Part shown: piece after piece, positions 1 through 64,000 of the stretch | Layout: every line of letters begins with the position of its first letter | Numbering within the stretch: position 1 is the first letter of the stretch | DNA from: Haliotis cracherodii | Lineage: Eukaryota | Length of the DNA: 64,000 nt | Reading direction: 5' to 3' | NCBI RefSeq assembly: GCF_022045235.1 | Contig: NW_027266297.1 | Span: 62,558,001 to 62,622,000, forward strand | Made by a program: the position numbers and the translations under genes | The notes under the pieces: generated by a model | The model's database searches: none | Seen by the model: the letters and a program-made list of their open reading frames with translations, nothing else | Told to the model about the DNA's origin: nothing

Positions 1-799
1 GAGTGTGGATACCAGGGCTAGGGAGTGGACTTGTTTATTTTTAAGAAGTATTGCAGCTGGCAGGACTTCTATGGTTTATTCTGTTTGAGTGAATTCTTTT
101 GGGTGTGGCTATTTGTGAGGGGTCTGTCTCCAGTGTGAAATTTCTTTTAAGAAGTTGTTTCCTAGTTGAGTTTGTTTTGAAAGTGGGGTGTCGGGTTTAC
201 CGGTGTGTTTGGTTGGACGGTATTGGAATAGCTGATCTAAGTGGGATGAATGACTGTTGGGTTTGTGGGGGTGGCCCTGGTGGGAGAGGGGATTGTGGAT
301 ACGGGGGCTTTGTGTGGGTTGGGGAGTGGTTGGGAGATTAGCAGGGCCTTTTTAGGTCTGGTTTTGGGTAGTTTTTTTCTTTTTGAGGGGGGGGGGGGGG
401 GGGGGGGGGGGAGTGGTCCTTGGTGGGTTTGGGGGGAGGGGGGAATATATGTGAATGCGTGGCATATGTTACTTTATGATGGACTTTTTCTGACGGTGTA
501 TGTTAATGCGCCGAATATTGTGATCTATGTTTATAACCTCTTGTATCTGTGTCAGCCATTTGGGTACCTGCCATGTAATATTTAATCCATCAATGATTGG
601 GTGTTTGCTTAGGAGGGGAGAGTGCCCTGGAACCCTCTGCCGCAATTGCTTACATATTTGTGTGTCATATTTGTTTTTTGTAGGCAGAGGGCGAATTTGT
701 TATATACATATAAGTTTGTGTGGGTGTGGAGGAGGGTGTGTGTGTGGTTGTCATCACACCACAGCCATATAACCCACCTCGTCCAGATGGACAGTCGTA

Positions 800-2436
800 G
801 ACATTACGAGCACTATGATTGGTCGTCAACCTGAATTCCAATATGTTAATGTTCATTAACGATAATTTTATCCAAGATGCAATACGAGTACCTGTGGAGG
901 AGGATGTGTTTTGAGTCTATACTTGATGCATGGACTCAAGTCGTCCATCTTCATTCCTCACTTGCCAAGGCACTTCACCTGAGCTCCCAGCTGGTCAAGA
1001 AGCAAATTCTTCCCAAATCCTAATTGCCGTGAATTCTTCTGGGCCCAATACGCATAGGAAGATCGACAATCCAAATGTCTGACAAACTTAGTTGACAGGT
1101 TAAGCATACACATGAAACGTAACAGTTCCTTATATTAAAACTATTCTGATACACCTTTTAAACGAATCCGATTTGCACCTTCCCAAACACCGATGACGTC
1201 AGTAGGGATACACTGCTTTGCTGCAGAGGTAGCTGCACCGATGCGAAAAGAGTGAGGCTTGTATTTATTGTGCTCCGGACCAACAAATCCTTACGCTTTT
1301 AATTGCATTGAAGAGAACTGGTATCTTGTTACTGGAAGTATTAAAAGGCTCTCTTGGGACGATGAATGGGTTCTGATATCCAAATACAGCAATGTCACTT
1401 GGCAAATTGAAACATCAGCATGGGCCCTAACTTGCAGTTCAGCTGCTCTCTATTCCGCCCTAGACATGCGAATTGTCATCAATACTCGATGAATTTAATA
1501 TCACATCAGTGCCTGATACTCTGTTACTCACTAGTTCACCTACGCGCAAGAATCCAAAGAATGCCAACATACTTTGAAACAGAATAGTCTCGCACACAGA
1601 CATTGAAACAGGCTGCAAGGCTTCTGTTATTTGTTTTAACAATAGTAAAGTGATAGGAGTTCTTGTATCCTGCTTCTGAGCATCTCTTCTTATTCCTTGT
1701 AACAACTTTTTGAAAATAGACCCATGAAGATCTGGAGTAGAATAGGTCTTCAGCAACCCATGCCTGCTGTAACTTGTGACTATGCATGTCGCAAGAGGTG
1801 ACTAACGGGGTCGGGTAGTCAGGTTCGTTGACTTGGTTGATGCATGCCATCGATCCCAATTGCTTGGATTGATGCTCATGATGTCAATCACTGGAATGAC
1901 CACTGGTCAAGAATTGGTTATTTACAGACCGCCGTCATATAGCTGGAATATTGCTGAGTGCAGTGTTAAACAAACCAACAAACAAATCTTGAAAACAAAA
2001 TTATCTTAAGGTCTGATAATGATGATAATTTATGATATCTACTGATAACTGAGATATGCTGATAAGCTTAACCTCCAAGGATCGGTTGGCTATGTAATGA
2101 GCAAACGTGAGCCAGCTAGGTCTGATCTAGGTGCTAGCTGAAATGAAACTGTTGAAATGAATGCAACACATACCTGTACGCCTTATTGGTGTTTTGAGAT
2201 ACTGACATACTTAATAGCCTGTGAGCTTCGTCTTTCATATCTGCCATAGAGAATCTGGTATTCGGGTTGGCTGCGGACAAGCCTGACGTGCTATATTCTG
2301 CAACTGCTGCAACTGAAAGCGGGTTAAAGAATCTGCTATGCTGTTGAAGCACCCTGGAAGATTTTGAGATTTCATGATTATGTTAAGCTTTAAGCATTTG
2401 AGAGTAAACAAACGAACTAAAACCATTACTCTCGGT
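800..2436 (-). mobile_element. Degenerate 3' half of a DIRS/Ngaro-type retrotransposon: end of RNase H, tyrosine recombinase, SGNH-hydrolase-like ORF
   Basis: Minus-strand translations: RNase H end 'LPGCFNSIADSLTRFQ' (2235-2426); YR pieces 'RTPITLLLLKQI...AFFGFLRVGEL' (1460-1716) and 'YKPHSFRIGAATSAA' (~1220-1263); broken SGNH-like 'IWIV..' and 'PPPQVLVLHLG' (~870-1076). Stops and frameshifts throughout; interrupted by a retroposon at 1719-1988. Confidence 0.8.
1719..1988 (+). mobile_element. Short retroposon family 2 (GACCC-TGAAGATC head, caaa tail) inserted in the YR ORF
   Basis: Colinear with copies at 28589, 36920 and 53531. Ends gctggaatattgctgagtgcagtgttaaacaaac. Possible ttgaaaa TSD (1710-1716, 1989-1995). 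Confidence 0.8.
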
Positions 2437-4372
2437 GATGACGATGTTATGGGGGAAGGGAGGTAACTCTGTCTGGTTCAAGTGCAGTTGTCAAATATTT
2501 ATCTTTTCCCTTCATATTGCGCCAAAGACACACAGTAATTTTTGCTTGCTCCGCAAATAAGTTTTATGTCAAGATTAACAGCCCGCCAGCTCGATATGCC
2601 ACGGGAAAAGGGTGTACCAAGAAACTCAGGGTCGGCAGCAGGGCGTTTGTTCAGCCTAGAGGGTCTGGGAGAAAGAGGAAAGTTGTTCAGCAAGCGGATC
2701 TCGAGGTAGCGACGTCCGCCAAGCAGGCGAGGATTGCGAATGCCAGTTTCTCTCAACTACAGGGGCGGTCGGGTAGCCTAGTGTTGAAAGCGTTCGCTCG
2801 TCACGCCGAAGACCCGGGTTCGATTACCGACATGGCTACAATGTGTGAAGCCCATTTCTGGTGTCCCTCGCCGTGATATTGCTGGAATATTGCTAAAAGC
2901 GGCGTAAAACTATACTCACTCACTCTCTCAACTACATGTGAATTATCCCCCTTAGGTGATGATTTGGGTAGCAGTTTTGACAGAAGCGTAAGTATTACAA
3001 GTACTAGATCTCGAAATACTGCACAAATACAACGGCATAATTTCCAGCCAGAATGTGATAGGCCTATTGAGCGGCGACAGGTGTAAGGTTGCAAGGCTAA
3101 CGGCATTAGTCAGTCACAGGGGCTTGATGTGCATGACTTCTCACCATTTATTGCTCCTAAGCCTATCGTACTCTGCCAAGATAACTTAGGATCCAATATA
3201 CATAAAATCGTTAAGGAAAAAATGTAGGAAAAATAAGTATGTCGAATTAAGGATCTTTACAAACCAGTATGACTCATGAGTCTAAATGCACAAGGGGGTA
3301 TTGAGGTTAAAAGCCGCATATTATCCCAGAAACAACACACTCGAGGAATAGACGGATTATTTTTTTATATTTGTTAACATTTATCTGGAGAAATTTGGGG
3401 GCAAAACACAGCAAATGCTCAAATACATGAATATTGTATGCATGGCCCCTACAAAGATGAAGGGTTATGGTTGGCGTTCCTGTGATCAGCAGTTTTGACG
3501 TCATCATGCTCACAATCCGCTTGATCCATGGTCATCAATAATGACCTTTGGCTTGCGTTTGCAACACCATCATCAAGTGTTGGTATCAATCAATACCACA
3601 AACAAGATCGATGCCAAGGCCGATATGTTAAGCTTATCATGAAGACAAAACGCCAGCTTCCATGCTACGACTTCAGTCTGCCAAAATGTAGCTGCAGTGT
3701 GTGCAGATATGGAGATGTGTGTACTAGTTGCAGTAAGCCTCACCCTTTCCTACTTTGTAAGAGTACGTCAAAGTTGGCAAATAAATTCCCCTAATGGGAA
3801 AGCAACCTAGTTTTACCTGATAAATCACCAGTCAATGTAGAATTGTTATCAGCATTGTTAACAGATTAGCCAAACCGAGATACAACTGAATACCTATGGC
3901 AGGGGTTTTGTTTTGTTCTTAGTGTGTTTTTTTAAATTCAAGGTCCAAGGGAATATTTCCATAACATGATATCAGGTTCTAGATCTAGTGCTTGTAATAC
4001 TTATGCTGCTGTCAGAACTGCTACCCAAATCATCACCAAATCATTTCATGTAGTTGAGAGAAAGTGGCAGGCCCAATCCTCGTCTGCTTGGCGGACGTCG
4101 CTACCTCGAGATCCGCTTGCTGAACAACTTTCCTCTTTCTCCCAGACCCTCTAGTCTGAACAAACGCCCTGCTGCCGACCCTGAGTTTCTTGGCACACCC
4201 TTTGTCTCTGGCATATTGAGCTGGCAGGCTGTTAATCTTGACATAAAACTTAATTGCGGAGCAAGCAAAAATTACTGTGTGTCTTTGGCGTAATATGAAG
4301 GGAAAGGATAAATATTTGACAACTGCACTTGAACCAGACAGAGTTACCTCCCTTCCCCCATAACATCGTCAT
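2437..4372. repeat. Inverted repeat arms 2437-3010 and 3980-4372 enclosing plus-strand DIRS/Ngaro gag and start-of-RT remnants
   Basis: ORFs 2499-2756(-) and 4054-4293(+) translate almost identically. Interior plus-strand remnants 'IHKIVKEKM*ENKYVELR' and 'SPVNVELLSALLTD*PNRDTTEYLWQGF' resemble DIRS gag and the RT N-terminus. A further diverged partial copy lies at 4374-4550. Confidence 0.75.
2762..2923 (+). mobile_element. tRNA-derived SINE family 1 with (actc)n tail
   Basis: A box (tagcctagtg) and B box (gttcgatt). 13-bp TSD tctctcaactaca at 2749-2761 and 2924-2936. The empty site is seen in the inverted arm near 4049-4061. Confidence 0.9.
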
Positions 4373-4609
4373 GGTTTCTTAGCACACCCTTTGTCTCTGG
4401 CATATTGAGCTGGCAGGCTGTTAATCTGATAAAAAATTGATTGCCGAGCGAGCAAAACATATTTTGTCTGACTTTGGCGCAATATGATCGGAAGGGATAA
4501 ACATGTGACAACTGCATTTGAATCAGACAGAGTTACCGCCCTTCTCCCATAGAATAAAAACAGCAGTTGATAACTGAATTTTATAATTATACTAAAGATA
4601 CACTAAATT

Positions 4610-5490
4610 TATTCATCGTTTCACTTTTGGCAAATTCACTCAAATGTTATAATTGCCAAAAGTGTGGACATGGTGTTAGGTCTTGCACTGGCAAGACAGG
4701 ATGCTCATGCTGCAGTGGGGCTCATGAGACCTCCAAATGCACTTATGACATAAGTGTACTAACATCAAGCATCATCTTAATCACATCCGAATTCTGAACA
4801 TGAGACTAAAATCCTCAAAATCAAATGCACAAATAACATCTCCTTCTTTGAAGCGAAGAAATTAGTTCCTGCACAATCAACACGTACATCTAGTCTCACA
4901 TATTCAGCCGCAATTTCTTCTCCAGTTTTTATTACTAAAGTTACATTAGTTCAACATCGCCAAACAGCGATATCTTGGGTAAATGAAGCCCAGATTACCT
5001 TGGATGAAAATACACAAAAACTACACAAATCCCAGTCTGAGGAACCACAACCAGAAACAACACTAGAATCATCACAATTGGTAAAAATTGTTACGGTTTA
5101 AAATCCGTTTGAACCATTTGACATGGAGGTCACTTCTCCACACACAGTGCCTTAGAGTGGTTCTTCCACATGCTAAGGTTCCCCAGTTGAACCTCCATGA
5201 GCTGTTTCTAGGTCCTCTGCGAACCCACCCAATTGTAAACCATGGTTTACTGATGATTGCAAACAGGCTAGGAAGTGTAGGAAGAAGGGAGAAAAACTCT
5301 TTCGCCGTCATCCTACTGTTCATAATCTAAACACTGTAACAAAATAAAGTGCCAAGTCTTGAAGTCTTCGAAGAACATCGTATCAAACTTTTATTCACGT
5401 ACACCTATGACTAAGGTGTGGATCATGACACAAAAAGCAAAAGGACAGGTACAAATTCAGGTGTTGATAATCTTAAAGATGGCCATGATA
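4610..5490 (+). mobile_element. Internally deleted I/Nimb-like LINE fragment (ORF1 zinc knuckles plus ORF2 linker)
   Basis: 'CYNCQKCGHGVRSC...CSCCSGAHETSKC' and 'KPWFTDDCKQARKC'. Homologous to the - strand LINE at 6740-10810. Confidence 0.7.
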
Positions 5491-5819
5491 TATCAACTTA
5501 TAAATATGATGCGTGGTATAAAACCTAACGCAGGACGCATAAAACCCCAATTAACGCGTGACGCATAAAACCCCATGATCCTTCGACAACTTATATTGTG
5601 TCTCGATAAAATTCAAAATTGCTCACTTTAGAATGGCTTCAAAGTTTCACAGACCAAGACAAATTGTATATGTCTCTGTTGATAACATAAACTCAATAAA
5701 CCAAAGTAATTTTAGACAGCACTCCAATAAAGATTGTATAAAAAGCGAAGGATTAAATTTTTACCATCATTTGACGTTTTTACCACATGTTAAATATTTG
5801 AATTCCAAACAATTAGTTG

Positions 5820-6310
5820 CAGAACCGTACGTAACAGGGTTGAGGGAGCACAACGTTCAGCCTCGACGTCCAGCGATACGCCCAATTTTGCTTCAGTGTC
5901 ACCTTCTGGCACGCCTAGCTAGACAGCATCTGAGGCTCCAAAGACAACACCAGGACAGGGTACTGTTCTCATATGAGTCCTGATGTCGTCTCAACAGCTC
6001 TGATCGTCATGCAAGGGTCTACAGGCGTGCAGATGAAGGTTTTAATGATGCTTGCGTTACTCAGCGTCATCAGAATTTGGTGTAATGGCATGGGTGGCAT
6101 CACAACTACTGTGAGAACACAACTCATTACTGTAAATGGCAATTTGAATGGCGTACGCGACCGGCATGACATCATTCGAGATCGTGTTATACCTTTCGTG
6201 CAAATGCAGTGACGTAACGTTACATTTCAGGAGGATATTGCATGCATCTGTTGACGTTTTCAGGCAGCATAACATTGCTGTGCTGCCATGGCCGGGCATT
6301 TGGAACTATG
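5820..6310 (+). mobile_element. Heavily decayed Tc1 transposase remnant
   Basis: Broken frames give 'VQPRRPAIRPIL', 'DRVLFSYES', 'VNGNLNGVRDRHDII' and 'HNIAVLPWP'. Confidence 0.75.
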
Positions 6311-6739
6311 ACTCCTTCGACAGGTCTAGAACCTGGTAACCCAAGCACAGTTGGCACAATATTGGGTTGACATTTGGAACAACCTTTCCTAGCAAGCTTT
6401 CATGACAATTCTACCTTAAATATTCACTGCAACTTACCAAGAAACAAATATTGACTCTTTCATATATTATCTGATGCAACAATTGAAAATATGCTTTTCT
6501 ATCTTCACGAGATAAGATACTAGTACACTACTACAGTGATCAGCTGGTGATTGACAGCATGTGCCCAAAAAAGTTGCAAATTCAACTTTAAAAAATCAAT
6601 AAACATAACACACAAAAATCATGTTTTCGTAACTTTTAATATGTATTGTTGATTCGCCATATTGGAAGAACTGTAACCTTGAAAATGTTGCTTTGCAGCG
6701 CTACCATATTACTGCATTTATACACCCCAGCGACAATTG

Positions 6740-9700
6740 TTAATAAATTAGTTGATTGGTTTCGGATTTCTTTAATTTACTTAATGCAAGATCCACCTCT
6801 AGTTTTACAAACTGCCATGATGTAGAAGACAAAAGCTGATTGGGGGCTCTATTGTTAAGATTTATTTTAGCAACAGAAATATCTGATTGGAGTCTTATTC
6901 CAAGTGGTTGAATAAGTGAGGACTTTGTAGAGATTTCCATAAAGGGAATTAAAAACAAAGACATAGATTGGAGTCATTAGCATGTAAGTTAGAGATATAT
7001 TGTAGAGCTAATTTAATGCGACGGTGTTTAAGGCTCGTCATCTTCCACACACAAGCTATGAAAAGGCGAAGTTCTGAAGGCCCAAAGGCAATGCCTCAGG
7101 GCTTGAAGATGAATAGTATAAAGTCATTATAAATTGCTCTTACAAGCCCCACCATAGATGATGGAGCCATAATCAAGTTTAGAGCGGATAGTTGTTTGAT
7201 ATAGTTGGAGGATGTTTTTGTTATCCCCTCCCAACTTTGAATTGGAGAAAACTTTTAATAAATCCAGGGCCTTCAAGCATTTATTCTTTAAGTATTTAAT
7301 GTAGGACAGAAATGTCAAATGATGTAGAAAATTGGACCATAGAAATTGGCTTCCTTTTACAATTTATATGGGAGTGTTATCTCGAATTAATTCTGGATCT
7401 TTTGGGGTTTATATTTTCTACAAAAAATCTTTACAGCTTGTTTTAGATTTTGAAAATTTAAAACCATTTTCTAAAGACAATTTCTGTATTTTATTTAAAC
7501 ATAGCGGCAGTTGCCTTTCAATAGTATGCATGTTTTTCCCACGACAAGAAATATTAAAATCATCCACAAAGAGTGATCCATCAAGCGAATCATTTAAAAC
7601 TTTAGATAAACTGTTTGTCTTAATACTAAACAATGCGACAGACAAGATACTGCCAGATCCTGATTCTTATGATCAGACTTGAAATTGCCTGTCAGTTAAA
7701 TATTCTGATATAAATTTAGGCAAACAGCCTCGTAATCCAAAATCATGTAAATCTCTTAAAATACCGTGTTACCAGGTAGTGTCGTATGCTTTTCTGGATT
7801 GAAAAAGATTGACACTGCATGTTGTATTTAACAAATTATTCCAAGCGAACTAATTGATCTATGATACTTTTGTTTTTCCAGAAACCACATTGTATATTAG
7901 TGATAAGAATATTGAATTCCAGGTTGAAAACCAGTCGATTACTTATCATGCGTTCCATGGTTTTGCAAACGCAGCTTTTATTTGAAGGGTCGGTATGATC
8001 TCGACCGGGTTTGGGTAGTGGTATAACTCTAGCATCAGGCAATGAAGAAGAAAATTTCCCTGTCGTTCAAATTTCATCAAACCAGTCAATGTTTTTTCTA
8101 AAGATGAGTCAGGTAAGTGCTTTAGGAGTTGATAATGAAAGTTTTCAGCTACTGTAGTAGTATAGTGAGCTTGTCCAAGAGTTCATTAATACAGAATTGT
8201 TCATTATAATCTTCCCTGTTATCTAAATCAAAATTAATACGTTTCTTTTCTTGATGATTTTAAAAAAAATACGTTTTGAATTGAGGTGCATAGTTAGATG
8301 AGGAAGAGTGTTTTGCAAAAGATTTGCAAAGTTTATTTGCAAAATATGATTTATGAGTTAGTAAATGGTCCCCATTTTTAAGATGATGTATACTAGATTC
8401 AGTGCTTTTACCGTTGTTTGTTGTCATGTTCCACACCTTGGACATGGGGGTTCGTGAATATATATTTGAAACAAAACACCATGGCGTTTACTTTGTTTAA
8501 ATGTATGCCGTGCTTTTGCGTTAAAAATCTAAAACTTTATTAGCCATAGGATGTTGGTAGAAATAACGCTCCTCCTTTTTCCTTGCCTTCCTATCTCGCT
8601 TGCAGTCATCGGTAAAACATGGTTTACGTATGATGGGAATTCTAGAGGACTTTGGAACGCATTCTTCAGCTATTTTGTTGGGTTCATTGTAATGGGTCAG
8701 GAATGTCAGTAAAATGATCAGATTGGCAAAATAGAGAATGTCACATGGAGGCCAGTAAGCTTTGGCAAAGTTCCGTCGAGATGATGGAGGAACATCAGAC
8801 GGGGTAACAGGGTTAAGAATGGTTGGAAAGTGGCCACTTCCACAAAGGTCATCGTGGACTGACCACTCAAAATAATTCAGCAAGTTGAAATCTGTAATAG
8901 ACAAATCAAGGGAAGAGTATGTGCCTGTTCAAGGATGTAAATTAGGTTTTTTTTAATTATCATTAAAAAGGCATAGAGTATTGTTGGAAATAAAATCTTC
9001 TCGGAGTTTGACTTTACTGCTTGTATGATCACTATCCCACAGTGGATTATGTCCGTTCATATCGCCCATTATAATACAGGGCTCAGGACGCTGGTCACAG
9101 AGGGCTTGACGATCGGTTTGCTGAAGAGATGCAGATGGAGATGGAGATGATCTGTAGTTTTAAAGTAAGTTTCCTGCAAACAAAAGGCTGATGACTTAAA
9201 CTTGTGTTAGTAGCTGCAAATCATTAAACTTGTTTTTAGTCCTCTGCAATTCCATTGTGTAATAGGGTTAAAACAGGTCATGGTGGTTCTACTGGGGATC
9301 TTGACCGGGATGGAGGTCTAATCTTGTGGCCTGTTCGAGATTGATTGACCTCCAAATTGATGTTGAACCTTAACAGGTGTCAGCTGAGGAGAAGGCACCT
9401 TCAAGTGTTGAAGGGCACTGGCCGTTTTTCCGTTTCTTTTTTTCCGTTTTTGTTAAATGTATGTCTCCACGAATAGGAGATGATTCTGGTACTAAATTAA
9501 ATGTTTCTGATGATTGCACTAGCTCCGTCTGTGAAGCTGACGTTGCTCTTATTGTTACGCTTTGAGCTGTAGTCTTGTCGCATCTGCTGATTACCAACCC
9601 AAGAGATGGTTGGTTGGCATCCTACAGATACTGTGGCAGCTTTGACAACAGGAGTGACAGTTACAGCTGCTGAGTAAAATTGTGTTGAGTTGACAAAGTT

Positions 9701-10810
9701 TAGTTGAGGCCAAGTGGTCCCCATCGCAATTTGCACACTTCAAGGCATCTGTGCACTCAATGCTCTCATCTGAGCAACTGCAGCACACACAGACTGTCCT
9801 GAGAGTGCAAGTCTTGGCACCGTGTCCAAAAAGTTGGCATTTGTAATAGCTGAGTGGGTTTGGTAAATAAAGATCCACTTCGATATTAAAGTACCCAGCT
9901 TTGACAGATTTATTGATTTTATTTGGGGAAAAGTAAAGACATAGGTATTGATCTGGATGATGTTGTTATCCTGTTCTCTGATGAAACGCTTGGCAGCTGT
10001 AACACCTTGTGTTGTTAGGTCCATCACAATCTCATCGTCACTCATGTCAGGCTCTGTCTCTCACGTTCACTCGTCACGCCGAAGACCCGGGTTCGATTCC
10101 CGACATGGGTACAGTGTGTGAAGCCTATTACTGGTGTCCCCCGCCGTGATATTGCTGGATTAAAGCGGCGTAAAACCATACTCACTCACTCACTGTCTCT
10201 CACGATGCCTCGACACGAGTTCAATGTCCTGTGTGCTGAGACAGAAACCTCTACATTTGCAAATTGTACTGATTGCAACTGGTTGATAAAAGGTTTTGAG
10301 ATTGCTGTTTCATGGAACATTACACAAATAAGGAGCTATTAGGGAGGCGGGTAACATTGTCAACCATACCACAACAACCATTGATGGCCTTAGAAATAGC
10401 AAACGGTTATATTTCGATGGTTGATGATCAGAAGCCTCGATTACTGTGAATCGAGCATAGGAATCTAACTGTAGATCAGTTTCTAAGTCTGATGAGCTAA
10501 CATCTTGGTGTTTTCTTTTAGAACCAGAATGTTTTTAGAAATAATGAATGGAAGTGGTTTTGCGCCCCTGCTCCCCACTCACCATCGAGTGTCAACAAGG
10601 ACAGTATGTTATTGCATTGGATATCCAAAATGCAAAACACCAAGGCTACAGGTGTGTTATACTCCAGCAAATATGACTCGAACAGCTATATTTGTTTACT
10701 ACATTTACTGCCAAGCTAGTTCTTCTCATAACAGTAATGTAGAGACATATAGAATTCAGCGGTCAACTTTACCAGATTGGCCCATGAGCCACCGCCTTCT
10801 GGCATAGGAC
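6740..10810 (-). mobile_element. Degenerate I/Nimb-like LINE: ORF1 gag-like zinc knuckle, AP endonuclease, RT
   Basis: ORF1 'YYKCQLFGHGAKTC..CANCDGDH' (~9700-9880); APE 'QWNCRG' (~9240-9258) and 'DLCGSGHFPT'; RT 'VIPLPKPG', 'QCGF', 'LFVDD', 'IRSKLDYG'. Many stops and frameshifts. Confidence 0.85.
10066..10192 (+). mobile_element. 5'-truncated tRNA-derived SINE family 1 inside LINE ORF1
   Basis: B box ggttcgattccc and (actc)n tail. 12-bp TSD ctgtctctcacg at 10054-10065 and 10193-10204. Confidence 0.9.
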
Positions 10811-11179
10811 TCAAAGCAATATATTTTTCAATAGTTGTGTTATACATACCAAGATATACATTTGTGAAAAGCAAAAAATTGGAAGCTATTGGTTTTAGAG
10901 ATAAATGTTGCTTAAAGTCGGTTTCATTATTTAATTTTGGATTCCCGTGACCTGTGAGTCTCGAATTTTTAAATGTGCTAGTTCCGCATGCTGGTCATAT
11001 TTATGTTGTGATTCTGGCCAATGAACTGCATATGGTACTAGAATGGCGGAATAATATGACGATATCTATATTAATAATCAAAACGCATACAATAGGGCTC
11101 TTAGCCATTCTAGCTTGGAACACCGATAATAAACAGAAAGTTTGCAATAGGGTTCTTAATAGTTCTGTCTTGGAGGCCT

Positions 11180-12040
11180 TATTATAGCCCGAATTGCGCA
11201 TAAGTAAAAGTTGCCGTCCACGGTCTTTTCAGAAAGTGTAAAACTCTCGTGCTGAAACTTTGTACAAATAATCCCTTAGGTTATTTCATCCATGATAACA
11301 TAACCAAAAGCAGTCTTAAATCCAATATGGCTGCCAAACGATTTTGTATGGGATGGGTTAAGGGGGTATGATTGAAGAAGACAGTGACACTACAAAAGAA
11401 ACAAATGCCTTCTGAACATTTTAAATCCAATATGGCCTCATATTTGACATATGATTAGAACATAAATTGTTCAGCAGCCAAAAGCATTATATCACGCAAA
11501 GTCTGCAAATTCATTACATAATAATTTATCATTTAAACAATCATGCAAAGTAATGCAAAAACGTTTGCGCCAAATGAAGATTGAACATGGTGGACATCAA
11601 GTAACATATCTCAAAACGGCTAACATAGTTTCTGGCATGGTGCATGGAGAAAAGTTTTGTATCGTTTGAGCGTATAGTTTCAGAGGATAAGACATTGGCA
11701 GACAATTAATGAGAAAGATGGTAAAATGCATGGCCAAAATCTTAAATCCAATATATGGCATTTATTATTTTATGATTGATTAATAATTCATTATATGACT
11801 GATATATACCATGGATCATGCAAATGTAAATATTAAGACAACATAGCACGTGACAATTTTACATGAACCATGTTAGATGCATACGGAATATATACTGGAT
11901 ATGTAAATTAATTAAAAGCATAATGAACTCATCATTTATGAAAAGATGACAGTTAACGACACTGAAAGTAAAAGCTATTAAGAGTAATATTAAAGAAATA
12001 AGCACTATTTGGACCGAAAAATGTACGAGCTCTCCTAGTT
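11180..12040 (+). mobile_element. Possible non-autonomous Helitron/Helentron-like element
   Basis: Internal motif aaatccaatat(at)ggc occurs three times (~11318, 11423, 11743) and the region ends in CTAG-TTTT. Family assignment is by resemblance only. Confidence 0.3.
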
Positions 12041-12918
12041 TTCACAAAGGGAATTTGACAACGGCGGCCAAAAGGCAAAAGTTTATATTTAGGATGCAAG
12101 AAATGAGTTGGGTCGTTAAAATAATACTGGTAGCTTAAGTTACGACATGCTGTTCGTATAATGATACATATGGTTTAAAGCGGCTTGAAACCTTACTCAC
12201 TAATTTTTGTCTTTGTATTATTTGAGCAGTAAAATACAGTAGTTATCCCTTATCCCTTCATCATCAGATGTTTAGCAAAAGCATACCTGACATCACACAT
12301 CAGATGAGTGAGTGAGTGAGTTAAAATTTAACGTAACATCGGTAAAATTTCAGCCATATCGTGATGAGAACTGAGACATAATACACAGATATATATGGAA
12401 TAAAAATCTGTCAGCGACGGACAGTAGATTAACTAGAGTATCACAGTTGAGAGCGTTTAAAAGAATACAATTTCAATCAACAATACAATATAAAAAGGTG
12501 CTTTTGAGGACCAGCAACCCCACAAAAATAAAAGTTCGACAGTTGGTAGTCTAGTATTAAGTAATTAACAGCACAGCAGTATTCAGCATTTCAGAGTTTT
12601 GATGTCGGAAGTAAGGATTTTTTTCTTGGGCATCGCACCTACAATATCTGGGCAAGCTCCGTCAAAGACAAGGTAAGAGCACCAATTGTACTTTAAAGGG
12701 CAAACGTACCCACAAGTACCGTTTGAGTCGCGCGGTAAAGTTAGACTCCTGGTTTCAAGTTCTTTATGCGAAATATTTGCTGAGATGTTTAATTTGTACT
12801 TTCTATGACATTACTCATAATCATTATTCGGTACTGAGTCGCACCGCCAAACAAGACTCCTGAATTCAAAGAACCTCCATGAATTATTTATTGAATCTGT
12901 GCAAAGCTGTAATTACCT

Positions 12919-13569
12919 TGTAGTGAAATTGCACATTACAAAGATCACTTGGTCAGTTTTCAAACTGGCACTAAATCAAATTGGCTAGATGATCACTTTC
13001 ATACCGTCATTGCATAGATATATTTGTTGCATAAGGATTTCATGTAACTGATGATTTTGTTCACATTTGCATGGTTGTTTTCGTTGGTGAAAAGATTCAC
13101 ACATAACAATTTGGACACGTATCAATTTGATTTACGACACCCATTGTCTGAAGAACATTTAATCGCAAAGGCTCATTACCCTGGAGCCATGACATCTATA
13201 TGCCTTGAAACACTTAATTGCTGTTATTTATAAGATGCTAATCCTAATTGTTAATCGCCATTTTTGTGATTATCGACCGTCTGCCATCCTGAACGAGATG
13301 TGCAAGTGTGTCACTGATGAGTTACTGTTTATATTATAATAATTACTCACTAAATGTCAGGTGACATTGGCTATATAAGCCTTGGTCCAGAGAGATTGAG
13401 GGAGCAGAAAAGAAAGGTCTACCCTTTGCCTAGCTATGGTTAGGCTGGGTGCTACCACTATGTGCTGACCTGTCACATGGTGTCTTTTGGATGTATATAT
13501 CTACATGTATAAAGTAAAACTGTATATACCGCAAGCCATGCATCGTCTCCATCCTTGTCACTTTCTACA
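12919..13569 (+). repeat. Possible solo LTR
   Basis: TGTAG...CTACA termini, TATA-like ctatataag (~13371) and agtaaa (~13513). No matching TSD found. Confidence 0.25.
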
Positions 13570-14172
13570 GGAACCATACGACGGGCCCCTTGCATATACG
13601 AGTATGCAAATTATTATTAATCAACGTCAGACCCCCACGCGTTGTTAGAAAAATAAATATCATACGATCATAATTTTACAAATCATCTTTTTACGTGTTA
13701 AGTATGAACTGCGATATTATAAGACTTCAACAGTATTACAAATATACTAATATATGTATTTATATTTGCATCTGCAAACATGTTTAAAGTATAAGAAATA
13801 ACGAGAAAATATGTGATAAAATGTACCATAAATTTCTGAGTAGATAACCCGGGTATGTCCCACTTCAGCCTGTGTGGCTGCATAAACAATATGCAAAATC
13901 AACAGTTCTGGCAGTATGCGCGTATGAAGTTCCTTACATAGATAGTAATGGGCGTATATGCTGTTGTAGTATAAAATGAAAGTATACAAACCCTGGTGTT
14001 GCCAATGTGTAGCGGTTGTTGCAGAGATAGTTGTTGTTACATGTATGTACATTATTAGTAAGTTGTTGACAACACTGTCATCAAATAAAATGATGACTTA
14101 TGACGATTCTCCATTACAAAACGTTTCAACCATTCACCAAGACTTTATATTTTATTTGTAATACTTTATATA

Positions 14173-17018
14173 CTCTTCAAAAAAAAAAAGAAATGCAAAG
14201 CCTGATTTGGATGAGGTAGGAAAATATACTGAACAACAAAAGTCCCTGTGACATTGAATAAGATTTAATGCAAAGTTAATTTTTTTACCAAATCTGAAAC
14301 ATTTTCGGTTTGCGACAGATAAAAGACTCCTGTAAGTGTTCAAATGGTTTAATTTGCCATACTGACTTCAGAAAATGCGAGATTTCATAGAAAAACAGGA
14401 ACATGCATAAATGACAATTTACACATCAATAGCGTGTGTCCACCTCTGGTTGCGATGCAAGCAACACATCTTCGTCTCATGGAATGGACTAGGCGGCGCA
14501 CAAAGTCCTGTGGGATATCTCTCCAAATTTGCTGGATCATGTTTCGAAATTCCTGGAGTGTCTGTGGAACATGTGGTTGACGTCGAAGGCGCCGATCCCA
14601 TCTCATCCCACATCAGGGAAGCGAGTCGACCAGGGGATGACATTCACGTTGTTTTGTTGAAGAGAAACCTGAACAAGTTGAGCAGTATGAGGCCGGGCGT
14701 TGTCATGTTGAAAGGTAATGCCTGGGCCATGACGACCCAAAAATGATAGAACAACAAGGCCGATGATCGTGTCGCGGTAGCGCTCTCCATTGAGATTTCC
14801 CTCTTCAACTATCAAACGGGTCATCTTGCTGTGATCCCACCCCATACCATGACGCTGTCGCCCGCGTACCGATCTTCTTCCATGACACAATGATTGACGT
14901 AACGTTCACCTCGACGTCGGTACACTCGAATCCGTCCATCGTTGTGGCTGAGGTGCAAACGAGACTCGTCAGTGAATAGAACTTGTCCCCACTGAATGGC
15001 CGTCCAGCGTAGACGCTGTCTGCACCACTGTAGACGTGCTTGACGGTGGTTTCCTGTCAAAATGGGACGTCTGGCGGGTCTTCTGGCGACAATCCTTGCA
15101 CTGTTGCTGGCTGGAATCGATTTCGTAGGTGTTTTGTTCGAATCCAGTTGTCTTGTCGATTATTAGTTACGCGTGGCCTGCCACTCCGAGGATGGTCTCT
15201 GACTGCATTCGTCTGTTGCCAACGTTGCCATAAACACCAAATGGTGTTTCTGTGGACGTTAAATTATCTTGCAAAATCACGACTCAATCTTGCTTCAAGC
15301 ATACCAATGACTCGCAGACGCTCATTTTCTAATGTTGAATAATTGCGTAATTTTGTTGTTTTTCTGAGTGGTTGATATCAGCACGATGCTAAACAATGCA
15401 TATGGAATCCCGTTAACGCACATGTTTTTATACCCATTCTTGGGGCTTGCATAAAAGTCAGCTTGTTCAAGGAATGCATGCTTTTCTGTAGCAGTTGCGT
15501 TTTTGTTGCGTATGTGATTCCATACATGTACTTCAATATTGAAAAAACAACTTTACTTGTTTGAAAAATACACTAAAATATTGGTGTCACAGAAACTTTT
15601 GTTGTTGAGTATACATTTTGCGAGGAACCGTACAAGGTATTGAGCCGAAATGTTGTGGAGAGAACACTTGATGATTGTAGTCATATCAGTTAGGAAAAGT
15701 CCAAGGTGAAGGTCAGCTACCATCAATAACACGTATGTCCCCCGTTGGAATCTCCTGCCCATGGAAGAGATGAGTATGCGAATCACATCCTGGGGAATGG
15801 TAGCCAACTCGGCCTGCAACACAAAAGCCAACTACTTAAATGTCTGGGGTTGTGGTTGACGTCGGCGTAGCCGTCTATCCAATTCATTCCACAGGTGCTA
15901 TATCGGGTTTAAATCCTGGGATCTGGGGGGCCCGGGGAGAACATCAACGTTGTTGTTCTGTAGACAGGCTCTTGTGATCCGTGCTGTATGCGGTCGAGCG
16001 TTGTCCTGCTGGAATACACCGTTGCAATTGGGAGGATGTGTGGTAGGAGAATTTCGTTGATGTATCGTTGAGTCGTAAGATTGCTGTGGATATGGACCAA
16101 ACCTGTTCTGCCATGATGAGAGATAGCCGCCCACATTATAACGCTATGCCCACCAAACCTGTCCACTTCCTGTACGCAGTTTCCGGCGTATCGTTCTCCC
16201 CGACGTCTGTGGACCCGTGCTCTTCCATCCCCTCCACGGAGAAGACATCTTGATACATCGCTGAACCAGACATCTCTCCATCGCAGTTGAGGCCATACCC
16301 TGTGTTGACGACACCAATGCAGTCGTTGTTGAAGATGTTGTCGACTTAATATGACGCGTCGAACAGGACGTCTTGCTTGTAGGCCTGCTGCTCTTAAACG
16401 GTTTCGAACGGTCTGGTCGGAGATTCTGCGCAGTCCGGGTATTTGGGATGTGGTTGAGGTGGCTGTGGTAGTCCTTTCATGTAGGTGGCGCAGTCGGATG
16501 TAGCGATATTGGGCGGGGATGGTTAATCTTGGTCGTCCCGACCTTGACCGATCACGTCTTGACCCATTCTGTTGAAACCGATCCCATAGCCTTGTGGTGG
16601 TGCTGGGCGCTACGTTGAAAACCCAGGCAACAGCTGATCGGGATTACCCTGCCTACAAGCGGCCTATGACGTTGTTTCTGTGCACTTCTGTTAATCTTGG
16701 CATGTTGTTGAACTGTCACTGTTCGATTGACGCAGATGCGAGGCAATAAAAAACCGTACACTTTAATACCGTTCGTAGTGCTGCTGCTCGTGCAGTCATG
16801 CAGCTCCATGGCCCTTTTGTTAATGCACTGGATGCGTTTTCGCGAATCGTACGTGTTTCCCGACTAATGGTTTGCATGTCCTTGTTGTGATCAATTGGAT
16901 CCGGGAAATTTGTTACTGACATTATAACGCATTTAACCTCTTCATTTTGCACCTCTATGTCCGCTAATTTTGCTTTTATAGCCAAATATATCCGTGTAGC
17001 GGTTCTGTTTTTGAAGAG
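14173..17018 (-). mobile_element. Tc1 element (family B, defective), host of a nested Tc1
   Basis: TA|CTCTTCAAAAA ... TTTTTGAAGAG|TA termini. Broken transposase ~15730-16710 ('FQQDNARPH', 'RSQDLNPI*'). Confidence 0.85.
14229..15609 (-). mobile_element. Tc1 element (family A, defective) nested at a TA inside family B
   Basis: ~25-bp TIR CT(G/C)AACAACAAAAGT(C/T)(C/T)CTGTGACA with TA on both sides. Frameshifted transposase 'FTDES...FQHDNARPH'. Confidence 0.9.
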
Positions 17019-19686
17019 TATAATAGTTAAGACCGGTGGCCCAGTCGCACAAGGCGCTCATCAATCGCTCCATCACTCACGTGACTCACAGCCACATTGA
17101 AATGAACATTGTACTAAGATTATTTGCGCAAAATAGTCGAAAAACAAATATTTCCTTGTAATTTTAGTTATTCTTCGAGACATGAAAATCAAAACCCCTA
17201 CAAATCAATTGCCTGCTTGTTTAAAATCATGTGATGAATAATTTATATTGACTACATTGAAGAAGTATTAATAGTCATTGAAATGCAAATGAACACCTGC
17301 TCTAAACCTTCACACAGACCGAGACATTGACACCGTAAGCTGTGTTACAGTTATAAAAAACAGCTAAAGATTTTGGTTCATTAACACATACCAAATAACA
17401 CAAGCCCATGCCCAATTGGACGTAGGTGTAACCGTATAATTAATTTGTGTTGATAATAATATACATGTGTCTCATGAGTGTGACACAAGAATGCTGTATT
17501 TACAGTTTGTTATTGAAGATCAAGAACCAAGGGTATGTTTTAGAACACAAGATTTGCACAGTTCTCTTAAATGCCGAATATCTGAAAGGTTAGGGGTACG
17601 GATAAGTGTCATAATACAGATGGAGTGTATTTCAGCGTAATCCCCGTGTGTCGAAAGGGGGAGAATGCATCAGATTATCATTAAAAACTATCGACGCTAA
17701 CAGATTGTTCAATAAACACAAACACAAATCAGAGTCACAAAAGGAACACATTGCACCCGATAGCAATTTATGTTTTCTGAGAAAACTGACATAACGTACA
17801 CAAGGTACAACCTGTTTTAAAACATCCCAAATATTAGTCTTTTGTGTATGATGTGTACATTAAAAACTTGAACATATATAGTGCATCTCGATCTACCACA
17901 AATGAATGTAAAATATGTGTAAATGAACATACATAAATATACGTTCAATGCTCCATTGACCCCAAGACACATGGACGTATGAGAAAGAGAGAAAGAGAGA
18001 GAGAGAGTAACCAAACAAGACTATTTCAGTATTCAATTTAACGTAATGACTACTCAGCCAGTCCAGTATAGAAGAACGTTAATTAATGTTATTTGTTTCA
18101 ACATTTAAATTTAGTTTGGTGCCTCCTGTAGTAATAATACAAAAATAATTACCGAGAAAAGTTTACACAAGAACGTGATATATGAGGCCGTTCATACTAA
18201 AAAGCAATTTTGTAAATGCTTGGATCGATTTTGTACCTATTGAAAAGGACATGTATTGGAACTGCATATGGATCAAGGAATTATTAGAAGACAATAATGG
18301 ACTAAGCATCTCCGTTGTATGTGTGAATGAAACATTTGAAAGCAATCATTGGCCGTTATAGGTATGTACCAGACTGTACCAATGGCCATTTTGCCAAATG
18401 TCGACCATGTTTAAAAAATGGCTGCCGTGACTGTAAATAATTAAACAATATTCTACAACTAAAAAACTTTGTTGGTCTCTGAAGTAACTCTGTGCCATGT
18501 TTCTGAAGTTTAAGACTCTTGTAACAGTTATTACAAATGTTGCATCTTTCCTACAATGCACATATTAAATGAACCTAGTTTTTACAATAGGTACCTGGCA
18601 TTATACTTCCTCCAGTTTGTTTACATACCCTAAGCTATAATTTTGGATTCCATGTGCCGTTTCATGTCCAATTGGCTTTCCTGGATCAAACTGTATAGTC
18701 TGACCTTTTCTGTGTTAGGTGTTGAAAAAACTCTTTTTCTGAGCTTTCTTCGGGACTTTGGTGAAGTTTTACCCCACGTCCATTCGCACAGATGTATGTA
18801 ATCAGCCCTGAAAATGGTAGACATCTGACTCAAACAAAAGGCCCAGAGGTTCCTATCATTACTTATACTTCGCAATTGCAAAGACATTAATGAATGATGT
18901 GGTTGTAGATTGTATCAACTGTCAAATCACCGAACACATAAGCAAAGACCCACACAAATTGGCCACAAAATCAAATGTTCTCGCCTTTGCAATCATTATT
19001 AACTTATGGGAGCAATAAACTTCTTCCCCGTTGTCTGACTGTTCAACGGGCTCATCAGCTGCCTTAAATCAATAAGCTGACGTACACAACTGATTTTGGT
19101 AACCGTCATAAAGGTGACAGAAAGTAAACTGCAGGGAAATTGCTAAAATAATCCAGAACGCTGATTGGCTGGGACACATTCTTTATTCAGGTTACTGCAT
19201 TACATTCGCGTATTATCAAGACGCACATAGACAGGGCGTCAAACTCTTTGTTCAGCAAATTATATTTACAACAAATCTTCCCAAAATATTTACCAAACAC
19301 AGGCATTTATAAGACAATATTAACAATATTGATTTCACTTTTCATTGTGGATGCTGTCAAAGCATATGCTGAGAAGAGTCATCAGGATGTGGCATTTCCT
19401 CCAGTTTGGTGGATTTTGGAGTTTGGCTACTTCTACCCAAATTTTGGTTCCTTCCCAATTGATACCTTCAGTTATCAATAAAAAAAAAAATAATGTTATT
19501 CAGTATTTTTCAAAATCCCAAATCATCACAAGGCACCAGTTTACGACCTGACTGATCTGCATAGCAAGTTTCTGTTCCGGAAACGAGCACTATTCTCATT
19601 TTCGGTCCAACTTGTCGTCATGGAAAAAATAAATAAATGAAACAAAATTCTCAAATAATTAAATGGCAACACTAGGCTAATCTATA

Positions 19687-21169
19687 CTCAACAACTAAAG
19701 TTCCTGTGACAACATTATTTTAGTGTATTCTTCAAACAAGTAAAGTTTGGTTTTCAATATTGTAGTACATGTATGGAACCAAGACACAAAAACGCAACTG
19801 CTACGGAAAAGCATGCATTCCATGCAAAAGTTGACTTTTATGCAAGCCCCATGCATTTCACTACCCAAGAATGGGTGTAAAAAATGCGCGTTAACGAGAT
19901 TCCATATGCATTGTTTAGCATCGTGCTGACAACAACCACTCAGAAAAACAACAAAATTACGCAAATATTCAACATTACGAAATGCCACGCCTGTCCGAAA
20001 ATGAGCGTCTGCGAGCCATTGGTATGGTTGAAGCAAGATCGAATCAACGTGATGTTGCAAGACAATTTAACGTCCACAGAAACACCATTTGGTGTTTATA
20101 GCAACGTTGGCAACAGACGAATGCAGTCAGATACCATCCTCGGAGTGGCAGGCCACGCGTAACCAATAATCGACAAGACAACTGGATTCGAACAAAACAC
20201 CTACGAAATCGATTCCAGCCAGCAACAGTGACTGCAAGAAGCATCCCTGGCCTTCGACGAATATCTTCACAAACCGTACGTCGCCGCCTCAGACGTGCAG
20301 TGATTGTCGCCAGAAGACCCGCCAGACGTCCCATTTTGACAGGAAACCACCGTCAAGCACGTCTAAAGTGGTGCAGACAGCGTCTACGCTGGACGGCCAT
20401 TCAGTGGGGACAAGTTCTATTCACTGACGAGTCTCGTTTTTACCTCAGCCACAGCGATGGATGGATTCGAGTGTACCGACGTCGAGGTGAACGTTACGTC
20501 AATCATTGTGTCATGGAAGGAGATCGGTTCGGGGGCGGCAGCGTTATGGTATGGGGAGGGAAAGCAAGACAGAGGACCCTTTTGATAGTGGTAGAGGGAA
20601 ATCTCAATGGACAGCGCTACCGCGACGAGATTATCGGCCTTCTTGTTCTACCATTTTTGGGTCGTCATGGCCCAGGCATTACCTTTCAACATGACAACAC
20701 CCGGACTCATATTGCTCTACTTGTTCAGGTTTCTCTTCAACAAAACAACGTGAATGTCATCCTCTGGCCGGCTCGCTCCCCTGATCTCTCACCAATTGAG
20801 CACATGTGGGATGAGATGGATCGGCGCCTTCGACGTCAACCACGTGTTCCACAGACACTCCAGGAACTTCGAAACATGCTCCAGCAGATATGGACAGATA
20901 TATCACAGGACTTTGTGCGACGCCTGGTCCATTCCATGAGACGAAGATGTGTTGCTTGCATCGCAATCAGAGGTGGACACACGCGCTTATGGTTTGTAAA
21001 TAGACGTGTTGGCATTATCATGTTTATTTTTCACGCATTTTCTGAAGTCAGTATGGCAAATTAAACCACTTGAACACTTACAGGAGTCTTTTATCTGTTG
21101 CAAACCGAAATTGTTTCAGATTTGGTAAAAAATAATAATTTTATCATATAAATCAATGTAACAGAACAG
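19687..21169 (+). mobile_element. Tc1 element (family A), second copy in opposite orientation
   Basis: TA|CTCAACAACTAAAGTTCCTGTGACA left TIR; right TIR partly deleted. Reverse-complement colinear with 14229-15609. Confidence 0.9.
19982..21064 (+). pseudogene. Tc1 DD34E transposase with a premature stop
   Basis: MPRLSENERLRAIGM... HTH region, in-frame TAG at 20099-20101, then FTDES / HDN-x34-E (SPDLSPIE). Confidence 0.85.
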
Positions 21170-21289
21170 TATATATAGAAGAAATATTTAATGGTTTTGG
21201 AGTTTTGGAGAACGGAAATGGACGGCTGACGGGCGGACGGAGATGGTGATCGCTACATTAATTCTGTCAATTTTGGAGGGGATTGTTTA

Positions 21290-22866
21290 ACTTTGTACCC
21301 CACTATCCCACATGACAACAGGAAATTTCATTCATTTGTCCATGAAACACGGAATAAGACATCGTGGGGTGTTGTCGGGGAAGTTGTACCTCTTGTACAT
21401 TGACGCCCTCCTCCAGAAACTATCGAAGTCGAGACTTGGTGCTGTGGTTATGGATTTGAATACCTGTTCTCCGACGCAAGCCGATGATGTAGCCCTTGTT
21501 TCATCGAGAGTGTCAGCATTGAAATTAATGTTGAAAACGGCTGAGGACTACAGCTGTGACTGGCGATACATATTGTCATCTTCCAAAAGTGAGATTGTAT
21601 CATTCCCCTGCTGCAAGGGGACTCAACACAGATCTGAACTGAAGCTGTACAGTGAACCCATTCCATGGACGAACACCATCAGACATGTTGGTTTGGTACT
21701 CTCTGGCAACATGTCATCCCTTGAACATGTTACTCAAGCTTCAGTCAACCTGAGGTCAGGGGTAAGAACGCTTATTTCACGAGGTTTTCATCCTAGGTTC
21801 CTGAATCCTATAACCAGCTTGATTGTGGTAAATAATATGTACCTCCCAAAAACTCTGTATGGATCAGAACTGTGGTCAAATCTATCAAAGGTAGAATTGC
21901 TGATGCTGGAGAGGTCGTTCAGATATGTCATAAAATCTATCCAAGACCTGCCGCGACTGACCCGTACTGATGTCTGCTTGAGTCTTCTTGGTGTTCTACC
22001 CATTGAATACAATATAGATCAAAGAAAGGTGTATTTCCTGGAGCGCATCATCAACATGAACCCGAAGTTCCTGCCTCATCAGCTGTTCATGACCAGACTG
22101 ATGTTTTACATTCACCAACTGACAACCTCATCATCAGGATTTGTTCCAGACGTCATCAGATTGTTATCCAAATACAATCTCATGGATCCTCTGCTGTCGT
22201 TCCTGCGGAATGGTATCTTCATAGGGAAACAGAGATGGAAACGATTAGTGAGTAAAGCACTAAAATCTCACCACGTCTCTTCCTGGAGGCAGAGACTTGC
22301 TGCTGATCCAGAACTCCAGATGTTTAGTCGAATCCATCGACTATATGATGTCCATCCAGCCTGGCAGATCTCCTTAGACGACCCAACTCTGAGACTGAAC
22401 TCTAACTTTGTGATAAGGACGTGTGCCACCGTAAAGGGCATGTGTGATACAGGACTTGCCACAAATGTGGTCTTGTGTATCGTGATCCATTGACACATGC
22501 AGTTGTTGAGTGCGAATGTACGTGTGACATTCGGGATCAGCTCTGGATGGAGTTGATCAATATCGGTGATGTCGACTTTAGCTGCTACTTGCATGGTATG
22601 GACTCAGCAAATCTCACTGAATGCATGTTGTCTTGTAGAACAGATTACAGACAAAGATGTGACAAAGATGCTGATGACTTTGCACGAGTGTGTGTTAAAT
22701 ATGTCAAGCCAATGTTTAAAATGGTGTTCACCTAACTCTCAATACATCAGCATTGCCATTCTGCATATTTAATGCAAAATAATATGTTGTTCTGATAAAT
22801 GTTCATCTATTATTTTCTGCTTTTTTTGTACTCTTCTTTATGGAGGAATAAAAGATTATATATATA
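21290..22866 (+). mobile_element. 5'-truncated non-LTR retrotransposon (RT C-half plus Cys/His domain; RTEX-like by resemblance)
   Basis: ORF 21312-22493 'GIRHRGVLSGKLY...QADD...HVG...LYGSELW', frameshifting into 'CHKCGLVYRDPLTHAVVEC' (to 22735). 3' UTR ends ggaggaataaaagattatatatata. Confidence 0.8.
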
Positions 22867-23853
22867 CCAGTTAGGCGTCAACTGTTTCATATTTAGCTCT
22901 ATGCATAAAGATTCAGAGTGACAAAACAATCTCCACCAAATTGTATGACAAGAGGCTTGACTTCAACTTCCCTTCATGTCAAGCAATATTCCTGCTGGTC
23001 CATTCTTTGGTGTCGGTTCTGTTTTTGGCAGCGACTTCCTATGAATATGGAAAGGGTTTGTAGCTTATATTCACAGCCTCAAACATGTTCATGATTACTA
23101 TGCGATTTCCTCCCTTACATATGGAATTTGAATCTTTCTACATTAAATCAGCTCAGTAATCTATGCAGGCTGACACAAGGCAAATCGGCATTCCGTTTGC
23201 GATGAACCGGCACCTAGGCACTGTCTCCCTCATATCATATCGATAATTTAAGAACTACTTGACTAAACGTCACATGTTTATAACAATTGCTGAAAAAATA
23301 TTGAATTGCCAATAAGGCCATATTTCATTTCCACATGCCCTCATAGACTTTTCAGAAAATTATAACTACAAATTTGAAAAATAAATATTATTCATAATGT
23401 TATATCAACACAGACCCATTTAGAAGATAAACATAATATTCGTTCGAATTCAAAAGTTCAACTTTTATGTGTTTCACTATTCACGATTGTGACATCGTTT
23501 GTAACGCATTTTATAAATTTCGAGGTTTTGTTAAAAACGTAACGGGGATGTGTTAAACACATATACCCAAAATGAATTGTCACAGTCAATTGTAGTCAAA
23601 ATTAGAAATACATGAATTTCCTTTGCAATTCACCATAAACCCCATGTCCCCACAACATTTGAGCAGAACTATTACAAATAGACCACAGCGGCCTGGTCAC
23701 CTTGAAACAAACAAGACATACTGCCGTCGTGACATAACCAGCTTAACAGAGCGTCGAAAATAGGTTTATAAGCAAACATGTATATATTGTACATATGAAC
23801 CGGAACAAAATACTCAGCTAACGCTTAAACTACCACTGTTTGTAGGGGGTTCA

Positions 23854-25835
23854 TCAGAGTGACAGCAGGTGGTTTATCGAAATTGCGCTGATGAAAGAGG
23901 TTGCGGCATAGTCAACTGCTCTAGATTCTTCCTCACTATCGATGTCCTGTAATGTCAAGATCATCGGGTGAAAGGCATTGCCCTGCTTCATAAATTTAGT
24001 TGTATGTATCTTCACACAGGTTTCCAGAGGACTGGGCTGCATCTTGGGACGCAGTCGTGTCAGTATAGTATATTTCCCAGTTTCATATCTTGTATCAATA
24101 TGACGACATCTCCTCGGCAACAATGGCATTTTCTGACACGTTTTCGTTGGACCCCCTTCTCCTAGAAACAAAGATTAGGTCTAAGGTATTCGAAACGCGA
24201 AATGTATATTCACATAAACAAATAGCCTTCACTGTAGGTGACGTATGTATAGTATTTAGAGTATCCTTTTTTAACTAGTTTCAACGCATTCGGGTACAGA
24301 ATACATTGTATATTTCAGTTCCGGGCAATTAATGACTTCACATAATTTTACGCACGTGAAACGAGATCCATGTGCATCGCTATCAGCATAAGTGCTCCAG
24401 CTATTTTCTGCAAACATGTTTACAAGAGGCCTGAACGTTATCAATAACTAAAGAACGATATCGACTGGCTATGTTCTCTCCCAAAGTATAAGTGCAAGTA
24501 CCTTTGACAAAACAGTCGTGTTTCACGCAGGAGGAACGAAATCAGCAGCTGAATAGCCAGAATTATTCCTACGTATAACACGTAGTGAGGTTCAACAGCA
24601 TCTGAATATAAAACGAGTGTATTATAATCATGACGAATACGAGTTGTACGATGTTAAATGATTATTTATGAAGTTTTCATGAAAATTAACATTCCGAGAT
24701 GACAATAACAGTCATATCGTTAGTGTGTCCCGTCAGAGTAATTGAAATGGCATGACCTCATGGCCATGTTAATAATCCGCCATGTCAAGGGCAATATATG
24801 GTGTTAACACATACATACGCGTTCAAGCTAAATGTCTACGCATCCTTCAATATGCAAGAGAATTTATTAACTAGCCTAGCACATGCATGCTAACAAAATG
24901 ACAGCAACTTGAAGACACATGTCTTTGCGACAATTATAAGTACAGGCCTTCGGTCTTTGACTTATATTTAATACATAATCATCTAGCATCATCTTGAGAT
25001 CATCTTTTTGTCTATAATTTGATAAAAAGGCTCCTAATTGCTGACGTTAAATGACGTTCTGTTTATTCAAGAAATATATTTGATCGTGTCTCTTACTTTT
25101 AATAAATTCCTTTTGGTAATGTCCGTTTTTATTTATCAAACATATGGCAAGTTAAATAAATAAAAAATAAAGTACTCATATGCTCCGCCATTAAATCACA
25201 TTCTCCGTGATTACATCCACTGTTACACCTTTGGCATTCTCCTGTCGTGTAGTTACAGAGTTCACATTGGTTAGAATACGATTTACACTGGGAACCAAAG
25301 TAAGAATCGACACAGTTTCCCCAGCAGCTGTCATTTTGCACGCAATAAGATCCAACACATCCAGATGCACATCTCTTACATCCAGGTGAAGAAGTTATAC
25401 AAGGCACCTTACAGCTTCGACCAAACAACCCTAACTGACATCCATTAGAGAACACTCGCTGACACCATTTTTTATTTTTTTTGTACATGTATTATTAAAG
25501 CATCCGTGGCTACATATGTGGTTACAGTGTGAGCCATAATACCCAACAAAACACTCACTAACGCACTTGCCGTCGGAGTCACATTGGGAACATTGTTGTC
25601 CTGTAGTGCAAGGCAAATCTAGAAGAGAAGGAATGTAGGCTTCGGATAGATTAATGTTTTAATCAGGCAAACTATGTTTGATTACTTCGTCCATCTGGAA
25701 AGATAAATAACGTATTAGTTAATAATTTATCGTTTGTATTCTACAAAGGATAAGAGTAACTTTACCTGGTTGCATGCATATTTGTGCCGAAGGAATACAC
25801 AGAAAAACGCCAAGGTTACAGATAAATCCGTCCAT
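23854..25835 (-). pseudogene. EGF-repeat receptor gene A (MEGF10/SCARF-like), pseudogene
   Basis: Signal exon 25835-25766 (MDGFICNLGVFLCIPSAQICMQP|gt). EGF exon from 25618 has a 2-bp insertion near 25450, an internal deletion relative to gene B, and breaks off near 25190. Frameshifted cytoplasmic exon from 24161 ('RRGSNENVSENAIVAEEM/RHIDTRYE...SRAVD') is homologous to the gene B tail. Confidence 0.8.
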
Positions 25836-26329
25836 CACCACAGACCCCAAGCGGTCATTAAATAAATGCTGAGTACTTGTGGAAGTACACCCAGCACCGT
25901 GGCCTGTGCGGGGAACATTTCAATACATAACGCCGGGTCTCTATATGTCCCAACGAACCTGGACATATTGCCAAACTTCACAGAGCTGAGAGTTTAGGAG
26001 AGAGGGGGTAGATAGGTGAGATGAGAGCAAATAAGAGTCATGTGTATTACTACGCTATCGTCATGCCTGTGATTCAATTCGGTTTATTTTCGTAAGTGTA
26101 GGCCATCGGCCAATAGTTACATTTGTATTACAATGGACGTGATGTACACAGATGTTATTGTTGTGACAATAATGTACTACGAAGTGACATCGCTTGATAG
26201 TTAAAGATAGCTAGACGTTCAATTAATTTACAATCAGTTGTAGACATAATTATATTAAATTTTTGTTTGGTCGGATATTCAGAAACTTTTGTGGTAAGTG
26301 GTCCACGCGTTGCTTGTTATAACCGGAGC

Positions 26330-26760
26330 AAACTAACAAGAAATGATACTCGTCCTCCACATACCCAGTATTACAAACACAACATAGTCTTCTGTTACAT
26401 GGGATATCAGCGTATCTCCCAGTTTCAACACATTGCTGATGCGAAAAACATCTAATATAAACCGAGCTAGCGCCACTCTCAATTTACTGACCGTCACACA
26501 ACTAAGATACAATTCTGTACCAAACGATACCTTGAATAGAGAATAAGAAAAAGATTTACTACCCTTTTCCAGAAGACTATGCCAATCCTGTTCATAACTA
26601 CATTTCAGACGCGACATAAATTCTGTCAAAAACGAATGCGGGTGGCTTATACACTGGTTTTCCAATACAGAACCAAAACCAAAACCGAACAATAAAGATT
26701 TACATTTGAGACCCAATTAATTTTACCATTTCTTTCTGCCGAATTGAGTCATGCTTGTGC
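26330..26760 (-). mobile_element. LINE ORF2 3' fragment
   Basis: 'YSLFKVSFGTELYLSCVTVSKLRVALARF' followed by shifted 'ETGRY..RLCCVCNTGYVEDEYHFLL'. Confidence 0.7.
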
Positions 26761-27499
26761 AACTGCATGGGTAAATGGGTTTTAAAAAGAACAAACCGTT
26801 GCGAATAAGTTTGATACCTGATTTGATACGTTTTGTAGACTCTCTGATATGTTATGGTGTTTTGATTTATGTTGAGGAGGCGTTACACAAGGAATCATAT
26901 TTTGACGCCTTTTGATATGTCGCGAACGTACCACCGACCAGTTTTCCGAAAATGTTTAATCGAAACGGGCATGTGAAAACACAATGACCAATACTTGTTT
27001 CATTCATGACTACTATGAAATTACCTCCCGTACCTCGATGACATACCCAATCTGATAAACAACGTATGTAGCTAGATGAGCGCAATAGCCTATTCAAACC
27101 GAAGGTCATCTGCATTCTGTTTGTAATGAACGAGGACGTAGGCACTGATTCCTTCTCATTATTGCGGTAAAGTTTCTCACAAATGTCATGCATTTCAGGG
27201 TTTACAAAAACTTAAACAGAAACAAATTTGGAATTTTAAGAAGAAGTATATCAAATATGATATGTTATAAAGAACAGTTTAAAAAATAGAGAAGCATGTA
27301 CTTCCTGTTCAATTACACATAAGACAATCATTTGAATTAATTTCGTGTAAAATAGTGAATCTGTTAAGCACTGGATTGACGTCGCAGATGTGTTTTACAT
27401 ACAGTCTCATTTCGTGGCAACAACAGGCAAAGCTAGAGTCAGATGGTTTTATGGTGCATCAATCTGACAAATTGCTCATATGATAGGGTTGCACTCATG

Positions 27500-27790
27500 A
27501 GGTGAAATGAGGTGTAACGTCGCATTCTAGATAACTTCACCTTAATGTATATAGCGACGTGCATGAAAGCGAATGTGTGGCTGTGTGTGTGCTAGCCCAC
27601 TGAGATACCATGCCACAGTTTAACATGGATACCCCACTCAGACACATTATGCTGACTCCGAACCGACGGCGACCAGTCTTTGTTTTCTGTCCTCAATGCT
27701 GATCGCCAGGCAGGGTAACACCAGGAACCATATGTTAACGCCTTTTGAGATGTCGCGGACGGGGGATCGTTCCACCGACCTTCCGATCTC
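27500..27790 (-). mobile_element. SINE family 3 (Meta-domain-like)
   Basis: Reverse-complement similarity to 52815-53180. Confidence 0.65.
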
Positions 27791-28588
27791 GATTTATCCG
27801 TTATCGTTTATTGTGAAGTTGGGTATATTAATAGATACATTGTATATCCAAGTGGCTTCCAGCAGCAGCACAGCCAATCGTCGCGAGAGATTGAAATCAG
27901 TTTTAATTTGGCATTGGTTGTTACAGGACGCAAAACCTATTTGTGCTTTTATGTGTTTGAGAAAAGAAACGTTTGTGTGGAACATTATTTAACGCTTAGC
28001 CTGGGCACTAAATGTCACTTAACTGGTGGAACGCTGTGGGAAACAAATTATCTATCATTTGTGATACTCCAGCTGTATCATTTTTTTCATTGACGCCATT
28101 ACGAGGTCCTGTCATGTTGTGCACTGCGTCTGTTAATGCATTTAGCAGGGTTCATTTGTTGTCATTCACATCAATTATGTACAGCAACTGAGGTTTGACC
28201 TCTTTGTAGATAAGATAATCTGACCATGGACTTTCGCACTTTATTCGAAGGACTTATATATCGTAAAATAACTGGTCCTTTGTTGCAACCCAGTTGTCAC
28301 GAAATTACTATTAAGATATTGCATTTTTATGGCATAACCCTTATAACTAGATTTTACTCTTGATTTATTAATATCACATTATGATCTGGGTGGACAGTAA
28401 AGGTTGTTTGCAGTTGTATACATGGCTCGAGAAACACTGTTATATCTTGAAATCATGAGTCATATATACGACGCCACATGAGCAATTGTCAATTGGTTGA
28501 CTCCGACTTTTATAGACACGACAGTGGTGATTATGAACAGGAAGATAACCATTGAAAAGTAAATAAACATAGTTCATTCTCACAAAAC

Positions 28589-28846
28589 ACGTGAAGATCC
28601 GGGGTAGACTAAGTCCTCAGCAACACATGCTTGCCGTAAGAGGCGACTATGCTGGCCGCAAGAGGCGACTAACGGTATCGGGTGGTCAGGCTCGCTGACT
28701 TGGATGATGCATGTCATCGTATCCCAATTGCGTGGATCAATGTTCATATGTCAGTCACTGGATCGTCTGGTCCAGACTCGATTATTTGGAGACCGCAGTC
28801 ATATAGCTGGAATATTATTGAGTGCAGCGTTAAAACAACAAACAAA
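28589..28846 (+). mobile_element. Short retroposon family 2, near full length
   Basis: gtgaagatccggggtag...gtaagaggcgacta (twice)...gctggaatattattgagtgcagcgttaaaacaac. Confidence 0.8.
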
Positions 28847-30791
28847 CGAAAATATGATTAAAAGTTCAGCATAAGGTATATCAAAATCTCAAAAAAATTC
28901 CATTCATCGAACAATAAAAATAAGTTCCTGAAACTATCTGATTGAAAATGGGCGTTTGAGCATATTACACACATTAATAACGGTGACAACAATGACAAGA
29001 AACCCTTGATGCGAGGCATCAATTCGGCGGCAAAATCGGTGTGCTAAAAATGTTATTGTCAATAAAACAGTTTTCCGAAAATGTTTAATCGAAACGGGCA
29101 TGTGAAAACACAATGACCAATACTTGTTTCATTCATGACTACTATGAAATTACCTCCCGTACCTCGATGACATACCCAATCTGACAAACGACGAATGTAG
29201 ATGAGCGCAATAGCCTATTCAGACCGAAGGTCATCTGCATTCTGTTTGTAATGAACGAGGACGTAGGCACTGATTCCCTCTCATTATTGCGGTAAAGTTT
29301 CTCACAAATGTCATGCACTTCTGGGTTTACATAAACCTAAAACTGAACGACAACAACATATTGGGAATTTTAAGAAGAAGTATATCAAATATGTTATGTT
29401 ATAAAGAACTGTTTAAAAATAGAGACGCATGTACTTTCTATTCAATTACACATACGTCCCATAGACTTCTGGTAACCTTATTACGAATAGACCGACATTC
29501 ATTGTGATTATCGATATAAGGTATTGATTTTCACAGCAGTAGAGCAGTCACGCTTGGACCCTTGATAGAACTCGACCATTATTTAAAATATAAACGTGAA
29601 CGCCAGAAAATAACTAGTCGATTATGCGACGAAGCAGATTCCACTGGGCGTAAAAAGGCAAAATAACAGTGAAATGATATACAATTGGATCACGGAAAAT
29701 CAGTGAAGACACCAGGTGGACGAAAAGTAGGAGCATGTCCTGCCCTATCGGTATTGTCACTTGAAAAAGACAACTCGCTTACTCTACACACTTACCAGGA
29801 CATTCTTGCGTTTATGTAAACACAATCTAAGTTAATTTCCCCGCTTTGGACATGCCACAGTACCATCTGCAGTCAACCATTGTTAAAATCATTACCAGCT
29901 GGGCGGTCTGTGATGAGGATTTATACAGTCCTGGCGTTTCTTTCTTGATTTGATCAAACAAGTTTGCTCAATGTTGCTAAAATCTGATGGAGCAAGTTAC
30001 TAATTTTTGGTCACAATCTGTGGTCGAAAATGTATTTATGCTCCTTTTTCGTTTGCAAATGTCAAACGTCTTTTGTATATGTAAACTGGGTGATGGAATA
30101 TGCATATGATCCTACTTAAGCTTCGATAAATATTTTTGTGCCCATTTATTAAAGTGCACACTAATTGCTCTGAATGTCTTTATTGCTAAAAAAGATACAA
30201 TTATCATTGAACCGCCCGCATGAAATGAGCGGACCACTGTAACTTGATAATGCTTTTATATTGCTTTACGACGGGTTATTATCACACCCCGTTGTTAGGT
30301 GACGTCATTTGATTTGTTCCATGACGTTTCCGTATTTGTAAAAGTGGTTCAGTGAAATTCGTGTTGATTGCAGTAAATGTTACAAAGCCGATATTGTTGT
30401 TTATTTTAATTTGATAACAAATTCAATCCATTTTAGCTATAATAACGGTAACGCTATTTTTAAGGGATTTATTATTTGCAGAATATTTTTAACCCGTTGT
30501 TGAGCGAAAATTGCGCACACGACAATCCACACGACACTGGATCTACCTCCGGCGGTAAAATTATGCAGCTTTACAAAACTGCAAGTGAACAAAATTCTGC
30601 CTTGTTTCCGAAGGACATAAATATTTATCAAATGGATTTATATGCTTATGTATAACGTTATACATTCAATGGATAAAATAGCCTGCCGTAAATGACGAAA
30701 ACTGATTTCCCTGTATGACGTCAAAAGACGACAGAGGTTACACACGTACAAAAAAGGGAGTATAACTACACTATGCTTAGCACTAGGTTAT

Positions 30792-31294
30792 TCATTCGTG
30801 ACCAACTCGTGTTATTCAGGGACAACCCTAATAGTGACTCGTGCCCCTCTCATGGTCATTTTTGCGACCGGGTTCCGTCTTAGCGCATACCTAAAACAAT
30901 TTTCTACTCGTTGCGTAATGGTTCACATATACTTTCCCATATACTATATATATATCAGATGTAATTTAAAGCACATTGGAACATGCGGAATTATACAGTA
31001 TGATTGAACACATTTAACTGTGTCTTGGGTATATTTTTAGATGCATGTAAAATCAGAAATTATTTCTGAGGGATTCTTTGACGAAGAACTTGAAATACTG
31101 CGCGATTCTGATTGGTTTGTCGTATTTTCGCACACAACATTCATCGATTGGGGGACGAGTCTGCTTGCAGGTTACGGAAAGGGGCGAGTGGTGACAAATG
31201 ACAGGTAGACATTCGTCACCATTCGTCACCACTCGCCCCTTTCCATAACCTGCAAACGGCTTGTCCCTGAAGAACACGAGTTGGTCACAAATGA
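30792..31294. repeat. Palindromic non-autonomous element: 34-bp inverted repeats plus internal 35-bp hairpin
   Basis: 30792-30825 vs 31261-31294 (2 mismatches); 31166-31200 vs 31220-31254 (2 mismatches, 19-nt loop). Confidence 0.75.
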
Positions 31295-32081
31295 TGGTGT
31301 CTTTTCACTCAACGCTTTTGTGTGAAGAATACTAGGAGCTGCTATAGAATATATAACGTCCCTTTAACGGATTCCTAACCCGAATGATCGTAAAGGGGAT
31401 CCAAGGGATAAGGATAGAGTTCGGGGTAACCTACCCTAAAACCGACGACATTTGGATGTGTTCAGTGCCAATATAATATACCTAATAAACTGCATTCTTG
31501 TGCATAACATTGAAAATTATTGAACCGAAAAAATAATATATGTATATGTGTTCCCATTTATAACCATTTTAGCCACTTGAATTACGAAAAAAACGAAATA
31601 AGAAATATATTGAAAATAAAAGAGCCTACATAAACTAGCATTTGCTGTAAAATGTGCCGCCACAGGCTATATTTAGAAAACAAAGATTCAAAACTCTCAA
31701 CATCAGGATGATAGATAGATCACTGGGAATAGCTTATCCACACTCGATGACACCCAGACGTCACAGGGCATTGTTTCGCCGGTGTGAATGGCAACAACAT
31801 ACTACAAATTACGTCATAGGGTATTGTCACGTGTTTGAAACGTTTGTGGTACTGTAATCTAAAGGTAGGCCAAAATTACACTATGGACTATTTACACTCC
31901 AAAGAAATACGTACATGTGGCAGTTAATTTCATCTTCTAACACCTGTCTGAAGGAAAGAAATATCACACGACACTATTTATAATAAACCTATCAATTCCT
32001 ATGTAAACACGTGAGTGAGTTAAAATTAAACGGCGCCACGGAATTATTTCAGCCATTTAGCGCCGAGAACATATATATAAT

Positions 32082-32087
32082 GTGTGT

Positions 32088-32136
<49 letters not shown>
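32082..32136 (+). repeat. (TG)n microsatellite
   Basis: Directly visible. Another (TG)n lies at ~34337-34370. Confidence 0.95.
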
Positions 32137-32139
<3 letters not shown>

Positions 32140-33219
32140 ACACTTTGAGTCATTGCTATACGGTTATTTGTAAAAACAAATATGTCAAAAATACGTTTCA
32201 GAACAAGATCATTTACGACTGTTTAAAACACGGTCTATAAGTCACCAGCAACCAAAGCTAGGCCAAACCGCTGGGGATCAATGGGGGCTCATGCCTTATC
32301 TTCTTCCTGCACGATATCCCAGGGTTTGCACAATACTAGCCAATATAAAAACAATGTTCAACAATAAATTAGCTGAAACATGGTTGATGATAGTAACATT
32401 AAATAAGATGTCACACAGGGTTTGGAGTGGGTGAATAATTTTACAGTACTTTAACCTCCTGGACAGAGCCTTGTGTAAACTGATAGACAGATTCATTTAA
32501 ACCAAAAGAATACAATTTCGGCGCTTCGTTATATAATACATTGATTTGAGGAATAGTGTCAACTTAAGTCAGATGTTAATTCATTTAGTCCTCTTTAGTT
32601 CATGCAATGATCTGACATGAAAAAGTACCTGATGATACCAATGACATTTACATGTTGCTGACGAAAACTCATTCAGTAAAGGTATGTGTAATTTACGAGA
32701 GCACAGCAAAGAAAGCCGACAAGCTGTCAGGCCGTGCGGATCTACCTGGCCCAGACTGTAGGATAAGTCATTCATGAAAATAATAAAATATGTCGATGTA
32801 TTTAGTCTGTGTTGTTTGAAGCGTAAAGTGCTTCTTATTTCATCTACGTATATGTATTCCTATGTGGAATAGCATGTTATGCAGTGGTATTTGGACCGTC
32901 AAGGAATATGTATATGCACTTCCATTGACCTTATTATTCAGAAGATGGAGGTGAATTTGAACGTAATCTGTCAGTTTAGAAAGATGGATTCATGTAAATT
33001 AAAACATTTCAATTTAGGCACTTCGTTATGTAAAAAAATAATGTGAGGAATAGCTGTAAAATAAGGTTGATATCATTGTTAACTTAAGTCAGATGTTTTT
33101 GCCAGTTATTGAAAAAGGAATGGCGACTGAAGAACGAAACAGGTATGCTTAACATTCAGTTCGCTTTAGGGTTAACGAATGGGTCCGAAAACAAGATACG
33201 GAATCCGTTTTACTTTAGT

Positions 33220-33360
33220 TTGTTTGTCTGTTTGTTTCACGTCGCACTCAGCAATATTTCAGCTATATAATAGCGGTCTGTAAATAATCGAGTCTGGACC
33301 AGTGATTGACATAATGAGCATTGATCAACGCAATCTGGATAGGATGACATGCATCAACCT
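33220..33360 (-). mobile_element. Retroposon family 2, 3' fragment
   Basis: gcactcagcaatatttcagctat...ctgtaaataatcgagtctggacca. Confidence 0.75.
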
Positions 33361-34333
33361 GATAATAAGTTTGTGACGTTTAATAAACTCGGAAATATTA
33401 ACGCTGCTTCCAGACAGACAGTTTATTAGGGTCTCACCTCATTTACAGCAATATATACATACACTAATAAACACCTATTATAAAAGTACACAAGCCATTC
33501 TAAAAGAGACCACATATAAAACAGGTTATAAACAATATATGTATAACAGTATTCACTGAAATAAAATAGAAATACATAATAAACATAACGGAAACTAGAA
33601 AATGTACTAGCCTTTGCAATCCCTTGCCAAATTAGTAACTTAACGTAGTACAAGGAAGTGGTTTCTACCCCGCTATCGAACACTGTTCCCGTCAGATGCT
33701 TGAGGCAATTAGCTGACTTACGTAAGTGTGTGTGATGAAAGAATTTTCAAGCGTCACATAGACCACAGAAAGAAGTCTTCTTGGAAATTGCTGTCTATAT
33801 CTCAGAACTCTGAGGGGGTTGGAGAACATTCTTTATTCAGGTTTCTGCATTACAAAGAACGTTTGAACTTTTACAAACAAACAAAGATGTGATGCATGTT
33901 CATCTGTTGTCATTTGTTGAAATATCTGGAATTGTGATAGTTATATAGATACGTAGTTCCGAAAGGAAATCGTGCTCGGATTTATGGTAGTGTCTAACAA
34001 ACAGGCAGATGACTTTCGATCCCATGCAGCTTGCACAATCAATACACATTCCACCTGACACGACCGAGGACATAAATATAGAAACCACATTTTTATTACT
34101 AATTGTAAGTTTGTATCATCCAATAATTACAATATGTTACAATGACGTTAAAAAAACAATATGTTAAATTGACGTTAAAATAGCAAATACGCCTTATGTA
34201 CGCAAGAATGAAGTTCATTTTTGCTTTTGAAAGCAACTAAATTGCATATTATCAAACAATATAATTTGCTATAACCTTGTTACGTACCAATGCTCCTTGG
34301 TATGCCCTACGCCTATGTGTGCAGTATGTGTGC

Positions 34334-34371
<38 letters not shown>

Positions 34372-34847
34372 TGAATCCTAGGATATCATTTGATTCTCGC
34401 CATTTGGCATTTTTCTTGTCTGAGGTAATCATCCGACAAATCTAGGTTTAACGTAGTGAATGTCATAGTATAATGTAATATACACATGACATGGTGTAAG
34501 CAGTGACATGGGACAATTATACATTGAAAATATAGCAACCTTGAAATGCGTATTTACATATGCAGATAATCAAACATTTGAAGAAGTAGCTGATATCAGA
34601 AAATGGCATAAGACACATTATATTATAAGCGTTATTAAGTATGTGTATGAACATACATAATTTTTAGCTGACTCTCAAACTAATATCGCATGAGAAGACT
34701 TCTTCAGATTTGCAAGCAGGTAATTTATCAAAATTACATGTACCAAATCTATGGCTGGTTTAAAGTATGCCTAGTTACATTGAGAAAAATGGAATTGATT
34801 TAAATAATATCCCTGTGCATATGTACAAAGAAGTTTGTGCCCACAAG

Positions 34848-34978
34848 GTTGGTTGGTTTGTTGTTTAACGCCGCACTCAGCAATGTTCCAGCTATATGAC
34901 GACGGTCTGTAAATAATCGAGTCTGGACCAGACAATCCAGTGATTAATGTCTTGAGCATCGATCCACGCAATTGGGAT
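34848..34978 (-). mobile_element. Retroposon family 2, 3' fragment
   Basis: ttgtttaacgccgcactcagcaatgttccagctat...gatccacgcaattgggat. Confidence 0.8.
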
Positions 34979-35077
34979 AGCTATGACTGGTTTAAGGGAG
35001 GCTAAGTTGAGAAAAATTGAACTGTTTTATATATCCCAGTGCATATGTACAACATTTAGCATTTTTGCACTCACATA

Positions 35078-38000
35078 CTACGAAAGAGATTCAGGCATAC
35101 AAGGGGACAAATATCGTTCATAAATGTCAACTGCTCGAGATACGTTCTCACCATCGTTTCGAGGTCCATCGATGTCAGGTTCAACATCTGAAGTGTCCTT
35201 TTCATTTTCATCAGATGCGTTATGTGTACCTTCACACAGGTGTACAGGGGATTGGGAATCATCAGAGGACGCAGCCATGTTTCTGTGCATGTCACTATAG
35301 TTTATTTCCCAGTACCTATGCAGGGGTTCATATCGTGTATCCATATGACGCATTTCCTCAACAACCAGAGCGTGTTCTGGGTCGTTTCCGTTGGCCAATC
35401 TTCTCCTAGAAACAAATATAGGTATGCGACATTCAAAATAGGTGTAATGTAGAATTATCAAGTCAACTAGAAACTCTTCAACACAAAGCTGCTAAAATAC
35501 TTCCTGGGCTCCCAAAGACAAACATCTGTATTATGAGTGAGTGAGGGTTTACGCCGCTTTTAGCAATGTTTGTCCATTATCGAAAATCAACATATCTTTA
35601 AGGCAGTGCAAATATGTATATGTCATATAAAGATATTTAGGTAGCTCATAAATGTACATGTTTGTCTTTCTTTTGTACATTCCAACAATATCGATTGGCT
35701 ATTTTCTCCATTAAGCCTAAGCATACCAACCGTGGACAAATCTGTGGTGCTTTACGCAGAAGGAGCAATAGCAATAGGATAATAACAATCAGCAGCAGAA
35801 CAGCCAGGATGATTCCCACGTCCAATATGTAGTTATGCTCAACAGACACTGAATACAAAAGAAGTACTTATAAAAAATACAATGGATCATGTTTCCACAC
35901 TTACATTTGTATCTCGTTGGGACATACACTCCTCCATGGCCGGGGCAAAATATATTTTGTTTACACCTATGCCTGCGTTCAAGATGAATGTCAACACATA
36001 CAGTTAATCACATATTCCATTAGGTTCAAAGAGAAATTATTTACCAGCTCCGCACATGCATTCTTTTGGGGTTTTGTTACCACCTGGTGAATACGGTTCG
36101 ACTATTCGAGTACAGGTACATTTAGAACTCATTTAGAAGTCCCAAGTATCCACGTTAAGCATAAAATTCCCCTGATGTCTTAAATCCTGGATAACTCGAG
36201 CTTCCGTCCAGGTCACCTCGAGTTAGACGCAACGATGTTCGACTGTACATGTAAGGCGATTTGATTGGTGTCCGTGTTGTCCTGTTATTGGTTTATTAGT
36301 GTCTTGACATGAAAATCATCATTACATAATTACAAACCGTCCAGAGTTTAGGAATGTATCAGCGTCTCTTTTTACCAAACATCTTTGTAACATCAGTCAT
36401 AGTTACATTATCAAATACCTGGCAGGTTGAATAAAACAAGCATTAAATAATCATATCCCCGTCAATCAGTCCCCAAGAAAAGCCAGGGAGTGGCTTCTTC
36501 TAAAAAGACAAGGACACTTACTAATATACTGATTAATGTGCTGCTGGCTGAATTGTACATGCTGTCATCTCTGTAAAGTTAGTGTCACTGGAAACAGGGG
36601 TCATCATCAAACCCTGCCCGTATTTTAGTGAATGGCTAGGCTGATAACTGTACACAGTTTTATCAAGAAATATTGAGTTTGAGTCTTTGAGTTATTCGCC
36701 GAATATAATCCTACCTACCCTCATTTAAGTCTAAATGCGATTTGCTGTCATGGAAATCGGAACAAACACAGGTCTCAATACCGAAGGCATCACAAACAAA
36801 CACAGTTCTAAATACATCACATCATCGCGAGACATATATATTATATATTTTAATAATAATTCATCGAGAGACTTATAGAGTATGTATTTCAATAATAGTT
36901 ATCACAAATACAAGCACACCATGCTTACCCTAAGATGCGACTATCGGGATCCGGTAGTCAGGCTCGCTGACTTGGTTGATTCAAGTCATCGATCCCAATT
37001 GCGTGGATTGATGCTCATGATATCAGTCACTGGATTGTCTAGTCCAGACTCGATTATTTACAGACCGCCGTCATATAGCTACACTATTGCTGAGTGCGGC
37101 GTTAAACAACAAACAAACAAACCAACCATTACAACTACATGTAGGATATACGTTTGCATAACATGTCCCTTTTCACAGCAATATTTAGTTGCCATTACAA
37201 GACTTAATATGGGAACTGTCTCATACTAACCTTTTCTATCAAGATCTGATTCTCTTGTCGATGAAGTTATTCCATCACTGCACCACTTAGATGTCTGGCA
37301 TATGTCAGACGTAGAACAGTTCTCCTTGCACAGTTTGTCACAGTCATTGTCATAGGTGGAATTACATCCAACCTCACACAATCCAGTCTGTTGTTCACAC
37401 ACACTCATCACACATGATCCACAGTTTAAGCTACAGTTTCAACCGTAGTATCCCTTCTTGCATCCATCAGCGCAGTGTCCGCTGTGGGTGTCGCACGTTC
37501 CTTGACATCCTGGGTGACACTGGATGCACCCCGGGCCATAATAGCCCAGTACACAGCCATGTTTACACTCGCCGTTCTGGTCACATTCATTGTGATAACA
37601 TCCTCTGCTGCATGCTTCTTTACACTTCTCTCCGTACCATCCGCGTTTACATCCATATTTACATTCCCCCGACGTTTTGTCACATTGTATGGGAAGACTT
37701 TTCGTTGAATTGGAATACACATCACAATGTATACTACATGTGTCACCACAGTGTTGCCCATAATACCCTGTTAAACATGTAGTACATTGTGCCGTTGTAC
37801 AATGTCCTGAACAGTTGTGACACACATGCTCACACTTTCCTCCAGTGTAATCGGCCGTACGCCTTTGGCATTCTCCTGTCGTGTAGTTACAGAGTTCACA
37901 TTGTTTCGAACATGATTTACACTGGGAACCAAAGTAAGAATCGACACAGTTTCCCCAGCAGCTGTCATTTTGCACGCAATAAGATCCAACACATCCAGAT

Positions 38001-38541
38001 GCACATCTCGTACATCCAGGTGAAGAGGTTATACAGGGCACCCTACAGCTTCGACCAAAATACCCTAACTGACATCCATGAGAGCACTCGCTGACTCCGC
38101 TTTGTGTGTTTAACGTACACGTACTGTTTAAGCATCCTTGGCTACATCTGTGGTTACAGTGTGAGCCATAATATCCAACAAAACACTCACTTTGGCACTT
38201 GCCATCTGAGCCACATTGTGAACATTGCTGGCCTTCTGTGCAAGTCGAATCTGGAAGAGAAGGAAAGTAGCCTTAGAACAAAATTGTGTTTTTAATCTGC
38301 TAATGTCATTTTGATTTATCAATATTATCAAAAATATATTAGTTTGACAGATATCGTTTCTCTCAATTCACTCTGACGGCAGTCACCATTTGGAAAGATA
38401 ATATTGTATCAATAATAATTACTCGTTTGCATACTTCATATGATACTTAGTAATTTTAACATTACCTGACGGCATGCATAAATGTGCCGACGGAAGACAC
38501 AGACACACGCCAAGTATAAAGATAAATCCGTGCATTATCAT
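35078..38541 (-). CDS. EGF-repeat type I membrane receptor gene B (MEGF10/SCARF/CED-1-like); one in-frame TGA, possibly a young pseudogene
   Basis: Four phase-compatible GT-AG exons: 38541-38466 (signal, MIMHGFIFILGVCLCLPSAHLC), 38250-37231 (many C..GYYG..C EGF-like repeats; TGA at 37441-37439), 35848-35731 (TM, VGIILAVLLLIVIILLLLLLL-RK), 35405-35078 (Tyr-motif tail). Confidence 0.8.
36920..37125 (+). mobile_element. Retroposon family 2, 5'-truncated, in intron of gene B
   Basis: catgctt..taagatgcgacta...attgctgagtgcggcgttaaacaacaaacaaac. Confidence 0.8.
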
Positions 38542-39420
38542 AGATCCCAAGCTGCCACACTAAGATAAATATTAATTAATGGTGGCAGTTCGCCGAGGAC
38601 TGTCGCTGTGGCTGTGACTGTGGCAAGCGACATCAGTGCATATAAGGAAATAAGGAGAGATGAGACATATCAGCGCAGTCGCGGAATAGGAAAGCAACTT
38701 TGCCAGTGAAGGAAATATTTCAATAAATAACGCTGGGTCTTTATGTCCCATTGAACCTAGACGTAATTGCCAAACTACATAGCTCGGGTAATGTAGAGGA
38801 CGGAGAAAGTATAGGTCATGCCAGTGAAATTGCATGGTTAAATGTGTATTAAACTGACAGTGGCAATTGAATCATTGCGAAATTTTTCATGTTGTGATTT
38901 CATGTTGTAAACATCAGGCATCAATCTGACAATATGTTCATACGAAACTTACACTCATGAAGTGAGGTGAAGTGAAATGAAATGGAATGGGGCTTATATA
39001 GAAACTTGTTTTCTTTAACATAGTATACTCTTTGGTAAAAGTTGAGAATGCGACAATAGAACATGATGTTAAATTTCGCAATCTCAAAAATGTATACTAA
39101 AACATTCAGTTTGGGTTTACAATAACAAAGGCAATACCACTGGTCAAACAAGTGGCAACAGAAATACACGACAAGCCCTACAACGTGTTTCAGAGCACTC
39201 ACGGATGTCAAAAAGGTTTTACTTTCAAAAGTCTTGAAGGAGGCCCGAGCGCCTTTCTTGATACTGGGGTAGTTTTTGAAGCTGACAGGAATTAGGTGTT
39301 TTCAGAGTGGCACCCTGTCCGCACCTGTCAAGTCAATCATAAAAGGCCCTATCGTTCTATACTGACCCATCTCAAAACTCCTGGAATGGTAAAGTCTGTC
39401 CCGTGTTTGTCCACTAAAAA

Positions 39421-40145
39421 AAAGTACTCACGGAAATGAAAAAAAACCCTGTTTTTTCGATCTCAGATTTTAAATAAATGCAGTTAATATACAAAATATA
39501 TAAATATTCAAACAACTCAATTAGTACTATTTGGACCATGGCACAAACACAGCATATCAAAGGGTTTTATGTCTTTTTACACGTAAAAGTATGTAAAAAA
39601 AGGAACAAAACAGACTCTTGTGAAACTGAGCTTAACAAGGTGTTAGTAGATCAAGGTGAATGTCCATGACCTATGACACCTTGACGACAGATGCAAACAG
39701 GTGCTTGAAACCCACGTGCATGTGATATGTTAGTGATTTGTGAGTGGCATTGTGGGATAGTGAATCATCGTCATAATATCAGAACGTAAAAGTAACATAT
39801 TCCCGTCACAAACAACAACTTACACGTCATTATTATTATGTACATAAACATAGCTGTTATTTTTATTGTTGTTTTGATAACCTTTTTCCCAGGCTAATTT
39901 GCACAATGCATATAGCCTGTTTCTGCCAAGTCAATTTGGACTTAGTTTTATTTTATAATGTTCAAAGTGCCTACAAATTACATCCTGTAAAGTACATTTT
40001 GTATTGAGCACTGAGATAAAACTAGCAAATCGAGACTAGTACTTTTCCAGTTGTTTTGTTATTTCGTATTTACATCTACGTAATGCTTTGTGTCGATTAT
40101 TAAATCCAGCAAAACAGGTTTTTTTTTCATTTCCATGAGTACTTT
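39421..40145. mobile_element. MITE with 35-bp TIRs
   Basis: aaagtactcacggaaatgaaaaaaaaccctgtttt (39421-39455) vs aaaacaggtttttttttcatttccatgagtacttt (40111-40145). Absent from the paralogous segment near 48555. Confidence 0.75.
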
Positions 40146-41789
40146 ACCAAATTAGGTAAATCAAAATCACACTTCCTTTCACAATCCGGCCACTACTCGA
40201 TATTATACGTATGTTTCAATCATTTGCTGTCTCTGATTACCATTACAAATAAACTTACAACATTTTCACTGCCACGTACCTCATGGTGTACGCGTATACA
40301 TTGAATCAGTTAATGCTTATTTGTTGGTCATTCGCATGCATTACGTGCGTTATTGATATTAATAGCGAAAGACCCCCACTCAGTTTGAAAACTGTAAATA
40401 TATTTGTAAGTTTACTTACGTATAAGTTGGTCTGAAAATATATCGAGGGGTTAGTGCCAGAACCACTTATCTCCATTTTCCCTAGATGTGAGAAATCCCA
40501 CTTCAAAAGTTTGAAATGGTGCTAAAAAGCACCACTTGAAGTTTTATTAGCAATATTGTCTCCAGCCATTGTCATTAAGTGTGCCAAACAGTATATCTTG
40601 TTTTTTCAACATAACATTGATATTAACATGTAATAAAGATAACCTGAAATATATACGATGTTCTGGCATATCTCTTTCCCAAAGAAATTCAGCTAGACTT
40701 TCAGCCAAAGCAAAGTAAATAAAGGCAACTCCATCTGGCAGCATAAACATCATACAGGAAAGGGGAAATGTGAGGCCCAGATCCTTGTAAACAGAAGTGA
40801 TACATTGTGGCCCTGATAAATGATAACATTTCTGCTTGCGTCAAATTACCCCAAACACAGGACATACGTTTATGCTTCAGAAACTTTCTCAATGAGCAAG
40901 CCAATTAATAGCAATAACAGCTTATCTCCCGACAGCTGGTAATGGCTCAACCTCAGAGTCTGCGTGACACACAGGCTGATACCATTATCCTGGTGTAAGC
41001 TGACACTCTAAAGCATCGCTTGCTACAAACACGTGGTTATAATCACTTACCAGCTTTAACGATTATCTGGCATTGCCTAAAATAACTAAAGTAATGTCAG
41101 TGTTGCCTTTACCAAACATTGTTCATTTTATTAAATGCTGTACATTTACATTTACATTGCATTGTTTGTTTCAAAACTAAAAAGCTAATTAGTATGCAAA
41201 ATTAAGTTAATGTCAGGCTGTAATGCTAATGAGTGTAAATGTGTCACACAAAGTTAACGGAGAAACGTTATTCTATAAATTATAGATGAATAGAAGATCC
41301 TTTTAAAACCTTTGAGCAATTATTTGTTTATGTAAATATATATTCTTTTATGAAACAGTGGGTACATATTTAGCTTATTATCTATATACCAGTATATAAT
41401 ATATAAAGAGTGATAGATAAATAGATAGACAGATCTGTACCCAACGTTCAATTTTCAAAATGGTGCCATAACTCGCAGTATTCACAAAAAAATATAATAC
41501 TTTTTCAAGCTGAGCTTCATTCAAAGTCAATTTATGAACATACAAATACTGCAATTCTTAAGATCAGTTATCTCAGATTGTATTCGGATATCCAACCTAG
41601 CTGTCATAAGACATTTTAATGTGGTTACAATCATTTTACGTTCCTAACAGTAAATGGAATTCTTAGCTTGAACATTCACGCGATTGTTGTGGCTCACTAA
41701 AAAGGAAATTAATAAGGAAGTAATGCAGGAACTTGTCAGATATAATATAGCCAGGATCAGCATTTCAGAAATGTCAGACTTCCACAAAT

Positions 41790-41960
41790 CTGAGTCGGGT
41801 ATTCATGTTTAACTGCGGCATAGTATCTCAGCGGGCTGGCACAATAATATTGGCATTAGTCCGGACTAGTGCAATCACACGCACTTACGCACGCACGCGC
41901 GTACTCACACATAGCTATATTAGTGCGATAATGAACACAGCACCACAGTCACACATCATA
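41790..41960 (+). mobile_element. 3' fragment of SINE family 3 inside the Sola element
   Basis: gagtcgggtattcatgtttaactgcggcatagtatctcag matches 52969-53010. Confidence 0.65.
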
Positions 41961-44900
41961 TTATGCAATGTCTGTGTCATAGTCTTCCTCCATAGCATCT
42001 GGTACCGGTAGACAATCAGGTCTGTTACCAGTTGGGAGAGCTTTGTAGTACTCATGATATTCGCTTGGAATAATGCCAGATCTACAAAGAGATAACAAGT
42101 CTTTCTTCTTCGCATGTGATATTTCTTGCTTCCCAGTGTATCTACAAGTAAGGGAGTTGGTTGTGTTCAGAGGTCTTCCTCGTCTACTGCCTGCTGTAAC
42201 CTTGATTTCTCTGAACTGCTCATCATTGTGTTCAGTTTTGAAGTAAACGCTGTCAGGGCTAGTCTTCATAAACCGCAGCCAGCGAACATTTAGCCAGTTA
42301 ACTCTACCACCATCCGTGTCCACTTTAGTATTTTTCAGTCTTTGATGTGCCAATTTCTTGAAGTCCATTACATCCGTGTGTTTGATTGGAATAACGAGAT
42401 AGGGGTCCTTCCTTCTTGCCATTCTGATAACAGTATCCCACTGGCTGGGAACAAAAATACTTGTCTTCTTTTTGGCGAATTCAATACTGGAGTGAATTGC
42501 ATCGCACTCCATTTGGGTGTGTCCTGGCTCCAAGAATTTATGGTCAATGACATCAATGTGGTCAGTGGTAGTGACAGCATGAAGTAGGGAAGCAGCAACA
42601 TATTGGTTCCTATTCTGCCCTGTGCATGTATCTGAATACAGGATAACATGGTTGATGTTAGGAGGCATTGCTTTCAACTGTATTTGTAAACATGATGCAA
42701 TTTCGCATGAACCTCTCTGGGCATCAACCTCTGACCACAGAAAACATGTACCGCTCTTGTGAACAGCATCATGCACTGTGAAATTATAACAATTCAGTTT
42801 TCTCATATAGAAAATTTCGCTAACTAGCGAACATGGCGTGTACAATACTGCCTCAAGGTCAAATGTTCCAACAAAGACAGAGGATTCTGTCAAGGCAAGT
42901 GCTTTGTCCTTAATCTTTGCCTCTCGAGCTCTGATTTTTCTGGCTTGGTGTTCATTGAAATCCTTTGTTAATTGTTCTGTCAGGCAACCAGTGTCTCTTT
43001 CTCTGTAATATTGCTGACAAAGCGAACACTGGTCCTTCTTTGGTACATGGAAAGAAAAATTATATTCTTTATTGAAGACGTTTCTGTAGAGTGATGAGGA
43101 CACTGGTTCTTTGTTGTCTGCAGCACACCTTTCCTTATAAAGATCATACATCTTTTTAATATTCAATTCTGGTCCTAAAAATTGCCTGTTTGTATCTTTT
43201 CTTGTGTAGTGGGCATCCATCTTAGGAAATGACTCGATGTGTTCCCTTACTTTTGTCAAGCGATCACTAGCAGTTTTATTGTGTGGCTTATGTCTACCGC
43301 GACGTTCTGTGCTCCCAAAGGTTCCCTGGCTCTTGTGCTGTAAGGCATGGCTGATATATGACTCCCCAATGTCAAGTGTCTTCATGAAAAACTTCTTGCA
43401 AACAAGATGTCTTGTTCCTTCCCACTGTAGATTAAATGCCCGATAGACTTGGCGTTTCTTTTCCACCTTTTTTTCACTGTCATCCAGGTATGTACGGGTT
43501 TTCTTTTCATCAGTGTTGGAACAAACAAAATCCTTTTGCCTTTCATATGATGCCAAGCTTCTAAATGCTTTAAATATACTGTGTCGAGCTTCTTCGGGGA
43601 TCTTCTGGGTGCACTTATATCTACATTTTGAGCAGTCGACTGCTTTAACCGATTTTCCTTTCATGGTCTTCCCTTGCTGGTTCACATATTCCATTCCACC
43701 TAATCTCAGGTGTTTCCTTTGATTTTTTAACCATGTCTCGGGCGTCGCACGTCTCTTTCTAAACAACACCTTTCTAGGAGGTGTATGGAAGGCTGCCGAC
43801 TTTCTTGGAGTTGCAGATCGAGTTGGGTTCTGTTTGTTTGGGGTTGATGCTGTATTACCTGATGACACTGTGTCGTCACCATGCTGTGAAGATACTGGAA
43901 CTGGACTTGAAGTATTTGAACTGATCACAGGACCTTCTGGCATTACATGGTTGCGTTCATTTACAGCAGGACAAGAAACATCAGAGATGCTGATCGACTG
44001 GAGACAACTTGCAGCTGATTTGGACGTTCCAGGACAGGTAGCTCTAGAAGCACATGCTTCTGTTGTTTCATGTTGAGTACTTGAGTACTGAGAAGATTTT
44101 GTGATGTTATTTTCTATCATTGTGTTTGACAAATGGTTAGCCAGTGGTGTGCATGCATCATAATGATCTTCAATACCTTTTATGGATGTAAATGCGAGGA
44201 TTATTCTTCTCTCAGTGCATTGTTGACGAATTGTAGGTTGGACATCAATTACAGGAGTTGATGCCTTGCTGGAGAAAATACGGACACCACGACCTGACCA
44301 GTTAGCAAGTGCTAATGGCAGGAAATCAGCAACCTTATTGGTGAAATATCCATTCCTGCGAAGATGTTCCACTTCCAGTGAATAACTTTGCCATGTTTCC
44401 AGGTTGTTTTCCTCCACTTCAGCATAGAAATCAGAATAAGTGATGATATTATCATCAAGATGATCACACAGTTGTTTCCTCAGTTCACATTCACTCACAT
44501 TAAGTTGAAGTGCAGAAGCCTTAAAAAAGCAATTTCCATCAGCCGGTACCTTCAGTAACTTGTATCCATTACAATGCAGAAGCTGTTCTAATCTCTCCGT
44601 GTGAAACTTTTTCATTTGAGATTCATACATGTAGTTGGTATGACTTTCATGTAATGTCTTCAGAACAACAGTTTCCTCCAATTCCCCACTTGACCTTTCA
44701 TGAAATTTGCTATGAACAATATTCTTCTGATTTGGTATTGTCAATTCTGTTTCCGATTCAGTGGTGTCAGACGAGCATAAATCTTCTTCATTCGGAAGGT
44801 ACTCTTCGGATGATGTTTCGATGCTACTTTCAACATGTGTATGTCTATATTTCCCCAAATAAATTAAAGGTTCGTCATCAGAGCTGTCAAATTCATTTTC

Positions 44901-46835
44901 ATTTCCTCCCTCACTGGTATTACTGGAACGTGGCTCTATGTAGTCTTGAGGGGCTTTCGTATGCGTTGCCGACAAAGGATCTGTGTTGTCAGTAGTTTGT
45001 ACCTGATTAGCATCCATGTTGGTTGCCGTCAATGGATCTGCGCTGTCAGTGGTTGGTAGCTGATCAGTTTCCATGTTGGTTGCCGTCAATGGATCTGCGT
45101 TGTCAGTGGTTGGTAATTGATTAGCTTCCATGCTGGTTGCCGCCAATGGATCTGCGTTGTCAGTGGTTGGTAATTGATTAGCTTCCATGCTGGTTGCCGC
45201 CAATGGATCTGCATTGTCAGTGGTTGGTAATTGATTAGCTTCCATGCTGGTTGCCGCCAATGGATCTGGGTTGTCAGTGTTTGGTAACTGATTAGCTTCC
45301 ATGTTGGTTGCCGCCAATGGATCTGGGTTGTCAGTGGTTGGTTGTGGATTTGGTTCCATGCTCGTTGCCGTCAATGGAACTGTGTTGTCAGTTGTTGGTA
45401 GCTGGTGAGCATCCATGTTGGTTGCCGTCAATGGATATGGGTTGTCAGTGGTTGGTAGCGGATTCGGTTCCATGTTGGTTGCCGTCAATGGATCTGGGTT
45501 GTCAGTGGTTGGTAGCTGATTAGCATCCATGTTGGTTGCCGTCAATGGATCTGCGTTGTCATTGGTTGGTAGCGGATTCGGTTCCATGTTGGTTGCCGTC
45601 AATGGATCTGGGTTGTCAGTGGTTGGTAGCTGATTAGCATCCATGTTGGTTGCCGTCAATGGAACTGGGTTGTCAGTGGTTGGTAGCTGATTAGCATCCA
45701 TGTTGGTTGCCGTCAATGGAATTTGGTTGTCAGTGGTTGGTAGCGGATTCGGTTCCATGTTGGTTGCCGTCAATGGAACTGGGTTGTCAGTGGTTGGTAG
45801 CTGATTAGCTTCCATGCTGGTTGCCGCCAATGGATCTGCGTTGTCAGTGGTTGGTAATTGATTAGCTTCCATGCTGGTTGCCGCCAATGGATCTGCGTTG
45901 TCAGTGGTTGGTAATTGATTAGCTTCCATGCTGGTTGCCGCCAATGGATCTGCGTTGTCAGTGGTTGGTAATTGATTAGCTTCCATGCTGGTTGCCGCCA
46001 ATGGATCTGGGTTGTCAGTGTTTGGTAACTGATTAGCTTCCATGTTGGTTGCCGCCAATGGATCTGGGTTGTCAGTGGTTGGTTGTGGATTTGGTTCCAT
46101 GCTCGTTGCCGTCAATGGAACTGTGTTGTCAGTTGTTGGTAGCTGGTGAGCATCCATGTTGGTTGCCGTCAATGGATATGGGTTGTCAGTGGTTGGTAGC
46201 GGATTCGGTTCCATGTTGGTTGCCGTCAATGGATCTGGGTTGTCAGTGGTTGGTAGCTGATTAGCATCCATGTTGGTTGCCGTCAATGGATCTGCGTTGT
46301 CATTGGTTGGTAGCGGATTCGGTTCCATGTTGGTTGCCGTCAATGGATCTGGGTTGTCAGTGGTTGGTAGCTGATTAGCATCCATGTTGGTTGCCGTCAA
46401 TGGAACTGGGTTGTCAGTGGTTGGTAGCTGATTAGCATCCATGTTGGTTGCCGTCAATGGAATTTGGTTGTCAGTGGTTGGTAGCGGATTCGGTTCCATG
46501 TTGGTTGCCGTCAATGGAACTGGGTTGTCAGTGGTTGGTAGCTGATTAGCATACACGCTGGTTGCTGACAAAGGATCTGCGTTGTGAATGGTTGGTAGCT
46601 GATTAACATCCATGTTGGTTGCCGTCAATGGATCTGGGTTGTCAGTGGTTGGAAGCTGATAAGCATCCATGTTGGTTGCCGTCAATGGAACTGGGTTGTC
46701 AGTGGTTGGTAGCGGATTCGGTTCCATGTTGGTGGGTGGTTGTGGCACAATATGGTGTAATATCTGATTGTTCTCAATAATATTGCAAGCTTCCAAAATG
46801 TCTTGATCTTCGAAGTCAGAATCAAACTCACTCAT
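41961..46835 (-). CDS. Sola1-type DDD transposase fused to an OTU-like cysteine protease and a 19-aa tandem-repeat region (~1624 aa)
   Basis: Uninterrupted ORF. Likely ATG at 46835, just after a polypyrimidine/AG acceptor (46846); candidate donor GTGAGT at 47264. Motifs: VPADGNCFF...DHYDA (OTU); CSKCRYKC, VCKKFF, PKKDQCSLC; TFDLE, YSDTCTGQNRN, GHTQMECDAIHSSIE (transposase). Confidence 0.85.
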   Translation of the reverse strand: MSEFDSDFEDQDILEACNIIENNQILHHIVPQPPTNMEPNPLPTTDNPVPLTATNMDAYQLPTTDNPDPLTATNMDVNQLPTIHNADPLSATSVYANQLPTTDNPVPLTATNMEPNPLPTTDNQIPLTATNMDANQLPTTDNPVPLTATNMDANQLPTTDNPDPLTATNMEPNPLPTNDNADPLTATNMDANQLPTTDNPDPLTATNMEPNPLPTTDNPYPLTATNMDAHQLPTTDNTVPLTATSMEPNPQPTTDNPDPLAATNMEANQLPNTDNPDPLAATSMEANQLPTTDNADPLAATSMEANQLPTTDNADPLAATSMEANQLPTTDNADPLAATSMEANQLPTTDNPVPLTATNMEPNPLPTTDNQIPLTATNMDANQLPTTDNPVPLTATNMDANQLPTTDNPDPLTATNMEPNPLPTNDNADPLTATNMDANQLPTTDNPDPLTATNMEPNPLPTTDNPYPLTATNMDAHQLPTTDNTVPLTATSMEPNPQPTTDNPDPLAATNMEANQLPNTDNPDPLAATSMEANQLPTTDNADPLAATSMEANQLPTTDNADPLAATSMEANQLPTTDNADPLTATNMETDQLPTTDSADPLTATNMDANQVQTTDNTDPLSATHTKAPQDYIEPRSSNTSEGGNENEFDSSDDEPLIYLGKYRHTHVESSIETSSEEYLPNEEDLCSSDTTESETELTIPNQKNIVHSKFHERSSGELEETVVLKTLHESHTNYMYESQMKKFHTERLEQLLHCNGYKLLKVPADGNCFFKASALQLNVSECELRKQLCDHLDDNIITYSDFYAEVEENNLETWQSYSLEVEHLRRNGYFTNKVADFLPLALANWSGRGVRIFSSKASTPVIDVQPTIRQQCTERRIILAFTSIKGIEDHYDACTPLANHLSNTMIENNITKSSQYSSTQHETTEACASRATCPGTSKSAASCLQSISISDVSCPAVNERNHVMPEGPVISSNTSSPVPVSSQHGDDTVSSGNTASTPNKQNPTRSATPRKSAAFHTPPRKVLFRKRRATPETWLKNQRKHLRLGGMEYVNQQGKTMKGKSVKAVDCSKCRYKCTQKIPEEARHSIFKAFRSLASYERQKDFVCSNTDEKKTRTYLDDSEKKVEKKRQVYRAFNLQWEGTRHLVCKKFFMKTLDIGESYISHALQHKSQGTFGSTERRGRHKPHNKTASDRLTKVREHIESFPKMDAHYTRKDTNRQFLGPELNIKKMYDLYKERCAADNKEPVSSSLYRNVFNKEYNFSFHVPKKDQCSLCQQYYRERDTGCLTEQLTKDFNEHQARKIRAREAKIKDKALALTESSVFVGTFDLEAVLYTPCSLVSEIFYMRKLNCYNFTVHDAVHKSGTCFLWSEVDAQRGSCEIASCLQIQLKAMPPNINHVILYSDTCTGQNRNQYVAASLLHAVTTTDHIDVIDHKFLEPGHTQMECDAIHSSIEFAKKKTSIFVPSQWDTVIRMARRKDPYLVIPIKHTDVMDFKKLAHQRLKNTKVDTDGGRVNWLNVRWLRFMKTSPDSVYFKTEHNDEQFREIKVTAGSRRGRPLNTTNSLTCRYTGKQEISHAKKKDLLSLCRSGIIPSEYHEYYKALPTGNRPDCLPVPDAMEEDYDTDIA
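44967..46733 (-). repeat. Coding minisatellite, 31 x 57 bp, with a 741-bp higher-order duplication
   Basis: Unit about TNM(D/E)ANQLPTTDNPDPLTA. Units 5-16 recur as units 18-29. Confidence 0.95.
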
Positions 46836-48340
46836 TTTCCAATGCCTATAGAAAGAAAACAAAAAACATAAGAAAACAATACATAGCACTGGTCTTGAAA
46901 TATTTGTGTATGTGACATTATTTCTCAATTTACAATCTAACTTCATGTATCATATATTTACTCTTATGTAAACTTTACTTGTGTTTATGAAAGATGTTTA
47001 TGTTAAAAACACAAGTCTCACCCATGTCATTTACATACTATTTTATAGCAAAATTAACAAAAAATTCTCTGCGATTATCTGAAAACATCCAAGAACACAC
47101 TAAAAGTTAACGAACACTCATTTGATAATGACTTAAACATAAAAATCCGTTATATAAATCATCAGACGTGTTGTTGCGTCGTAACTTTATAACAATATAA
47201 GAGATCAATTTTCAAAAATTAGTAAAATAACAGATAATTTAATTAAATTTACAGTTTTACTCACCTTAAACGTATTTATGTTGATGAAAATAATTTGGAC
47301 TATGATATTTCCGTTGTAAGACGTTTGTGTAGTGGGGTTTATCTTCGACGCCAGGACCAAGTAATGACCATTAGTATAAGCTGACTGGAATTTGGCCCGG
47401 GGATCAGATATAAACATCCTGGGCCATAGAAGGCTAGCACCAGTTAACATCATCTGGTGCGGGGGAGCGCTATCTCTAATCGTAAACACAAAAAGCCAGC
47501 ACATCTCAAATGCTTATCAGTTGTTACGGCTCTCCAATTAAAGGAGTCTGAAGCCTATATCAGAGTGCTAGAATGTGTCAATTCTCGATACGTTTTTCTG
47601 GCTTAATAGAATTGAGTGAAAACTTTAATGTTGTGTATACCAGCATGTAGTATTTTAGTATAGAACATCCTGGCGCAACACGAGAACAGAGTTAAGTGAT
47701 AAGTTGTTTATGTCTTGTTGAATATCTTTTGAAATATACAATGTAGTACATAGATATTTTGGCGTAGGATTATATATGGTCATACAATGTTTTGAAAGTC
47801 ATAAAGTCAATTTTAATATTTTACAAGATAATGTGTTCTGGCACTAACCCCTCGATATGTTAGAAAATATGTCAGGGTCTGTTATGTTAAATTAACATTT
47901 GGTCCCTATGCCTATTAATTATTTATACGGGGCATTTGTTGCATAACATCTTTGTACAGACAATCTACACCTTCGTTGTATCTAAGTCACCATGTAATTA
48001 CGATTGAAATATCGCATTTGAAGCTTCATGTATTAAGATCACAAAATATGGTTGGTATTTTACAGGTTGTACACAAAGCACGAGAAACACTGTTATATAT
48101 TTACTCATGGTAAGAATCGGCGTTCAATCTCACCACATAATCATGATTAAAAATACTACACGAAATATTTACAAATTTTCGAACATAATCCATTCACCAA
48201 AATAAATAAAACTTTCCTAGATCTATCTGATGACAAATTAACAGAAGGTGACATCCATAAATTATCTTCCTTATTCAGATTTAGGTTCACGATAACAATG
48301 ACACTGGCAATATAAGTGGCAGCAGACATACGTAACAGGA

Positions 48341-49040
48341 CCTACAACACTTTTCACAGCACTCATGGATGTCAAGAATTCTGGACACTGTGGTTGCTTT
48401 GAAGCTGGCAGGAATTCGGTGTTTTCAGTTTGACATCTTGTCCGAAATTGGCAAGAAGATCGTTAAATGCCTCAATTTCGCTGGTGTTGCTTTTATATGG
48501 ACTCAGTCATCTTTCTAGTAACTGATCTATCTCAAGTATGCCCCGTGTTTGTCAACAACCAACTGTGGGAAATCTCAATCACATTTCTTTTCACAATCCA
48601 GCCACTACTCAATATTGTACGTGCGTTTCAGTCATTTGGAGTCACTAACAACCACTGCAAATAAACTTACTACATTCTCATAACTCATACTCGTACGTAA
48701 TCGATATTAATAGCGAAAGGCCCCCACTCAGTTTGAACACTGTAAATACATTTGTAAGTTTACTTACGTATTAGTTGGTCTGAAAATATATGTCAGAAAA
48801 TATTCTCAGAGTCTGTTATTTTAAATTTACATTTGGTCCCTATGCCTATTAATTATTTATACGGGGCATTTGTTGCATAACATCTTCGTACAGACAACCT
48901 GTCCCTTTGTTGTTTCCAAGTCTTCAAGTAATTACGATTAAAATATCGCATTTATTAAAACACTTATCTACTGTTATCACATTATGAAGTTCGTGAACAG
49001 TTTTCAGGTGTAGACATAGCCCGAGAAACACTGTTATATA
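48341..49040 (+). repeat. Paralogous copy of the segment 39177-48100, lacking the MITE and Sola insertions
   Basis: Shared blocks cctacaac..gcactca.ggatgtcaa, ccccactcagtttgaa and catttggtccctatgcctattaattatttatacggggcatttgttgcataacatc. Confidence 0.85.
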
Positions 49041-50283
49041 TTTTGTATTACCAATGACATTAACGTTTTACTGGCGAAAGTCCATTCAGTTAATAATGTA
49101 TAATATGCACAGCACGGAAGACTAGTAAGTTGACAGGCTGTGTGGAACTACCTTGTTCAGACTGTTAGATATGTCATTGATGAAAATCAGAAAATATGTC
49201 GATGTATTTCGTCTATTTTGTGTGTAAAGTGCTTATCATTTAATCAATATGTATTACAAAAGCGAATCGCATGTTATGCAGTGTTGACGATTCAGGTATG
49301 TACATATGCACGCCATTGATGTACTCATTATTCAGAAGATGGGAGTGAAGTTGAACGTAATCTGTACACTTTAGAGAGATGGATTCATATAAACCAAAAG
49401 AAGACAATTTAGTCGCTTCGTTATGTAATAAATGGATGTGAGGAATTGTTGTAAAATAAGGTTGATATCATTGTTAACTTAAGTCAGATGTTTTTGGCCA
49501 GTGTATGGAATAACGAATGGAGACTGATGAACAAAATAGGGAAGTAAATATTTACGAATGGGTCCGAAAACAAGATACATAATCCTTTTTGCCTTTAGTT
49601 GTCATACATGGTCCTTAGCGCTGATAATGACCTAGTTTACAAAGAAATATCTTATCTAACAAACACAATGAACTTAGTGTATTGAAGGTCATCAAAGCAT
49701 GCGTCTAATTTATTTTGGCATATCGTGGCTAAAGTTTGAAATTTGTGTTCTTAGCAAGTTCAACAATAGCTTTATTTCTCGTATTATTGATTTTCGGTAC
49801 GATAAATTTCAAAAATCAAACATCCGTGTCTGCTTTGGTTCCCAAGGAAAGGAATCCTTCAAATGTCAAGGTTCATCGATATTACCCCTATTAATATAAA
49901 GACAATAAAACCGTTTTAGTCCTCTTTGTCAATACAAAAGAACATGTAGACTTATTTGTTATGTGGCAGTGCAACATGGGATACATTCCATCAACGAAAT
50001 TAACTTTTGTATGCTTGGAAAAAAATCATTTGAAGCAGGCTATGTATAGCTTTGATCTGTAACCGAATCAGGGTATTTATCACGAGAAAGCAAGAGGTAT
50101 CTGTATGTAGAAGCAATTGGAAGCAGTATACCGATATAAGATCAAGTATCGATGATGACTCTACCTAGGCTATAACATAACACAATACATCGCGTCATGG
50201 ACAGGGGTTGAATATTTCACTGTTCATTATTTGATGGAAATATATGACATTGTCGCACAATTAACACCATGAGTCACATGATG

Positions 50284-50803
50284 CGAGGGGTGGCTGAAGA
50301 GTTCTAAGCCTAACTGTGAAAGACCCGCACCAAGTCGATGGTTTTCATTTATTTCTCCACATAGTCACCTTCCAGGTTTACACACTTTTGCCAGCGATGC
50401 TGCAAGGCCATGCCGGTCAAAAAATCTTTTTCTTCAGCCACCCTAAAAAAAGTCATTCACGGCGGAAATGACGTCATCATTACCAGGAAAATGGCGACCG
50501 GCTAGTTCCCTTTTCATTTGGGGAAACAGGTGGAAGTCTGACGGGGCCAAATCGGGTGAATAAGGGGGATGGTCAATGAGTTCGAAGCCACAATCATGGA
50601 TCGCTGACATGGCAACCACCGATTTGTTAACTCCTTTAGTGAGCATTCACCGTCGCTTAGCTTCACGCAACTGTCTCAGTAGGTCAGCATGATATCTTCC
50701 ATTGATAGTCTGGCCTTTTTCAAGGTAGTCAATCAGCAGAATATCCTTGGAATCCCAAAAGACTGAAGCCATCACCTTTCCAGCAGGAGGAACCGACTTG
50801 GCT

Positions 50804-50835
<32 letters not shown>

Positions 50836-51560
50836 TGGTGATTCCGGATGCTTCCATTGTTTAGACTGAATTTTGGTTTCTGGTTGAAAGTGATGAATCC
50901 AGGTCTCATCCATGGTTACAAATCGGGCCAAAAATTCATCGGGATCTGCTTCAAAACGGCACACATTGTCACGGGACGTCAGGAATCCGACACGTTTCTG
51001 ATCCGCTGTCAAGAGCATTGGCACCCATCTTGCAGAAACTTTTGTCATTCCCAACTCGTTGGTGATAATGTGCTCAACCCTCTCATGAGAGATGCCCACA
51101 ACTCTGGCAATATGTCGAGTGGTCAATCGTCGATCAGCCATCACCATGTCATGCACCCGGGTAATGTTTTCCGGAATGGTTGCTGTTGAAGGCCTTCTTG
51201 TACGCGGGTCATCGTCAAGGCTCTCTCTGCCACGCTTGAATTCCGCAGCCCGCTTCTTTACAGTGGAAAAGGAAGGGGCATCATCCCCTAAAGTGGAGAC
51301 CATGTCAGCATGTATCTGTGTTGGAGTTAGCCCTTTCAGTTGCAGGTACTTGATGACTGCCCTATAGCCAGTTTTGTCCATTTCTGGTGATTTCAATGGG
51401 TAGGTTCACAAGATGGTCTGGTACAAAGACAATAATAACACTACAGTTGCAGTTCTTATGTCTATGATTCATGAAATGATTGTACTTGTTGGTGGCAAAA
51501 GTTTGTTTCAATCCGATTGAGATATCCCACTCAGGCTTAGAACTTTTCAGCCAGCCCTCG
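50284..51560 (-). mobile_element. Mariner element, defective
   Basis: 28-bp TIR CGAGGG(G/C)TGGCTGAA(G/A)AGTTCTAAGCCT; TA on the right, TG on the left. Transposase 'SARWVP', 'TMDETW', 'PYSPDLAPSDF'. TGA at 50649-50647 and the second catalytic Asp motif (H.DNA) is missing. Confidence 0.9.
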
Positions 51561-52352
51561 TACGTTGTTCTAAGGACACCAAGAGTTGAGGTGGCTTTCA
51601 CGACACTTATGCACTAATGCTCACCTTGTCTGCTTTGAGTCACATCAATATGTACAGAACTGCCGTTAAATAGCTGGAATATTGCTGAGTCTTGCGTTAA
51701 ACAACAAATACACTTGCAGAAACATATTGTTTCGAAACTGCACGAAACTGTTATGAGCATGTCATGTTTTACCCCACCGCCTATTCGCACAGATATTGGA
51801 ACATATTATGTAGAACACAACGGGCCGCGTACTATTAAATTAGATCATCTTAGTGATGGATTAACACTGTGTAGGTGGATTGGTATATATGGTAACGTTT
51901 ATATGAGAAAAACCTTAATTATAATCAGAAACAACAATAATAAAAACATAAATTATCGTGAGAGCTTCAAGAATACTGTTTTTAATAATTATGTTGTCAC
52001 ATAATTTAAAAAACCCACAATTACTCCCACATTTTTTGCATCATTATGTATGAAACTGCTGTGGCAGTATTGTCTGAGTGTCTCTCTGCTTCTGACTGAT
52101 ATATTTCTCAAATTTTGTCCAAAACTTACGTTTATTAGCTTGATTCTGAGCATTTTGTCACTTGGGTTGGTACGGGGAAATGATTGTTGACAAACAAGCT
52201 GCCAGTGACGTCACATCTCGTAAAATATCAGAAAAACGCGATTCAAAATCTATCTCTATATAGCTTATTAGATGTTTGATAAGTTGCGAAATATTAACGC
52301 TGCTACCATAATTAATAGCAGACATAGTATTTCATTTATCCCCCTGTCTTTC

Positions 52353-52514
52353 AGGGGCGGTCGGGTAGCCTAGTGGTTAAAGCGTTCGCTCGTCACACCG
52401 AAGACCCGGGTTCGATTCCCGACATGGGGACAATGTGTGAAGCCCATTTCTGGTATTCCCAGCCGTGATATTGCTGGAATATTGCTAAAAGCGGCGTAAA
52501 ACCATACTCACTCA
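52353..52514 (+). mobile_element. tRNA-derived SINE family 1, full length
   Basis: A and B boxes. 11-bp TSD ccctgtctttc at 52342-52352 and 52515-52525. Confidence 0.9.
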
Positions 52515-52814
52515 CCCTGTCTTTCGAATGAAAGGATATTCACACTGTTCATTTCTGTAATTCGCTATGGTCATGTATATCGTTATGTTTTGCAATATAT
52601 TCTTATGATTCAGAAAGCGAAACCTTTTAGCCAAACCAGGACATATCTACCTGGACTCTGCTCTGTACTATCCATATCCTTCTTGTATTCTATACCATTA
52701 ATGCAGGGTTGTATTAATCATAATGGTACGGGAAACACCTTACAAAACAACTTATCAAAATATATAATCATCACTCTCGTCAATCCTATCAACCTTTCTA
52801 ACTGTCTTTGCAAT

Positions 52815-53180
52815 TCTCCGTGCGGGGACGACCGCTGGAAGGTTTGGGGTTTGATCCCCGGCCGCGTCATACCAAAAAACGTTAAAAATGATACTTGTTG
52901 TTACACTGTCTGGCGCTCAACATTAAGGGACTAAAACAAGGACTGGTCGGCTCGGAGTCAGTATGTCTGAGTGGGGTATTCATGTTAGCCTGCGGCATTG
53001 TATCTCAGTGTGCTAGCAGGATGAAATGGTCTGGTCTAGTACAAGCAGCCACACAAACACACACACACGCACGCGCGCGCACATGCACACGCACACACAC
53101 GCGCATACAAGCACACATACACGTCGCTATGTAAGTGCAATAATCTTGAACGCGCCGTTAAACTCGATTTCACCTCCCCC
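52815..53180 (+). mobile_element. SINE family 3 with Meta-like central domain and internal (CA/CG)n
   Basis: B-box-like ggtttgatcccc followed by gtcataccaaaaaacgttaaaaatgatacttgttg...tggcgctcaacattaag, resembling the Meta domain. Confidence 0.7.
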
Positions 53181-53530
53181 CGTGCGGAGACTTTTATTAC
53201 TGTATAAAAGAATGTCCATTTTAGCAGTGCAGTTTACAGTGCAATTAAGCAATTAAGAAAAACAAACAAACTAGTCCTTGTTAAGTCAATATCGTTAAAT
53301 GGAAGATCCCACCTCAGCTGCAATGAAAATGTACTCTCTGTTACATGTGGCAATTTACAAAACGCTAAAATATTTAAGTCATTTTATTATCATTTATTTC
53401 CATTTATTATGTTTTGTTAGGGAATTCCAAACATATATATATATGCTCTATTTCATCATACAGTGACTTAAAAATGATAGGATTTAAATCAATGTTATAT
53501 ATGTTTGGGCTTCTAATCCTAACATGATTT

Positions 53531-53770
53531 GACCCGTGAAGATCCGGGAAAGAATAGGTCTTAAGCAACCCATGCTTGCCATAAAAGGCGACCATGCTTG
53601 TCGTAAGAGGCGACTAATGGGATCGGGGGGTCAGGCTCGCTGACTTGCATGCATGCCATCGATTCCAATTGCGTGGATCGATGCGATTGTTTGGTCCAGA
53701 CTCGATTAATTACAGACCGCCGTCGTGTAGCAGGAATATTGCTGAGTGTGGCGTTAAACAACTGACAAAC
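53531..53770 (+). mobile_element. Short retroposon family 2, intact 5' end
   Basis: gacccgtgaagatccggg...cttgtcgtaagaggcgactaa...attgctgagtgtggcgttaaacaac. Confidence 0.85.
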
Positions 53771-53882
53771 TCATTTTTAACATCATCGTTGAAATGTGTG
53801 GTACGATGTCGCATGTTTCGTTGTAATTACCTTTCACATGTTTCAGTCGAGTATTTGGAGATGAATTCAGTATCGATGTGGA

Positions 53883-55523
53883 ATGAACATCTTAACGTGG
53901 ACAGTTGGGCTCCATTCCATCTTCCAGTTCGGTAAGGTATGAACAGAACCTACAAACATCATCACATTTGCCATCCTTATTTCGAAAGTGTAAATTTACC
54001 AACTAACCTAGATTACTATACTAACTTAAAATGAAGTATGTTGGATTTGGGTCGGGTAAATGCAGTACTTTACGTTGCACGCCGATGTGATCTAAAAATG
54101 GAGTTCTAAAACGTAAACGAATAAATAAGTTGGTATCTGTATTGCTGTATTTACCTGGAGCCTATATTTCACTTAGGAACACCCAACTCTCCTATTATTG
54201 CTGACATCTGCTGACATCCGTTTCTCCTTCACAGTACCAGTGACCAGTGAAGTTGGAGGTGAACACTGTGGCAGTAACGAGTGGGGACCTGCATGTGACA
54301 GGAACTGTTCATCTAACTGTCGCCCATTAAACAACATAGTCCACTGTAATGTCGCTACGGGAGAGTGTCTGGAAGGTTGTAACATAGGGTATCATGGTAC
54401 CACCTGTCTCACAGAGTGCAACTCCAACTGTATCAACAATACTTGCAACCACGTAGATGGCGAGTGTTCCATTGGGTGCAAGAATGGAACATCGTGTACA
54501 GTGATATCAAAACCAACAAACAAGTCTGATACAGATATCACGCAAACTCACTGCGGTAAGAGTTGCAAGGAGATTTCCAAGTAGCTAAACGTTCGAACCT
54601 TCCCAGCAACATAATACAGTTGCGTGTATTTATCAATGTCGACCGAGGTTGTCCTGTGGATTAATGATTCTGTTTGTTCTGAGTTTCAGGTTTCACTAGC
54701 TGCCTCCGTTTCAGTGTTCCCTTGGTCATAGTGATTTTCTGTGCACTGTCAGGATTGTTTGTATATGCCATATGGTAAGTAAACGCATTCAAACCTGGAT
54801 ATATGCAATTATTTTAAACTTTGCAAACGTTAGCGAAAACTGTTTGTCACTGGCATACATTTGTCAGTATATGTACAGGGTGCTAATGGTCCACTTAAAA
54901 CAATATGATCAAGTCTTGGTGCAATGTTATCGGGTCTGTGCTAGTTAATGGTCTAACAATTCTTTATAGTAAGCAGTGTTTTACTGTTTATAATTCGTCA
55001 CGAAAAACATTTAGCTGGAATGCCATATGTTATATGAATATCAATTAAATAATATTCACAGGCGCAGGCGCAGGCGCAGACGCAGGCACAAAATACGGAA
55101 AAATAAAAGGGCTGATAGGGGTCCTGTAGAGGAATCGGTATGTAGCATCACAACTGAGTGTTTTATCCTGTACATGGATCTTTCGCTTAATAGATTTTGC
55201 CAGATATTGACGGCGGTACGACCCTTAATAGCCATGTGGCTTATCTGTTTTTATTTGATTTACTGATATTAATTCACTTGAGGAAAGATATACAGAAAGC
55301 TTAGTTACAAATAATAAATTGTGTTGCACAATTCTACATTCAATCTCGCGACTTGAGCCAGAGTTCGTAAAACTAAATATTTTAACAGACGTCAGTCACA
55401 AAGGAAACTTTTTTAAGTTCCAGAAATCTAAATGTTTCTCGACATTTACTCAAGACGCTGAACTTCTATTTTTATTTCTTACAGGTTGAGATGAACACAC
55501 TGGATACTGGAAACAGCTATTGA
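53883..55523 (+). CDS. Small EGF-like type I membrane protein, gene C (189 aa)
   Basis: Phase-compatible GT-AG exons: 53883-53931 (signal-like MNILTWTVGLHSIFQF), 54235-54555 (EGF-like), 54690-54774 (TM), 55062-55137 (R8 basic tail), 55485-55523 (VEMNTLDTGNSY*). Total 570 nt, no stops. Confidence 0.8.
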
Positions 55524-56454
55524 TGATTTCTGTACAAAATATTGATGTGAGTGTCATTATTTATAATTGAAATCATGGTTCATTAAAAAAATCACACACA
55601 TTATAAACATCTAATTTCATATACGTTGTCATCATACCTAAACCTCTCCGAATACACAAATATGCAAGTTTCGTGGTTTGTTTTGGATGTAGATACACCA
55701 TTGTCATTGTCTAGTTTTACTAGTTTTACTATTCCCCCCCCCCCCCGTGGAAAGATCACCCGTTTAATTTACAGCTATACTAAACATGCGGACGGGACTG
55801 TTATACTAAACATGCGGACGGGACTGTTTTGGGCATCAGCTGGTTATTCGAAAGGGGGTGTTAGAAGCACTATGCAACTGTACGCTCCAACGTCTACCCT
55901 ACTCACTATAGACACTTCACTAATTCTCAAAACAACCAGCGATACATAGACATATTACGCATGTCGGCATGCATATCAAACTGTAATTGTTGACATATTT
56001 TAACTTTTAGGTGTCGCCTGTGATGTATTGCATACCTCGCGAACAAATACGAAATATAGGATGCATGGTGGAATTATAAAGGTTCAGAGATTCACTAATA
56101 GTATTATGCCCCATGAGCATATCGACATTCATCGCCGCGTCTACTTACGACCTTGAACTTCGTCTTGTAAATTGGGAGAAGCGCCCCTCGGACAAAGTTG
56201 ACAGTCGTTAGAAATTCCACACTTGACTCAACTGATGCAATCTCGTCGTGAATCCTCTGTGCTCTGTAATTTAACGGATGGTAGATGATGAAGTGTATTG
56301 ATAACACGCTGAATTCCAAACACCAAATGTATACTGAAAGCGATACAGATGAGGTAACGTAACGGAAATGATAGCAGATGAATCATCTGCTAAGTCAAAT
56401 GTTACAACATAGTCAACGAGAAATGAAACTCTACTCACCTTAGTTGGAACGAGT

Positions 56455-56608
56455 NNNNNNNNNNNNNNNNNNNNNNNNNNNNNNNNNNNNNNNNNNNNNN
56501 NNNNNNNNNNNNNNNNNNNNNNNNNNNNNNNNNNNNNNNNNNNNNNNNNNNNNNNNNNNNNNNNNNNNNNNNNNNNNNNNNNNNNNNNNNNNNNNNNNNN
56601 NNNNNNNN
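56455..56608. other. Assembly gap (154 N)
   Basis: Run of N. Confidence 1.
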
Positions 56609-56769
56609 TTAATGCCGAGCGCCAAGGATGACACGACCAGAGATCGAACCACCGCACTCCGGGCAGACACTCTATTCACCAGGCCAAGTAAACGTCTGTC
56701 CAGATGGGTGAAATCCCGTGACATTGACGGCCATGTTAGTATGTTTATGTTCGGAGCACTCAGGTGTGG

Positions 56770-57030
56770 TGAGATGAAATGGGGTTTACATCACCTTTAA
56801 GATTATAGCACTTATTTTGCGACGTGAGTGCGTGCGAGCGTGCTTGCGTGCGTGCGTGCATACATGCGTGCGTACGTACGTGAATGTGTGTGTATTCTGC
56901 TTGAAATTGATCCGGAGAAATGTCGTTTACAATATATGTATATAGCGACGTGCATGGACTGTGTAAGTGGCTGTTTGTACTAGTCTGGACTAATGCTGGT
57001 TTCATAGTGCAAGACCACTTAGATACCATT
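56770..57030 (-). mobile_element. SINE family 3, 3' fragment(s)
   Basis: (gcgt)n tract and tatagcgacgtg..gtggctgtttgtactagtc match the reverse complement of 53020-53170. Confidence 0.55.
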
Positions 57031-57705
57031 TGAAGAAGTAAACGTGATTAGCACTAAACCAATTATGTTACGCCAACGTTCTTGAAGCTAAAAATAAAAA
57101 AAGTAACTGATAATGTGACCGAGACCACAGCAGCCGCTTGAGGTAAAATACAGTTAACGTCGTTCTCCCATGCTCGGATTCCGGCAGCTCGTAAACCATG
57201 AATATGTTTTGGACTGTAGGTTGCAGTGAGCGACCTGCCAAGGTGGTCAGGGTTCCGTTCCACAAAACTACCGTAGTCCTTAAGTGATCGTAACTCCATA
57301 CGCTTTTAAATAGTCTTCAATAAGAGTAAAAATTCAACTGAATTTCATAGTGATTCATAAACACATGCTTATATATAGTTAGCCTTTAGCTGAGATTTCT
57401 CATGATTTTTTAAGCGATTTTTCTAACACGTGACATATCCCATGAGCTGCATGTGAAAACTGCGTTTATGGTTCCCATAAAATAAATAATGAATATGTCA
57501 AAGTTCCTCTCTATTAACTCTTTCAACAGTTGTGACACTTTATAAGTTAAAAAAGATCATACAGGCCATATATTCATGTTGCAGTGCGACCTGGAAAACT
57601 ATCCATCCATGAAGTTAAATTTTGATTTCTGTTTTAAAATGTATATATATTCTTTGCTATTATTTGTATCTGATGATAGTGTTTATTTTCAGCATTTCTG
57701 CAAGT

Positions 57706-60034
57706 ATGGATGGATGTCGATTATTTCGTTTCGTCGTTTTATGTAAGTATTGGTAACAATATGTGCATAGTAATTAATAGTCCTGCACCATGACCGTGGA
57801 ATATATTTATTTTATGAAAATATATTAATCTAGAAATGCATACAAAAGCAAGTCTAGCCAGCTCAAGCTAGCTCTATTCCACAGCATAGGGATTTTTTAA
57901 ATATTTTTAGAGTCAAGAAGGATATTGTGTAATATAAGATTTCAGAGACTAAATGTTAGTCTAAGTAATTAATTGTGGGTTCATATGTGACACGACGAAA
58001 GAGCACCGTCTACCCATCTACAGGGTATAGTTTAAACATATTTATGTCACAAAATGTGTGAAGTTTGATTGGTAAACAAGTAAAGACTTATATTAATGAC
58101 GCTCTGGAACTGCAGATACACGGTCAAGTATTCGTTACTATCCATGAATATGTAGTCCTGTCCGGCACTGTACCTGTACCTCAGAAACGGAGATGTTGAA
58201 AACATGTCTAGGAAACTTAAAATCAGGGTTGTGTATAGAGAAAATCATTATAATGTGATGAAGTCACACGTTGATCTGCAGTAAACAAACTTGATAAGAA
58301 CCTAGGCAGAGACTGACAGTAAACTATAAAGAAAATTGTCTCAAAACTATTTATGACATTGTCATTTTTAGTTTTTGAAACGTGATATGTTTACAAAGTC
58401 AAAAATCAATATACATGTTAGCTACAAATTGGCCTTTGTTCCTTTTACGCATCTAAACACAGACTAATCGGAAATTGAAAATGATTGTTCATTTAGAGTA
58501 TGTTAATAGTTCTTTGAATCATGCAATACAACAAATATTTTGACTTTATTTATGAAGATATGCCTTGTTCATTGTACATATGTAATAAAAATGTATCACC
58601 TATGCACGATTACAAAAAATGCTTTCAAAGAAGCTTGAGATCCTCAAAACAATTAACAAAATTCTTAAATATAAATACTCAGCTAAAATCCATACCACAT
58701 TCCACAATGCGAATTAGTTTAAAATTGGTGTAATGTTATGTTTTGTTACATGCACATATGTTATTGCTTAGCTTTTTTAAAAGAAGTATATACCCGTGAA
58801 ATCATGCATCAGAGCTTAACTGTTTATGAACGTTCGTTCTGTTGGTGATGTGTACTGATATAATCTACATGTAGCGTTGACGTGTATGTTTAAGTTGTTA
58901 AATTGTTTCACAATAACGTTTTTGCTTTCAGGGTCAGTGGTTGTTGGTATACAGAATCGACAATGCCAAGGTGGTTTCTATGGTAGCAGTTGCCAGCATA
59001 AGTGCCCAATGACTTGCAAAAACAAGCGATGCAAGCTTGACGAAGTTGGTCGTACTTCTTGTATTGACGGATGTGTGGATGGATATAGAGGCACCTCATG
59101 CAAAATCCCCTGTCCGCGGAATTGTCAGCTGTGTGAACGTGTCAACGGCAGTTGTACTAGCTGTAAGGATACCTTTTATGGTACAAACTGTTCTCTCACA
59201 TGTGAAGAGTTGTGCAAGGGATTCCGGTGTGACACAGACAAGACATGCTCTAAAACGACGTGTCTTGACGGGCGGTATGGACAGATCTGCAGTAACAAGT
59301 GCTACCCCCGGTACCTGACATGTACCCGATCTATTGGAGACTGCACTGCCTGTAGAGATGGTTACTTTGGGCAGTTCTGTGAGCTGGATTGTCCTCAATG
59401 CGGCTTTACAGACGGTAGTGTTGATCAGACATGTAAAGATGGATGCAACACGATTTCATGTTCAGATATCACAGACGGCGACTGTGGAAAGAGTAAGTAA
59501 TATTGCACATTGTAAATATTGTACAGGCGCATCAAGCGGTGTATGTACCTCTCTTGCATTTGAAGTGAAAATGCAAAATGCCAACGTAGAGTATTTTAAT
59601 GTAATGGCTAAGGTTATGCTGTGTAATATCCTCTTTCGATAAGCAACACATTGACATATGTTATTAACCTGTGTTCATATCAAATGAATCAAAAGTATAA
59701 CTCACGTGGTCTTCAAATTCATATCGTTGCCAACTAGGTTGTTCTCCCACAGAACAATAGGATTTCCTTATAGTTGATGATATTGGTATTTGATAATGTT
59801 TTATTTGACTCCTCAGAAAGTATTGAACAATATTTACCATTGTTAATAATTCATGGAATTAATACAGTGTCATTAATCATCCTGCTGTTATCGCACTTCA
59901 AGAATCCTTTGATTTTCAAAAGATGTTCTCTCTCATTAATATATTGTGCAAGTAATCATACCTTGCTTCCAAGGCTTCATGCGCATGAGAGAGACGGAAA
60001 AACTTCGCTTCCTTCCAACAACAGTCTGTCTTGA
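57706..60034 (+). CDS. EGF-repeat membrane protein, gene D (~271 aa)
   Basis: Exons 57706-57742 (MDGCRLFRFVVL), 58932-59492 (C..GFYG..C repeats) and probable 59817-60034 (hydrophobic LPLLIIHGINTVSLIILLL plus tail). All junctions are phase 1. The last exon is less certain. Confidence 0.75.
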
Positions 60035-62069
60035 CGCAGAATATTGGGAAGGCGTGTGGGATTACTCCTGATGTAATAGATGCAGTATACTTTGTATGAT
60101 TAACAATGATAACTATTGTTTGATAGTTCCCCCGAAATACAATACAAAACCACTAATGCCAGAATATACCCGAATGATCGGTGGGTTCTGTCATCTAGTA
60201 ATAGCTAACAGACTGGATTTAAAATCAAAGTTACATAAACTTCATGATTTCCATCCAAAGTGGCACTCTAACCATACACTCATTATTTTGTGTGTAACTA
60301 CTTACTCCAAACCATCATATGTTTTGACAAATAATAGGTGCATCTAATCTCAAAAGGATCTCAAATGGTCCGATTACAAAATTTGAGCTAAGGATGTATA
60401 CAAAATATGTGGTAAACTTCCATAGGGCTAAAGTTCGGGCTACAGTCATCACACCATTGGATTCTTTAATACAAACTTGAATAAAGGATGCACTTTAAAA
60501 CAAGTAAACGTGACTCTGGGTGTGCTTGCGTGCACACACAGAGAGAAGAATCGCACGAATGGGCACACACAGATTGAGATATATTATTAAGATTGTTTTA
60601 ATTACAAGAAGTTGGTAATCCTATTACAGTTGGATTTACAAGTGTACATTCACCACCAATTTCTTCAAGCAAAGCGTTATGAAGAAAATCATACAATTTA
60701 TTTATTAAATATGCTGAAACAAGGTTATATTTAATATGTATGCTTCATCACAGTGATTCACTAATACCAAAATTAATGCTCATGGCAGACAAATTTAGAA
60801 AAAAACATCTTAACTTGTTCAATACTAGCTTTTCGTTTTTCAAGTTTCGTTTTTATTCAGATGCATTTCTGAAACTGCTATCAATGCGATTTTGTAAAAC
60901 TAAGTATTATTAAAGACTTTTCCGCTTTCTACCTCATGTTATCCGTACTATTATACTATCATATCAAAGTCATATTTGCAAGCTATACCATTAGAGATAC
61001 TGGTAATAACAATAACTATATGGAAACGTTATTGCTGTTTTGTGAAAGTTTGAGGACAGTTGCTTCTGCAAGATCCTGCATCGGCTTCTGAGAACGCGAT
61101 ATTTTCCTGACATCAATATATAGAAACCAATGATTTAGTAACTGTTATCCCAAATATAACATTTGTCATGCTCAGAAACAGTCATTTGTTCATTCCAGGA
61201 CGTTTGCAGAGTCAATGTTCGGCTTCTTTTTTTCGCAAAGGCAAATTACAAGCCGGCAACACGTTAATTAGTAACACGATAATTAAATAATAGTTCATTG
61301 TTTGGCTCTACTTTAATGAAAGTAAATATTGATTTCTTAATGCCCAGTAGCATTGGTTCTAAATATTAACAAGGTGCCTAAATTCGTAAATTTCTCCACC
61401 TCAAGCAATGACGACTAAACATATATAAAAACCTGCAGAACCCCCCCTTCAATATCACCTTTAATGTACTTTGGATCTACTGTTGATATTGACGTGAGCG
61501 TGGCTACAATGTCGTCGTGTATATCCTACTATTGTTTGGAAATGAATTTAAAGACACAATCTTTCAATGCTATTTACAATCTTGTACAGAGACTACGTTA
61601 GTTTGAGTGTAACGTCTGTTGTCTGTCATAATGTCAACTATTACTTCATTTTGAAGTGCCCGGAATCGTGTCATTCAGAAACAAAAATATTTTTGAAAGA
61701 TATATAACTTAACAAGAAAATGTTCCCTATTTAAACCTGAGAGTTACGTATTTGTTTTAGTGTTCTATGTGTTCTATGTCTCACCAAAAAGACAAAAAGA
61801 CGAACAGTACAATGGAATGAAACTCATCGCAAACGTTCACTCTCTGTGATAACATTCTACGGTTCGTGATGATAACCATGTCTCTATCTCCACAAAAATT
61901 TGAATATTTGAATATAAGAGATGTGGCCGGTATATTTCTTACTAATTTATATATTACTTTTTGACTGGAAACATTGCTTTATCTGCTTGTTTTTGTATGT
62001 ATGTTTTGACATTAGACACTGATTAGACGTGGTACGTATGATACAATTTCAAGTTTCTCGGAAATTTCG

Positions 62070-62400
62070 TTTAGCATCAGTTCAAGATTATTGCACTAAC
62101 ATAGTCACATGCATGTATGCACGCACGCGTGGTTGCGTGTCTGCATGTGTCTGGTTGTACTAATATGGCTGAATGCTGGTTTCGTAGCGCTAGCCCCCGG
62201 AGATACCATGCCCCACTTTAACATAGATTCCCCATTGCGACACAGTATACTGATTCCAGTCCTAGTTTTATCCGAGTCAGACAAGGCACCAGTCAGGGTA
62301 ACACGAAGAACCATCTTTTAACGTCTTTTGTAATGGCATGGCCGGGAATCAAACCGCTAAACTTCCACCTTCCTAGATGATCTATCCACTAGCCCACTGA
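62070..62400 (-). mobile_element. SINE family 3 copy
   Basis: Reverse-complement similarity to 52815-53180, including ccgggaatcaaacc (B-box side). Confidence 0.65.
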
Positions 62401-64000
62401 TATGGTTGTAATTACTATGTATGCCTTTTTACTATATGTTGAATATGCTTTCTTATTGTCATCAAATATACAGCAAACCTCGCCTACTTCTTTGACAGAT
62501 ATATATTTATTAGTAAGAATTATGTTAATAGCTGATCAGCACTTTACATTTTACTAACCACTCAAGGATTTGCTGCCACTGACAATTACCACAAACAAAT
62601 TTACACAAGTCCCTTCTACCACACAACACTTTTTCAATCAAGAAGAAAATGTTTAAATACAGTGAATGCTGTCTGTAATGCTGTCAATGCTACTGTCGAA
62701 CCCATTCGACAGAGTGTGTCACAAGCCGTGTTTCTACTGTCGAACACATTCGACAGGCAAATAACATAACGACACCTCACAAAAAAACTCGCACTAACTA
62801 GTTTCCAAGTAGGTTTTACGTGTCATTTATATAACGTATGGTATGCATAAATGCTCAGCTTGCAAAATATGAAAACTTTCAGTAGTTTATTTACCTCAAA
62901 AAGAAAACATCGCGAGTCAAGAAAGTATTGGCCATATTTCTCGGCACATACCTACCAGAAACGGCCATTGTTGACTTTGGCATTTCACGATAAGCGGCAT
63001 GAAGTCAGAAATATTCTTTATAATTTTATCATTTTTCTCATTGATCATAATTTTGTGTTACCTACTGAAACGAAAAGTTGGTTAATTTCTAAAACTTAGC
63101 AACTTTCAGGATAATTAGTTACAAGCAAAACCAATCTGAATCGTACCATCATCGATTGGATGAAAGTTGTACGATCATACCAACGGCGGTAATCAAACAA
63201 CTCCACATGCATCGTCACCCTGTAATACTATTACAATCCTGTTATATATCCAAATTGATTTTCTAGAATTATGTACATGAATTTACAAATCCTTGTAAAA
63301 ATATCTCATTTTTATCGAGTTTGTAAATGTTTTCGTACTTTTGGACATTCACATGCTGTTGATAAGCGTAGTGACACGTTTGGGCGTGGTGTAACTCGCG
63401 ATTTGTTCAGTTGAACAAATGTCAACAAACACTATGAATAATGACAAATATTGGATGATACCCAGCACCTCAACTGGAATACATTCTTGGTAAACCATTC
63501 AATAGTAAAATAATGCAAAATACGAAAAATAATCAAAATACTTCCAATTTTATCGGTCATTTCTGAAACCGGAAGCACGTACCCGCATGTCACACATCGA
63601 GGCAAAATATGCAACAGTTAGCTATTATCAAGAAAAATCCGAAATAAATCAAAATTCAAAAGATATTACAAAATTTACTATTATTGTCACCTGTTTACTA
63701 TGTATTGACCTTGGTAGCAGTTTTCACTCTTATGTTTCATATTTTGTCGTGATCGCCGCGGCTGCTTAACATCAAATTTGTTAGTCTGTCTCCGAAACCG
63801 TACTGGATTCCACGTTCGATGATTTAAGAAATATTTGCTGAAAACGACGGCAGCGAAGAGTGATATAACATATCGATATGTTATAATGATAACAAAAACA
63901 AATTAAAGCTGCAAGCAGCAATGGCGGGCTCCAAGTAACACTGCGCACAAACGTCTATCTTCGAATCCTCAAAGGTTTTTTCTTGTACCAAATCCGTCAA

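Follow-up and report, generated by a model that had tools for sequence, protein, structure and literature searches.

Deubiquitinase-type domains recur in Ginger1 elements, Helitrons, MULEs and herpesvirus tegument proteins. OTU, Ulp1 and VTD domains are thought to help transposition in the Ginger1, Helitron and MULE elements that carry them (PMC2836005, PMC9741609). The question of their role is raised again by a locus of the abalone Haliotis cracherodii, which lies in a stretch of 64,000 nucleotides (contig NW_027266297.1, positions 62,558,001 to 62,622,000; here called the window). One long reading frame of this locus contains the motifs of an OTU cysteine protease together with those of a D-D-D transposase. 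What kind of element encodes this protein, is the OTU domain a conserved part of it, and which role could the domain play? All coordinates given below are positions in the window.

Boundaries, copies and age of the element

The ends of the element were located by alignment of its copies against each other. The window element occupies 40444-47854 (7,411 bp), is bounded by perfect 20-bp TIRs and is flanked by the 4-bp TSD ATAT, which is present in identical form at 40440-40443 on the left and at 47855-47858 on the right. Inter-copy homology stops exactly at the left TIR, CGAGGGGTTAGTGCCAGAAC (40444-40463, forward strand), whose reverse complement forms the right TIR (47835-47854, reverse strand) that is common to the copies. 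Five copies possess matching 4-bp duplications of their own, namely ATAT (window copy), ATAT (C13), AAAT (C2), AAGT (C4) and ATCT (C6), which is far beyond chance. All five have a length of 4 bp and the pattern A-N-N-T; AWWT is matched by three of them and AWDT by four, with ATCT as the deviating one.

Between the TIRs lies a single transposase reading frame on the reverse strand, as the earlier note had described, the TIRs and TSD being outside the interval 41961-46835 to which that note referred. Beyond the stop codon, the element continues with a 3' non-coding part of about 1.5 kb (40464-41960, reverse strand; 98-100% identity in six copies), and no ORF of at least 80 aa was found from 41000 to the stop codon of the transposase frame. 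The 5' non-coding part (46947-47834, reverse strand; 99-100% identity in five copies) presumably contains promoter and leader.

The frame is uninterrupted in three copies, the window copy, C4 and C2, the last with an in-frame deletion of 22 codons, and it is frameshifted in C13. The three intact frames differ pairwise by 5-7 substitutions in 2.9 kb. Copy divergence in this genome is about 0.2%, which indicates that the family moved recently. A comparison with the older, decayed copy C36 gave a dN/dS of 0.55, a value that is based on few sites and carries little information, and the 5-7 differences between the young copies are too few for such a ratio. We consider it probable, with a confidence that covers the best explanation as a whole, that the window element belongs to a set of about six very young copies of a Sola1-type DNA transposon, which would be autonomous and move by cut-and-paste.

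Domain organization of the encoded protein

The ORF (41961-46946, reverse strand) comprises 1661 aa. Its likely start is Met38 (codon 46835-46833), as the sequence from this residue on resembles the acidic N-termini of relatives, and this would yield a protein of 1624 aa. From the N- to the C-terminus, the domain order is a repeat arm of 31 units of 19 aa, an acidic linker, the OTU domain, a basic patch, Cys clusters and an RNase H-like core with a D-D-D motif. The repeat arm is encoded by a tandem array of 31 x 57 bp that was delineated with TRF (44965-46733, reverse strand), and the 19-aa unit is a Pro/Thr/Asn/Asp repeat. The number of units varies between copies (31, 19 and 20), and the window copy is longer by 684 bp, corresponding to 12 units. 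The array is part of a lysine-free stretch of 626 residues (aa 38-663), the first lysine after Met38 being residue 664. The Ser/Asp/Glu-rich acidic linker that follows (44589-44957, reverse strand) shows conserved DEPL and SSD-type motifs in the consensus of a 19-sequence alignment of relatives (A1), with a mean identity of 20% among them.

The OTU domain and its catalytic triad

The OTU cysteine-protease domain comprises aa 787-935 (44142-44588, reverse strand), with Cys806, His928 and Asp930 as the catalytic triad. The Cys loop VPADGNCFF starts at residue 800 and the His loop DHYDA at residue 927. Asp803 and Cys806 are encoded by 44540-44538 and 44531-44529, respectively, and His928 by 44165-44163. 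The window protein alone matches Pfam OTU (PF02338) with an E-value of 0.05 and 14.6 bits, which is below the cut-off of 23.3, and its OTU matches in a PDB search were likewise sub-threshold. Among the aligned OTU domains of the family, 42 of 49 match Pfam OTU at E < 1e-3, the best one at 1.5e-11, and a family profile searched against the PDB retrieved OTUD3 (2e-14), Otu2 (1e-13) and OTUD5 (1e-10). An AF2 model of the domain reached a pLDDT of 92.7 and could be superimposed on OTUD1, OTUD3, Otu2 and DUBA (OTUD5) with Z-scores of 17.2-17.5 and an rmsd of 2.2-2.5 A over 136-144 residues (Foldseek, VIA-align). Every one of the best 50 structural matches was an OTU domain.

The triad is retained almost throughout the 104 OTU-transposase fusions found among the relatives, with Cys in 90 of 91, His in 100 of 103 and an acidic position (D/E/N) in 99 of 103 sequences, or about 97-99%. 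Also the domain as a whole stands out as a conserved island of 36% identity between linkers at 15-20%. As judged from family profile, model and triad conservation, the domain has the OTU fold with an intact Cys806/His928/Asp930 triad. The proposal of an OTU domain with catalytic motifs made in the earlier note is thereby borne out. That note had also named loss of the Cys/His pair or of the entire domain in other family members as a result that would speak against it; in the 104 fusions, the triad is retained with the few exceptions given above.

The fold by itself does not give specificity. The domain could act on another ubiquitin-like modifier or function chiefly in ubiquitin binding or scaffolding, and in this respect it is relevant that nairovirus OTUs, which also cleave ISG15, match the model as well, with a Z-score of about 13. 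VTD activity has been shown biochemically, whereas no transposon OTU had been assayed as of a study of 2022 (PMC9741609). However, the near-complete retention of Cys, His and acid argues for catalysis, and the best matches OTUD1, OTUD3, OTUD5 and Otu2 are ubiquitin-specific enzymes. We therefore think that a different modifier or a mere scaffolding function is unlikely, and from sequence and model we infer that the domain has deubiquitinase activity.

The transposase part and its probable assignment to Sola1

The transposase part comprises aa 1016-1661 (41964-43901, reverse strand) and has 363 homologs; its conservation was judged from A1 and from a second alignment of 36 sequences (A3). It includes a family-conserved, basic NLS-like patch (RKRR...RK; 43704-43811, reverse strand) with the A1 consensus RKRKxxPExWKKNxRK, and contains the zinc-finger-like cluster CSKCRYKC (43611-43634, reverse strand), whose cysteines are invariant or nearly so in A1 and A3. 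The RNase H-like core (42447-42896, reverse strand), to which a C-terminal domain is joined, carries Asp1363 (codon at 42860), Asp1439 (42632) and Asp1482 (42503), all three of which are invariant in both alignments. The positions that the earlier note had given for these three codons and for the two OTU motifs were all correct. An AF2 model of the transposase part (pLDDT 82) is RNase H-like and was matched by Foldseek to TnsB, IstA, Mu and retroviral integrases; the structure prediction thus agrees with the domain assignments of that note for both halves of the protein. In the model, strand 1 carries the first catalytic aspartate, the second comes after strand 4 and the third lies on the next helix, which is the canonical order of strands and helices. 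The Sola transposase is reportedly described as a D-D-D enzyme by Bao et al. 2009.

The core is named only as DUF7869 by Pfam, which was matched by 34 of 36 relatives, while the window protein alone stays below the DUF7869 cut-off. DUF7869 relatives are common in arthropods and have lengths of about 620-750 aa, which fits published Sola1 elements. A TSD of the form AWWT or AWDT is regarded as a hallmark of Sola1 (PMC3845634), a group of the Sola superfamily (Bao et al. 2009, as cited in PMC3845634 and PMC4455052). The Sola1-like features noted before are indeed present, both the 4-bp duplication of the A..T form and the core with its D-D-D residues. From the TSD pattern, the D-D-D residues and the likeness to DUF7869 proteins, an assignment to Sola1 as known from its published descriptions would fit.

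The name DUF7869 and the one TSD that reads ATCT would also agree with another DDD/DDE superfamily, for which the A..T duplications would be coincidental in AT-rich targets. This is rather improbable, as all five TSDs share 4 bp and the A-N-N-T pattern and two sister families of the same genome have the TSD AATT, and as the D-D-D residues and the arthropod relatives agree with published Sola1 elements. Moreover, Pfam searches of the ORF and its relatives matched no piggyBac, hAT, Tc1, MULE, PIF or integrase (rve) domain. The Sola1 type is thus the assignment we prefer.

An old mollusc lineage of OTU-transposase fusions

The fusion of both domains is not restricted to the window element. In all 104 fusions (63 of 63 and 41 of 41) the OTU domain is N-terminal of the transposase; the frame is continuous, the order invariant and the identity 38-57%. 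Where members are named, they are from gastropods and bivalves. The OTU-bearing transposases form one clade with a support of 100, in which 33 of 43 rows possess the OTU domain and the other 10 are truncated models; no OTU-less member with room for the domain was found in this clade. A single gain suffices for this distribution. Among the OTU-negative relatives, 4 of 57 have at least 150 aa upstream of the transposase without a detectable OTU domain. On these sequence relationships, the fusion is an old, monophyletic mollusc lineage with a single ancient gain, and the retention of the domain across the deep mollusc radiation argues that it is needed.

The earlier note knew of no described OTU-Sola lineage, and no description of an OTU domain with Sola was found in the literature searched. 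This part of its claim stands, but the window element is no isolated case of capture. The fusion defines an old lineage of more than 100 members, which databases already label automatically as "OTU domain-containing protein". Mollusc annotations of that name often represent transposases.

It could still be argued that the OTU domain travels along as a passenger, either as a fragment captured from the host or as a product of its own, with no bearing on transposition and not synthesized in one chain with the transposase, as the NCBI model P0001 comprises 719 aa of transposase only. However, this model represents C13, the copy with the frameshift, whereas the frame is continuous in the three intact copies and in the relatives, and the domain goes back to one ancient gain with its catalytic residues retained. 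Furthermore, no close host paralogue of the OTU domain was found in this genome. A passenger is consequently very improbable, and we regard the domain as an integral part of the transposase.

Proposed role of the OTU domain

The explanation that we favor, and consider likely on the basis of the sequences and models, is that of a Sola1-type transposase with an active OTU deubiquitinase that supports transposition. One intron-less gene would give rise to one polypeptide, in which an OTUD-like OTU thiol protease precedes the D-D-D transposase, and the transposase would thereby carry the deubiquitinase to the transpososome. There, the OTU domain would most likely strip ubiquitin from the transposase itself and so shield it from proteasomal or extraction pathways. 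Alternatively, ubiquitin on chromatin or on repair factors at the break may be the target. In either case, the removal of ubiquitin would support transposition. The earlier note had suggested the same possible targets, besides a cleavage of the repeat arm, and saw in them a potential counter-defence.

OTU-like proteases of RNA viruses combine the self-processing of polyproteins with an action on ubiquitinated substrates. By analogy, the OTU domain could cut its own precursor to free the repeat arm or the mature transposase. The long unconserved linkers on both sides of the domain would be compatible with such a cleavage, as would the sequence LRLGG at aa 1079-1083, which resembles the ubiquitin tail and is located directly before the DNA-binding part. 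However, across the family conservation is limited to the second glycine of this motif, the preceding residue being T, S, Q, R, E or others, so that conservation does not support self-cleavage at LRLGG. Also no other Gly-Gly is conserved, all three GG of the abalone protein being lineage-specific, and the nearest structures are cellular deubiquitinases. We think that self-processing is quite unlikely, and that a deubiquitinase acting in support of transposition is the better explanation. The near-identical natural abalone copies with intact frames make a genetic test of the OTU domain feasible.

Sister elements with an adjoining F-box/LRR frame

Sister Sola1-like transposases of the same abalone genome (L034-type) are adjoined by an F-box/LRR ORF, which lies two codons upstream of the transposase. 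This arrangement is not a fusion broken by a stop codon, as four further copies retain the TAA, with an ATG two codons beyond it, so that the two are neighbouring ORFs. F-box/LRR proteins are substrate adaptors of SCF ubiquitin ligases, and their presence in the sisters hints at the ubiquitin system as a general battleground for the superfamily. It is tempting, though on balance doubtful, to go further and to assume that mollusc Sola1-type transposons have repeatedly been armed with ubiquitin modules, as in the OTU clade and the F-box/LRR sisters. In that event, ubiquitin control of transposases might be a real host restriction pathway with these modules as counter-measures, and the lysine-free arm might be a further means to escape ubiquitination.

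Comparison with known systems

With Sola1 elements, the window element shares TIR-bounded cut-and-paste transposition, the 4-bp A..T duplication, the D-D-D residues and one long transposase ORF. It differs from them by the additional N-terminal OTU domain and, in abalone, by the 31-unit repeat arm, and its protein of 1624-1661 aa is longer than the product of an insect Sola1 ORF in the literature, which has about 630 aa. Bivalve Sola1 elements are long, with a mean of 5.4 kb (PMC10294476).

Ginger1 likewise combines a cut-and-paste transposase with an OTU cysteine protease in one ORF and generates 4-bp duplications (PMC2836005). Ginger1 elements with OTU or Ulp1 occur in invertebrates, including the mollusc Aplysia (PMC2836005). 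In contrast to the DUF7869 core and N-terminal OTU domain described here, the DDE core of Ginger1 is of the Gypsy-integrase type, and its OTU domain is C-terminal. The N-terminal OTU and the absence of an rve/integrase match in Pfam rule out that the window element is a Ginger1.

Helitrons and Helentrons also encode OTU- and VTD-type deubiquitinase domains with retained catalytic residues (PMC9741609, PMC4067079), but these elements are of the rolling-circle type, encode Rep and helicase and have neither TIRs nor a TSD. As the window element has both, and as its ORF contains no Helitron domains, it does not belong to them. Two other sets of multi-copy ORFs were observed in this abalone genome, one of Helentron-like ORFs of 2,600-2,800 aa with Herpes_teg_N, OTU and DUF6570, which are unlike the window ORF, and one of 912-aa ORFs with OTU-like matches.

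The cellular proteins OTUD1, OTUD3, OTUD5/DUBA and yeast Otu2 share the fold, the D-G-N-C Cys loop and the H-x-D His loop with the domain studied here, but the identity is only 16-24%, and the latter is embedded in a transposase. MULEs that carry Ulp1 (KI-MULEs, cited in PMC2836005) resemble the abalone element as DNA transposons that keep a protease for ubiquitin-like modifiers over long periods. Their Ulp1, however, is a SUMO protease and another member of the clan, the transposase is of another superfamily, and the protease is often encoded by a separate ORF. With the mollusc lineage, a third class of transposases, unrelated to the others, is seen to retain an OTU domain whose predicted triad is intact.

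Structure and recent movement of the element

A single open reading frame of 1661 aa spans window positions 41961-46946 on the minus strand and contains the interval 41961-46835, for which the earlier note had proposed a Sola1-type transposase fused to an OTU-like deubiquitinase. Translation of this frame places the likely start, Met38, at 46835, the motif VPADGNCFF from residue 800 (Asp803 codon 44540-44538, Cys806 codon 44531-44529), the motif DHYDA from residue 927 (His928 codon 44165-44163) and three Asp codons at 42860, 42632 and 42503, all exactly where that note had put them. In 16-kb alignments of six loci against the window, homology breaks off at the same two points. These are marked by perfect 20-bp terminal inverted repeats (TIRs), CGAGGGGTTAGTGCCAGAAC, at 40444-40463 and 47835-47854, and in the window copy the target site duplication (TSD) ATAT follows directly outside (40440-40443 and 47855-47858). 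The common break points, TIRs and individual TSDs define an element of 7,411 bp, which is wider than the interval first noted. Outside it, a repeat of about 200 bp (36918-37126) is 86-88% identical to sequences near two other copies, C2 and C6. It probably represents a common short interspersed repeat with no relation to the element.

Searched in six frames with the transposase part, the window's genome (1.18 Gb, 80 contigs) contains other loci with 96-100% identity, together with older broken relatives, and the best match outside this genome is a Haliotis rufescens protein with 99% identity. Each of the five complete copies is bordered by its own 4-bp direct repeat, namely ATAT in the window copy and also in C13, AAGT in C4, AAAT in C2 and ATCT in C6. 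Three copies have unbroken frames, of 1661 aa in the window, 1433 aa in C4 and 1430 aa in C2. The C2 copy (G000:C2:44530332-44537049, G000 being the window's own assembly) is otherwise intact and has an in-frame deletion of 22 codons within the RNase H-like core (residues 372-393 of the C-terminal 646-aa transposase piece). Frameshifts interrupt the C6 and C13 copies, C67 and C1 are truncated, and C36 is an older, decayed copy in which the OTU region is still present with 90% aa identity. Copies differ in length because the number of units varies in a tandem array, which in the window consists of 31 units of 57 bp (44965-46733; 89% identity, no indels). The intact copies have 31, 19 and 20 units, and the 684 extra bp of the window copy correspond to 12 units. 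With the array set aside, just 5-7 substitutions in 2.9 kb separate the intact copies (dS 0.002-0.005). With probes from the element's ends, the window's genome yielded ~6 young copies and ~5 older fragments, and no miniature derivatives. The family is low-copy and has moved very recently.

Transposase core and probable assignment to Sola1

The last 646 residues have 363 homologs at E <= 1e-3. In an alignment of 36 relatives, 34 are recognised by Pfam DUF7869, and the window protein itself scores 21.9 bits, just below the 26-bit cut-off. Asp1363, Asp1439 and Asp1482 are invariant in the alignments of relatives. The AlphaFold model (pLDDT 82) has an RNase H-like fold, in which Asp1363 lies on strand 1, Asp1439 behind strand 4 and Asp1482 on the helix that comes next. 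Foldseek matched it best to TnsB, IstA, Mu transposase and retroviral integrases with low TM-scores, so that the predicted fold class is clear, without a close solved relative. A basic patch (43704-43811, minus strand) and Cys clusters (e.g. 43611-43634, minus strand) upstream of the core are conserved.

Sola transposons are defined by a D-D-D transposase and 4-bp target duplications. A published insect Sola1 ORF, with 630 aa, is shorter than the 1661-aa frame of the window element, and the DUF7869 clusters contain mostly arthropod proteins of 620-750 aa. One paper names a 4-bp AWWT/AWDT duplication as a hallmark of Sola1 (PMC3845634, citing Bao et al. 2009). All five TSDs read A-N-N-T; AWWT fits three and AWDT four of them, and ATCT deviates from both. 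The 4-bp A-N-N-T duplications and the invariant D-D-D fit the Sola1 claim, with ATCT outside the consensus on which it had partly been based. Two more distant DUF7869 families of the same genome also have TIRs and AATT duplications. On these published features we consider the element very likely, though not proven, to be Sola1-type.

The OTU domain

Taken alone, the window protein gives weak matches to Pfam OTU (E 0.05) and OTUD3 (E 0.03), and the evidence becomes strong at the level of the family. When a 200-aa OTU piece was run with HMMER against all 1.84 billion representatives, 336 relatives emerged, many of them within long proteins. Pfam OTU matches 42 of 49 aligned family domains, and the family profile matches OTUD3 (2e-14), yeast Otu2 (1e-13), OTUD5 (1e-10) and OTUD1 (1e-7). 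The structure predicted by AlphaFold (pLDDT 92.7, pTM 0.85) agrees with this assignment: the leading Foldseek matches are all OTU deubiquitinases (OTUD3 E 2.4e-8, target TM 0.77), and VIA-align superposes the model on OTUD1, OTUD3, Otu2 and DUBA with Z 17.2-17.5 and rmsd 2.2-2.5 A over 136-144 residues, nairovirus OTUs following at Z ~13. The putative triad is intact, with Cys806 in D-G-N-C and His928 and Asp930 in H-Y-D, which is the usual OTU arrangement. The OTU-like domain with catalytic motifs that had been read from the window is hence borne out by profile, modelled fold and triad.

Conservation of the fusion

Among the 120 best transposase relatives, 63 contain both domains, and the OTU domain is N-terminal in every one. 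Most of the other 57 have almost nothing before the transposase match (a median of 3 upstream residues), which indicates that most of these OTU-less models are truncated; four have at least 150 upstream residues and no detectable OTU. None of 120 sister-family relatives carries the domain. A tree built from 75 transposase cores groups the OTU-bearing rows in one clade of 43 (33 with OTU, 10 truncated models, no OTU-less protein with room for it) with an SH-aLRT of 100, and a single change explains the OTU distribution. Loss of the catalytic residues, raised as a possible objection, is not the pattern in 104 fusion proteins, where 90 of 91 retain the Cys, 100 of 103 the His and 99 of 103 the acid. 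Averaged over pairs, the OTU domain is 36% identical, the linkers on either side 15-20% and the transposase 44-57%. A one-off capture is ruled out by the 63 fusions, the single fully supported clade and the kept triad.

Named sources are gastropods (Haliotis, Littorina, Batillaria) and bivalves (Saccostrea, Pinctada, Mytilus); a few relatives recorded in bacterial bins are probably host contamination. The earlier note knew of no described OTU-Sola lineage. Our literature search for Sola with OTU found no paper, and UniRef already labels several relatives 'OTU domain-containing protein', so the architecture is visible in databases but undescribed in the literature searched. What the earlier note had read is confirmed and extended: this is an autonomous transposon, in all likelihood of the Sola1 type, that has moved recently and encodes a transposase with a conserved domain of the OTU deubiquitinase kind.

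Related elements in the same genome

L034 (G000:C7:3519000-3528500) contains a sister DUF7869/Sola1-like element at ~2847-6857 on the minus strand, with TIR CGTCGCCTGAGAACC and TSD AATT, from a family of at least five copies (others in L046-L049). It includes a 232-aa F-box-like and LRR ORF (6283-5585; Pfam F-box-like 46 bits, E 3.8e-12), a putative ubiquitin-ligase adaptor gene within a transposon. Its TAA stop is kept in four other copies, and the transposase ORF starts two codons past it in the same frame. A third DUF7869 family, in L035 (G000:C6:2673500-2683000, ~2595-6697; TIR GAACGGGTCGGGGTAAC, TSD AATT), has a second copy at G000:C1:80724357-80727798. The L035 element sits in a common short repeat, whose other copies represent the empty site, and has an LRR-like ORF (3393-4046), just below the Pfam cut-off, in a different frame from the 620-aa transposase ORF, whose start it overlaps. 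Dozens of matches to a fragment of a Sola1-like transposase (34-36% identity, with stops), spaced mostly ~2,642 bp apart, lie at G000:C47:20177-121334 and G000:C45:17399411-17426659, where a long tandem array seems to have arisen by amplification of a transposon fragment.

By profile search, the genome's other OTU-like domains are mostly in multi-copy, intact ORFs of 2,600-2,800 aa (L058, G000:C38:56393-59878, and more than 20 similar loci) that combine Herpes_teg_N (VTD deubiquitinase), OTU and DUF6570. With two deubiquitinase-type domains each, they belong to the Helentron type of rolling-circle elements published for molluscs. At least 12 further loci have intact frames of ~912 aa with a weak OTU-profile match (E ~1e-6; e.g. 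G000:C30:1790428-1790838, C12:30456642-30457052 and C1:49841489-49841899), probably another OTU-bearing mobile-element family.

Possible role of the OTU domain

One polypeptide joins a catalytically equipped OTU domain to a D-D-D transposase, and the combination is kept by selection in an active lineage. The OTU domain is very likely an active protease, and ubiquitin is its probable substrate. The transposase would carry this putative deubiquitinase to the nucleus and the transposon ends, where its targets would be the transposase itself, or chromatin or repair proteins close by; a specific counter-defence role is rather unlikely.

The domain could also be a self-processing protease, and LRLGG (43698-43712, residues 1079-1083), just after the basic patch, does resemble the ubiquitin C-terminal tail. 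Against this, only its last Gly is conserved in relatives and the family alignment holds no other conserved Gly-Gly; the likeness is probably a coincidence of sequence, and self-processing is less likely than action as a deubiquitinase. N-terminal to the OTU domain, 626 consecutive residues without lysine (44958-46835, residues 38-663) take in the N-terminal head, the repeat arm and the beginning of the linker, and there are just two arginines across residues 38-742; the remainder of the protein contains 8.3 lysines per 100 aa. The repeat arm is found in the abalone family alone and its unit number varies between near-identical copies, and the lysine-free stretch beside a deubiquitinase-like domain is suggestive but unproven.

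Protease-bearing DNA transposases are already known, and an OTU domain on a Sola1-type transposase is a new form of them. The role that we infer for the window element is the one proposed for the OTU and Ulp1 proteases of Ginger1 and the VTD and OTU domains of Helitrons (PMC2836005, PMC9741609).
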